Assembly (NCBI GenBank): GCA_010093815.1
Contig: ML996567.1
Length of the DNA: 64,000 bases
Source: Pseudovirgaria hyperparasitica
Lineage: Eukaryota
Strand: one strand, 5' to 3'
A program made the translations under genes and the position numbers. Each line of letters starts with the position of its first letter. The stretch's first letter is position 1. Positions 1 to 64,000 of this stretch are shown here, piece by piece. The notes below the pieces were generated by a model. The model ran no database searches. It was given only the letters and a program-made list of their open reading frames with translations, and had not been told where the DNA came from.

Positions 1-2
1 TC

Positions 3-2921
3 CGATTTTATATTACTCCGGACTTCCGATGGAACGATAAGCACCATGGTACTTCAGAATCATACTGGATCTGGGTCGAGAACTCGGAGACATCCGAGAT
101 CTACCATCATGAATTCTTCATCCTATCAAGAAAGAAGCTGTACGACGACCACGAATTGAACTTCACTATACCCCTAACTGATCCACTGCCGACTCAGATT
201 TACGTCCGCGCCGTGTCTGATCGTTGGCTTGGAGCCGAGACAGTTACTCCTATCTCGTTCCAGCACCTTATCAGGCCCGATACGGAAAGTGTGTACACTG
301 ACTTGCTCAATCTTCAACCATTGCACATCTCAGCACTCAAAAATCCGCTTCTGGAGGAACTTTATGGCCAACGCTTCCAATACTTCAATCCCATGCAAAC
401 CCAGATCTTCCACTGTCTATACCATACACCGGCTAATGTATTACTTGGATCTCCGACAGGTAGTGGGAAGACTGTTGCAGCTGAACTGGCGATGTGGTGG
501 GCCTTCCGCGAGAACCCTGGATCGAAGGTCGTATACATCGCGCCTATGAAGGCGCTTGTGCGCGAGCGAGTGAAGGATTGGGGCAAACGTCTTGCTCTTC
601 CGATGGGTCTGAAACTCGTCGAACTTACTGGTGACAACACACCTGATACTCGTACGATTAGAGACGCCGATATTATTATTACTACGCCTGAGAAATGGGA
701 TGGTATCAGTCGTAGCTGGCAGACGAGGGGCTACGTGCAACAAGTCAGTCTTGTCATCATCGATGAGATTCATCTACTGGGTGGCGACCGTGGTCCAATT
801 CTTGAGATCATTGTCTCTCGTATGAATTATATTGCATCTCAGAAGAAAGGCTCGGTACGCTTGCTGGGTATGTCCACTGCGTGCGCAAATGCCACAGACC
901 TGGGCAACTGGCTTGGTGTGAAGCAAGGGTTGTTCAACTTTCGACATTCTGTACGACCGGTACCGCTTGAGATCTTCATCGACGGTTTTCCAGAACAGCG
1001 AGGCTTCTGCCCGCTGATGCAATCGATGAACAGACCGACCTTCCTCGCCATCAAGTCACACTCTCCCAACAAGCCAGTCATTGTATTTGTCGCTTCCCGA
1101 CGGCAAACTCGCCTTACAGCCAAAGATCTCATCAACTTCTGTGGCATGGAAGACAATCCACGTCGCTTTGTAGGAATGTCGGAAGATGATCTTATACTCA
1201 ACTTATCCCGCGTCAAAGACGACTCTCTTCGCGAAGCTCTTAGCTTCGGAATTGGCCTGCATCACGCTGGTCTCGTTGAATCTGATCGACAGCTCGCAGA
1301 AGAGCTTTTCGCAAATAATAAGATACAGATCCTCGTTGCCACGAGTACTCTGGCATGGGGTGTGAATCTGCCTGCGCATCTAGTTGTAGTCAAGGGTACA
1401 CAGTTCTTTGATGCCAAGATCGAAGGGTATAAAGACATGGACTTGACAGATGTTCTCCAGATGCTTGGTCGCGCCGGTCGTCCTCAATTCGACTCATCTG
1501 GAGTTGCCCGAATCTTCACACAGGAGGCTAAGAAGCCATTCTACAAGCATTTCCTGCATACTGGATTTCCAGTAGAGTCCTCATTGCACAATGTCCTGGA
1601 CAACCATCTGGGAGCAGAGATCTCGGCGAAGACTGTTGCTACAAAACAGGACGCGCTGGATTATCTGACATGGACGTTTTTCTTCCGGCGTTTGCACAAG
1701 AATCCATCGTACTATGGTCTTAAAATTTCTGCTGATGAGCACAACACCATCGCAGCCCAACAGCTTGCGAATGAGTACATGACTGAACTAGTTGACAGGT
1801 CTCTCAACGAGCTTGCCACTTCTGGGTGTATAGAGATCCACTCCGATGGTGATATCGATCCTACCCCTCTTGGTCGCATAATGAGTTATTACTATCTGTC
1901 GCACAAGACTATTCGTCATCTTAAAGACCATGCGACACGCACGGCGACTTTCGAGGACGTGTTGAAGCTGATGAGCATGGCGACCGAGTACGATGAGCTA
2001 CCAGTTCGTCACAATGAAGACTTGATCAATGCTGAGCTATCCAAAAATCTTCCACTCAAGGCCGATAACATGGACTTGCCAATGTGGGATCCGCATGTAA
2101 AGGCATTCCTGCTTCTCCAGGCCTACTTCAGTCGCATTGATCTGCCTATCAGCGATTACGTTGGAGATCAGAATTCTGTACTTGACCAGAGTATCCGTAT
2201 CATCCAAGCCAGCATCGACGTCCTCACCGAATTCGGGTTTAAGGAAAGCTGTGCGATGATGATGACGCTGCTGCAGTGTGTCAAGTCAGCGCGCTGGCCA
2301 ACAGATCATGTTCTGTCTATCTTTCCAGGCGCAGAGCGTCTTGCAGACTCGCCTCCGAAGCAAGACGCCACCCCATCTTCGCTCGTCGCCGTGACACAGA
2401 TGACACGTCACTCCATCGAGGCATTGCCATCCACACTCAATATTCCACAAAGCATCCGCCCTCGCTTCCTGAAGGCTGTATCGCATCTCCCAACACTCCA
2501 TATTAGTGTTCCACCCGACTCCATCTCCTCCACCACTCTCACGCTCTCCCTGACCCGCACCAACCGCCCGACCGACACCCAACTCCGCATCTTCGCGCCA
2601 CGCTACCCGAAGCCGCAATCTGAAGGCTTTTTCGTACTCATCTCGCTTGCAGGAACCGACGAAATTGTCGCATTGAAGCGCGTCGGTTGGAATGTAGCTG
2701 ACCCCAGAAAAGCTGGTAAAGGAGGTCAGAGTGCGAGACCTGGCATGAAGACCATGGCAAAGCTGAGACTGCCGGAGAGCGAAGTGGCGCGGAAGATGGA
2801 TGTTAGCGTTGTTAGTGATGGGTATGTGGGCATGTCTTGGAAGTTGCAGATTGATGTACCGGCAATGATCAAGACGATGGGAGTTGAGGCGCCGGCGGCG
2901 AAGAAGGAGGCTTCTTCTTGA
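3..2921 (+). CDS. SLH1: Ski2-like/Sec63-domain helicase Slh1 (ASCC3/Rqt2 orthologue), C-terminal cassette; 5' part lies outside the window
   Basis: Frame is open from base 3 (RFYITPDFRWNDKHHG...). Motifs SPTGSGKT, DEIH, STA, HHAGL, QMLGRAGRPQFD and a Sec63 region (ELPVRHNED, DPHVKAFLLLQA). Confidence 0.92.
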   Translation, partial: RFYITPDFRWNDKHHGTSESYWIWVENSETSEIYHHEFFILSRKKLYDDHELNFTIPLTDPLPTQIYVRAVSDRWLGAETVTPISFQHLIRPDTESVYTDLLNLQPLHISALKNPLLEELYGQRFQYFNPMQTQIFHCLYHTPANVLLGSPTGSGKTVAAELAMWWAFRENPGSKVVYIAPMKALVRERVKDWGKRLALPMGLKLVELTGDNTPDTRTIRDADIIITTPEKWDGISRSWQTRGYVQQVSLVIIDEIHLLGGDRGPILEIIVSRMNYIASQKKGSVRLLGMSTACANATDLGNWLGVKQGLFNFRHSVRPVPLEIFIDGFPEQRGFCPLMQSMNRPTFLAIKSHSPNKPVIVFVASRRQTRLTAKDLINFCGMEDNPRRFVGMSEDDLILNLSRVKDDSLREALSFGIGLHHAGLVESDRQLAEELFANNKIQILVATSTLAWGVNLPAHLVVVKGTQFFDAKIEGYKDMDLTDVLQMLGRAGRPQFDSSGVARIFTQEAKKPFYKHFLHTGFPVESSLHNVLDNHLGAEISAKTVATKQDALDYLTWTFFFRRLHKNPSYYGLKISADEHNTIAAQQLANEYMTELVDRSLNELATSGCIEIHSDGDIDPTPLGRIMSYYYLSHKTIRHLKDHATRTATFEDVLKLMSMATEYDELPVRHNEDLINAELSKNLPLKADNMDLPMWDPHVKAFLLLQAYFSRIDLPISDYVGDQNSVLDQSIRIIQASIDVLTEFGFKESCAMMMTLLQCVKSARWPTDHVLSIFPGAERLADSPPKQDATPSSLVAVTQMTRHSIEALPSTLNIPQSIRPRFLKAVSHLPTLHISVPPDSISSTTLTLSLTRTNRPTDTQLRIFAPRYPKPQSEGFFVLISLAGTDEIVALKRVGWNVADPRKAGKGGQSARPGMKTMAKLRLPESEVARKMDVSVVSDGYVGMSWKLQIDVPAMIKTMGVEAPAAKKEASS

Positions 2922-3317
2922 TTTGCGATGGAGTGTTTCCTGGATTACCGAATTCGTCTTCTTTAGTGGACTTGGTCTGCTCGGATGGACAGGAGGAAAG
3001 TTATATTGCTGGCATTGTAGCTTGTTATATACGATTATGAGATAATAAACTCAGATGCCTTGTCCTCGCTTTATCGGTTGCGTAAGCTCCACTTCTACAG
3101 ACGACTCCTTGACGCTTTCAAAAGAACCAGCGCACGGAATATAGCTATGGTTCGTGTACGTATAGCTCAGAGCATACATGTCTTCCATTCGTTGCCCCTA
3201 GTCATGGTTCTATGCTCTGTCGTTGTATGTAAAATATGCATACACACACTGTTTTCATGTTCAGTCAGCGAGCCTCTGGAATATCGTAGATTGCCTGACT
3301 CACCTAGCCGACATGTA

Positions 3318-3572
3318 CTAACAAAATCGACATTTCTCGTTAATCCGTGGTGCCTGGACTGTATGTTTTTGCGTGGGAGTCTTGCAGAAACCACTTTTTC
3401 CAGATGGTGTTGTCAGAGATCCACACCTATGAGGCATCTCCTGGAAAGCATGGCCGCAAACGGCCGAATAGTACACGTACCAGCCGCAGGTGCAGTATCC
3501 TGGGTTCAAGGGGCTGCTGACAAGATGATTTCGAACGTCGCGACCCATACGAGCTGGCTCAATCGTTGCCAT
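3318..3572 (-). CDS. Small (84 aa) Cys/His-rich hypothetical protein, putative Zn-binding
   Basis: ATG-initiated ORF with CTC..CGH..C..C..CxxC pattern, no signal peptide; TATATA-like element about 145 bp upstream on the minus strand. Confidence 0.45.
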   Translation of the reverse strand: MATIEPARMGRDVRNHLVSSPLNPGYCTCGWYVYYSAVCGHAFQEMPHRCGSLTTPSGKSGFCKTPTQKHTVQAPRINEKCRFC

Positions 3573-3732
3573 GACTTTCTGGAGATACCAAAAGCTTGAC
3601 GAAGGATCGTGTTAAAAGAGTACTGAACAAGTAGATCAATTGAGAGGAATGTAAGGGTAACAGAAACGATATTGAAGTAAATGATGAGTGAGATCTTGCA
3701 GATATCTTCAGCAATATATAAGTTCTCTGAGT

Positions 3733-4119
3733 ATCCTCAAGCCTAAGCCCTCGCGTTTTAGCTTGATTATTGACCTTGGATGAGTTCGCGCGCGCTTCCA
3801 GAGCTCAAACGGGCAACGGTATACGGATGAAGTGCCGCTCAAGGTTTCTGCGCCGCAATCGAAAGATGGGACGAGCACCTTAGTCGCCATCGGCTATTTC
3901 TGGACGACCTGTCACGACGTACAAGAATCGTGTCGAATCCTCAAGCCTGAGCCCTCTCGTTTTGGCTTGAATGTTAGACTTCGAATTCGCGCGCTTTCAG
4001 AGTTGAAACGGGTAACGGTATACGAATGAATTGCCGCCTAGGGCTTCTGCGCCGCAATCAAAAGATGGCTGAGCACTTTAGTTAGTCACGTTTATTTCTA
4101 GACGACCTGTCGCGACCTA
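3733..4119. repeat. Degenerate tandem duplication, two copies of ~185-190 bp with starts 204 bp apart
   Basis: Copies begin atcctcaagcct at 3733 and 3937. Shared colinear blocks include aaacggg.aacggtatacg.atgaa, ttctgcgccgcaatc.aaagatgg and tatttct.gacgacctgtc.cgac. Confidence 0.9.
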
Positions 4120-4390
4120 TGATAAATCATTTTTGAATTTATGGTACCGCGCTTTGAGGGGCTGTGCGTAGTAATAGCCAATTGTGCTTGCGAATTTGGC
4201 GCCGAGGACTGAGCATCCACAAATGTAGTCACCCGAAGAATGTGTTCGAAAGTGCGAGCTACCGAAGATTTACCGACCGCAACGCGCAACGCGCTACCCA
4301 TATAGTGAGTGCATCGACCTCTGATCACGACATACTCTATTCATGACCATAATCTGTCTTTGACACGTTGGCCAAATCGTATCTCTCACA

Positions 4391-5617
4391 ATGATCAAGC
4401 CGAATGAAAGGTTCATGTCTGAGGGGCAGGGTTATTTTGGTTCACGAGAAGACCCCAACACTGAAACACATTGCAACGTGTGGGACTGGGACCAGCTCTG
4501 CATGATAAAGCTGAAGGGGACAGCGAAGCTCTTTCCGCCCAATGAAGACGTCGAGGTCCCAATACTGGCACGAATGGCCGATCTCCTATCTCCTGAAATC
4601 CGTGCGGTCACAGTGAACGATGAAGGGCTCATTGTCGAAACATCGAGAGATCCAGAGGAGGACGATACGATGTTCATTGGTTATCTTCCCCTCTCCTCTT
4701 ACAAGTTCCTTCATGGATGCCGTCAAATACAGTATTCCAAACTAAAAGAACTCGATCGCCTTGGGCCTGGCGTAGACCTGTGTTCATACCACGACGAATC
4801 CGGAACTCTCGAAAAGGTCGTCTTCAAGTTCAATCCCATTGGGAAGGATTTGCGGTTGAACATGGCATGGAATGAGATTAATCTTCTTGCGACTCTGTCA
4901 ACCCACCCAAATATTGTACCATTTGATCGCGTGGTGCTCGATGATGTTGAATCGCGTGTGGTCGGCTTTACAGTGAAATACATACCTGGAGGGACTCTGG
5001 AGAATCCAAAGATACCATTTCGCTTCGAGTGGTTGAAACAACTCACCGAGCTTGTTGATTATCTCAACCTGGACTGGGGAGTCATGCATCAAGATATTGC
5101 ACCTCGGAACCTGCTCATCGATCCCGAGACACAGAAGCTCCTCCTCTTTGACTTCAACTGGGCTGTGTGTGATACAGAGGACCTATCATCTGGGCGGGAC
5201 GATGTGACTGGTGTCATATTTACGCTATATGAGCTTATCACAAACGATACGCACTTCACAAGCATCGCTCATTGGGAGCGCAATGTGGATGTAGTTCAAC
5301 ACATGACGGACTGGCCTTGCAAGCGCGAACTTGATGCTGACGTAACGACGTTACGCAAGTTCCTGGACGAATGGGTTGCAACCAGAAGATCTCCTGGCGA
5401 CCTTGAACGATTTCTCAATGCACCAAACCAACTTGAATTGTCAAAGCGACCGAACCCTCCCGACTACAATGTCCCTTTTCCGTGTGGAACGACACTCGAG
5501 GGTGAAACGGCGTGGTCGACAGGCCCGCGAGGTGTGCAGGATGCAATTGGAATAGGTCAATTTGTTTTTCGCTGGCAAAGACCGCCACAGAGTAGGTTGA
5601 AAGGGCCAGATATCTAA
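4391..5617 (+). CDS. Atypical fungal protein-kinase-like protein (408 aa, intronless)
   Basis: VVFKFN (beta3 Lys), WNEIN (alphaC Glu), HPNIV, catalytic loop HQDIAPRNLL, DFN in place of DFG. Confidence 0.85.
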   Translation: MIKPNERFMSEGQGYFGSREDPNTETHCNVWDWDQLCMIKLKGTAKLFPPNEDVEVPILARMADLLSPEIRAVTVNDEGLIVETSRDPEEDDTMFIGYLPLSSYKFLHGCRQIQYSKLKELDRLGPGVDLCSYHDESGTLEKVVFKFNPIGKDLRLNMAWNEINLLATLSTHPNIVPFDRVVLDDVESRVVGFTVKYIPGGTLENPKIPFRFEWLKQLTELVDYLNLDWGVMHQDIAPRNLLIDPETQKLLLFDFNWAVCDTEDLSSGRDDVTGVIFTLYELITNDTHFTSIAHWERNVDVVQHMTDWPCKRELDADVTTLRKFLDEWVATRRSPGDLERFLNAPNQLELSKRPNPPDYNVPFPCGTTLEGETAWSTGPRGVQDAIGIGQFVFRWQRPPQSRLKGPDI

Positions 5618-5879
5618 TCATGATAATAAGCAACATGGCTGTATTTTTCGATTCATACTAGAGAGAACGATTTATGTCGTATATAGCAGGGATTACGCTG
5701 CAGGCGAGCCTTATCTGCTATTACCGCGTAGCTCCTACATAGCAATAAGGCTGCAGCCTTTCGCCATAGTCCTCACCTCAGCCTCGCGCGTCTGTCTACG
5801 CCTGTCACTCTCCATCAGAATCTTATCACATAAAACTAGTCGTGACATTCAATGATCGGCATATCCAACGTGATACACT

Positions 5880-8735
5880 ATGATGGAGTCTTTCATTTAC
5901 GAGCCACTCGATTCTGAACAGCATGACTTTAGGCTTCTCACGCTACTTGGCGGCGACGAAAAGCAAATTCGGTGCAGGATCTCCCATTATTCACTGAGCT
6001 CAGACTCGGCTATCAGCAAGCCTTATGAGGCATTGTCGTATGCCTGGGGTGTTACCGCCTTTGTTGAGTGCATCGAAGTCAACGACAAGGAGTTTTGGAT
6101 TACTGAAAATCTGAAAACAGCATTGGATGTTCTTCGGCATCGAGACAAAGGCAATGATCGTACACTATGGATAGATGCCATCTGTGTCAATCAGGAAGAT
6201 CTCAAGGAATGCAATCAGCAAGTCCCCATGATGGGAGAAATATTCGAAAAGGCGGAACAAGTGATCTTCTGGCTTGGAAAAGCAACGAAGCATGCAAGAA
6301 CATTGATGCGATGTCTCAACACCCTTGAATCAGCTTTTGTAGACCGGTCCGAAGGCGAGCATTGGGAGATCGACGATACGCGATGGCTCGGGCTCTGGAA
6401 CAGCTTTGGCTTTGCCGAGGAAGTGAAGCAGGCCTGCGTCACAGGTCTCGAGTTCCTCCTGAGCCAACCGTGGTTTGAGCGAGTGTGGATCATTCAAGAA
6501 GTTGCCAGAGCTAGTGTTGGAACTGTATGCATCAGCGACTTTAACGTGAGTCCAAAGATACTCGCGGTCGCTCCTGTAGTACTCGATACAATTCCCGACC
6601 CTCATTGTCTCTCAATCCTGAGTATAATGCCAGGGGTCACGAATCCGCGCCCTGAGTGGTTGTACCAAAACAACGATATCATCACGATCATGTCGAGGTT
6701 TAGAAACTGCAAGGCCACAAAGGTTCATGACCGAATTTATGGACTACTAGCAGTCTGCACCCACCATGACATCCAGATTAACTACGACCAACCAGCTAGC
6801 GAGGTCTTCCAGCAGGTCTTCGATGCTACACTCAATATGACTACCGCATCCTTGCATGAAGTGCTCCTCATATTTCAAAACTTACCAACACTTAGTGCTG
6901 TATTCATGGTCAAAGTTCAAGAAGATATCTGGGCAAGCTCCATGAAAATGGCTTCGTTCGAAGTAATTGACGGATATTGGAGGACAAGATACGAGAGTTT
7001 AGAACCGCTTTTCGACGCTTTGATGTCCGTACATAAAGAAACGAAATTTGACTGGCGGTTGCTGATAGAACCGAACGAACATCGTGTATCCGACACAGAG
7101 AAGACAATGTTCCAGAAAATATCGCATCTCCAACGAAAAGAAGACGGAGGTCCGGGCTACCTTCTTACCCGGAGGTTGTTTGATGATGGGACGTCAATGG
7201 CGCATGTGCAGGTTATGGTGCCCGAGGTAATGACCGCCAAAGTATGGGCGATAAACGATCTGGGTATGGCATTACACACTGCCCATTACTATACTGGTCT
7301 ATCCACTGCTCGAGCTTTACTCCAAAGTGTGAAATGGAGTCCGGATTTGTTAGACCCCGTATTCCAAGCATCAGTTACAAGATTGCGTCATGAAATTGTT
7401 GAATTACTGCTTGAGACAAGAAGCACTCATAATGCAACTCAACTGGACCTTGACAAGGCCTTGGGTCGAATACCCTTGGGTGAATCATCAGATCGTAAGC
7501 AAATTGCACTACACATATTTGAAAAGTTGATCCAGTCAGGGGCTAGTTCAACCTCGCTACAGAACAACATTGGCGTTCTTATTGCCGCACTATTGGAACC
7601 AGGATTTACCGGGCTCGCGGAAACATTACTTTGCAAAGACCCAGACCTTGCACAAGTGGCCTTGTTCACAGCTTCGAGTTCTGGTGACCCGGACGCCATC
7701 CAGGTACTGTTATCGTATGTCAAGAATGTGAACTGCATAGACCCTAAAACAGGCTTAACACCATTAATGGCTGCTTGTACACCAGGTAAAGAAAATTGCG
7801 TCCGGAAACTCATTGCCGGCGGCGCAGATGTAAACCAACAGGCTATTTCTGGGCATACGGCTCTATTCCAGGCCGTGATACACCGTGCGAAGCTTAGTAT
7901 GCGACAGCTCATTAGCGCTGGTGCAGGTACAAATATCATGGATAAAGATGGGCGGACGGCCCTATTTGAGGCCGCACGATGCAAGAACGAGAAGGCTATA
8001 GATAAGCTTATTGCCGCTGGTGCAGACGTCAATTTCGCAGACAAGCTCGGGCGTACGCCATTATTTGAGGCCACAACGTCTGAGCACATGATTGGCATGA
8101 GGTACCTTATGGTGGCAGGCGCAGACGTCAATCACAAAGATAATCGCGGGCTTACGGCCCTATTTGAGGCGGCACGACATAGGGAAGAATACTGTATACG
8201 AATGCTTATTAACGCTGGTGCAGACGTCAATTCCACAGATGACCGCGGGCGTACAGCTATGTTCGTGGCTGTAAACTATGGTTCAGTAGACTCTCAGCTA
8301 CCCCTTCTCGCCGCTGGAGCCGATTTGAATCATAAAGACACCGATGGACAGACAGTCTTCTTAATGGCCATGCATCGCCAAAACTGTGTGCACAGCAAAA
8401 TCATCGCCGCTGCAGCCGACGTTAATCAGGTAGATGACCGAGGAAACACAGCGCTCATTATAGCAACAAGAAGCCTATTCTATAGCAAAGAGGTCGTGGA
8501 ATCATTGCTCAAAGCTGGTGCTGATGTGCATTATCAGAGTGCCGAGCATGGGACAGCATTTCACGCGCTGATCAACACATGGAGTTTTAAGGACTGCTGT
8601 TATAGTGATGGTCCAATATTGACAGCTGACTGTTTGCTCGAATACGGCGCTCAGCCTTCAGAGGAAGACGCGGAGACACTGAGGAGGTGGCAAAGTCATC
8701 TAATGATCACTCGGAGGAGAACGATAGCACCTTGA
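5880..8735 (+). CDS. HET-domain protein with C-terminal ankyrin repeats (951 aa)
   Basis: HET motifs YEALSYAWG, LWIDAICVNQED, QVPMMGEIF..A..V.FWLG, WFERVWIIQE, D.IYGLL; about 9-10 ankyrin repeats (G.TALF.A ... LI.AGADVN). Confidence 0.9.
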   Translation: MMESFIYEPLDSEQHDFRLLTLLGGDEKQIRCRISHYSLSSDSAISKPYEALSYAWGVTAFVECIEVNDKEFWITENLKTALDVLRHRDKGNDRTLWIDAICVNQEDLKECNQQVPMMGEIFEKAEQVIFWLGKATKHARTLMRCLNTLESAFVDRSEGEHWEIDDTRWLGLWNSFGFAEEVKQACVTGLEFLLSQPWFERVWIIQEVARASVGTVCISDFNVSPKILAVAPVVLDTIPDPHCLSILSIMPGVTNPRPEWLYQNNDIITIMSRFRNCKATKVHDRIYGLLAVCTHHDIQINYDQPASEVFQQVFDATLNMTTASLHEVLLIFQNLPTLSAVFMVKVQEDIWASSMKMASFEVIDGYWRTRYESLEPLFDALMSVHKETKFDWRLLIEPNEHRVSDTEKTMFQKISHLQRKEDGGPGYLLTRRLFDDGTSMAHVQVMVPEVMTAKVWAINDLGMALHTAHYYTGLSTARALLQSVKWSPDLLDPVFQASVTRLRHEIVELLLETRSTHNATQLDLDKALGRIPLGESSDRKQIALHIFEKLIQSGASSTSLQNNIGVLIAALLEPGFTGLAETLLCKDPDLAQVALFTASSSGDPDAIQVLLSYVKNVNCIDPKTGLTPLMAACTPGKENCVRKLIAGGADVNQQAISGHTALFQAVIHRAKLSMRQLISAGAGTNIMDKDGRTALFEAARCKNEKAIDKLIAAGADVNFADKLGRTPLFEATTSEHMIGMRYLMVAGADVNHKDNRGLTALFEAARHREEYCIRMLINAGADVNSTDDRGRTAMFVAVNYGSVDSQLPLLAAGADLNHKDTDGQTVFLMAMHRQNCVHSKIIAAAADVNQVDDRGNTALIIATRSLFYSKEVVESLLKAGADVHYQSAEHGTAFHALINTWSFKDCCYSDGPILTADCLLEYGAQPSEEDAETLRRWQSHLMITRRRTIAP

Positions 8736-9121
8736 GAGATTGGATTACACTTTAGTGCTATATACTCTGGGCAATAAGTCATCAAGTAAATTTCTACAGC
8801 ATGCTATAAACATCAACCCATTTAATATCTACATCACAGTGGCCGAGATATGACATGTTCAGGTAGGGGCGGCACGGCACGTGAAGAACCAGCGTGAAAA
8901 AGGCGTTGGATCTATTGCGGTGCCTGAGCGCAAACATACCCTTCGTACATCCACATGTCAGTCAAACGCTGCGTCACGGCCGAATCCAACAGCAACACCG
9001 CAAGCAGCAGGATAGCCCCTTCAAAAAGAATCACCAGCAACAATCAGCCCAGACCATCATACATTACTCCTCCGACCTCATACCACATTAAAAAATCCAC
9101 ATCGCACCCCACATTCCCACC

Positions 9122-9944
9122 TCAACTGGCAACAAAATGCCCAGTATGCCCCTTCACCCCATCCCGACACCGCTCACAGTCCTCCCTCCTGCCTTCCTCC
9201 CACCGTCCTCTCGCCGACACCGCCCCACTGCGCATCCTCCGCCTCGGCACCGCACACCTGGCATCGCCCTCCACGCTGCCAAACACATTCATGCGCTCCA
9301 ACAACATCTCCGCCGAGCATCCCGGCGTCGTCGGCTCGTTCTCACTGATCGGTGAGGGCAGACCGGTATCGTCGAACGCGAGCGCGCTGTTTCGGAGAGC
9401 GCGCACGGGGAGACGGAGGGGCGCGGGGGATGTGCGGGCGCGAGGGAGCGGAGGGCGGAGGGATGTGCTGTCGGTGTTGGTCGCGGCGATGGGCGTGGGA
9501 AGGCGGCCTGTGGATGCGGCTGGGTTTGCGAGTTTCTGTGCGTCCAGGCGGGCCGGACGGGTTGGACGGATGAATGTGGGTGGGGAGAGGCGTGATTGGG
9601 GAGGCGGTGGAGTCATGGGGACGTCGTTGTCGTCGTCGGAGTCGGTTTCTGAGTCGATGTCCATGGCGTTTGGGGTCGTGAAGTAGGATTGGGGTGCAGA
9701 GTCGGAAATGGGGGTGGGATAGAAGTCGAGGAGAGGGGTCGGTGGGAGAGAGATGGAGCAGGCGAGGAGGAGGCCAGGAGTGAAAATTTGTGGTGTGTTG
9801 CATGCTTTCTGTGTCTGTGTGAATATCTTGTCCATAGAGATGGTGATAAGATTGATTACAACATACCTTGTCCAAGTGCATGTGTTGATACTCTTCTTCC
9901 TCATCCTCATCTCTCGCCCGCTTAAGCCCCTGAAACAAGCCCAT
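9122..9944 (-). CDS. Conserved-looking fungal hypothetical protein, Pro/Ser-rich, with C-terminal CxxC...GH..H motif; 2 exons (9944-9867, 9808-9122)
   Basis: ATG at 9944 (MGLFQGLKRAR); phase-0 intron gtatgt...cag joins in frame; RLPTPI, LPSPISE and REDCERCRDGVKGHTGH motifs. Confidence 0.65.
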
Positions 9945-11029
9945 GATGCGCGAGTCCTGTATATCGGTTCTCACGCGTAGTCTGATTAAAAAGAGGTCGA
10001 ATCAATAGAAGATCTGGCAGGACAACGAGAATGCAGGACGACCGGGACGGCGAACGAGGAGGGTTTCGGGCGATACTTGTAATGCAGCAAGAGGGTCAGC
10101 AAAGTACAATCAACAAGCGCCCGAGTCAGGAAGCTGCCACACGATATGGCAATGCGATGCACAGAGTGTAGAGGAAAATTGCGGCTCCGTGTTTCAGGCG
10201 CTCGGCTAGGTGCAGAATTATGTCATGGAAGGGGGCCGTGGCGTTCAGGAACAGGAAGGTCGGCTGGGTAAAGTTCGAGCCAGGGCTTGTGAGATCGGCG
10301 ACTTACCAGGAGACAAGTAGCAGAAGTGTGTTTGAGAAGCATGTACTAGCAGTTTTATGTTAAGATATGCTTATCCATCCCGCGTGTTGACGGTCGTCGC
10401 GATATTAATCCAGGTTAGCAGGGAATGCCCGGCGCTAGCAGGGATATACATATCTGCTAGCCAATTATAGCTCGCGCTCGAATTAGAGATTGAGAGCCTC
10501 AGGCCGCAAGGGTGCTTACATAGCACACTATATCTTAACCTTCGACCTCAAGTTGTTTTCCTTTTTGTTCCCTGCGTCGGAATCGGAGTTATGGTATGCA
10601 CACGCCTTATGTTAGTACTTATATAATATGCGAGTTTGCTCTATTCCTGCTGCCTTCATTCAATATAGGAGCTAATTATTCTTTTGAATGGACATTTCCT
10701 CCCTCCTGAGTACCTCTTAGACTCTCCGCAGTCACTTCATCATGATTAAGAAACAACAAGGCCAACTAGAATACCCCGCCAGCCATAACACACTCTCCTC
10801 CACCACCACCAGAGTCGATGATGGCCTGATTGGATGTCACCTCACACAAAATGTAGCATTTGGGAGACCGTCGGGCGCTTTGCATGCCTAGCCGCACACA
10901 TTCTCACGCGTCGCTCGCCAGCAAACAACGCTAGGCCGCATACAGAAGCGAGATCGGACGAGCTTAGCGGCGGGCGGTAATAGGCAGAGCATCATCAGCC
11001 CCGCCATTGGTCGAGAGACTTTTTTATTT

Positions 11030-11035
11030 TGACTC
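11030..11035 (+). promoter_or_regulatory. Putative Gcn4/CpcA cross-pathway control site (TGACTC)
   Basis: TGACTC preceded by a T-tract, ~140 bp upstream of the DAHP synthase ATG; fungal DAHP synthases are established cross-pathway-control targets. Confidence 0.45.
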
Positions 11036-11172
11036 GAAAGATATCTAGTCATACCTCTCTGTACCCCATAACTACTTTCACTAATTACCACATCCGCACC
11101 ACTACGCTCTCTCAATCCCCTCTCCTCTTCTCTTCAGCTTTCACTCTACGTCCAATCCACACTCAATTCATC

Positions 11173-12355
<1,183 letters not shown>

Positions 12356-12681
12356 AGAAATACCAGAGGCATGTTGGATGAGTCGCGCACGAAAAGTTCC
12401 TTTGTTTATGATGATCTGATCCCCTTTTTCTTCAAACATCTCCGAGGTTAGATGTCGGCGTCCGGATAGAACCTTCCCCACCCATAGCAGAATGTACATA
12501 TCAAACCGCAACCTCTATGCTATGCGTAGCCGCGAGCCCGTATTCACGCTTTTCTTTTTCCACATTGGCCACAAGTATATATATATTACACAAGAACTCC
12601 ACCCTGATGTTCCTCTCCCTTTTCCGTCAACCCAAGTGCTGCACCATTCAATCAAACTCGAATACCAAGTTCGCCTCTTGT

Positions 12682-13468
12682 TCAAACCGGCAATTCCGCA
12701 TTCCTCCTCGCGACTCCACCCATCTTATCCAACACGACGGCCACATACGGACCCACAACCGGCACACTCGTGACCACACCCGCGATCGTGGCGAAGAAGT
12801 CCCCAAACAGCACAAATATTCCGTACAGCTCTACCATGAATCCGACAAACGTCCATCGCAGGAGGATCAGCATGATGCCGCCGCCAAACGCGGCAGTGCC
12901 TTTGATCTTTTGCCGGCGCGCGAAGAAGGCGAGGGTTTTGGCGAAGCCGATTATAAGGGTCAGGCCGAGGATGAAGAGGATCTGGTAGGACACCAGGTGT
13001 GTATGTTAGGAATTGGGTGGTGGATTGGTGGGGAGGGACGAAGGGAGGGGCGTACGTTTCCCATTGCGAGCCTGATTGTTGTCAGTTAGTTAGTCGGTCA
13101 GTCAGTGATTCAGTCAATTCGTTCATTCATGCAATGCTTCCGATCCCCCTTGAAGCAGGCGAAATGGTAGGGCAGGGAGTACATACATGGCCCTATCAAA
13201 AAACATCATGACGCCTCCGAGTAAGAAGAAGCCGCCTGTATTTGCAGCACGAGCGTGTATGTGAGCGGTTTGTGCTTTCTTGACAATGTGCGTTGTGTAC
13301 GCGTGTGCCGTGTGAAAGGCGCGAGTCCTTACCTACCCCCGGTGCAGAATGCGACGCCGATTTCTGTAGGGTGGTGAGGTTAGCATTGATTGTGTGTGTA
13401 TGTGGTTTTGTGGGAGGGGGGGTGGAAGGGGACGGACTTTGGCTGTCGCTGAGCCACATTGATGGCAT
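12682..13468 (-). CDS. GOT1: Golgi transport protein Got1; 5 exons (13468-13438, 13363-13337, 13235-13187, 13071-13056, 12981-12682)
   Basis: Spliced product [48 protein letters not shown]...FGDFF with all introns GT-AG. Confidence 0.9.
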
Positions 13469-14221
13469 TGTTGCGGTTGTGTTGGTGTGGAGAGAAGAGA
13501 GAAGAGAAGTGTAAGGGAGAACAATGTGTGTAGTTGTGTGTTGCGCGTGTTGTTGTCGTTTGGGCAGCACAAGACGACACGACACGAGACGAGTGTTGGA
13601 GATCTGGCGTGGACTTTTTGGGACGCGGAAGGCGGAAGGTGAGAAAGGGGCCCGTGCGTCGACGGAGGTGAGGCGGAACCTAGATTGCGTGTGGTCGGAC
13701 GCGTAGCGTGATTATGTAAGACGCGGGAGAACTTCTTCGTGTTCAAATTTGTGATGCACGAGTCCGGCGTCAAAAACAGTAGCTTTTGCTGCTATAATTT
13801 TATTCTATTCTCGCACAATGAGCCCCAGATATGTGTATGGCTATATGTTTCTATGTATGAACTAGCCGGCCTGACTGTGCTTTGGAAGCTTTGTGTGTAG
13901 AGACCGCGCCGCGACAACGGTAGATTCTCATTCTGCTGTAACTAGTACCTCACACAATGGGGTGCTGGTATTCGTCATTGGCGAAGAGTGACTATTGCGG
14001 ATCACAAATAAGCCGGAGCGCCTTCTTGAGCCCTTCTCCGAGAGGAGTTGGGTGGGTGGATTGGGCTTGACTTGGTTGGTCACACATGTCGGACACGCTT
14101 GAGCAGCATGAACGCCCTATCTTTTCATTCCCAATAGATGGTCGTAGACAAAAATGACATGCGCCCTCCTTTTGAACGCCGTGATCTCCAACAAAACTGC
14201 CAGTGAATGCCGCGCTCCCGC

Positions 14222-14803
14222 TCACTTTAGCACCGTGTGCGCTCCTCTCGCCGCAAGATACTGCTCCGAGCTTCCCTGGGCCATTGTCCTCAACAAACCA
14301 TACACCTCCACATTATGATACCGCAGCCGAGACTTCGGATCTGTATACGGCGCCGGCAGCCCCGTCACGTCGCAGTAATGCCGCTGACTACTCGGATGCA
14401 AGCTCGGCGCGCTCTCCACATTCGTGTACGTGACTGCAGGACCACCACCGTTCCCACCCGTTGCTGCCCTCTGGTTCTTCTCCAGCACCAGCCTATCCAG
14501 ATGCTGTGCTGCCTGCGCGATGTTGGGGTTGAGATGTGAGCCGTTTGCGGCTGCTGCTGCGGGCGTCGCAACGCCGCCGGTGCTGGCGGCAGCTGGAGTC
14601 GAGCTTCCGCTGTTGTTCTGTGTTGCGAGCACCGAGGCTTCTTTGCGTGACGCTTCGGAGAGGATCTGCTTGACGTTCTTGTTGCGCCGCTGTGGTGGTT
14701 TCCAGTTCGGGTTGCGGAAGGGCTTGCGGATGGCGTAGAGGTCGAGCTGGTCGAGGAGGGCTTGGTGGTTGGTTTCGTCTGAGGCTTGAGTTATCGGCGC
14801 CAT
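14222..14803 (-). CDS. IES6: INO80 complex subunit Ies6 (YL1 C-terminal domain)
   Basis: KPFRNPNWK..RRNKNVKQIL, YTNVESAPSL, YCDVTGLPAPYTDPKSRLRYH, YLAARGA. Confidence 0.92.
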   Translation of the reverse strand: MAPITQASDETNHQALLDQLDLYAIRKPFRNPNWKPPQRRNKNVKQILSEASRKEASVLATQNNSGSSTPAAASTGGVATPAAAAANGSHLNPNIAQAAQHLDRLVLEKNQRAATGGNGGGPAVTYTNVESAPSLHPSSQRHYCDVTGLPAPYTDPKSRLRYHNVEVYGLLRTMAQGSSEQYLAARGAHTVLK

Positions 14804-16053
14804 AGCAAGGAGGTGATATGCTGGAGGTGGAGTGTTTAGGGACTGAGAGAGCTGGTTGAGGTGTGAGTGGTTTGATGCCCGAGTCGTTTATGGTCGATCC
14901 GAGTTAGGAATAGCGCACTGGAGACTCTAAGCTAGACGGGAGATGTGGTTGTACCGTTGTGGTTATGTTTAGACTCTGCGAACATTGCTTAGAGGGCCTA
15001 CATAGTGAACGTAGTGAATACGTATTGTGAATGAACATACTATGGTACGGCCTAATAACATAAACAGGTTGGTTTATATCCTTCGATTCCGCTTATGCTC
15101 AAAAGTATACTTCGTTCTACCTGACAATTAGTTCCGGATTTGGTATAGCGTGCTAGCTCTTCGTGATTTACCAGGTATTATGGCACCTGTCTAAGCAAAT
15201 GGTCTTAGGTTGACTGCTTCAAACTACAAAAAGCATCTGGACAGACCGATTACTATACAGATCAATATGGTAACCTATATGTCTACCAGACCTCTAATAA
15301 TACGCTAACATCCTTTGCAGGAGAGCCCACACGAGTATCAACAAAGCCTTTTGCTTGCGCGTATTATCAACAACGTCGTACGTCACATGTCAACAACCTG
15401 AAGTAGCATTATAGTGACAGAAAAACCAGGAGAAGCTGAATGAGTCCGTTGTAGTCTTGAACAAGAGCTTACAGGCAGGTATACACGCTCGACATCTGTT
15501 GTTGTCTGCTGACTTTGCAATTATAGGAGATCATCATCCAAAACACGAACGTCGAGCTGGTCGCTCAGATGTTTAAGAACTACCAATCGAGTACACTCTT
15601 CCACTTACAAGGTATGGATTTTGTTTGAGCATGCGGGCGATTGATATCTGACCGCGTTGAAAGCCACGGACAGTCTGAAGGACCCATCATGAAGCAGAAG
15701 GGACAGATTCGCGATGTAATGGAAATGTGCCATGCTATTCTGAAGTCCTTGTAACACTGTTTATCAACTTGAATGCTACATAGGCCATGGGTTGCTGTTT
15801 CACGAGTCCTTTGCTCAATGAACGCGCTCAGCAATAATAGGGTGTTTTAGCCAGCCTTGCCCGCATTCCGTTCCGGGCGGCGAGCTTCAGATAGCTGCAA
15901 CCAAAATGTTACCTTTCGCAGGACTTCCGCCGTATGCCTAGAACCACAAAGCTGCTCTGGTGAGCCATCATATCTTCACAACTCCGCCTCTCCATTGATC
16001 GTGACTTGCCATGTGGTGATTCTGCGCATACGACTCTACTGTCGGCCACCGCA

Positions 16054-18458
16054 ATGGCACCTTCATTCGCAAACGATGTCCCTGCTGGCTCCGGGCGCAA
16101 CTCTCCCAAGCCTGAGCCTACGAAGCTTTGGGGTGTCAGCGAGCCTCCGTTCGAAGGCTTCAAGCCAATCGATACTGAAGGATACAAACGGAGCAATTCC
16201 AGCACCGCAATCATCATCGATAATGGTAGACTGCATGCTCCAGCGCATAAGATGAAGCACGATGCTGATGAAAATAGGCTCTTCCAATGTTCGCGCCGGC
16301 TGGGCTTTCGATAACAAACCACGAATCACATTACCACCTCTTAACGCCCGCTATCGAGATCGGAAGCTAAACCGAACGTTTGTCTTCACGGGATCTGACG
16401 TCTACTCCGATGGAACGGCGCGCGGACAGGCGAAAAATGTGTACGAGCCGGGTAGCAACATAATAAACAACTGGGATAGCATGGAAGGAGTCCTTGATTA
16501 TGTCTTCGTCAAACTAGGACTGGGTGATGCACAAGGGGGCATAGGAAGGCCGGTGGTCCTGACAGAGCCAGTCGCAAATCTGGCATACTCGAGAAAAAGT
16601 ATGAAATGTTGCACAACATATGACTGCACTGTGCTAACTTGTATACAACAGCCATGTCCGAGATTCTTTTTGAGTGTTATGGCGCGCCTTCCGTGGCCTA
16701 TGGCATTGATTCTCTCTTCTCGTACAACTACAACAACGGCAAACACGGCCTCGTCGTGTCCTCATCATATACATCAACCCACCTCATACCTGTCGTCAAC
16801 TCAAAGCCACTTCTGTCGCATGCGACTCGCCTCAATTGGGGAAGGTTTCAGAGTGCGGAATATCTACAAAAACTGCTGCGCCTCAAATACCCTTCATTCC
16901 CGGCTAAACTCAATGATCCACAGTCTGAGGATCTCGTGCGCGATCATTGCTATGTCTCGGACAATTACGAGCAGGAATTAAGTCGGTATCTCGATTGGAC
17001 CGGCTTGGAAGACCGCAATCGCACCGTTCAGTTTCCCTTCACAGAGCAGATCATTGTACAGAAGACTGAAGAAGAGCTGGCAAAGATAGCAGAAAGAAAG
17101 AAGGAAAGCGGGCGGAGGCTCCAGGAGCAAGCCGCGAAGATGCGGCTTGAGAAGCTGATTAGAAAAGAGCAAGAACTGGAGTACTACAGAGAGTTACTCG
17201 ACAGGGTACAAAACACGACCAAGAAGGAGGCGAGGACATTACTGGAGTCGGACGATTTCGACGACGAAGGGCAACTAGAAAAGAAGATCAAGGAGATGGA
17301 CAAGTCCATTCGCAAAGCACGTAACAAAGACCTCGGTGATGAGCCAGAGGAAGAGCAAGAGGAGCCTACGTTCCCTCTACTTGAAGTTCCGGATGACCAG
17401 CTCGACGAGGATGGTCTGAAGCAGAAGCGACAGCAGCGTCTAATGAGGTCCAATCACGAAGCCCGCGCAAGAGCAAAGGCCGAGAAAGAACGCGAGAAAG
17501 CCAGAATAGCCGAAGAAGAGCGTCTGGACACCGAGCGCCGCGAGAAAGACCCAGAAACTTGGATCGAAGAGCGTCGCGCCGCGCGACACGCAATCGTGGC
17601 TAAGATCAAGGAGAGGGAGAGGATGAAGGCAGAGCTGGGAAATCGAAAATCGCTTGTAAATCAGATGCGCATGAAGACAATCGCCAACCTCGCGTCGGAT
17701 ACCCCAACAAAGAAGCGTAGGCGCGGCGGGGGTGACGACGACACATTCGGTGCAGACGATGCTGACTGGGGTGTATATCGGACTGTTGCGACGGGCGAAC
17801 AGGACAGCGATGATGAGGAAGAAGACCTCAATTCTAATCTGAGAAAGCTGGAAGAGCAGCTACTTCAATACGACCCGAACTTTACAGAAGACAGCACACG
17901 AGAGGCCGAAACAGACTGGACCAAGAGTTTAGTTCACGCTTTCCTACGTGGACCATATCCTTACGACCCTGAGGACCAGCGGCAATCACATCAACTGCAC
18001 TTGAATGTTGAGCGTATCCGCGTGCCAGAAGTCGTCTTCCAACCCTCAATCGCGGGAGTAGACCAAGCCGGAATCGTGGAAATTGCAGCAGGCATCCTCA
18101 ACGAGAGGCTTGGTGACTCTGCGTATCGGACGGAGATAATGAAAGACATCTTCTTGTGCGGTGGTAACACTTTGTTCCAAGGATTTGAAGAGAGACTAAA
18201 GAACGAGCTACGCGCAGTCATGCCAGCTGACGCGGTTATGAAAGTACGAAAAGCCGGCGACCCAGTGCTAGATGCATGGAGAGGTGCGGCAAAATGGTCG
18301 GGCACTCAGGAGGCGAAGCAGAGCTTTGTCACGAGGGCGGAATTCTTGGAGAAAGGTGGAGATTACCTGAAGGTGTGTTGCTCAAAATATATGAACGCGC
18401 AATCAATGCTAATGCTGCACAGGAACATTCATGCGGGAACGCCTTTCAATCTTACTAG
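16054..18458 (+). CDS. ARP5: INO80 complex actin-related protein Arp5; introns 16226-16277, 16599-16651, 18373-18422
   Basis: AIIIDNG, VVLTEP, MSEILFECYG, YGIDSLFS, long charged insertion, DDTFGADDADWGVY, LNVERIRVPEVVFQP. Confidence 0.93.
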
Positions 18459-19093
18459 GTATATGTCTTACCACATGAGCATTGGGATACTCATCAGCTC
18501 AAGAATGGAAACATCTTTTGTGAATGCTTCACATTAAGAATACAAAAACTTACGGTGTTTCCCTCTATCTAGTGCCACTACATCCGTAACCGGACCCGAG
18601 GCTGCTCGCTGCACTGGTACCGTCTGTGTATGTGAACATCGCCGTCCTGCCGTCAATTGACTTTTCAGTCTTCAGTGACCATTCCAGCATCCAAGCAATA
18701 ATCGAGGCCCCTTTAGTGGAGTTCTGCACACTAAACATCGTTCAGATCATGTGACGTCTCAGCCTCACGAACCTCTTCCCCTGAGGAATGACCTCACCGC
18801 GTCTAAAGGACTGGAATTTAGCCAAATACGCTTTAGTGTTGTTCACGTTGCGTCTTGGCAGACCCAAACAAGATCCTGCCACGCGTCTTATGATTGCTAT
18901 AACAATACTAGACTTGAGAATATCGAATAATTGGATATAATGCTTCCGAGGGGAGAAGATAGTATGCTTGCGGATGGGACAATGAAGCTGAGCGATCTGC
19001 CCCGTTCGGCAAAACAATATATAAGAGCTAGACCAACTAGCATCCCATAACCATTTGGATGGTATTCTGACAACTTATTTCCAAGCATCGAAG

Positions 19094-20986
19094 ATGATAT
19101 TCTTATTGTTTTCGTTTTTATTGAGTGCATCTGCTGCGTTTCAGCCGTGCCCACTCCCTGGTGCCGCATTTCTCCCTCCAAAACATTTGGCCACAGATCA
19201 GAACTTCAAGCAGCTGGCGGTAAATCTGACTAAAAAGCTCGACAGGGCTTTGAACAGTGGTCAAAGTAGTTATGGCCCGGTTCAGAAGGACAACACAGCG
19301 TACTCAGTGTCAGTTTTCGCCGTTGATAACCCAGATTTACTATCCCAATGGCATCACACACCAGATATGATCAAAAACTCGTCATTCGGTGTACAGACAG
19401 TGGATGCAAACTCGGTCTATCGTATTGCCAGCGTTTCAAAGCTTGTCACGGTCTACGCGCTGCTCGCATCGATAGGAGACCAATACTGGCACCGGCCGGT
19501 CACGGACTTTGTTCCTGAACTACAGCAGCACGTCGAGGAGGATACGAAAAGTGCACTGGAATACGTGCAGTGGGATCAAGTGACGCTTTCAGACCTGGCT
19601 AGCGAGATTAGTGGAGTTACTCGAGATTGTAAGACTCCTTCTCTACCATGTGACATGTGATGAATCTATGCTCAGCATTATACAACAGTCATCGCCAGAA
19701 AGAATGATATCTCGTTTATTCCTGCATCTGTCGCGCAGATGGTGGGCCTACCTGCTCTCTCCCCGGACGACCTTCCACCATGCCTTCTCAATGCCACAGG
19801 CACAGTGCAAGACTGTGATAGAACCGGTACGGGTGTCTAGAAGCCATTTCGTGTTTCGCTGATCAGGTCTAGAATTCTTCGCATCTATCGACACTCGACA
19901 GCCTATCTTCCCCTCGGGACTAAAGGCGGCGTATAGTAATACAGCATTCCTAATCCTCGGTTACGCCATGGAGAGTATTACTGGCCGCTCGTTCGGAGAC
20001 ATCCTCGATCAAAGCATTATCGAGCCGTTATCGCTGAACCGTACATTCTACAGTAAACCTGAGGATAGCATGGGCGTTATTCCTAGCACTCCGTGGGAAT
20101 CACTGTGGAACTTGGTCACCGCTTTGCCTGCGTGAGTTCTAAGTCCACACTCGTTTTCTGTAGCCTAGAAATAACTCTGTTCTATAGTTCTGGTGGCATG
20201 TATAGCTCTTCTTCCGACCTAGCTGTTATAGGCCGGTCGATCCTCTCCTCGGAACTCCTGACTCCTGCGACAACCAGGTCCTGGCTGAAACCAGATGCTT
20301 TTACTACATCTGTTAATACAGCCGTCGGGAAATCATGGGAGATATATCGCTTTCCTCTGTATGAGCACCGAAATGTGGATGCATATACCAAGTCTGGCTC
20401 GCTTGGGGCGTACACATCCAATATCATCCTTCTCCCGGAGTTCGGCGTAGGATACTCCGTGCTAACCGCAGGCCGTGCTCTCGAAGCTCCTGTCACTCGA
20501 ACCATCGCCGAATCCCTCATCCCGGGACTCGAAGAAATTGCCAGACTACAGAGTGTCGAGAACCTGGTTGGTACCTTCCGCGCCATGGATGGAGGACTGA
20601 ACTCGTCCATGATATTTACGTCTGATGCGGGGCTTCCTGGTCTGGGTGTCTCGTCGTTTATATCGGATGGGAAAGACGTTGTTGCCAACCTTGGAAGTCA
20701 ATTTCTGGGATCGGGCCAAGGACTAAGCCTTAGACTGTATCCGGCAGAGCTTGAACAAGATGTTGGGGATGGAACGCGGAGGATTGGGTTTCGTATAGCC
20801 TATGAAGTTGTCGAAGAGGCACAGAACAGCCCGTTCGCGGCTTGTGCGACCTGGTTTGGCGTGGATGGCCTTAGTTATGGGAGACATGGCGTCGACCAAG
20901 TGGTGTTCACGGTAGATGAGAATGGACGGGCACTGAGCGTGGAACCACTACTCCTCGACGTGGTGTTGACTAAAGTAGGTTCATGA
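19094..20986 (+). CDS. Secreted beta-lactamase/transpeptidase-like serine hydrolase (about 3 introns)
   Basis: Signal peptide MIFLLFSFLLSASAA, CPLPG, SxxK (ASVSK), YSN (gcgtatagtaat ~19930), GGMYSS, YTKSG. Confidence 0.85.
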
Positions 20987-22168
20987 CTGGGCACATAGTT
21001 AAATACACGTTTTGAATGCAGAGCTAATATCGACGAGATCATGTACTGCCCTATCATAGGTGATCGACTTCCCAAAATGTCACTTCTCGTTCCAATTACC
21101 GAGCTCTAGAGTAACTCTTCTGCCTTTGCTTGTCCTCACTACCAATAATCCCACTCAAGCCGCCTCATATGGTCATACACAAAGAACAACAGCACACATG
21201 CCACAACACCCACCCTTGCCGCCATCCTCCTCACCCCACCCAATCTCTGCACCCCTTCCTCCCCACTCCCTCTCCCGGCACTCCTGCCCCATTTACCTTC
21301 TGAGAGACAATACAAGGTAGCGCACAACTACAGGTATGTAGATACATAGCGACCATAGAGAAGCATACGTTAGATTGGCAATACCTGCCTTCAAGTTCTT
21401 CATGGCTGCAACCCAGGACCGAGCTCCGGAAGTCCGGCTCGGAGATGCTACATATCCGACAGTCGGAATACCACATGTAAGGCATCACACCACCCACGTA
21501 ACTCATCTCACACATCCATCTCGATGACGAAATCAAAAACATAATGACGCACTTTACATCTAACCGCCAATCCATCAAATCCAAGCCACCGCGGCGGTAA
21601 TCAGCAGACGACACACTATTACGCCGTGCCGAGCCGAACCTAGCTCAGGACCCTTTCTACTGCTAGTCACAACCCCAAGCTACAACCAGTCTCTCTGCCA
21701 GACAATACGTCACCCATCACAGCCCCTTTCAAGCCATCTCCCTCGCCATCGAAAGACAAATGCAGCGTGACGAGCAACGCAATCCAGTGAATGACCCCTG
21801 TCGCAGATCAAAGAACCCGGGCGTACACCGCAGTACGTAGCACGACGTCATCGGAGCCTCCCCGCATGACCGCGCCACGCTCGCCTCGATCATCGCGGGC
21901 CTAACGCCCGATCGGTAAATGCGCGCCCAGGAGATCACTCCGAAATCCTGTTTTTTCGGGGACTTGTTTAAGTTGTTTTTGGAGTAGTGGATATTTGTAG
22001 GTATATGTATATATATATATATATAATGTGTTTGTCTCCCCTTGCGACTTTCTTCTCCTCGTACATCATCCACAAACACATCTCAGCACATCCACACTGT
22101 ACACACACACACACACATACATACCTGCAATAAACACCCCACGAACAGAACCCAACCTTCTCAAAACA

Positions 22169-22449
22169 ATGAACTCCCTCAAGAACGCAGGAAACTACCT
22201 CTCCTCCAAGGTCCAGGCCGGCGGCCGCGCAACGTCCAAGGAGGCCAACAAGCAGGTCGCCAAGGATCCCAACGCGCCCATCACCACACGGTACGTCAAA
22301 CGCTCAGTCACTAGCTTGAAATGTCCTCGAATAGACGGAGATGGCTGATTCTTAGTTCCAGAATCTCGGCGGCCAAGGATGCTGTTGGTGATAAGCTGCA
22401 CGAGTCCAAGCACAAGGGGAACGCGAGTGCGTATAAGCAGGGGATTTGA
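22169..22449 (+). CDS. grg1: Glucose-repressible protein Grg1 / ccg-1 homologue; intron 22291-22361
   Basis: Spliced MNSLKNAGNYLSSKVQAGGRATSKEANKQVAKDPNAPITTRISAAKDAVGDKLHESKHKGNASAYKQGI matches the Neurospora grg-1/ccg-1 pattern. Confidence 0.88.
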
Positions 22450-23341
22450 GTGGGGATGTAGGTAGTAAGGTGCGGTAGATGAGAGAAGCTGGTGGTGGGA
22501 TGTATTATGGTGTATTGCTTAATGGGATTCTGGGGGGGTTGTAGAGGTTGTGCAGCGGGTTTTCGAGGATGGTGAATGGGTTTCTTGTGTGTATTAATGA
22601 CTGTGTCTTTTTATACCCTGATTCGTCTTTTATGAATAAATCTATATCCCCCAGTGACACGAGGTTTTCAATAGAATGACAGCTTCGTTACATGTTGTTC
22701 GTATGATCAGGAAGTATATTCGCAGACAGACCTTGGGAATGACGACCTTTTGAGACTAGACAGACCAGTCAACAGGCTGGCTTCGTTCGTTTTGCTGTCC
22801 ATGTCTCATTCGAGCACCATGACGCGACTACAGGAGTTAGCTGGCCCTTGATTGGGACCGCAGAACGAAACTCTCGTCGAGACTTGACCAGTTACAGCAT
22901 GTGTATCCTGTCGTGCAATCACTGGGTCTGCTTTGACTGTGTGTAGTCTCGAGCGTTCTCAGAAGCCTATTACAAGTGATGAACGGTTTGTTCGTCTCAC
23001 AACATCCATCTCTACATCTCAAACTCCTCAGCGCGCCGTCCACATCCAGATACACGTCGAGGCATTTGTGACTATAGCCTGTTGTGTACAGTGCGCGACG
23101 CGCAGGTCAATCATCAGCTTTCTCGCTGTTTTCGTTCCTCACATAGATCTGTATAGACCTGGGATGTAATGTTAAGACGTCTAGCCTTAGATTCAAGTAG
23201 GGTAGAGATGCACATACGGACACAAGACTCAGTCCCATTCAAAGCATCTTCGAACAAAGCATACCATGAATTTCAAGCACGCCATATCCACCCCTAGCGC
23301 CAATGCTATGCTCTTTTTATAATTTAACTTACAACGTGAAC

Positions 23342-26300
23342 TCAATCATCCAACGATCCCGCCGCCTCCTCCGCCTCGATCCTCGTCCTGTTAGCCAGCC
23401 GGACCAAGTCCGCATCCATATGCACGTCATCTTCATCGTGGCCCACTCCTACCGGCTCTCCCTCCAACAAGCCCTTGCCGACATCATCCTCGTCGTCGTC
23501 GACGGGCATCCTCTCCTCTGTTATAGCCGGCAGCACACCTCCGTTGGCTTTCATGGCTTCGACGGTAGCTTTGGTGATGTCCACGACGTAGTTGCCGAGG
23601 TGCTCCAGGCCTTCGATATCGGTGGCCTCGACGGCGTCTGCTGCCAGTCGCTTCGTGGGGTGCATTTCGCCGGTGACGACGGCGAGTTTGGTTGGGCGGG
23701 CAAAGAGACGGTCGAATGCTTCGTGCAGCTCGAGGCACGACTCGAAGACTGCACGGCGGCCGAGGACATACAGGCCAAGGCGAGCGCGTGAGAGGGCGAC
23801 GGTCAGACGGCGGATATCGCGGAGATAGCCGACGCGAGTGGTGCGAACGAGAGAAAGAATGATGTCTAGATGCCTGTCAGTCATGGTCGTCTGGTGTGAT
23901 TGGTGGGTTGATGCTTACAGTCATTCTGCTCGCCCTGGTACTTGTCCACTGTCGTCACGATCCGCGGGAGACCGAAAAGCCTGTGATTCTTGCACCTGTG
24001 GTCCAGCACGTCCTTTATGAGCGCTCGTTGTCCGGCATATGTTGTTAATATCGATATCTTGGAAGCTGCGTAGCCTAGAAGACGCATATACATGTAAATC
24101 TGAACAGCGTATTCGGCCTCGCCCAAGTTCTGGATGAAATGTGGCGTTGGCTCACTCTCGCCTTTACCTTTGTAGTCAGGCACGTCAATGAATTGGTAGT
24201 CATAACGGAAGCCGGCGTTCGCTGCAAGATACTCAGGTGATGTCTCAACGGACGGGAGGTTGCCAAGATGAGGGTATCGCCATTGGTACAAGTCTGCGAG
24301 AGTCGGTCTTGCACGACCTTGCTGGTCGAGCATGATGGTCGGCACACCAAGACGAACCAATCTCAAAAAGAGACTCTGTTCTAGGTTGGCGTACTGTCTG
24401 AATGCCATATTTTGGATGATAGGTGAGTTTTGGTAGTGATCGCCACACATGACGATCCGCTGCAAGGGCAACTCGCCATCCTTCGGATCCTGAAGAGCCA
24501 GGGGTATGAAGTTCTCAATTTCCGTGATCTGAGCGGCTTCTTCCATGATGACGTTGTCGTAGTGGAAGCCAAGCTTGGCAATCTCTTGCCGTCTCATTGC
24601 TGCATGTGTTGATGTCATGGCAATGATGCGTGCTTCCTTGATGAGAAGATAGTTTGCCTTGTCTCTTGCATTCCTCAGGATCTCAAATGGTCTAATGTCC
24701 TCTAGTTCGCTAAAGATCTTCTCGACATGACGATAGCAGCCCGTGACGACGTCAATGATAGCCTCTCGCGAGCTGTCTCGTGAAAATAGTGGCTGTGGCG
24801 CGTTCGAAAAGTATTGATGGAACGGGAATTCCGAGATAATTTGCTCGAGGCTAAATGTTCCGGATTGTACACCTTCCCAGTACTTCGTCCATGCTGGCTG
24901 CACGTAGACTTTGTTAAAGTAATCCGCAGTCTCACATGAGCTTCCATGTGCACCCGGCGCCTGGAAGTTCTGAGCCAACCGATTGACTTCAGCAAGATAC
25001 TTTGCGCCATTCTCCAAGAACGACTCGACACGGCCAAACTTGCTGAAGCTAGCTTCTGTCTCAAGCTCCTCCTCTCCATGACCTAATCGAAGGAGATGCC
25101 TTTCGTCGATGTCCAGGGCCACGATCTTCTGGAAAAGCTGATTTAGGGCCTGATTGCTGTGTGCGACGAGGAGTGTCCGTTGTGATGGGAAGTTGTGATA
25201 TATGTTGTTGATAATCTGTGTAGCAACATCGGTCTTACCAGTGCCCGGTGGTCCGACAATGACTGTCAAACCAGGCTGTGTTCCAGACGTGATGGCTTGA
25301 ATTTGTGCCGGGGTGAATCGTACAGCGTTGAGCTTTGGCGCGTCTGTTGGATATGGTCCCGTGTTCGGAGGTTTGTACGTCGTCACTTGTAGATTCTCGG
25401 CTGCTGGTGCTTTGGGCTCCTCGGGTTCTGCGCGCCGTCTCTTTTTGGAAGGACGAACAGGAATAGACTGCTGCTCTTCTTCGGGGAACTCCAGCACATA
25501 AGGTGGACCGAAGCTAGCCTCAACCTCGTCGCTAGGTTCGATGGTCTTGCCGGGTAAGCTTTCGATTAAATGTTGCCAATCCAGAAATGTGTCCCTGAAA
25601 TCTATGGACTTCAGCCTGTTAGATAGTCGTTTATAGGTGGCACTAGCAGGATCACCATAGCCAAGGAACACTTCCTGGAACCAAGTAGGCGCTGGAATAT
25701 CAGAGAGTGTAAGCCGACGAATCGACTCCAAGATCGGCCTGAAATTGTTCTCACGACCTCTTCTCCTCACAACCATGTTGATATCCTCGTACACGTTTGG
25801 TTTGCCCGCAGCTTGGCGATCGATGTCTTGCTGGTATGTCACAGCGTCAATATTGACAATGAGTCGTACTTGTTGTCGCCGGTAGGATGCCCCGTTTTGC
25901 ACCTGATTCTCCCGCAGCGTCTTTCCATTCTCATCTTGGACTTCGACTACCTCGGCCGCACGTAAGGTCTTCAGCCCGATCTTTTCAGCCGAACTGTCTG
26001 TGCCGTGGCCATTCGAAACGAGGCGGCCATCCCCATCAGGATGGACTGCAAGCAAGAAGATCACGTCTCCGTGGCGAAGAAGCTCCCACTCCTTCCGAAG
26101 ACCAAAGTTTAATCGACTCACATCGAGAATGAGCTCCGAACGGACATGTGCAGGGTACATTTGCCCGACGTTTGCTGGCGCAACGTCCACAATCGCAGGT
26201 TTCGGTATCGGGAGTGCAAGCCGCGAGAAGCCATTGAAGCGGGTTCCTGCCGAGAGTGTTCTCTTCGGTTCCATTCGTTTGATTGCATCTTCCATGTCAG

Positions 26301-27847
26301 ACCTGATTTCGTAAAAAGCCTCGGCTCGGTACAGGATGAAAGATCTCCAGAGAAAATCACCCATGCTAAGATATTGCAAATTCAACTTTGGGATGGCGAG
26401 CGGTCGAGAACCGTTATATGTCTGGTTTCTTAAAAATGTCTCCTCGTATAGGACGCGCTCCGTTGGTAATAAATGCATCTCCCGCACCGACTCCTGGAAC
26501 GTAGGCCGCCGTTCATGTGCGCATACTAGAACCTCCGTAAAGAAGTCTCGGTCTTGCACAACCAGGGAGGATGATGGGAACTCTGTTCGAAATTTCAACA
26601 GCTGGCAAAGCTCTTGAATGTCATCATCGATGAGGGTCTTCAGGTGGCCTTCCAGATCAGCCCTCTTGTCAAGCGACGCATAGTTCGATAGTGCCAAGAT
26701 GTGTAGCTTCTTATTGAAGTGCTTGATCGCGATTCGTTGGAGCCTGGCCAGTTTGGCGCAGTGTGCTTGGTGGTACTCGATTGCAGTCTGTTGTTGACCG
26801 ATCTGATCATCGATCGGGAAATAGGTGAAATGCCGGAACAAACCAAACAGATCCCGGAATAGACCACTGTCTGGCCCGGAATACATGGGGGACAGCTTGA
26901 CAGCAGGGACAAGATGAAGATCCTGTAAGAGGGTATTGACATAGCGTCGAGTTGGGAGTTGACTGAGCAAGTCGGAAAGAAACTCCAGGAACCGCTCACA
27001 GTACAACCTGTTCTCCATTCCAGGCTGTCCGGTCTGTTCGGGTCCATATATGCGATTCAGAAAGTCCAATAAGAGAGTGTAGAGCCATGATCGTTCGAAC
27101 CTAAGTTTGCCTTTGGTCTCATCGTCAGCACCATCGTACTTCTTCTGCATTGCCCTCCATGCCTTTCTCAGCATCACATTCTTATCCAGGTGTCCTTCCC
27201 TAGCAGAATCGCTATGCAGATTGTGCCATAAGCCTATGGAGACCAGTGGTGCGCACTCCTTCCTGATCAGTCCACTGTCGAGTGATTGGAAAGCTCCAAT
27301 GATAAACGATATAAGGTGCTGCCGTATCTTGGATGACAGACTCGAATCGATAGTCATAGATAATATGCGGCGAAAACAAGACGAGAACTCCGAAGCCCTA
27401 TTCGTGAAGACGTCTGTACCTCTCTGTTAGCAAACAATCAATCACTCATGTTCTTCTCTCGGCCTTACCCCAAGCAGGCAGATTCTCCCTCCTCTTCACA
27501 GTAACCAGCAGAGCCATAAGCAGCACATGATGATTCGAGCTCTCCTCGCTATACCCAGGCCACAAATACTGCTCCAGCAGCTGCAGATTCTCCAAGATCA
27601 ACAGCGATCCAAACGCAAAGTCGTCCTTCTCCAGGTGATCCCACAGCTCCTCCTTGACGACCGAGTTTCGCACTCTGGGCGTCTTCGCCGTGCCCAGCCA
27701 ATGCTTCCTCGCGACCTGCGCGTAGTAGTTCTCTCCGTGGAGATCGGACGTCGTCGGCCTCGTATGCAGCGCAGACTCGTCGGCGGATGGAGCTGTAATG
27801 GGCACAACGGAGCCGTTGCGCGGGCGCGAGGGTGCTGAGTCGGCCAT
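23342..27847 (-). CDS. cwf11: Spliceosomal RNA helicase Aquarius / Cwf11 (3 exons)
   Basis: LENLQLLEQYLWP, YCERFLEFL.DL.SQLPTRRY, PKLNLQYL, GPPGTGKT, MEEAAQI, TVDKYQGEQND, VALSRARLGLY. Confidence 0.93.
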
Positions 27848-28111
27848 GTTTTGGCGCGCGCGCGTGCAGGTATCGTACAGTCGGATATGGGAAACCTGTC
27901 CGGGGCCTGTTATGCTGGAGTCATTATCGTGCTTTGCGTGCGCTACGTGAGAGCAAATCGCGACGCGCCTTTGGGGGATTATTTCCAGTAGCTTAACTTT
28001 GATTGAAGCTCCGACGGGGGATGGTGCTTAGTCATTCATGCGGGCCCGCCTTCATATCAACCTCACCTCTCACCTCGTCTCTATACTTCCAGACAATATT
28101 GCCCGCCCATC

Positions 28112-29000
28112 ATGGTCGCTCTCAACCCAATTAACACGCCGGAGGAGCAGATTGAGATTGAGCGTCGGACGACGACGCTCTCCAAGAAGATCGATGCGCC
28201 CTACCCGGTACGTGCTGCACAAACCTCAGACCGGAGGGAATATCCAGCACAGAAAGAAAGCTAACAAACACCCGCAGCTCATTGACTGTGACCCGTACGT
28301 ACACCCTCGACTCAGCGCCCTCAGACATACTGGATAGCTTCGCTAACAGACAGAATAGACACTTCTCCCGCGTACTACGCTACATGCGCGGCGCAGACTA
28401 CGCCATGGCCGCCGGCATGACCGCTCTCCCCACCGCCCTCATCCTCCTGCAAGAACGCATAAACCCCATGAACGTCGGCAAGCGCAACTTCGCACGCATA
28501 CTCCGGCTCTCGTTCTGGGGCGGGCTTGGGTCCGGCTTCCTACTCGCGTACCAACAATCAAGCTGTACGTGAAACCCCCCCTCCCCCTTTTACCGACCAC
28601 CCGACGGCCTCAGTAGTAGCTAACGCAGGAATCATAACGACACACAGACCGCTTCTACGGCGCGATCGAAAACCGCCGCGAGATCGACATGGACATGCGG
28701 GAGATGGTCGACAAGGTCAAGCGCGGCGAGCCGCTGTACGGCGTGAGCTCGCTCAGTCCGCACAATCAGGGCACCATGGCCAGGAACTCGCGGTATTCGG
28801 CCGTTGGTCTGTATCTGGTTCCGTGGTTCAACTTTGTTAACCACCCATACGTATGTAATCTTAATTCCAAGGGTCAACCGGCTGTTGTATAAAGGGATCT
28901 TGCTGACGAGTCGGAATAGCATGGCGTGGATACGGCCAAGTATTATCGCCAAGCGGAGCGGGAGCTGGAGGAAGAGCGTCTTAAGAGTGGTGCGTCGTGA
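28112..29000 (+). CDS. NADH:ubiquinone oxidoreductase 20.9/21-kDa fungal accessory subunit (NUXM); 5 exons including a 17-nt micro-exon 28278-28294
   Basis: Spliced YP|LIDCDP|HFSRVLRYMR.ADY ... GFLLAYQQS ... RFYG..EN.RE..MDMREMVDKVKRGEPLYG ... PWFNFVNHPY|HGVDTAKYY. Confidence 0.88.
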
Positions 29001-29403
29001 GTGTTCGCCAATAAAAGGGGGGAGGGTGAGGGGTTCGATTTGATGGGTGCCTGGGACGACAGCAGAGCAACTATCAATGTATGTATGTACAAAGCAAATC
29101 AATGTCGACAATTTTTCCTTTGCAGTAAACCTGGATCGGCGTTCTTATACTAGTATGTTGGTGGTCTCCTATCGTAGATATTGGAGAACCTGTACACTGT
29201 CATAGCCGGCTCTTGCATTGATTGCATCAGTACATCGTGATAATGCCTTCGGTCTCCAAAAGTCACCTCAAAACAGCAATAAAACGTTTTTTCATTGGTA
29301 TCACGGTGTCTCTACTCTACTCTACTCTAGCCAAGCAAGGCGCACTCTACATTTCTATGCATCAGACCTCCTCTATGCCCCTGGCATCAAGCCCAGCCAT
29401 GCT

Positions 29404-32040
29404 CTAAATCTTAAGCTGCTCCAGCGTGCTATACCCAGGCGGCACAGCGCCCTTCCGCTGCCCCTCAAGACCGCTGACCTTCGTACAGATCCACGTCGAC
29501 GCATACATATTCACACTATCACAACGCATTAGCAAGATACACTTTCACAAAACTCAAGAGCAGGACTCACCGATCAATACACGTGCCCGGCATGCGCATG
29601 CCGACGCGATCACACCTGAAGCCCAACTCCTCAAACGTCTCGATATACCAGGGCGAGAGCCCAGAGCTACGGAGCATGACACGGCCTTTATTCTTCAGGA
29701 CGCGGTTCAGGGCGCGGATCTGGGTTGCGGCTTCCGGGCCGGCGGGGTCGAACCAGTCCATGGAGTCCATGACGACGGCGATGGTGAGGGTGCCGGGGCT
29801 GATGCGGGCGATGACCTCGTTGATCTCATCGGTGTGGATGCGTAGGCCGTCGAAGGCGTCGGGCTTGTTCAGCTTGATGTGGGCGCGCGGCGTGAGGTAC
29901 TCTGGGTGGGAGCGGCGGCTGTAGCGGCCTTTAAGACAGAGGTAGTAGTAGTGGTTATCCTCGCTCAGGAGGGTGGTGTTGACGACGGGCTCGAGGGTGT
30001 TGACGATGTATTCCCAGATGGCGTGGCCGGATTTGTTGGTGGTGGTGTGGATGTCGGCTTGTTTGAGGTAGTCGTGCTCAATCATGTTGCGTTGGTTGGG
30101 CGGCACGCCGAGGGCCTTCCAGAGCCATTTCTCGTTGCCGACGACCGTCCACGCCAGGATGCGGGAGAAGACCACGTGCTTGAGGCTGTGGTTCCAGATC
30201 TCGCGCTGCTCGTTGAGCGTCTGGGCGGAGCAGAGCTTGTCGACTTCGCCGGAGAGGCGTAGGGTACGGAAGAGACGGCCGACGAGGCGGAGGGCGTGTC
30301 CGGAGCCGCCAGTCAGATAGAGGCCTTTCTTGTTGAACGTTTCGGGGCCGTAGGTCAGCCAGAACTGGAAGGCGAGTGAGGACATGTGAGGGGAGAGCTT
30401 GGTGACGAGAAGGTTGCGGAACTCGTCGTGTCGACCCTCGCCAAACATCTTCCAGACGTCGGCATAGCCGAGCGCGGTAAAAGCGGCGACCTTGAGCTCG
30501 AGCAAATGATTCTGTGCAGGGTTGAGGTCGACTGCGTGTATACGGCGGGGGCTTTCGAGGGCGAAGGAGAGGATGTTGTCACCCGCGCTGGTTAAAGCGA
30601 GGATGACATCGTCAGACTTGACCTTGAGAAGCCGCGCATCAACGCGACTATCTTCCCAGGTGAAAGCATAGATGTAGCTGTTGTTGAACATTACTGTTTT
30701 AGCGACTTGATCCTCGAAGTAGATTCTCCAGTGATGATTCTGGTACCACGCCGCAGGCAAAGGGAGACTTGCGGCGAGGTTGACCAACGCGCATTCGTAT
30801 GACTTTGAATGCACGTCAACCGCGTTCGCGCTGTGAGACTTCTTTGCCTGGAGATCCAATGCAGTCAGGAAAGGAGACTCGGTTGCAGCACAGTCGAGCT
30901 CGGCAAGCTTCTCGATTGAAGCTCCATTCTCTTTTGCGCAGCCAATCCATATGTAATACGGAATACGAACGCCCATGAAGCGATTTCGCTGATTCACACT
31001 GATGATGGTGCCGAACCGATACTCCAGGTAGTCCTATCTTCGTCAGTCACTTGAATGCTCCTATAATGCACCACGCTTACTCTTCGAGCTGGCTCCAAGT
31101 TGACGCGATCTACCTCGAACCAAGTTCTCCAGAAGACGCGAGAGATCCACATGCAGTGGCGATCGATGAAGCCCCCGGTATAATTACGGCCCTGGTAATC
31201 GATAGCGCTTTGTACGTAGAAGTCGCATACACCGATGATGCCGCTGGGCGCTAGAAGGGACGAAAGCGAATCGACTACAGAGTGAAATTCAGGGATCATG
31301 GAAAGCGAGAAGCTCATGGTGACCAGCTCAGCGCCGCCAGCATCGGCCTTTTCGTCCAAATCCCGTATAATGTGACCCTTCTCGGCGGCCTCTTTCTGTT
31401 GTTGAGCGCTGCTGAGGTGTTCATGAAGACGAAATCGGCGAGCATCCTGGCATATGACGTGAACATTCTTCCAGCCGAGCCTTTCGAAACGCTTGCGCGC
31501 AACTTCGAGGAGCGAGGGGGATAGATCGACGATGTATACGGCCTCGAAAAACTCGGGGATTGAGATTTCCTTGGACATGGCTTCAATGTTGTAGCCTGTC
31601 CCGCCACCAACCTACATTATATGTTAAGTTTGATTGATTTAACATGGTAATGAGAACGCTCTTACATCAACCCATACGGGCTTGCGTGTGAATTGACCGG
31701 TGTGTACCTTATGCTTCAACTGGGCAGCAACCAGGCCTAGCATGTCCTCACGACCAGTCAATAGCTTTGCACGCGTCGCATCATATATGCTGGCTTGTGC
31801 CGAATAGAAGCTCTCCAACGCATCTTGCTGGTTACCAGTGCCGTCCCCGGTGTGGGGCTTGAGAAAGCAGTTGTACGCAAACTTCAAGTACGCATGCAGC
31901 GAATATGGATTTGGCTTGCCGTCCTTGGAGGGCCAGGAAGCAGCTATGAATGTGATGACGAGGAAGACGGCAAGAAAAAAGATGACAATCCCAACCTCGT
32001 GCACAGGGTCTTGAGGAAGACCCATGGCAGCGCCAATCAT
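29404..32040 (-). CDS. BTA1: Betaine lipid (DGTS) synthase Bta1, fused BtaB methyltransferase and BtaA domains; 4 exons
   Basis: QQDALESFY..QA.IYDATR..LL.GRE, WVD|VGGGTG, SFSLSMIP, YIYAFTWED, LTSAGDN, VDLNPAQ, MDSMDWF, IDR|VNMYASTW. Confidence 0.92.
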
Positions 32041-33255
32041 GATTGTATGGAAGACTTGGGGCGCTCGAGTAGAGGGAAGAGAGGAGTTGAACCTGAGGAA
32101 TTGCAACACAGGACGGGCCTACAGTTGATATCTATCAACATAGCAATTGGGGGGGCTCTAAACATTGGGACTCCACTGGCGCACAGTCTAAGTGAAGATG
32201 CCCACCCCTCAATCACAGATACCCCTCCATTGACTCGAGCTTCAAGGCGGGAGCCTATCAGATGGTAAAGTTTGGAAACGAGCCCTGACGACAGAGGACA
32301 ACAATAGCATAGCGTCAGAGGGTCTTTGGCGCAGACGATCAAAAGGAGCACATAACCATGGGTCGGCATGAGCGGTCATGCAGGGCATCAAGATGCCGAG
32401 GGAATAGCCTCTCGCCGTGTGGTGGGGTCATGATCATGGAGATGAGCCTGTAAACGGGGGTTGAGATGCCATGTGCAGCGAGAGCTGTGGTGTTGAGGAA
32501 CCAGAGTCTGGGGATGGACAATGGTACGTCTCGCGGCCAAGAGCCAATCAGCAGTCCTCATGCCAGCACGCCCAAGTATGGCTCGAGTGGGAGCTCACCA
32601 GATCCACGCGAACAACATAAATGATATGCAGTGTCAAAGGGTCCAGCGATCGAGCTTGGATACGAAGTCGCTCTCGTGACCAGGGATCTCCGGTATATGC
32701 TCTTGATTGCCGTGGTTCCTATAAGATGCTTTGTTGCGTAGTGAAGCACGGCAGATCGTTCGTCAAGCGGTCGACTACATTGACCGGGCCATACGCTTCA
32801 CAATGGGTCGGGGCTTGTGAGATGAAGGCCTTGAGATTTGTCTGCTAAGTGATGTCACGAAGACTGCAAGAAACGCATTCCGGTCGTGCGATGTCGAGAA
32901 ACGGGGTCTATTCAGCTGCGCAAGAGCGAGGTTCTTGTTGTGACTACGGTGTCTGAGGGAGTGAGGGTGTCACACATGGGACAGCCAGATGGTTACGAAG
33001 GTGATGCGTGATTCAGGTCCGTCGATATATCTCAGTCAGGCATATCAAGCTCGCAAGAGGTTTGCCAAAGTGAAGATGATGTGGAGTTTATGATATCATG
33101 TGACTAGGCGCCGAGACGCATCATGCAGCTAGTACGCATCCGGAATAGCCTTGTCCATTGTTTTGTTTACACTCCACCAGCGACAATTTGCGACAATTCA
33201 CCGACTGCGACAACGACATTGAATTTCCGCATTATCGCTTACAACATAATACAAG

Positions 33256-35309
33256 ATGGCCGAGCCAATGTCGCCGCTGCCCTCGGCCGCCATAAATACC
33301 ACAGTCCCTGAAACGCCGGCGGGAGAAGAGACCTGGCACGACCCTCCCAGCTCGCCGTTTGTCGAGTGCGTCGATCAAGAGAACACTATGCAGTCTCTCG
33401 ATTTGCTCGAGAGGAAGACTGCGCAAAGAGTGGTCTCGCAATCTATCACACCAAGCAGACAGTCGCCCAAGAAGGTGCTGCAACCGATCGAGAATCTTCC
33501 TGAACCAGAAGCCGTCCAAGCCACGCCTCGCCCATTCGCGAAAGAACAGTCGCCTGTGAAGCCAACGCCGTCAAGATCGGTATCCAGAAGACGATCACCG
33601 GTCAAGCGGTCTGCTTCGCCACCGGCTGAGCAGCTGCGCGACAATGAAGGCCTGACGGTGGCTGCACGAAACTGGGAATACATGCAAGCAGACATCCTAG
33701 GCTCCGACGAGATTGACTACGATGAGACTATGGACAATACTTGCTTCAGTACATTTTCAGAGGTCCCGAATGTGGACATGACGGCTTTTTCGAAGATGAG
33801 ACGCAGCCCGACGAAACAATTGTTCGATCAGGTATGGGCAGAGATCCTCACAATATAGGCTTTCCACTAACCCATGTTTTGCAGTGTTTGTCTACTCCAC
33901 GACCAGGCTCCCAAAGAAGTCCTGGCACCGTGAGACGACACGGAGAAGGCCGATCGCCCTCACCGACACCGCGTGGTAACAGGTCCCTTGTTATAGATGC
34001 GTCAGACACGACCAACCTTTTGTTGGACTTTACCGAGCAAATCCAACAGTTTTCGACGGCAAGATCGCAAATGTCGCCCAACAAGATGTCGCCTGTCAAG
34101 TCACAAACGGAGTCGAATCTGCTGCACTACATCAACGGGCAGCGCTCACCGGGTAAAAGCACAAGACCACCCGCGACACCCTCGGGCAACAACCGGAACA
34201 TCCTAAACTTGCTCGACTTTGAACTTCCCCCACCCGCAACTCCACGCTCACTGCCCACGATTACAGTGCGTGAGCTCGAGTCTGTCAAGTCCAACTTGAC
34301 TGCACAGATCTCACAGCTTACAGCATCGCTAAGTGGCAAGGACGCGACAATTGAAAGTCTGACCAAGGCACTGAACGACGCAGAGAGGCGTGTGGGTGAA
34401 GCAAAGGAGAGTGTACGCGAGGAGCGAAGCGCGAGGGAGCACGCAGAGAACGAAAAGGCAACGTGGGAGAAGAAAGGGCACGAGGTCGAGAACGTACTAC
34501 GCAGCATCAAGAAGGAGATTATGGAGAGCGAGAAGGAGCGCGAGGAGCTGTTCCAGAAAGTGGAGGCAGCCGAACGACGTGCCGACGAGGCTGAAGCCAA
34601 GGCGTCTGATGCACATGCAAAGACCCTAGAGGCCGAGACCAAGCTTGTCGACGCGAGCGTGTTTGTGGCAGCAGACGAGACATCGTCGTCGCCGCGCTAC
34701 ACAGCTGAAGAAGTGCAAAGGCAGATTGACGAAAAGGTCGAGACGCTGTGCCGCGAGCTCCACATGGTCTACAAGAAGAAGCACGAGACGAAGGTGTCGG
34801 CGCTCAAGAAGTCATACGAGGCCAAATCGGAGAAGAAGCTTGCTGAACTGCAACGCAAGCTCAGCGAGCAGCAAAAGCAGATTGACGAGCTCCAGGTCGG
34901 CAAGGACGCGACGTTCTCAGGGGTGCTGCCGACGGACCTTCCCACGGCGCAGCACGCGGCAGACATGAAGCGGATCGACAGTCAAAAGGCGGAGATTGAG
35001 GAGCACAAGGCGCGGCTGGCGGGGGTGTCGGAGGAGATGCGCACGATGCGCGAGGAGCAGAAGAGGCTGATGCAGGAGCTGGAGCAGGAGCGGATCGAGA
35101 AGGGCGAGCTCGTGGCGGCGGCGGAACAGCTGATGACGCTGCAGGCGGAGCAGCCGCAGGTGGTGGAGGATTTCCGGAAGAGCGTCAACAGCAAGCCGTC
35201 CGGGCTACGGGCGCCGGGCGGGAGCAGGATTGGGAAGATTGGCGCGCCGAGCGGCAGCGGCAAGAGCAGGATGATGAGCAATATTGAGCGGATGGGCGGT
35301 GGGATGTAG
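33256..35309 (+). CDS. Coiled-coil fungal TACC/Slk19-like spindle-kinetochore protein (Alp7-like); intron 33832-33884
   Basis: SP/TP-rich N-terminus, NLLLDFT, TPRSLPTITVRELES, ELHMVYKKKHETKVSALKKSYE, LEQERIEKGELVAA. Confidence 0.75.
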
Positions 35310-35706
35310 GCTTGGACTTGAGTGTCGCCCTCCCAATTAGTTCTTTGCTGTGGTGTAGTTCCATGGCGTATTGGTTTCTTTGCTGTTGTGTAGAGGTCAT
35401 TTCTTGAAAAAGGGGGGTTATTGTCATGTCATGAGCTAGCGAGCTATTCTTTGGTTGTTTTGCTCGCCGAGTGTAGCAGCGCTGTCTATATCATGATGCA
35501 GCTTCGCAAGCTTTGTTCAGTCGTATGTGGGACATTATGCACACACGTCCAGCATGAGTTGGACGATATCACGTGGGCAAATATCGCACGGACCCTCGGA
35601 GGTCCGCAGCAACCCAGTTACTCACCATAACCCATCTAACCTTCCATCGCGCCCCTGCAAAAAAAAAACACATTCCCATCACCCACACAGCAACAGCACA
35701 TCCACC

Positions 35707-36626
35707 ATGGCCCGAATACCACAACGCCTCCTGGCGTCTATACCATCATCATCATCATCATCATCACCATCCACCCTCCAGCAAGCAACCGCCCGACTCC
35801 CTCCATCCCTCGCAGCCTGCACCCGCTGCAGCACCACCACCACCACCCTCCCCCACGGCCGCCGCCACCTAATGACAGCAAAGTACCCCGACTCCGCGCC
35901 CCGGAAAACCGACGACGACGACGACGAGTCTGTCGTTGCAACGCGCTGGGACGGGATGGAGCACATGGGCTCGGAAAAGTCTGTCCGGCGGGCGGGTGAG
36001 CCGGCGGTTGAGTTTCGGAGGTGAGGAGATGATGGGACATGGAGGAGGTCTGTGGGCTGACGAAGGGTGTAGGTTTATCAGTGCGAGGGGCAAGGCGCAG
36101 AGTGATAGGGCGTTGACGGGTGTGTTTGAGGGGGTGTTCAAGGCGACGGATGGGTCGTGGCGTGGTGTTGCGCTGGATGATTTGGGGGTTAAGTTTCGTG
36201 TTCGTGTACACCCAATTCCCCATCTACAGCATCACAGCACAGCATAGCTAACCTAAATCCCCCAAACAGGCAATCAAACAAATCATGCAGCAAACCGGCC
36301 GCATCATCCCGGACCCCATCATCCACGAGGTCCGAACCGCGGGCGCGCTCTTCGCACACATGCGCCAGCAGAACACGCAGACACAGACGACGAAGAGCAC
36401 GAAGACGCAGAACGGCACGGCCAGGGTGGCGGATGTGATGCGCACGCGGGAGCTGGCGGCGAATGTGCATGTGAGCTCGCGGCGGCGAACGATGCAGAGT
36501 CGCGAGTCGGCGATTGGGCGGTGGAAGGTGGTGCAGAAGGCGTTGATGGAGAGGCATTTGCCGCTGTATCGGGAGACGCATGATTGGGATGCGGGGCGGG
36601 TGAGGGGGCGGAGGGGGTGTGTGTAG
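35707..36626 (+). CDS. Mitochondrial large-subunit ribosomal protein mL50-like; introns 36021-36072, 36200-36269
   Basis: Presequence-like N-terminus; spliced W.GVALDDLGVKFR|AIKQIMQQTGRIIPD ... ANVHVSSRR ... IGRWKVV..AL.ER.LP. Confidence 0.72.
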
Positions 36627-37705
36627 GGTGAGTGTGTAGTGGGTGGGGAAGGGGAAGGGGAAGAGTTGTTGTTGTGGTGGTTAGGGGGGAAGGTGTGTTT
36701 ACGTAGTGTGTTTGATGGGGAGATGGCTTGTGTGGGTGTGGTTGGATGTGTATGATAGATGGATATATGTATATATCAGCCGAGTCAAGCATTCTGTGCG
36801 TGTATTTCTTGTGGAATCTCAATGTTATGAATTGATAGATTGGGAAGTCTACGTCTGTCTGGGCGAGTTGCAGCAGTCACGTCGGTCTTGTGTTGTGCTG
36901 TCCCATGGTAGTGCAGATGGACAGACGACATAGTAAGACCAACACTGTCTAGGTGTCTGTAGGTCTGCAGTCTGCATCGCACCTCAGGCATATGGATGTT
37001 GCTGCCTGAGGTCGGAACCCAAGTCAAATTCTGCCTGAGGCGCTGAGCAAAGCAGATGATTAGACCCTTTAATAATACTAATTAATTACATCGATGGATG
37101 GAACGACAGTCGCCTGGGTGCGTGGATGCCTGGTTAATCAGGCCATCAACGCAGACTCTCAGTGTGCTAGACCAGAAAGTAGCCTGTGTGCCTGAGACAT
37201 CAGGCAATCATCAGGCAACACCCTCCTCCATCACAGCCCTTATCTTCTCCCCCTGCCAGTGTACACTACCGACCTACCTAGCCATTACAGCGACCAAAGG
37301 CATACCATCAGAACAGCCCATGTCCGCCAAACACCCGTTCAACCTCTACCCTACCTCTATTCTATTCTAAACACAAGACCAGCCCAGGGAACGAACGGCA
37401 AAGTCACTGTAGTGAGGTAGTGCACACGCAAAGCGCTATCTAATTAACCCTCCGTTTCCAGACGGGGTGCAGGTCAGTACTGTAGTTAGTAGTAATTAGT
37501 ATTAGGCCCGGGATTGTAGTCTATCCCCGAACGAAATCCTTCCCGGGCGGGCATGCGTGCGTGCAGGGCCAGGGGCATAGTTCCGGGCTATTCTGCAATC
37601 CTGCGTTTTGAGTCTTGTCTATTGTTGTATTTCTCGCATTGTGAGGGACGGGGCGACGGACGGGGATTTGCGCGGCATCGAATGGGGTGGTGCGATTGAT
37701 GACAG

Positions 37706-37800
37706 TGATGATGATGATGATGATGATGATGATGACGATGACGCGGGCTGTGCAGCGTATGTATCGACGGATAGTTTGATGATGGATGGATGGATGGATG
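37706..37800. repeat. (GAT)n and (GGAT)n microsatellites in the long intergenic region upstream of ERG13
   Basis: Directly visible simple repeats. Confidence 0.9.
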
Positions 37801-38975
37801 AATTGGATAGATATAGACAGATATGGGATGAAGCATAAATCAAGATCGAACCATAAAGTCGTACGATGACGCTTGGGGAAGTCGCCCAAAGCGGACAGCG
37901 CCAAGGAGCAGCAGCACGAGACAGCAAAGACGGAAAGGGCAACCAGCACACACGCGACAATAACAACAGCAGCAACAACAACACAAACACAAACACAAAG
38001 GGGGGATTTCTGTCTGGGCCGGGAAGGTGCAGAGCCGCCGGGGGGATGAATGACAAGCAGCCAATCACAGCGCTAGCTCGCGTCCCTGATTCGACCTTCG
38101 CCTAGTCTTTTTTTTTTCTTTGGGGGGAGGCAATTATTTGTCCTGGGAAGAGAGAGAGAGGTGATAAGATTGTCCGACAGAGAGGGTAGGTAGAGCGTGC
38201 TTTGCTTGGACTTTGCGGTTTGGACTGATTGCAGCTGCGTACATACATGTCAGATATCACGGAGTAATGATGGGATGGACGCTGGAGAGTCGGATAGGTT
38301 GGTTGAGGGACGACTGAAGGAGCTATGCCCGACTTCGGGATTCACAGTGAGAGTGAGAGTAAGAGAGAGCGGGTAAGAGAATTGTGGTTCAGCCACGCAC
38401 GCCAGGGGCTGCTAGGGGGAAGAGTCAAACAGGGGGGACAGCAAGAGGCACAGGCACAGGGCACAAATGAATAGGAGGATGTTGTATAGAGAAGAAGATA
38501 AGAAATGGATTAATGGATTAATGAGAGAGTCCAGACGTCGACTCCCGACATCCTCGTTGCCCGAAGCAGCTAAGAATAAATATTTAAATCATTTGTGCTG
38601 CTGCATCACTGCCGCCGCCCGCCCTGCACCAAAACACACACACACACACTCACACACACATACACACATCCACACATCCACACAACATACAAAAAGCCTC
38701 CGCTGCTAATAATTGCCCAAGCTCGGAACTTACTGCAATCGGATTCGCCGCTGTCAGACCGCAACTTTTGCTACACGGCACTTGCTGCTACAATTTCTGC
38801 ATATTACTCCTCTCTGCCAACCCTTTCCCCGCCTAGCACACTGCTTTTCCCTCCACTACTACCACCACCACCACCCCTTCACTCTAATCTTCTTCACTCC
38901 TCACTCCACCACCTCCCACTCCTCAACTCAACCCCCCAAGAACACTCAACGTCCTCTTTCCAACGCCCTCACATC

Positions 38976-40701
38976 ATGGCCGCCCGCCCGCAGAACATTG
39001 GCATCAAGGCCATTGAAATCTACTTTCCCTCGCAGGTCTGTCTGCCCCTCCCTGCGTCCTGTTTTCCCCACCACAACAACAACAATAGCACGAACTGACC
39101 TGACTTCTGCCCGCAGTGCGTCGACCAAGCCGAGCTCGAAAAGTTCGATGGCGTCTCTCAGGGCAAATACACCATTGGTCTCGGCCAGACCAAGATGAGC
39201 TTCTGCGACGACCGCGAAGGTGCGACTCCCTACTACCTTTGTCCCCCGCAACGACGCGGCACTGACACTGACACTCCTCTTCTACTACAGACATCTACTC
39301 CCTCGCCCTCACCACCACCGCCTCGCTGCTCAAGAAGTACAGCATCGACCCCAAGTCCATCGGCCGCCTCGAGGTCGGCACCGAGACGCTGCTGGACAAG
39401 TCAAAGTCGGTCAAGTCGGTGCTCATGCAGCTGTTTGAGCCGCACGGCAACACCAACGTCGAGGGCGTCGACACCGTCAACGCCTGCTACGGCGGCACAA
39501 ACGCCCTCTTCAACTCGATAAACTGGGTCGAGTCGTCCGCCTGGGACGGCCGTGACGCCATTGTCGTTGCGGGCGACATTGCGCTGTACAAGAAGGGCAA
39601 TGCCCGCCCGACCGGCGGCGCTGGCTGTGTCGCCATGCTCGTCGGCCCAGACGCCCCCATTGTGGCCGACCCGGGTCTGCGTGGCAGCTACATTGTGCAT
39701 GCCTACGACTTTTACAAGCCCGACCTCACCAGCGAGTACCCCGTCGTCGACGGCCAGTTCTCCATCCGCTGCTACACCGAGGCCGTCGATGCCTGCTACA
39801 AGGCCTACAACGGGCGTGAAAAGACGCTCAAGGGCCTGGCGAACGGCCAGGCCAACGGTGCGAACGGACACGCGCCGACCGCACAGCACGAGACCCCGCT
39901 CGACCGCTTCGACTACATGGCCTTCCACGCCCCGACCTGCAAGCTCGTCTCCAAGTCGTACGCTCGCATGCTCTACAACGACTACCTCCAGGACCCCTCG
40001 AACCCGCTGTTTGCCGAGGTGCCCAAGGAGCTGCGCGACATGGACTACAAGACCTCCGTCACCGACAAGACGGTCGAGAAGACGTTCATGGGCCTGACCA
40101 AGAAGCGCTTCGCCGCGCGCGTCCAGCCCGCCACCCTCGTCCCCACCATGTGCGGCAACATGTACACCGCCAGCGTCTACGGCGGCCTCGTCAGCCTGAT
40201 TGCAAACGTCAGCAGCGCCGATCTGCTCGGCAAGCGCATCGGCATGTTCAGCTACGGCTCCGGCCTGGCCAGCTCGCTCTTTTCCTTCAAGGTCAACGGC
40301 GACGTGGCCGCGATGCAGCAGAAGATTGACCTGCACAAGCGCCTCGACGCGCGCCGTGTTGTGGAGCCGCAGGTCTATGACGATGTGAGTGGGCTTGTCT
40401 TTCTTGCAGTGTCTTGCAGTGTTTTGCAGTGTTTTGCAGTGTTTTGCAGTGTTTTGCAGTGTTTTGCAGTGTTTTGCAGTGTTTTGCAGTGTTTTGCAGT
40501 GTTTTGCAGTTATATTGTATACCCATTTGCGGCGTGTCACGTGCTAACCCTTTGCCCGTCCAGATGTGCAACCTCCGAGAACGTGCTCACCTCAAGAGCA
40601 GCTATTCCCCATCCGGCAACGCCGACACCATCGTGCCCGAGACCTACTACCTCACCGAGGTCGACGACATGTTCCGCCGCAAGTACGCCGTCAAGGCATA
40701 G
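38976..40701 (+). CDS. ERG13: HMG-CoA synthase; introns 39036-39116, 39220-39290, 40385-40563
   Basis: [42 protein letters not shown] (catalytic Cys), [21 protein letters not shown]. Confidence 0.97.
40401..40510. repeat. 10-bp minisatellite (GTTTTGCAGT), 11 units, inside ERG13 intron 3
   Basis: Two variant units followed by nine perfect units (40421-40510). Confidence 0.97.
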
Positions 40702-41589
40702 TATAGCGGTCTTGAATTCTACCTACCTTTTGCGTTTAGAGAAAATACCCGCCCGTACCTACTTGCTTCCGAAACCCCGCCCCCCTTTTTTGCGCATCTT
40801 GTCAGGAGTTTGATATGTTAGACGACGCCTCGATGTGGAAAGAAGCATAGAAGTGACGTTTCTTTGGCTTTTGCTGTGGCCAGCCTGGCGTGGGCTAGGT
40901 TGTTGTCAACAAGAGTGAGAGAGAGTAGATGGCTGCCGAAGCGACGGATTTTTACGTTTTTACCTTTTTTTTCCTTTTACTGGCGATACCGGGTGGTACT
41001 GGGTTTTAATGGTCATGTGACATGTGGACTGCAAACTGCAAACTGCAGTGCAAAAGACGAAACGTCGGTATATATATTTATATAGCTCGCAGCCTCGCAG
41101 CCTCTGAGCCTCGCAGATTCAACACCGCGACGGGTGTCTTTGCGCGAGGGGCGGTCTTCCCCCCGTTAGCCGGCAGTCTGGCACGGGGACAATGAGTAGA
41201 CTATAGATTTATGCTATTAGTATGATCTTTCTGGCATGGCATGACCTCGCTGCTGTTTTGAAAGAGCCCATCTTCTGTGTGCGCAAGGGACGATGTTATG
41301 ATGTGTTGTCTCGCGCCCGCCCGGCGGCTTACCGGATTGGGCGTCCCGGGGCTGCTCGACGTACCTACCTAACATGGTATGTAGCATGACCTCTGACCTG
41401 CAACGTCCCCGCATTATATTATATATATCGTCTACAACGACGTTCTGTTGTGCCTCTTATAAACGATATACTGCCGTTACCTTGGGGTTCTTAGCACACG
41501 AAATTATAATCACCGTTCTGCTGGGTAAGATACAAGGCGGATCCAGACGTTGACTTCGACATTGTTGCAAAGGACACTGCTATAACGAC

Positions 41590-41730
41590 GACATCAACGA
41601 CAATCACGACGACAATCACGACAATCACGACCACAATCACGACCACAATCACGACCACAATCACGACCACAATCACGACCACAATCACGACCACAATCAC
41701 GACCACAATCACGTCGACATCAACGACAAT
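41590..41730. repeat. 12-bp minisatellite (ACAATCACGACC)n with degenerate flanks
   Basis: Seven full units plus a partial unit from 41621. Confidence 0.95.
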
Positions 41731-41766
41731 CACATCACCCACCACTACCACCACCAACCCCAAAAA

Positions 41767-43266
41767 ATGCCCTCCCAACTCCCCCTCCCCCACCCAATCT
41801 CCTCCCTCGACACCCCCTCAATGCTAATCTCCCTCCCCGCCCTCGAATCAAACATCACCTCCCTCTTCTCCCTCCTCGCCGCCTCCCAATCCCCCAACAC
41901 CAAAAACAAAATCTCCGTCCGCCCCCACCTCAAAACCACCAAATCCCCACACATCGCCCACAGACTCACCCGCGCCGGCGCCCGCGGGTTCTGCGTCGCC
42001 AAGGTCTCGGAGGCAGAAGTCATGCTCGACGCGGGTGTGACGGATCTGTTGATTACCACCGAGGTGGTGGGCGAGGTCAAGGTTGCGAGGGTGGTGGAGC
42101 TTGTGCGGCGTGTGGAGGGGATCAATCTGGCTCGGGCTCGGGCTCGGGCTCGGGCTCAGGCTCAGAAGGATGGAGAGGAGGAAGGAGAGGAGGGAGATGG
42201 AGACGGAGAAGGGGAAGCAAGAATATGCTGCGTGGTAGACTGTCCCGCCGGCGCCGACGCGCTGAACCACGCCCTCGCCCTCGCCTCCCCTTCCCCCCAA
42301 TCCACGCCTCTAACCCTCGACATCCTCCTCGACATCAACACCGGCACCCACCGCACCGGCCTACCCCCCGGCCTCCCCACCCTCCACCTCGCGCAACACA
42401 TCCTCACGCAAACCCCGCACCTCCACATCCGCGGCATCCAAGGCTACGAAGGCCACGCACAGCACATCCACCCTGCATCTGCGCGGCGCGCCGCGTGCGA
42501 GGAGAGTCTGGCATTGCTTACTGGTACGGCGCGGCTGTTGAGGGGGGAAGGGGTGGATGTGGGCGTGGTGTCGTGTGGGGGCACGGGCACGGTGCGGGTT
42601 TGTGCGGAGTGGGTGGATGGCGTGGATGGGGTGACGGGCGTGACGGAGGTGCAGCCGGGGAGCTTTGTGGGCATGGATGCGGATTATTTGGATGTGGTTT
42701 GGGGGGGAGGGGCGTGGAATGCGGAGGAGGAGGGGGATGGAAAGGGGGATGGAAAGGGGGGAAAGGGGAATGAGGGTGATGGAAAGGAGGAGGGAAAGGG
42801 TGATGGAAAGGAGGAAAAGGAAAAGGAAAAGGAAGAAGAAAACGGCAAATTCAAACCCGCACTATGGATCCTAAGCACAGTCATCAGCGGACCCTGGGAC
42901 GTCGACGTCGACGACAACGACGACCAGCACCCCGAAACAGGACAGAAACAACCCCCCAACCGTCCCCGCCCCCGCCGCCGCCGCGCAGTAATAGACGCCG
43001 GCCTGAAATCACTCACCACCGACAGCGGGCCCGCGCGCGTCTGGCAGCGTCCCGGCGTGACATACGAGCCGCTCGGCGACGAGCACGGCGGACTGACCTG
43101 GGACGCGGACAGCGATCCACAGGGCGGATTCGCGTGGGGCGAGCGCGTGCTGCTTGTGCCGAGTCATATCGATCCGACGGTCAATCTGCATGATGTCTTT
43201 TATGCTTGTCGGGACGGGCTGGTGGAGGAGGTGTGGCCGGTTGTTGGGAGGGGGATGGTGCAGTGA
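41767..43266 (+). CDS. Fold-type III PLP enzyme, D-threonine aldolase / DSD1 family (intronless, with low-complexity insertions)
   Basis: LDTP, RPHLKTTK (PLP Lys), CVAKVSEAE, RTG, GIQGYEGH, GGTGT, TEVQPGSF..MD.DY, DAGLKS, GDEHG, PSHIDPTVNLHD. Confidence 0.85.
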   Translation: MPSQLPLPHPISSLDTPSMLISLPALESNITSLFSLLAASQSPNTKNKISVRPHLKTTKSPHIAHRLTRAGARGFCVAKVSEAEVMLDAGVTDLLITTEVVGEVKVARVVELVRRVEGINLARARARARAQAQKDGEEEGEEGDGDGEGEARICCVVDCPAGADALNHALALASPSPQSTPLTLDILLDINTGTHRTGLPPGLPTLHLAQHILTQTPHLHIRGIQGYEGHAQHIHPASARRAACEESLALLTGTARLLRGEGVDVGVVSCGGTGTVRVCAEWVDGVDGVTGVTEVQPGSFVGMDADYLDVVWGGGAWNAEEEGDGKGDGKGGKGNEGDGKEEGKGDGKEEKEKEKEEENGKFKPALWILSTVISGPWDVDVDDNDDQHPETGQKQPPNRPRPRRRRAVIDAGLKSLTTDSGPARVWQRPGVTYEPLGDEHGGLTWDADSDPQGGFAWGERVLLVPSHIDPTVNLHDVFYACRDGLVEEVWPVVGRGMVQ

Positions 43267-43681
43267 TTACAGGTGGTTCTTTTTTGTTTTTTTTTGTTTT
43301 TTTTTGGGGGGAGGGTATGTGGAATGAGGGGTTTAGGGTTTGTGGTTTGTGGTTTGCGGCATGTCGTACAATCATGATACATGATGATGCCTATTTGAGA
43401 TAGGAGTAGGCTAGTAGCTTGATCTGAGCAGTCTTGTCTCAAATCACCTCAAGCCCAACTCCCCAACACCAACGAAACAAAACAAAAGAAAACACAAGTG
43501 TCCATCGTCGGTCCATTGACCCATTCGCACCCTTCTCCGCAAACCCTTTCCCCATTCCAAAGACGCTGTAAACTCCCTTCGCTAACCCTTCCGAGCCGCG
43601 TCGCAAACATATCAGACTCACCTCACGTTCCTAGGCCAAAACGCTTCGTACATTCCCCCCCAACCCGGCACACCCGCGCAA

Positions 43682-45106
43682 TCAGCCGCTTATGGCCCTC
43701 GTGATCATAGCCCTCGGCGGCGACATACCAGACCGCGCCCGACAACCAAGCAATTCCCGGTTCTCCTTCTCCTCCTCCCTCTCCTCCTTCTTCCGCAACC
43801 GCGGTGGTGGCAACGAGCGCTTGGACACGCCCGCGCTCCGTGTAAGTCTTCGTGTCTTCACTTCCGCTTCCGCTTCCGCTTCCACTTTCGCTTTTGCTTT
43901 TGCTTTCGCTGTCCCCTGTCGATGTGCCGTCGCCGTCGAACGCGCCGCTGTACCCCGCTTTACAGCCTGTTTCCGGCGTCGCGTCTTCTGCTCCTCGCGC
44001 AACACACCAGCAACAGCCACAGCCACAGCCGCTCCTCCATCACCCTGCCCCTTCATCTCAACCAGATGTTCAAACAACCCACGAAGCTGGTCGGGCTTGC
44101 TGATATCATAGATGCGTGTCTCGTCATCAATATCGTCGACGGCCAGCTCTCCAGAGGTCAGAAGGTCTGCAAGATCCCGCCCTTTATACGTCAAATTCGC
44201 GGTTGGGTGCTGGGCGAGGTCAAACACGATGTTGGGCTTGCATTCGTCGCTGTCAAGCACGACGCATGATGTTTCCATTTTCTTGAAGAAGTCGTCGATG
44301 TCGGTGGTGAGGTAGCGGAGGAGGGGACTGATTACGAGACGGGCGAGGGCCGGGTGCTGGGGATTGTGTTAGATGATGAGAAGGCGTTTGAGGAGGGAGA
44401 AGGGGAGGATGACTCACGTCGAATGTAATTCCCCCACCATCATCTCTGCCCTGATTGGGCGCGAGGCGAAACGCGCGGCACATGTTTGTCAGTCCGTCGA
44501 ATTGCCAGTCACGCTCCATGTCGTCGTGTGCTTGTTGTAGGAAAGGGTCAGTGGTGCGCGGATTCCATATCTCCGTCACGCTGGCTACTTTGTCCATGAG
44601 AGGGTACATCTCCGGCGGCGTGTGGAAGAATAGATCCAGTAGATATGTAACTATGCTGTAAAGAATAGGCTTGTCGTCATCTAGGTGGAACATCTTTCGT
44701 TCGAGCGGACTGACCACTGCAACAACCCTGTCCGCCAGATTATCTGGTATGATATCCTTGAGCTGCGAGAAACTTGTGTATCTTCGGAAAGGCTGAGCAG
44801 AAACTACGACCGGGTATTCGAAGTCCTGGGGTAAGCATGTTAGCGAAAGCAAGGCTCACGCAGAGTTGACAAATGAAGTTATGCATATATACATACCAGC
44901 ATCAGTATTTGCGAATTTTGCTGGCTCTGGATGTTGATACTAAAGTCAAAAACGCGCAGAACATCGGTGATGGCAGATCGGATCATACCGTCGTCGAAGA
45001 GGCGTAGACCATATTGCAAGAACGACGGAGTTGCCGAGTCGTGGTTTTTGAGTATCGTGAGGAGGTCGGATTCCTTACAGCCGTTACCGAGTACGCGTGA
45101 TGACAT
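43682..45106 (-). CDS. Hypothetical protein of ~430 aa, family not recognised; exons 45106-44897, 44825-44418, 44356-43682
   Basis: Two phase-0 introns (gtatgt...ccccag and gtgagt...ccccag, each with a ctaac branch point) join three ORF-track fragments into one frame; basic low-complexity C-terminus. Confidence 0.65.
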
Positions 45107-45236
45107 GGTGAGAGCAGTATAATAGAGTGGACAGTATAGTATGATCAGATCTTTGAGTGGTGGTGTTGAGCAGAAGATGTGTGTGTGTGTGTGTAGGAGA
45201 GAAAGAGGAAGAAGGCAAGTTGGGAGCTGAAGTGAA

Positions 45237-45404
45237 GTGACGCTCAATTACGTCAGCAAGCTCAAACAACCTACCAAACTTGGTGGAATGTTGAGCCAAG
45301 GCGCTAACATGTATGAGTCACGTGGTTGGAGTGCCTTCGGGTAAAATCTGCGGCGTGAGTCATGCATGGAAGTGTCACGTGTGTTTTCTTGTCACGCTGA
45401 TTGG
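45237..45404. promoter_or_regulatory. Cluster of bZIP/bHLH-type motifs in a divergent promoter
   Basis: TGACG...TTACGTCA (~45238-45255), TGAGTCA 45314-45320 overlapping CACGTG 45319-45324, TGAGTCA 45356-45362, TCACGTG 45375-45381, ATTGG (reverse CCAAT) 45400-45404. Confidence 0.5.
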
Positions 45405-46112
45405 CCATAGAGTATCTATCTGCTCCCAACTCCCAACGCCCTGCTCCCTACTCAATGAGTGTTGACGACAACATACGGTGAATACACACAAAGTTGCCTT
45501 CTTCTACTTACTCTCCTCCGCACTGGACACAATTGATCTCTGGTTTACCAGCTTCTGGCCTGATCCCGATTCATGGTAGTCTTCTCCCTTGTCGGACAGC
45601 TCACAAGGGAGTCCACAAGCCATGCTGTGCCTCAAGGCAACTAACTTGACTGGCTCCGATAGACTCTTACCTGGTCTTTTGCTTGAGCGGTGCTAGGGTC
45701 TCCCAGCCAATACTGTGTGAACAACAAACAGCATATGGCCAGCAATGGAGTTTGTCCGGCGGCAAATAACAGGGTCCAGACCTCGTCGCCATCTTACTGG
45801 GTGATGCACAGGCTGAAGCCTGCAGTCTGTGGAGTGAAGTGCAGACTGAGGCCGGCGCGAGAGCTAGCCTTGCAAAACAATGGGATCCAATATTCTGCAC
45901 AGCCTCCTTCAAGGCAACAGGTAAAACACCAACCATCAGACGGAAGCTAGGTAGCTCCACCCTGGCGCTTACTCGCGCTTGGACACACTACTAGATAGAG
46001 CTGCCTTGCCTACCACACATCACCGCTGTTCGTCCTGCCTTGAGTCCTGAGAAGAAAGTTCCCGACAGTCTCTGTGCATCCAGGTAGACAAGTCTTTAGC
46101 AACACATACAAC

Positions 46113-47650
46113 ATGGATACCGAGCATTCCTCCATGCTTCAACGTGACGAATCTGAGGAAGTCGAAGCTGTCTATTTTCCAAGAGGAGAGCGACGACCTG
46201 ATGAGCTTCCCCAGGGGCGGTATATTGACCGAACGCTTGAGGCCGATATCACGTGCGCGGAGTCATCTGGACAACCACCGGCTAAGTATCAGAAGCAGAG
46301 CGCAGATGAGAAAGCAGCTACAGCAGAAGTCACCCCAAGGAAGTTTTGGACTCCGAGTGAGTGGGCCACCAAGCAATTGGAGTTCTGTCATGTTGTATTC
46401 TGTGTCAAGCAAACAGACAGGAGCTTAATCTGTCCCCCCGACTGGGTCGATGATCAGCTATTAGACTATCTGCTTCTAAACATGGAGATAAGTCCAAAAG
46501 ATGTAAAGCAAGACACAGTCACTGGCACCGGATACCCGAACCGGGTTGCAAGACTGCATGCTAATTACGAGTTGCGGAAGCACTTGCCACCTGGCCGTAA
46601 CGCTTATTCAGCATTGTCAAGCATCATTCAGAGAAAGAGAAAGAAAGGAGATGAAGATGGGGACGGAGATGAAGAGGAGGACGAGACGGAATCTGAACTC
46701 GAATTCGAAATGAGCGACGAGGAACCCACACAAACTGCGTCGCGTTCCGGCCGGAAGAAAGAACGTTACCGGAACGACCTTACGCCCCATGATGTTTTCC
46801 CGGACAACTACCCGGAGGACTACGTGCTTGAGCGTCACCAAACTAAGTCGGGCACAACTTCACCCACTCTTAGTCAAGAGGCTAAGGATGAGACTTATGT
46901 GGACAACCACATGCGACAGTTCTTGCATGAGTCACTGAATGCAAAATTGGGAGAGCAGTGGCCGGCTAATGATAAATACGTGACCCTGTGAGTACTGCTG
47001 CACCGAAAGTGAAGTTTGTCTGTGTTGATTCTTGGGCTTTATTAGTGAGCAGAATCAATATCCTTTCGCGATCTTCGGAAGAAACGTATATACCAAGCCC
47101 GACTTCTTTGTCACACGGCGCCCCAACGAACCGTGTCTCGTAGTCGAGGTAGGCATTCGGGCGGTAGTGAAGTGAGATGTTAGACATAGTCTGACTGTGC
47201 CCAGAATAAACAGTTGCATCATAGCTATTCAGTTCCAAACCTTCATGGTCAGCTAGTCGCAGAAGCCATCGGAATTGCAACAAACAGATACGCATACCTA
47301 CATGAACAGGGGCATCGAATCGTTGACCCTATGGAGGTAAGTCAGCTTACCTGTCGAATGTGCCGCAATCTATAATAAATCTAACTGTTTCATAGATAAC
47401 ATTGATATCGTGCGTCCATTTTACTGCCAAGCTCTACAAGGTGTACATTCCGGAGTCCTATCTGGAATGGTCCTCTCGAGCCCGATCATTATCAAGTCGT
47501 CCACCAGCACCAGGATATCTAAAGGTCGTGAGGGAGAGTCAGTTGTACGATCTGAAAAGCATGATCGGTTCGTCAGCGATGCTCAATCGAATATTACATA
47601 TCTTTCCACACCCACAGCCGCAGCCACAGCCACAGCAAACTGCATCCTAG
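46113..47650 (+). CDS. Putative PD-(D/E)xK (restriction-endonuclease-fold) protein, 454 aa; exons 46113-46987, 47046-47148, 47205-47336, 47396-47650
   Basis: Three GT-AG introns join in frame, giving ETYVDNHMRQFL ... YTKPDFF ... CLVVE|NK ... GQLVAEAIGIA ... ITLISC..F..KLYKVYIPESYL. Confidence 0.65.
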
Positions 47651-47959
47651 GGAGCGGTCACGAGCCATGATTACGCACACCGGTCCAGCGTTATCGATAC
47701 AGCAGGCACAATTGGCAACAAGCAGGACCTAGGAATACACGCTGCCCATAGAGCTGGTGTGTCGAACGGAGAACCGGGTTTAAAGGACGGATGGGTATCG
47801 GCGAAACAGGTGTCCCTTTCAGGAATATATAGTCCTCAATGTATCTAGCAATTGCCGCTCTCGGAGAAGGATGTGGCTTTGAGGGAGAGTTCCCCCTGTT
47901 TTTCAAACACACTCGTTAGACTCCTCCACTTTTACCCAATTACTCGGTTTGACATGATC

Positions 47960-49480
47960 GCACACACACACATACAACAGCCCATACAACAGCCCATACA
48001 ACAGCCTACACAACAGCCCATACAACAGCCCATACAACCAACACCCATGCCCAAAACACATCCCTGAAATACAACCAGCAATGTATCCCTGAAATATATC
48101 CCTAGAACACATACCTAAAACACAAACTTAAGAACTACCAACCTCCTCCTCCCCCTTCCTCCTCTACCCCTTTAGTACCTCCACCCACCAGCCATGCACA
48201 CACATACATAGAAATCAAGCCAAACTAGTCAACATACAACACTTATACCCGTGTCCGCTCCTCCTCTAGTATAATCTATAAGGTGCTTTTGTATTCTCTA
48301 GGGGGACGGAGTAGTTCTTCTTACTTCTCCTCCTCCTCCTCCTTCTTCTTCTCCTTCTCCTCCTCCTTCTTCTTCTTCTATCCCCTTATTCTCCTCCTCC
48401 TCCTCCTCCTCCTCCTCCTTCTCCTTCTTCTCTTCCTCTTTATTCTTCTCCTTTTTGTTCTCTTCCTCCTCCTCCTTCTTCATACTTCTTCTTACTTCTC
48501 CTTCTTCTCCCTCCTTCTCCTTCTTCTAATTCTCCTTCTTCTTCTTCTTCTTCTTCTTCTTCTCCTCCCTACCCCTATTCTATTCTGTTCTATTCTATTC
48601 TATTCCATCCTATTCGATTATATAGATGAAGAAGAAAGAAACATATTTCAAAACACGCACATGCACATGCACATGCACGCACGCACGCATGCACATACAC
48701 ATGCACGCACGCATGTAAGCATACACGCACGCATGCACACAACACACGCACGCACATATACACACACGCACACGCACACATGCACGCACGCACATACACA
48801 TACACATACACACGCACGCATATGCACGCACGCACACGCACGCACGCACGCATGCACGCATGTACGCATACTCTACAAGGTAGTAGGAAATGAAACTGTC
48901 TTGTAACGGTCTGGTAATTGTCTGATATTGCCTGGAATTCTATCATCTGGCATTCCATCCATCCACGCATCCACGCATCCACGCATCCACGCATCCACGC
49001 ATCCACGCATCCATCCCTCTATCCATCCATCCATCCATCCATGCATCCACGCATCCATCCCTCTATCCATCCATCCATCCATCCATCCATCCATCCATCC
49101 ATCCACGCATCCAAGTCTCAATCCAAGAAGCCCAAACAGAAAAGCAGCCATTCAAAAAGCACACGGGCAAATACACAAAGCACACGCCAATCTCCTACAA
49201 CAACAATCCAGAACGCGAGCAGTGTACTGTACTGTACTGTACTGTACTGTAGATGGTAGTAATCGCATAATGCAGAGTCCATGTATACAAAGCCCCCAGG
49301 CCCCAAGGCCCCAAACACCGTGTATGTCTAGTCTAGTATAGTATAGTGTACGTAAGGAAGGAAGGAAAAGGGACGCCGATGGCGACGTCACTACCACTGT
49401 GATCACTACCGATACCATATCATAACCACAACACCCACAATGACCACCACCACCACCACCACCACCACCACCACGCCCAC
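47960..49480. repeat. Compound micro/minisatellite tract: (CATACAACAGCC)n, (CCT/CTT)n, (ATTCT)n, (GCAC/CA)n, (ATCCACGC)n, (ATCC)n, (GTACT)n, (CAC)n
   Basis: Directly visible; lies between convergent 3' ends. Confidence 0.95.
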
Positions 49481-49545
49481 AATGACCACAATACCATCAC
49501 CACACCCACACCCATCACCATCACACCCCTCACCAAAACCCCCTC

Positions 49546-51294
49546 TCAAAACGCCGGCAAAAACCCACTCTCAATCAAACTCTCACTAGCAACATAACTA
49601 AACCCGCCAAACGGATTATTCTCACCCATCCTAACATCCCCATCCACCGCCACACCAGCACCACCACAACCAGCATCCCCACCACCACCACCACCCCCAA
49701 ACCCCAGCCCCACCCCACAACCAACCGGACTCAAACTCAACCCCACAAACTCCGGATCAAAATTCTCCGCGAGCGCGGGATCCGTAATAACAGGCACAAT
49801 CGGCGGCACAAGCTCCTTGCGCTCAAGCGCCCGCCAATCAATCCTGCGAAAAAACCGATGCCCCTTAATCGTGCCCAAGTCCCTCGGCATATTCGCGCCG
49901 AGGCGCTTCTTCGGATTCTTATTCAACAAGCGGGTGAGAATGTCCTTTGCGTCGAGGCTGAGGAAGTAGGGCAGGTGGGGCTTCGCCTTGAGGATCTTCT
50001 CCTGGATCTTGGTGGTGTTGTTGGCGGTGAAGGGGGCGGAGCCGGTCATGAGGTCGACGCCGAGGGCGCCGAGCGACCACCAGTCGACGGCCATGCCGTA
50101 GGGGGCTTCGCGGACGACCTCGGGGGCCATGTACTCGATTGTGCCGAGCATGGACTTGCACTCGCTGCCCTCGACCGAGACCTTGGACAGGCCAAAGTCC
50201 GTGAGGAGGAGGTGGCCGTCGGCGTCGAGGAGGATGTTTTCGGGCTTGAGGTCGCGGTAGACGACGCCGAGGTTGAAGTGCAGGTGCTCGAGTGCCAGGA
50301 CCATTTCGGCCATGTAAAAGGCCGACTTTTCCTCGTCGAACATCTTCTCCGCGCTGAGGTGGTGGAAGAGCTCGCCGCCTTGGGCGTATTCGAGAATGAG
50401 GTAGAGCTTCTCCTGGTCCTGGAAGGCGTAGTAGAGCTTCACGATGAAGGGGTGGCGGTTCACGCTCTCTAGGATGGCGCGTTCGGATTTGGTGTGCTCG
50501 ATCAACCGTTTGTGAACGGTCAGGGAAGCTTTGCGAAACTGCTTCTGTGCGTACAGCCGACCGGTCCCACGCTGCCGGACGAGCAAGACTGTACCGTATG
50601 CGCCCTTTCCAAGGCAGTTTAGGGGCTCAAAGTCGGCGGCGGTCATCTTGCGCGACATGGTCGGTCGGCGCGAAGCAGCCAGGTCCACAGTTAGTGCAGA
50701 CTTTGGTGGCTCCGTGGCATCAGGACTCATGAAATCCTCTTCCAGGCCGATTTCATACGTCTCCGTTTCGGTTCGGTCGCTGTCGCTACCGGTCGATATA
50801 CCACTTTCGGTGCTCATAGTGGTGTTGCTCTCGCATCTCTGCAGCAGTTGTGCAGGAGTCTCCGCACCATTCAAGGCTTGGCTAATACTCAGATGCTCAA
50901 GCTGCTGCTTCAGCGCGCTAATGCCAGATGGGCCTGTTTGGGGTCGAAGTGCTGGGCTGTTCGTGATACTCGAGTATGCGGTGCTGGGTCCTATTCTAGG
51001 CGTACTCAGCGCCGAGATGTCCGACTCCTCTCCGGCCGAAGCACCGGGGGTGTGGAAGCCTCGTGTAACTGTCGTAGCTGGTGCTCCGGCCTTTGCGTTG
51101 CGCTTCTTTTTCTTCTTCTGCTTTGCTGCATTGCGAGCGACTTCTTCGATGTTGATCTTACCAGCTCCTTCAGTCCTCTGAGCGGATGGTGTGCGTAACA
51201 TCCTCGGTGCCTGTGGGGACATGATGGTGATGGGCGGGGTCCCAGTCTGACGGCGATCCACGACGTCATCCATGGCAAAGTCGTGTAGCGACAT
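49546..51294 (-). CDS. psk1: AGC Ser/Thr kinase Psk1/Ypk3 (S6K-like)
   Basis: [51 protein letters not shown], hydrophobic motif FGGFSY. Confidence 0.88.
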
Positions 51295-52819
51295 TATGAT
51301 TGTACTGTTGATCGAGTATTCCTTGTAATATACGTGGAGGTATAACGCAGCCAAGTATGTGCAGGTCGTAAATTAAAAGTATAGATAGGTCGGAGTCGGA
51401 AATTGCGCTCCAAAGACGTTTTTAGGGTTCCGTAGAAATAAGCTTTCACATCTGCTCGTCCAGTCCCTCGCTTTCCAAGGCCCTGTAGAATACCTGATCT
51501 GGGAAATTTGCGGCACCTTAAGAGACAAAGTCCTTGACGCCTGCTTGTGTTCACCGCCGCCCTTTCACTTCTTTCCCACACTTGCTACCAACGTCGGACC
51601 TGCCCCAGTATTACCGTCCGCCCTGTTCAAGGCGGACCGTCCGCCAGTAGCCAAAGCAGCGATGCGAAGCTGGCGTCGGTATGCGAGATCTCGAGTGTCA
51701 GGACTCGATCAGGGAGAGCAGCACAGGCAACGTCGCGACAGCGAGCAAGTTGGAAGCGTGTGGGAAAAGTCGTGACAGGGCCCATAGATGGTGGTAGTGG
51801 TCGATAAGGTGTCTCTTTCAAAGGTCAGGGTGTCTCTGACCGCGCGGTAGTATGTCGTTGTTATCCGGAATGTTGGGGGTGGGAAGGGGTGAAAAGCAGG
51901 AAACAAAGTCGGAGAATAATGACTGTCGACCGTCTTAGTCAGGCAACAATTTTCAGCCGCCCTTCGTTCCCCAGACTGAGCCGTATCGGGTTAGCGTGGC
52001 AGCCGGACACACCTCGGCTCGGCCCTATCGAGAATGGGAAAGTGTGTACAGTACAAAACGCCATCGCCATCGTCTCTCGCACGTGCTGTAGATCGTCCAT
52101 CTCTGTCGCCATCTTTATATTTAGCATACACATCAACACTACCATCGATCCTAATCCTTAGTCATCTCGAACCATCATCATCCTTGCCGAACATCATTCA
52201 GACAGCAACAGACTGCGTGTTTTGCAACCCAAAAGCTGTGAATGCGCGCACCCAGTCAATGCGCATCCCACTGTCTTGTCTGGCCATGCTTGTGCATATG
52301 CACAAAGAGGCAGCATGCGGTTATGTAATGTAATGCAATGCGATGCGATGCGACGTGGGCAAGATCAACGAGTACAGGGATGTAGGAGAAACACGTGCTA
52401 GCATGAGATGTGTATATTAGATGATCTATCTCATTCTATAATCAGTCAATCAACGACATGCCATCTGGCCTCCCTTGGGAAACACAATGACTGGTGAACC
52501 GAAAACGCCATGCAGTGAAACTCCGAACACGCTAAATGGACTTGAACTGTAATTAGCGTGACAACTGCAGACAATTTTTGCAAAAGCAAAGACCGGAAAG
52601 TAGGCGCTCAAACAGTGTGGTATCGCGCTCTACTCTGTCACCTTTCGCACAACGCCGTAAAACCACAAACATGCATAACTCATTAATAACTTCGTGAACG
52701 CATTACCGGAATGAAGAACGTAATCAGGCGGGAGGTCTTGGGCCACAGATCGTCAAAGGCCGTGAAATGACAAGCTTCTGTGTCGTTGTATACCGATATC
52801 AAGGACGGCTCGCGAATGC

Positions 52820-54684
52820 TCAGACTTCCTCTTCACAGTCAAAGTCATCATCGACTAGGATACGCACGACTTCATGCTTTTGTACGACCTCTCCTGGGAG
52901 GAAGCGGCAAGGGGCAGCGGTGTGCACTCTTGTCTCTTCAATACGAGTCTTGCGTCGCATAAAAGGGAGCTGACAAGCGCCAGCAATGGCGATAAGGGCA
53001 CTTGCCCACCACGCCAAAGCAGTAAAGTCAAGCTCGCTTCCGTAGCCATAGAGAAGACCTGCGATTGGACTGGCGAGTGTGCGGCATGCAGCGCCAGTGC
53101 TGGCAGCCAGACCATTGATCTTGCCAAGATGAGAAGGCGCGGGCGTAGACTCTTTGAGGAGGATGAGAAGAAGGGGGTAGGCGACGATGGAGAACAGGTT
53201 TCGGACAGCCAGGCACGCATAGATGCCAGGGTAGAGAAGGTGTTCGGGGAGGATGGAGAGGTAGGGTACAATGACATATGCGATAGGGTGGCCCACAGTG
53301 ACCGCGATGAAGAGTTGCCAGATACCGAGCCACGAGGCGAGTAGTGGAAAGACAATGGCCTGGATGACAAGAGCAATGAGGCCATTGACACTCATGATGA
53401 GGCCAACATCTTGGACGGACAAGCCGAGACCACCAGCCAAGAAGCCGTTGTCAGTCCCAAGCAGAGAACGGTCATCTACGCGCTTGTCTTGGAAGAAGAT
53501 GGGCAAGAGGTGATCATATGTCATTGAGTGGTAAGTGAAGATACCAAGAGCCACAACGAGCATGACGATTCTCTTGCTAAAGACTTTTGTGTCCGAGGCC
53601 GAATGGACAGAGGCAGGCCGTCCATCAGCTTTGACGTGCCAGGTTTCCTCTTGGGAAACATTGACTTGGTCAAACGTACCATACGACTCGGTGGCCAGAT
53701 TGGCAGCGGCATGGGACATTGCGCCTGATGTTGGCATCAAAGGAGTCTCAGCAGACGTGGTTTGCAAATCAGCTGGTGTGCTCCAGGGCTGCATATCAGG
53801 GTGGGTTTCATCAATGAAAAAGAAGCCAGCAAGGATTGAGCCCAAGAGCATCAATGCACAGAGAAGATTCGGCAGGAGGTAGGGAAAGCGCCCGAAAACA
53901 CCATCAGATGCAAAGACGGATGGGAACATGACAGCAGGTTCAGCAAAATAGCCGCCAATTGACGGACCAACGATAGTTCCCACACTCCACACGAAAGGCA
54001 TCACAGCATAGGCGCGAGCTGTGTCGCTGTCAGACTCACGTGAGGATATTTGCAATTGATGAGATTTGACAACTTACGTTCATGTTCTGGCTTGTGTACT
54101 AATTCACCGACCATAGTCTGGATGACGCCAATGTTTCCATTGAGCATGCCTCCGAGAGCCCTACCGAGAAGAGCGATCCAGAAGTTGGGGGCAAAGCCGA
54201 CAACAAGCATAGATAGGAGGGTGCCTGCGCAACCGAATAGAAGCACAGGTTTTCGGCCTACACGATCAGAAAGACCGCCCCAGTACATGCCAGTGCATGC
54301 TTCGGCGAGGGCAAAAGCCGAGATGAGGAGACCAGCATAGAAGGCGGCATTCTTCTCGTCGGTGACGTGGTAGTGGAGGACGAGCTTCCAGGCGTAGGGG
54401 AAGATTGAGGTGAGAGCAACAGGCTCGGCAAGCCTAACAAGCGCTGTAGCAATTGTCAGATAGGCAATCAACATGTGGTTCTTTGTGATGTTCCATTTGA
54501 TATGTTGTGTAGCAACGTGGGTGGTACAACAACAGCAACAACAAACGCCACACCACAAACAAGCAAGCAATTGACAGCGAAAGGTTGACTCACCTAAGAA
54601 GAAGAGCTGTGAGGTAGGAAAGATGTTAGGATCGCGACGAGATCTTGGCTGTTTGGTAAGATTCATAACCGCACGGCCTGGCAT
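52820..54684 (-). CDS. MFS transporter (DHA1/TCR-Tet-like), 3 exons; start codon 54684 or 54666
   Basis: FPTSQLFFL, AEPVALTSIFPY, motif A WGGLSDRVGRKPV, GNIGVIQTMVGE, GPSIGGY, LGKING. Confidence 0.9.
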
Positions 54685-54859
54685 TGATCTTACGAAAGAT
54701 GGCGGCACGCGACAGTGGAGAGAGATGGGTGGTGGTCGCTCTGTCGGCTAAATGCGGCACTAAACCGAGGGCTCTAATGCACGTCTGGACGAGTAAGGTT
54801 GCGTATGAAGCGTGAGTGGGGTGGAAGAGAGGAGCAGGTATGGATACAGCGGTCAATTG

Positions 54860-54952
54860 AAGAGAAGAAGAAGAAGAAGAAGAAGAAGAAGAGGAAAGGA
54901 AATTGAAGGTGAAGAAATGGAGTTTGGAGGGAGGAGGAGGAGGAGGAGGAGG
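54860..54952. repeat. (AAG)n and (GGA)n polypurine microsatellites upstream of the MFS gene
   Basis: Directly visible. Confidence 0.85.
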
Positions 54953-55787
54953 ACGAAAGTATCGGATTGCCGTTATCAGTCAATTGGTCCCACTAGCGCG
55001 CGAAGTCGGTGTCCACAGTGCTGGGATGGTCCGTGCGCGGAGAATCTTCGAGGCACATGCTACATGGTGTGCATGGAGGAGTTTAACAGATGGATGGATG
55101 GATGCGACGGGACCATGTTGCATCGACATAATGCCCGAAGAGAAATATATTTGCCGACATATTCCCTCAATAATGCTCTCGAGTGAATTTATGGTGGATG
55201 ATGATGTTGCGGTGTGCAGTGCGCGGTATAGAGTGCGTGGTATGCACGTGAGGCAAGGTGTGAGTGGCAGGCGGTAAGTAGATACGACTAATACAGTATT
55301 AGCTAATAATAACCCATACCGATCTACCTGCAGGGCCACTGACCACTACTCTACTATTACCATGTACTGTACCATAACCCACTACTATACTACTCTACTG
55401 TACCATCAGCGGGTCTACGTGACTGGAGCACGCACAGTGGGCCAAACGGGGGCACAGCGGGGGGCGTAGGGGGCGTAGTGGAGAATAGCCGGGCGTACAG
55501 TTAGGCAACCTACTACCTACAGTAATTAGCAGCGGCGCCCAAAAAGCTGCACAGATGGTAGGGCATTGGGTGCGTATTGTATGGAATGAAATACGTATAA
55601 CGTGGTATATCCTGCGATGTGTTCAATAGGTAACATGTGTGCGTACTATGTAGCATGAAGATTCGTAAATATACATCATATAATACGTCGTATGCAGCAT
55701 GTAGTGTGTATAATAGTGTCACTACTGCTGACTGTTCACTGTTGACATTCCAGCTCGACTGTTTACCGTTGACTGTGCCCCTTCTCA

Positions 55788-57468
55788 CTATGCACTACAC
55801 TCACCCACCCCCTCTTTGAACCCCTTTCCCATCCCCGCATCCACGTCCACAAGCTCAACGTCACTCGCCCCATCGTCCCGACTCCCTAGATTCGTCGACT
55901 TCACCAAAGTCGTGTCGCCGCCGAACCGCTTGCGTTCGCTCGCTCGCTTTGCATATCCATGAGAGTATCCTGAATATCCTTTGCTGCGGCCCGCGCTGTC
56001 CAGTAGCCCTGGCGCCACGCGCTTGATCCACGCCCGAAACGACGGTAGGCATGAGCATATCACCGACACAAACGCCTCGATAATGCTCCAGTACGCCGCT
56101 GGCACCATGTCATACGTCGGATTCGTCGACGATGCCCACGCCACGAGCGTATGCAGTCGGAGCACCTGCGTCATTGTGACACTGTAGCTGTGTCAGTCTC
56201 TTGCTCGCACTCTGCCGACCATCGTCAACTTACAAGAGTCCCACTGCGAAGATGAGCATGATACTAATCTTCTTCCGCGTCCCAACCTTCAGCTTGTACA
56301 GCACCGGCATCGGCGTTATGATGATGACCAGATCCAGTGCGAGCACTGTTGCTGCGTGGCTCCATCCGAACGCCCGGTTGTTGATACAACTCCCGGGCCG
56401 CCCGTCGCTGCGCCAGCTAGTGTATATGTACGATATCGGGCGACAACTGAAGATCTGCAGCGCAAGATACACTACCGTATGCGTCACATTGATCATTAGA
56501 AGGATCATCACTGCCCGTCGTGTCCGCGTTCCTGGGAAGATGCGCAGGTAGAAGAAGAGGAAGGACATGCGCGTGAATCCAATCGAGAAGATGTAGCCTA
56601 TCTGCCCTACCCACACACTCTGCCGCCCCGTCAGTCATATGAACGCCTAGCAAATTCTGCGCTTCACTTGTACCATACCTTGAGAATCGCTGTAATCGTG
56701 TCCGGCGCGAGCGTCCAGATGTCTTTTCCCAGACCCCTCGCACATGAATTGGCCGTTGTAGCGATGACCGGAATGTGTGCAAACTAGAAAACATTCTTCA
56801 TCAGCCCACGCTCCTTGCCCAATAGCAGCCTGCTCTGTAGTAGAGGGGTGGAGGTATAGAAGAATGATGAACGGAAAGACGGAGGAAGTGGCAAGAACTG
56901 GTAGGAATGCAGGAATGAAAGATTGAGAGAAAGCAAAAATCACGCAAATCATACCCATTGCAAGACAACAAACGCCGCCTCAGGCCTTTGCGTCCAGTCA
57001 CAGACATATGTTCTCACGCCCATGAACAGCGCTGCCAGACCGGCAAACACACCAGTCAGTATAAGCATGGTGTCTCGTCTACTCCGAACTGGCTCGTTGC
57101 ATAGCGTCGCTGTCACGTTTCTCGACGCTGCAGATAGTCAGCTACAATGAGCGCAAGACGAATGTCTACCTAGACAAGAGTGTCTCCACGTACTTAGAGC
57201 ATCAACAACACTACATTCCTGCAACACACATTGACCAGTAGTGTTGATCAACTGGCTATCTGCACAAATGCACGGTACGTCTGTAGCAGCACACGACGAG
57301 GTCTGCAGCGATTGCACGAGACATTTCATCTACTCGTTATCAGCAACATAGTCGGCGGTCGAGAAGTCGCAGACTTACACCACAATTTGGCAGCGTCTGC
57401 TGTGCTGCTGCGAATCCAAACGTCTGCGCAAGCAGAACCACGCCAGCTAAGACGCCTATGGCTTTCAT
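55788..57468 (-). CDS. CFEM-domain Pth11-like (rhodopsin-domain) integral membrane receptor; 6 exons
   Basis: Signal peptide, CFEM cysteines (LPNCG|MKCL..SSC..TD..CIC...CV...C...C), GLGKDIW, RMSFLFFYLRIF, SCRPISY..W, DL.I...PMP.L..L, WS.IE..V.VICSCLP. Confidence 0.85.
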
Positions 57469-59521
57469 ATCGACACCACTACTGAGCAAGTGACTACTTT
57501 TATGCTGAAGAGTCTGTTGATTCAGAGTAGAAAGAGCTCAAACCCGGAGCAAGTTGGGTTCAATGGAACATAGGCTTAGGCCGTGGCGACAGGATGGAGA
57601 GTTACTCAAAGTGCATCTTGGACTTTGGTCCATCGCGAGCCCCGCTTTATGTAAAGCATTAATTGCCTCTGCTGGCGTTGCGTTGTGTGGTCGCAGCCAG
57701 TGGACGGACCGACTGATCTGATGATATTTAACCTCGATTTTGACCTCCCCACCTCCAAGGGTCTGCTGCATTCAGGTTTCACCTTGATCCTTGAGGAAGG
57801 AGCCGGAGCCCTACCAGGCACACTTGCCGTTCAACGGTGGGGGCTCTAGGGACTCGGGGACTGGAGGAGTTTAAGTTGAGTAGGCCAATTAGGGGGGGGG
57901 GGAGGCATATTGGCATATTGGCATACCGGCATGGATATTGGCAGGTAGTGGAGGTAATTAGGTATTAGGTCTGGACTATGGAGCATTAATTGTTATCGCG
58001 CTAAACCAGCCCCGAAGGTATTTCTACCTCTGACTTACCAATTTTGGAAAGCCGCGAGTCATCGCCGAACACGGCTTTTCTTTGGATTGTTTACATGAAC
58101 GAAAGAGCCAGGTCTGTTGCCGCTCCCATTTGTCCTTCTCTTTGACCGGATCCACCTCTTTCGCACGAATTTTGCCAAGGTTGTAGTGTAGGCAGCAACT
58201 CTTTTGAGTCGTTCAGGTCAACGGATCGTACGTGTCAGACGTAGAGCATTCTGTGTGCAACGCCACCAGGTGCAGCTAGAGTAACGCTGTTCCGTAGCGA
58301 GTCATCTTTTATCTCTACGAGCAACGCCGTTGCAGCTAGAGTCATTCTATATTCCATGACAGCTGATCTTTGCCGCAGTGGCATGCTACTCAAGTAGTCG
58401 TTGCATGAATGAGCATTGAGAATTTCGGACCTGGAACCACAGAAAATCCAAAGTTTATCACTGTCCAGGCGCGTCTGGAGTTGTGGTCTCCGCGTATAGT
58501 TCCATCGCGGATCGACCAAAATTATGATTGTTCGTTACCATAAGGCTGTGGCGGACTGGCTGATTGGATCGAACGATGCATGGAGCCCCGTGCTTCTCCG
58601 CACCCTGAACCCCCCAGACTTCAGAGTTCCAAACTGCAGGCTGGAATAAGGCTGAAATAGTGGGCCACCAGTCAGACCCGGAGTGACTGTCGACACATGG
58701 CGACGCTGGTCTTACAATCTGTTAGCGTGTGCAGATATTTGACCTTTACCGCATATTGGACATTCAAGGGTGTTTGAGTAACAGTTCGAAAATCATCTGC
58801 CGCCCACACGAACCGCTACCTTGTCGCCTGACGTTTCCATGTATTGATGCAGCCTGTAGGCGCAGTTGGCGAAGAGTCTCGAGAGATCATTAAGGCGAAA
58901 GCCTCGAGAGACCCAACGAAGCGAATATCTCGCGGGTATCAACAAGGTGAAGGTGGTCGGATGAGAGGGCTGACTATTAACATTGTGCAGGGGTGATACT
59001 ATAGTTCACACGTTGTGTCTGGGGTGGGCCGAGCCACGAAACCCCGCTTCACTATCAGGTCTCAGACCACCTTTTGGCTCTGGCATTTACTAACCTATGG
59101 CGGTTCGACTGAATGTTTGATTGCTGTTGTTGACTGATGTCTTTTTGACGTATCCCATGCGGCATAGAATCGGTCAGGCGAGTATTTCCTGTAGTGTCTA
59201 GGACCCTTGAGAGAATAGTGGGATAAGTCCTATGCAGAAGATGTCAAGCTCACGTCCGAGTGCGAGACGATCATGCGATTTGAATCCTAGTTCTAGGCGC
59301 ATTCATTAAGTCGAACGCGGATAATGCTCATCCCTGCCGAAGGGATGGTGACGACTTGGCCTCGTTCTCCACGCCTCATACCCACCGTGCTGAAGCTGGG
59401 GAACCCTTTGCATGTCCATCCACATTTCGCAAGGTCGATCTTCGGACACTGGATACCCGGAAGATCTTTCCACTGTCGTTCTTTCTACAAGATCGTGCAT
59501 GTTGGGCCATTGCATTTCTTA

Positions 59522-60115
59522 CTAAATGGTCCTGTAGCTTCCCAAATTCGTCTCCGTCTCCTTAGCCTTTCCCTCTCCTTTCGCAGCCCTGACGAGCCCC
59601 TCAAGCCAGTCCTGGTGACCTAGTAGCATTTTATTAGGTTTCGCGCTTGCCAGCTGCGCGGCTGGCACTCCGCATTGGCTTTCCTGCGTCAAGATTCTAA
59701 CTCTTTCACCGTCAAGGTCTTCGACAAGCCATGCATGATAGACCTCAACCTTTTCGTCTCTGCTACCATCGAGTACTGCTGACCATGCTATGCGACCGGC
59801 CTCTCTCGAGGTTGGATTGACAGATTCGTCGATGAATGGTGGTCCGCATTCTTCCACTGGGCAGGTCAAGACTGGGAAGCCAAAGGTGGAAAATTTAAAC
59901 GTGTCGCCTTTCTTCAGTATTGGTCCTGAGGATGGAGGCACAATTTTCTCGCAGTTGTAGTAATAAGATGGCCATTTTGAAACGTCAGCCAATTGTTCCC
60001 AGATCTGTTTTGCTGTAATTCCTCTTGCAAAGATCTCGTTGCTGACAAAATTATCGGTGGTGCCTGGAAGGTACTTCTCCGGCCAGATGATGGCCGATTG
60101 CGTTGCGCGCGACAT
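59522..60115 (-). CDS. SRPBCC/START (polyketide cyclase/dehydrase-like) protein, intronless
   Basis: IWPEKYLPGTTDNFVSNE, W..L.D.S.WPSYY, F.FSTFGFP, VYHAWLVEDL, RILTQESQ.G, GHQDWLEGL. Confidence 0.75.
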   Translation of the reverse strand: MSRATQSAIIWPEKYLPGTTDNFVSNEIFARGITAKQIWEQLADVSKWPSYYYNCEKIVPPSSGPILKKGDTFKFSTFGFPVLTCPVEECGPPFIDESVNPTSREAGRIAWSAVLDGSRDEKVEVYHAWLVEDLDGERVRILTQESQCGVPAAQLASAKPNKMLLGHQDWLEGLVRAAKGEGKAKETETNLGSYRTI

Positions 60116-60314
60116 AGTTCGTTTCCAGTATCACGGCAGCTTTACAGATGATATCTTGGTGGCATGAATGAGAGAACCAGTCGTGCAGGGCTTGTTGAGC
60201 TTCGAAGTGGCCGATAAAGCGATTGGTTACACATGACGTCATCCACACGTCTCATACTAAGGGCATATTCATCATCTCCAGGCTCCACGACCAGTGATAT
60301 CACGTACTCACTCA

Positions 60315-60372
60315 TGCCAGCAACAAAGCATACGTTGTAAGATTGCCAGCAACAAAGCATACGTTGTAAGAT
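60315..60372. repeat. Perfect 29-bp tandem duplication (TGCCAGCAACAAAGCATACGTTGTAAGAT x2)
   Basis: Copies at 60315-60343 and 60344-60372. Confidence 0.95.
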
Positions 60373-60917
60373 GAGGCGTCAGTGGCTCAGTTTGGGTCTT
60401 TCGCCATCTTTACTTTCACGTTCACATGCGAGACCAGCGAGACTGTGGCTGAGATGCGCTTGTTATTGTTTACGCGTTGAAGGGAAACCTACACTCTAAA
60501 AGGTGATTTGGTCATGGATATTAGGGAGTTGCTGATTGGGACATCGATGGCCTTCTGTTGCATTCCTTATTCCTTACCCTTGCCGCCGTGCACAGGGCAG
60601 GATGGTCTCGCTGCGATCTGCCATCTGGCCCGGAACATACCTCAGGAGAAGATTGCATTCCATCAGCCACACTCAGCCACTCAATGACGCATACTTGCCC
60701 GCTTTTACCCCCCGGCATGTGCTAGGTGTTCGTTCCTGCTTTGAGCTGCTACCAAATCCGGGGGCTTATATCAACACCCGTCATTGGAACCTTTACCACA
60801 CATTCCTGTCCCTTTCTCCGTCACCATCTCACTCTTGCACCTCTCCCACTTCATAAGATCCATTCACACAATCTGCACACTGCACATCCATCCTTCATCA
60901 AACTCAACGCTTTCATC

Positions 60918-61795
60918 ATGTCTACTGCTGTTCACGTTAAGAACATCTCTAGTCAGACTTCGGAGAAGGAAGTTCGCGATTTCTTCAGCTTCTGGTGAGT
61001 CTTTGTCTGGTGGCAACACTGCTTCACTCCCTTCTGACCAAAAACAGTGGCAAGATCTCGACTCTCGCCCTCACCCCCGATGACAACAGCACTCAGTCCG
61101 CTCTTGTGACCTTTGAGAAAGAGACTGCTGCCAAGACAGCTCTGCTCCTCGACAACACACAACTTGGTACTTCGCAGGTCAAGGTTGAGAGCGCAGCACC
61201 AAATACCACTGCCGGAGAGAAGGCCCCTGCCTCGCCGGAAACAACCAAGGACCATGATGATGTTACTCAAGATGACAAGCCCCGCTCTCGCGTCGTGGCT
61301 GAATACCTAGCCCATGGCTACCATATTTCAGACCAAGCCATAGAGCGGGCCCTGGCCATGGATCAACAGCACGGTGTCAGCACCAAGTTCACGAACGCTC
61401 TCAAGTCTTTCGATGAACGCTTCAAGGCAACCGAGAAAGCTCAAGCAGTCGATGCCAAATTTGCTGTGTCTGCTCGTGCCAACGCTGGTTGGCAAGGTCT
61501 GAGCTCCTACTTTGAGAAAGCTCTTGGCACTCCTACCGGACAGAAGCTTCGTACCTTCTACGAACAGGGCAACAAGCAGGTGCTCGATGTCCATAACGAA
61601 GCTCGCCATCTCGCAGATCTCAAGAAGGGCGGGAAGAATGGTACTCCGGAGAAGGTCTCTGGATCGGATCGCACCAAATGCAACTGTGCTGCTGACGGTG
61701 GCGTATGCGGATGTGCTCCTAGCGAGTGCGCATGCGCTAGCTGCCCGAAGAACGCAGAGACCGAGAAGGCGTCCACTGAGGCGACCAAGGCATAA
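60918..61795 (+). CDS. vip1: RRM protein, Vip1-like, with C-terminal Cys cluster; intron 60995-61047
   Basis: VHVKNISSQTSEKEVRDFFSFC|GKI, VTFEKETAAKTALLL, KPRSRVVAEYLAHGY, DVHNEARHLADLK. Confidence 0.82.
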
Positions 61796-62453
61796 GCTAC
61801 ATTTTGTAATGTTCACCGTCTGTTGTGGTTGGCGCGGTGTTGGGGAGAGAAAAATTGTTACTACGATGAGAGCTCGTCAAAGTTGGGAATCGGCGTTTCC
61901 ACGGTGCTATTTACCTGTACCATAGGATTAAATGCTATACTTAGCTTAGTCACAATCATAGTGTGTGTTTCACACTGATGCAATGAAATAATTTCTATAC
62001 AGATTGACATATGTAAGAGGGCTACGCGCTACATCACAATAATATGTCTCTTGTTGTATTACTAACTCGTAGCTCCAGGCCACTTCCCGGGATTCGCAGC
62101 CGAGGATGACAGCATTTGGCAGTATCGAAAGGCTTCCCATTGGCTGAGACTTCGTTCGACCCTTCTCCGCGCGACCGGAAACCAATTAGCATTAGCACGA
62201 CTGCTGGCCGAGGCCATCGTCATGAATCAGTGCAGTATATCCTTCGGTTCAAAGCGCAGCGATGCGCATTCGTATACACGATCCTGTAATCTTATAGACC
62301 TCCTCCGCTCTATAATTCACTCGAGGTATCATACATATATATCTCTCCCCCCAACAGCCGTAGCTATCTTATCGAGTGCCTTAATCGCCATTGGCCGCCG
62401 CACACAATTCGGGTCATAGCTCCTCCCAGCCCACCTGCAGCATTTTCGCCACA

Positions 62454-64000
62454 ATGAATCGCGACAAGCAGAAGCAGTCAAAGCCAAATCAGCTCACCGG
62501 GAAAGATATCGCAAAGCACAACTCTAGAGACTCGTGCTGGGTCATTATTCACGGCAAAGCGTACGATGTAACGGAATTCCTGCCAGAGCACCCAGGTGGT
62601 CCCAAGATCATTCTGAAGTATGCTGGAAAAGATGCGACTGAGGAGTACGAGCCCATCCACCCGCCTGACACGCTCGACAAGTACCTACCAAAGGAGAAAC
62701 ATCTGGGAGAAGTGAACATGGACACTGTCGAGAAAGAAGAGAAAGAGGTGGATCCAGACGAGGAAGCGAGGCTGGAGAGGGTCAAGACGATGCCAATTCT
62801 GGAGCAGTGCTTCAATCTTATGGACTTTGAGGCTGTTGCAAGGCGTGTCATGAAGAAGACCGCCTGGGCATACTATTCCAGTGGCGCTGACGACGAGATC
62901 GTGAGTTTTAGGTGTCCATACCGGAGCCCAATCGCTTACTCCTGCAACAGACAATGCGTGAGAACCACTCGGCATACCACAAAATATGGTTCCGCCCGCG
63001 CGTCCTCCAGAATGTAAAGAACATCGACTTCTCTACCACGATGCTCGGTACGAAAGTCGACATTCCCTTCTACGTAACCGCTACTGCTCTCGGAAAGCTA
63101 GGTCATCCCGAGGGCGAGGTCGTGCTCACACGCGGGGCGAAGAAGCATAATGTCATCCAAATGATCCCGACCCTCGCATCATGCTCCTTCGATGAGATCG
63201 TCGACGCTCGTGAAGGCGACCAAGTGCAATGGCTGCAGCTCTACGTCAACGCGGACCGCAAGATCACTGAGAAGATCGTCAAGCACGCCGAGGCACGTGG
63301 CTGCAAAGGTCTCTTCATCACTGTCGATGCACCTCAACTTGGTCGCCGCGAGAAAGATATGCGGAGTAAATTCTCGGATGTTGGGTCCAATGTGCAGTCC
63401 AGCGGTGGCAGCGACGTAGATCGAAGTCAGGGTGCTGCGCGTGCCATCTCGAGCTTCATCGATCCTGCACTCTGTTGGGACGATATCCCATGGTTCATGA
63501 GCATCACCAAGATGCCAATCATCCTCAAGGGCGTGCAGCGTGTGGAAGACGTCATTCGTGCGATCGAAGTCGGCGTCCAGGGCGTCGTACTTTCGAACCA
63601 CGGCGGTCGCCAGCTCGATTTCGCACGCTCCGGCATCGAAGTTCTTGCCGAGGTGATGCCCGTTTTGCGCGAGCGCGGCTGGGCCGATCGAATCGAGATA
63701 TTTGTCGACGGTGGTGTACGGCGCGCGACGGACATTATCAAGGCTTTGTGTCTTGGTGCCAAGGGCGTTGGTATTGGGCGGCCGTTTCTATATGCGATGA
63801 GTGCGTACGGACTGCCTGGTGTTGACCGTGCGATGCAGCTGCTCAAGGATGAGATGGAGATGAATATGCGGCTGATTGGGTGCTCCAGTGTGGAAGAGCT
63901 GAACCCGACGCTTGTCGATACTAGAGGACTGAGTATGCACACGACAAGTGTGCCATCAGATACGCTTGGTCTCAATGTTTATGATCCGCTTGTTGGGCCG
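62454..64000 (+). CDS. CYB2: Flavocytochrome b2-like FMN-dependent alpha-hydroxy-acid dehydrogenase with cytochrome b5 domain; intron 62901-62950; runs off the 3' end
   Basis: HN...CWVII.GK.YDVT.F..EHPGG, AWAYYSSGADDE, WLQLY, TVDAPQLGRREKD, SNHGGRQLD, DGGVRRATD. Confidence 0.9.

Follow-up and report, generated by a model that had tools for sequence, protein, structure and literature searches.

Two expressed, divergently oriented, orphan-like genes in a microsatellite-rich stretch of the Pseudovirgaria hyperparasitica genome, one with a PD-(D/E)xK-like signature

Do two adjacent genes that point away from each other in a repeat-rich stretch of the Pseudovirgaria hyperparasitica genome form a toxin-antidote, meiotic-drive or allorecognition module? 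A first-pass annotation of the window (the whole 64-kb stretch of DNA analyzed here) had proposed such a module, with the plus-strand gene as an effector nuclease and its minus-strand neighbor as the partner or antidote; the limits of the region that it noted, 43682 and 47650, coincide with the stop codons of the minus- and plus-strand genes. The pairing was and remains read from layout, and we assign it a low prior. The analysis described below reveals that both genes are genuine, expressed, spliced and protein-coding, and that the most likely account of them is that of ordinary lineage-restricted genes. We do not regard them as an established toxin-antidote, drive or allorecognition pair.

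Gene Models and Transcript Support

Five introns, two in the minus-strand gene and three in the plus-strand gene, were predicted by reading the sequence. Contigs from two runs of sample S2 in study P2, X3 and X4, whose kind is unrecorded, skip exactly these five introns, whereas contigs from X1 and X2, the probable source DNA runs, read straight through every one of them (0/5 skipped). X3 and X4 are taken to be RNA-derived on one ground only, the absence of all five introns from their contigs. The same exact correspondence fixes both gene models, and the earlier description of two multi-exon divergent genes is thereby borne out: once spliced, the plus- and minus-strand frames run open for 454 and 430 codons, respectively, each with a single stop, at its end. 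The exons of the two coding sequences, 46113-47650 on the plus strand (four exons) and 45106-43682 on the minus strand (three exons), and the introns that separate them, with coordinates given after allowing for contig cut offsets, are as follows.

43682..44356, minus strand: minus-strand gene, exon 3; aa 207-430, stop codon 43684-43682
44357-44417, minus strand: intron, GT..AG in gene orientation, skipped in X3/X4 contigs
44418..44825, minus strand: minus-strand gene, exon 2; aa 71-206, both joints present in X3/X4 contigs
44826-44896, minus strand: intron, GT..AG in gene orientation, skipped in X3/X4 contigs
44897..45106, minus strand: minus-strand gene, exon 1; ATG 45106-45104, aa 1-70, joint to exon 2 present in X3/X4 contigs
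45460..46112, plus strand: 5' leader of the plus-strand gene, at least 653 nt; the X3 and X4 contigs begin at 45461 and 45460
46113..46987, plus strand: plus-strand gene, exon 1; aa 1-291 and 2 nt of codon 292
46988-47045, plus strand: intron, GT..AG, skipped in X3/X4 contigs
47046..47148, plus strand: plus-strand gene, exon 2; aa 292-326, including P310-D311 (D codon 47101-47103) and E326 (47146-47148)
47149-47204, plus strand: intron, GT..AG, skipped in X3/X4 contigs
47205..47336, plus strand: plus-strand gene, exon 3; aa 327-370, beginning N327-K328, so that an E-x-K is completed across the splice junction
47337-47395, plus strand: intron, GT..AG, skipped in X3/X4 contigs
47396..47650, plus strand: plus-strand gene, exon 4; aa 371-454, stop codon 47648-47650

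The start of the minus-strand gene is the first ATG inside its contig-supported leader, and the leader of the plus-strand gene carries six upstream ATGs with uORFs of up to 71 codons. Contig depth is 6174 and 2059 over the minus-strand gene and 678 and 323 over the plus-strand gene, values that cannot rank the two genes. The locus is present in four runs from two samples, with 0 differing letters over 43000-48300 (5.3 kb), too few strains for polymorphism to be judged.

A Nuclease-like Signature in the Plus-Strand Protein

The 454-aa product of the plus-strand gene is probably not secreted. The portion encoded by exon 1 is mostly hydrophilic, with an acidic tract and two K/R clusters; the N-terminal two thirds of the protein are probably largely disordered, and these K/R clusters could serve as nuclear-localization signals. 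Both proteins of the pair have K/R clusters and lack a hydrophobic N-terminus. A single-sequence AlphaFold2 model of exon 1 is unusable (mean pLDDT 40.1), and the helix that it places at aa 260-282 is a low-confidence prediction. A Pfam match of aa 255-278 to DUF7774 (E=0.039, far under the cut-off, with seven pieces scanned) was set aside, and no mention of this family was found in the literature. At the other end of the protein, a C-terminal P/Q repeat is coded by a 6-nt array at 47606-47636.

The first-pass annotation had described this gene as having a nuclease fold. What stands of that description is an intact PD-x14-E-x-K signature (D311, E326 and K328) that spans the junction of exons 2 and 3; no family match was obtained with exon pieces. 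The sequence P310-D311-F-F-V is followed 14 residues on by L-V-V-E326-N-K328, which supplies the catalytic D...(D/E)-x-K pattern in a strand-like hydrophobic context, with a helix-prone segment before the motif and a helix-prone segment and two strand-like runs after it. The signature is short and was spotted by eye. When the protein was shuffled 20000 times, the strict pattern, a regular expression composed once the motif had been seen, turned up in 22 of the shuffles, and none of the 185 window ORFs of at least 100 aa contains it. Searches of exon pieces against Pfam (E<=10), PADLOC (E<=10) and PDB (phmmer) returned no nuclease family; here the nuclease-like part was divided among pieces (34, 44 and 84 aa) too short to reveal a distant relationship.

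The nuclease assignment is a putative one drawn from the signature itself. The C-terminal ~190 aa would place D311...E326-x-K328 within a pattern of helix, three strands, helix and a strand-like hydrophobic run, and this region may be a Mg2+-dependent phosphodiesterase of the PD-(D/E)xK type acting on nucleic acid. We regard a real nuclease fold in this region as a possibility that falls somewhat short of an even chance. The E-N-K that follows the hydrophobic strand resembles, we presume, the ERK/EVK cores of families of the ERCC4/Hjc/VRR-Nuc type, and it could therefore be counted toward a different reading of the locus, in which one or both genes are fast-evolving orthologues of core genes (the plus-strand product being, for example, a degenerate nuclease subunit of this type) whose similarity was missed in exon-wise searches.

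The Minus-Strand Protein

The 430-aa product of the minus-strand gene would comprise a ~320-aa structured part of unassigned fold and a basic tail. The tail, the last ~105 aa, is a charged low-complexity sequence that is coded in part by 6- and 18-nt repeats, and tandem arrays detected by TRF lie at 43763-43788 and 43857-43910 in exon 3. The best PDB sequence match, the SRP-receptor beta chain (E=0.062), falls on this tail and was dismissed as low-complexity. A class I SAM methyltransferase was likewise considered and rejected: the match to MetW (PF07021; E=0.16) scores 12 bits where the cut-off is 21 and covers aa 2-26 only, and the G-x-G-x-G of methyltransferase motif I is degenerate. Exon 2 has no match in Pfam, PDB or the ESM Atlas, and a homologue of it was not found; the Atlas returned no usable match for exon 3 or exon 2 (recognition 1585 and 1907), and the single-sequence AlphaFold2 model of exon 2 is unusable (pLDDT 48.9).

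Searches for Relatives

By sequence comparison, both genes look like orphans, and not the minus-strand gene alone, as had first been suggested; exon-piece searches detect no relatives of that gene, and the plus-strand gene behaves likewise. A word index gave 0 matches for plus-strand exon 1 among proteins of 160-510 aa, for plus-strand exon 4 among proteins of 148-2000 aa and for minus-strand exon 2 among proteins of 239-2000 aa. Plus-strand exon 1, whose 291 aa make up 64% of the protein, was compared with 1.84 billion representatives in an exhaustive phmmer search that yielded two matches, P0001 and P0002; both are tandemly repetitive, with the score spread over six and three stretches, and they were rejected as compositional or repeat matches. 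Two scans of metagenome contigs confirmed 0/118 and 0/590 pattern matches, and Pfam, PADLOC and PDB searches of exon pieces gave nothing at or near significance, the other PDB matches having E>=1. Across the word index, phmmer and metagenome scans, homologues of either gene were found nowhere else. For the minus-strand gene the coverage amounts to 136 of 430 aa by word index, among longer proteins only, and to 0 aa by exhaustive HMMER search. The orphan status of both genes is weaker than it appears because the searches used single exons.

This limited sensitivity of exon-wise searches, together with a housekeeping neighborhood and a native third-position base composition (see below), is what could be said for diverged core genes. 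Against them, 291 aa compared with the 1.84 billion representatives returned nothing real, and the motif-bearing pieces match no Pfam family even at E<=10. We consider diverged core genes an unlikely explanation.

As a control, the product of window positions 4391-5614 was found in the protein collection (NCBI/UniRef), on a 2.32-Mb contig, which indicates that annotated proteins of the source genome are in the database. Of seven ORF-level guesses, six were absent from it: a HET-ankyrin ORF (with two starts), the kinase, the plus-strand exon 1 ORF, a DAHP synthase and a DUF3419 protein. Most likely, the guessed starts or exons differ from the deposited models in these six cases.

The Shared Upstream Region and the Neighborhood

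The two genes had been described as diverging from an intergenic region of ~1 kb. The start codons, at 45106 and 46113, are indeed separated by 1006 bp, of which the transcribed leader of the plus-strand gene takes up 653 nt or more. The minus-strand contig extends to 45168 and the plus-strand contigs begin at 45460/45461, contig ends not being the same as mapped transcript ends, which leaves ~291 bp uncovered. This interval and the other features of the neighborhood are as follows.

39272-40813: flanking HMG-CoA synthase gene (HMG_CoA_synt_N/C)
41554-43266: flanking PLP-enzyme gene, D-Ser-dehydratase-like (D-ser_dehydrat and Ala_racemase_N)
45169..45459, no strand: ~291-bp gap between the two transcript contigs, bounded by the ends of contigs 11/12/15 and beginning with a CA-rich tract
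47971..49724, no strand: dense microsatellite block between the plus-strand gene and the kinase gene
49546-51372: flanking protein kinase gene (Pkinase)

Interval 45169-45459 is presumed to be a shared promoter region. The shared upstream region is the only link seen between the genes, and it would imply co-regulation at most. By our own estimate, about one in four neighboring gene pairs would be head-to-head, so that the layout here does not exceed chance expectation. The common upstream region, with its ~291 uncovered bp, would also suit a cooperating, non-selfish pair in nuclear nucleic-acid metabolism, such as a nuclease and a regulatory or targeting subunit that are co-regulated via a bidirectional promoter; the K/R clusters and non-hydrophobic N-termini of both proteins and the presence of both spliced forms in the same two runs point the same way. 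Adjacency is, however, the sole link between the putative partners, and no homologues were found with which co-occurrence could be scored. Such cooperation is improbable in our estimation.

The domains found in the flanking genes agree with the earlier placement of the pair between ERG13 and the PLP enzyme on one side and a kinase gene on the other, and the wider neighbors encode a Brr2-like helicase, DAHP synthase, aquarius and a DUF3419 protein in addition to the HMG-CoA synthase, PLP enzyme and kinase. The repeat-rich island also proved to be real: counting arrays with a TRF score of at least 50, 24 of 30 rows (17 of 22 distinct arrays) fall within 40404-49724, which is 14.6% of the window. 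The first part of the 47971-49724 block lies inside the plus-strand transcript contig, contig 12 extending past 48300. The repeats around the pair are all microsatellites; long terminal or inverted repeats and mobile-element ORFs are absent there, and neither gene has a paralogue or second copy within the 64-kb window. GC3 is 0.51 (plus) and 0.62 (minus), as compared with 0.49-0.78 in nine neighboring ORFs, and is thus native; RIP indices at the pair equal those of the whole window, so a RIP signature is absent. No Rfam match was obtained over 40000-52000.

These observations bear on the module proposed at the outset, in which the plus-strand protein would be a toxic PD-(D/E)xK nuclease and the minus-strand protein its antidote or partner, in a spore killer, a toxin-antidote element or an allorecognition pair. 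Adjacent orphans oriented outward in repeat-rich DNA, one of them with an intact catalytic signature, are also what a young conflict module is expected to look like. The two genes are both orphan, adjacent and divergent, their spliced forms come from the same runs, one product has an intact D...ExK signature, and the repeats of the window are concentrated in the 9 kb around them. On the other side, no positive evidence for a conflict module was found; the window holds no extra copy, no terminal or inverted repeats or mobile-element ORFs surround the pair, the RIP signature is absent and GC3 is native, the locus is set among housekeeping genes, and two samples are identical over 5.3 kb. With the comparisons to characterized spore killers given below, we hold the module to be very unlikely. 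A more specific version, which we hold about as unlikely, is a young lineage-specific conflict element that would owe its origin to a fast-evolving, microsatellite-rich interval among housekeeping genes and not to a transposon. In it, a nuclear PD-(D/E)xK nuclease would be restrained by its long leader with many uORFs, the bidirectional promoter would also drive an antidote or partner, and the two would work as a spore killer or allorecognition pair.

Discussion

The evidence is probably best accounted for by two genuine, expressed, lineage-restricted (orphan) genes that are transcribed away from a short promoter region common to both, in a neighborhood of housekeeping genes that is rich in microsatellites at this point. 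The toxin-antidote or drive reading is without positive support; if the pair were a true module of this kind, fungal selfish elements would gain a new two-gene architecture, and its nuclease killer would be open to direct study. As the evidence stands, the value of the locus is modest: two gene models well supported by splice evidence, for proteins that the public set apparently lacks, and, from the plus-strand gene, one candidate for a new PD-(D/E)xK-like domain.

Comparison with Known Systems

In terms of sequence pattern, the plus-strand protein is like the PD-(D/E)xK superfamily in having a P-D with hydrophobic residues, then a hydrophobic run that ends in E-x-K, and unlike it in that none of the member families was matched by its exon pieces, at either the sequence or the profile level. 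Podospora SPOK2, SPOK3 and SPOK4 share with it a fungal origin, an intracellular location, a PD-(D/E)XK signature and the lack of a signal peptide. In SPOK, a coiled coil, a nuclease domain, a QxxxY motif and a cysteine cluster are joined in one protein to a kinase domain that confers resistance, and the PD-(D/E)XK domain of SPOK3 is required for killing, which the K240A substitution abolishes (PMC6660238). The dependence of SPOK3 killing on this domain speaks for a conflict role of the pair described here; the one-gene organization of Spok, with its own kinase antidote, speaks against it, as the proposed antidote here is a separate gene and the C-terminal kinase domain is absent, with no Pkinase match in any exon. 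Instead of QxxxY, the plus-strand protein has Q-L-H-H-S-Y after K328, a Q-x4-Y (Q329, with Y at +5 and not +4), and no Q-x3-Y was seen by eye in aa 329-400. The 291 aa compared with 1.84 billion representatives, a library assumed to hold Spok homologues, revealed no similarity to SPOK. In Neurospora Sk-2, rfk-1 is reported to lie near one border of a 30-cM element (bioRxiv 10.1101/404004). It is thus not part of a divergent neighbor pair with its partner, which likewise weighs against the module.

The pair described here resembles two-gene fungal killer/resistance or allorecognition loci in consisting of two linked genes of no known family. Such loci, which include rsk/rfk-1 of Neurospora Sk-2 and adjacent allorecognition pairs, are defined by drive or incompatibility phenotypes together with allelic or presence/absence polymorphism. 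The Crinkler-type REase effectors provide a further parallel, in that a variable N-terminal region precedes what may be a restriction-endonuclease-like domain at the C-terminus. Crinklers are delivered as effectors and bear characteristic header domains at their N-termini, whereas the N-terminus of the plus-strand protein is hydrophilic with no signal-like segment, and no similarity between this protein and Crinklers was detected.

The remaining category is that of fungal taxonomically restricted (orphan) genes, which, like the two genes at this locus, yield no homologues or domains in searches, have native composition and low-complexity or repeat-coded parts, and are expressed and spliced. 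Nothing at the locus differs from this category, and it is the one that fits the evidence best.

Gene models and transcript evidence

A stop-to-stop ORF map of 41–50.5 kb, together with a reading of both strands, suggested two intron-split genes that point apart. Four public sequencing runs cover this stretch and were compared with the window over 43000–48300, where none of the four differs from it by a single letter. The contigs of X1 and X2, which come from one common sample that is probably the source DNA, are collinear with the window over this range, whereas those of X3 and X4, from a second sample and study whose kind is not on record, skip exactly five stretches when the tool's cut offsets are allowed for. 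These five stretches are the five introns already predicted from splice signals, and we therefore infer that X3 and X4 are RNA-derived assemblies.

Features of the divergent pair
43682–45106, minus strand: minus gene, 3 exons, 430 open codons after splicing (ATG 45106, stop 43684–43682)
44357–44417 and 44826–44896, minus strand: minus-gene introns, CT..AC on the plus strand and thus GT..AG for the gene; skipped in X3/X4
45460–46112, plus strand: plus-gene leader, at least 653 nt, six upstream ATGs, longest uORF 71 codons
46113–47650, plus strand: plus gene, 4 exons, 454 open codons after splicing (ATG 46113, stop 47648–47650)
46988–47045, 47149–47204 and 47337–47395, plus strand: plus-gene introns, all GT..AG; skipped in X3/X4

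The proposal of two divergent multi-exon genes is thus borne out and sharpened by the skipped introns and open spliced frames, and the outer coordinates of the pair, 43682 and 47650, fall precisely on the two stop codons. In X3, the spliced contig of the minus gene continues beyond that gene's own stop (<43000–43681), over the stop of the convergent PLP enzyme gene at 43266, to past 43000; this means either that both genes overlap at their 3′ ends or that two transcripts were merged in assembly.

The first-pass annotation placed a ~1-kb intergenic region between the genes. The start codons are indeed 1006 bp apart, but the plus-gene contigs begin at 45460/45461, so at least 653 nt of this region is transcribed plus-gene leader. 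The minus-gene contig extends to 45168, which leaves about 291 bp uncovered by either gene's contigs, contig ends not being mapped transcript ends. The uORF-bearing leader could reflect translational control, NMD sensitivity, or two overlapping transcripts merged in assembly.

Genomic neighborhood and repeats

The pair lies in a housekeeping neighborhood, and its proposed flanks are confirmed by Pfam.

Pfam matches in window order
Before the pair: Brr2-type helicase, kinase-like ORF, HET and ankyrin ORF, DAHP synthase, actin-family ORF, aquarius, DUF3419, TACC protein
39272–40813: HMG-CoA synthase
41554–43266, plus strand: PLP enzyme (D-ser_dehydrat plus Ala_racemase_N)
49546–51372: protein kinase, beyond the pair
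After the kinase: MFS piece, FMN dehydrogenase

About 38 kb from the pair, and without link to it, a HET domain is followed by ankyrin repeats in one long ORF (5874–8735, plus strand), an architecture typical of fungal genes of the non-self-recognition type; it adjoins the kinase-like ORF (4391–5614, plus strand), and the 408-aa product of the latter forms a singleton cluster in the public collection.

The description of the surroundings as a repeat-rich island is accurate: 24 of the 30 TRF rows in the window, or 17 of 22 distinct arrays, fall in 40404–49724. All are micro- or minisatellites, several within coding sequence; a repeat search of 40–52 kb returned no long direct or inverted repeats around the pair, and Rfam gave no matches there. 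The interval that separates the plus gene from the kinase gene holds a 1.7-kb block (47971–49724) composed almost entirely of assorted micro- and minisatellites (units of 12, 3, 5, 4–20, 8/44 and 3 nt), the first part of which is within the plus-gene transcript contig. In the PLP enzyme, tandem repeats encode low-complexity insertions that stay in frame: a 12-nt unit repeated 9.8 times at 41600–41713 yields a run rich in H, D and N close to the N-terminus, and G/E/K-rich runs lie at 42129–42209 and 42731–42842. Within 40384–40533 lie 10.7 copies of the 10-nt unit TTGCAGTGTT at 98% identity. The array begins directly after a GTGAGT, shortly downstream of the C-terminal domain match of HMG-CoA synthase, and resembles an intron packed with copies of an acceptor-like GCAG unit.

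The pair had been read as a toxin-antidote, meiotic-drive or allorecognition module. No mark of selfish or foreign origin was found for the pair in GC3, RIP indices, boundaries, extra copies in the window (neither gene has a paralog there) or the comparison of the two samples. GC3 is 0.51 for the plus gene and 0.62 for the minus gene (0.49–0.78 in nine neighboring ORFs). TpA/ApT (0.73) and (CpA+TpG)/(ApC+GpT) (1.18) are close to the whole-window values of 0.67 and 1.22, and hence show no RIP signature. Transposon-type boundaries were not found in 40–52 kb, and the stretch is identical between the two samples. The head-to-head layout itself weighs little, since by our own rough estimate a quarter or so of neighboring gene pairs would be so arranged. 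With no positive support found, such a conflict module is highly improbable; a cooperating, non-selfish pair is unlikely, if less so. We favor, as the probable reading, ordinary lineage-restricted genes with a common promoter region. Both proteins have K/R clusters and lack a hydrophobic N-terminus, from which an intracellular, possibly nuclear, location can reasonably be predicted.

Search for relatives

Both proteins were searched exon by exon rather than as spliced wholes. Plus exon 1, whose 291 aa make up 64% of the protein, had no matches among proteins of 160–510 aa, and exhaustive phmmer against 1.84 billion representatives gave two matches only, both rejected as internally repetitive proteins aligned in 6 and 3 stretches. 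Among longer proteins, neither plus exon 4 (84 aa) nor minus exon 2 (136 aa) had a match. In metagenome contigs, 0 of 118 pattern matches were confirmed for minus exon 2 and 0 of 590 for plus exon 1. All exon pieces were also compared with Pfam (first at E ≤ 1, then at E ≤ 10), PADLOC and the sequences in the PDB, and nothing came near significance, the best being DUF7774 (E = 0.039), MetW (E = 0.16) and an SRP-receptor chain against the basic tail (E = 0.062), all far from significant; two minus-gene pieces had no usable match in the ESM Atlas.

As a database control, an exact-match query for the 408-aa product of 4391–5614 succeeded: it is in the collection, from NCBI/UniRef, on a 2.32-Mb contig, so this genome's deposited proteins are in the database. 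Although this neighbor's product is present, neither gene's product nor a close relative was found in the public protein collections searched, which suggests that both lie outside the deposited annotation or are there as short pieces only; they may be missing from it despite clear spliced transcripts. The orphan status proposed for the minus gene holds in these searches, and the plus gene is equally without a credible relative. Judged from protein collections and metagenome contigs, both look like orphans at the available sensitivity, that of exhaustive phmmer for plus exon 1, of very short pieces for the motif-bearing part of the plus gene and of non-exhaustive searches for the minus gene. 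That they are diverged core genes overlooked by exon-wise searches is improbable, about on a par with a cooperating pair.

Nuclease-like signature and comparison with Spok proteins

The plus gene had been called a nuclease-fold gene. Its protein contains K-P310-D311-F-F-V and, 14 residues on, L-V-V-E326/N-K328, the slash marking the exon 2/3 junction. Upstream is a helix-prone segment (aa 260–282), helical in an otherwise useless model (pLDDT 40); downstream, another helix-prone segment precedes a pair of hydrophobic, strand-like runs encoded by exon 4. The sequence of these elements corresponds to that of the PD-(D/E)xK core; no profile match to a nuclease family was obtained with the exon pieces. 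A strict motif regex, written post hoc, hit 22 of 20000 shuffled versions of the protein, and none of the 185 ORFs of at least 100 aa in the window matched it. A true nuclease fold is a tentative assignment, somewhat more doubtful than probable.

The Podospora spore killer SPOK3 combines a nuclease motif, QxxxY, a cysteine cluster and a resistance-conferring kinase domain in one protein (PMC6660238). In contrast, Pfam found no kinase domain in the plus-gene exons, and the Q after K328 has its Y at +5, both of which argue against membership in the Spok family.
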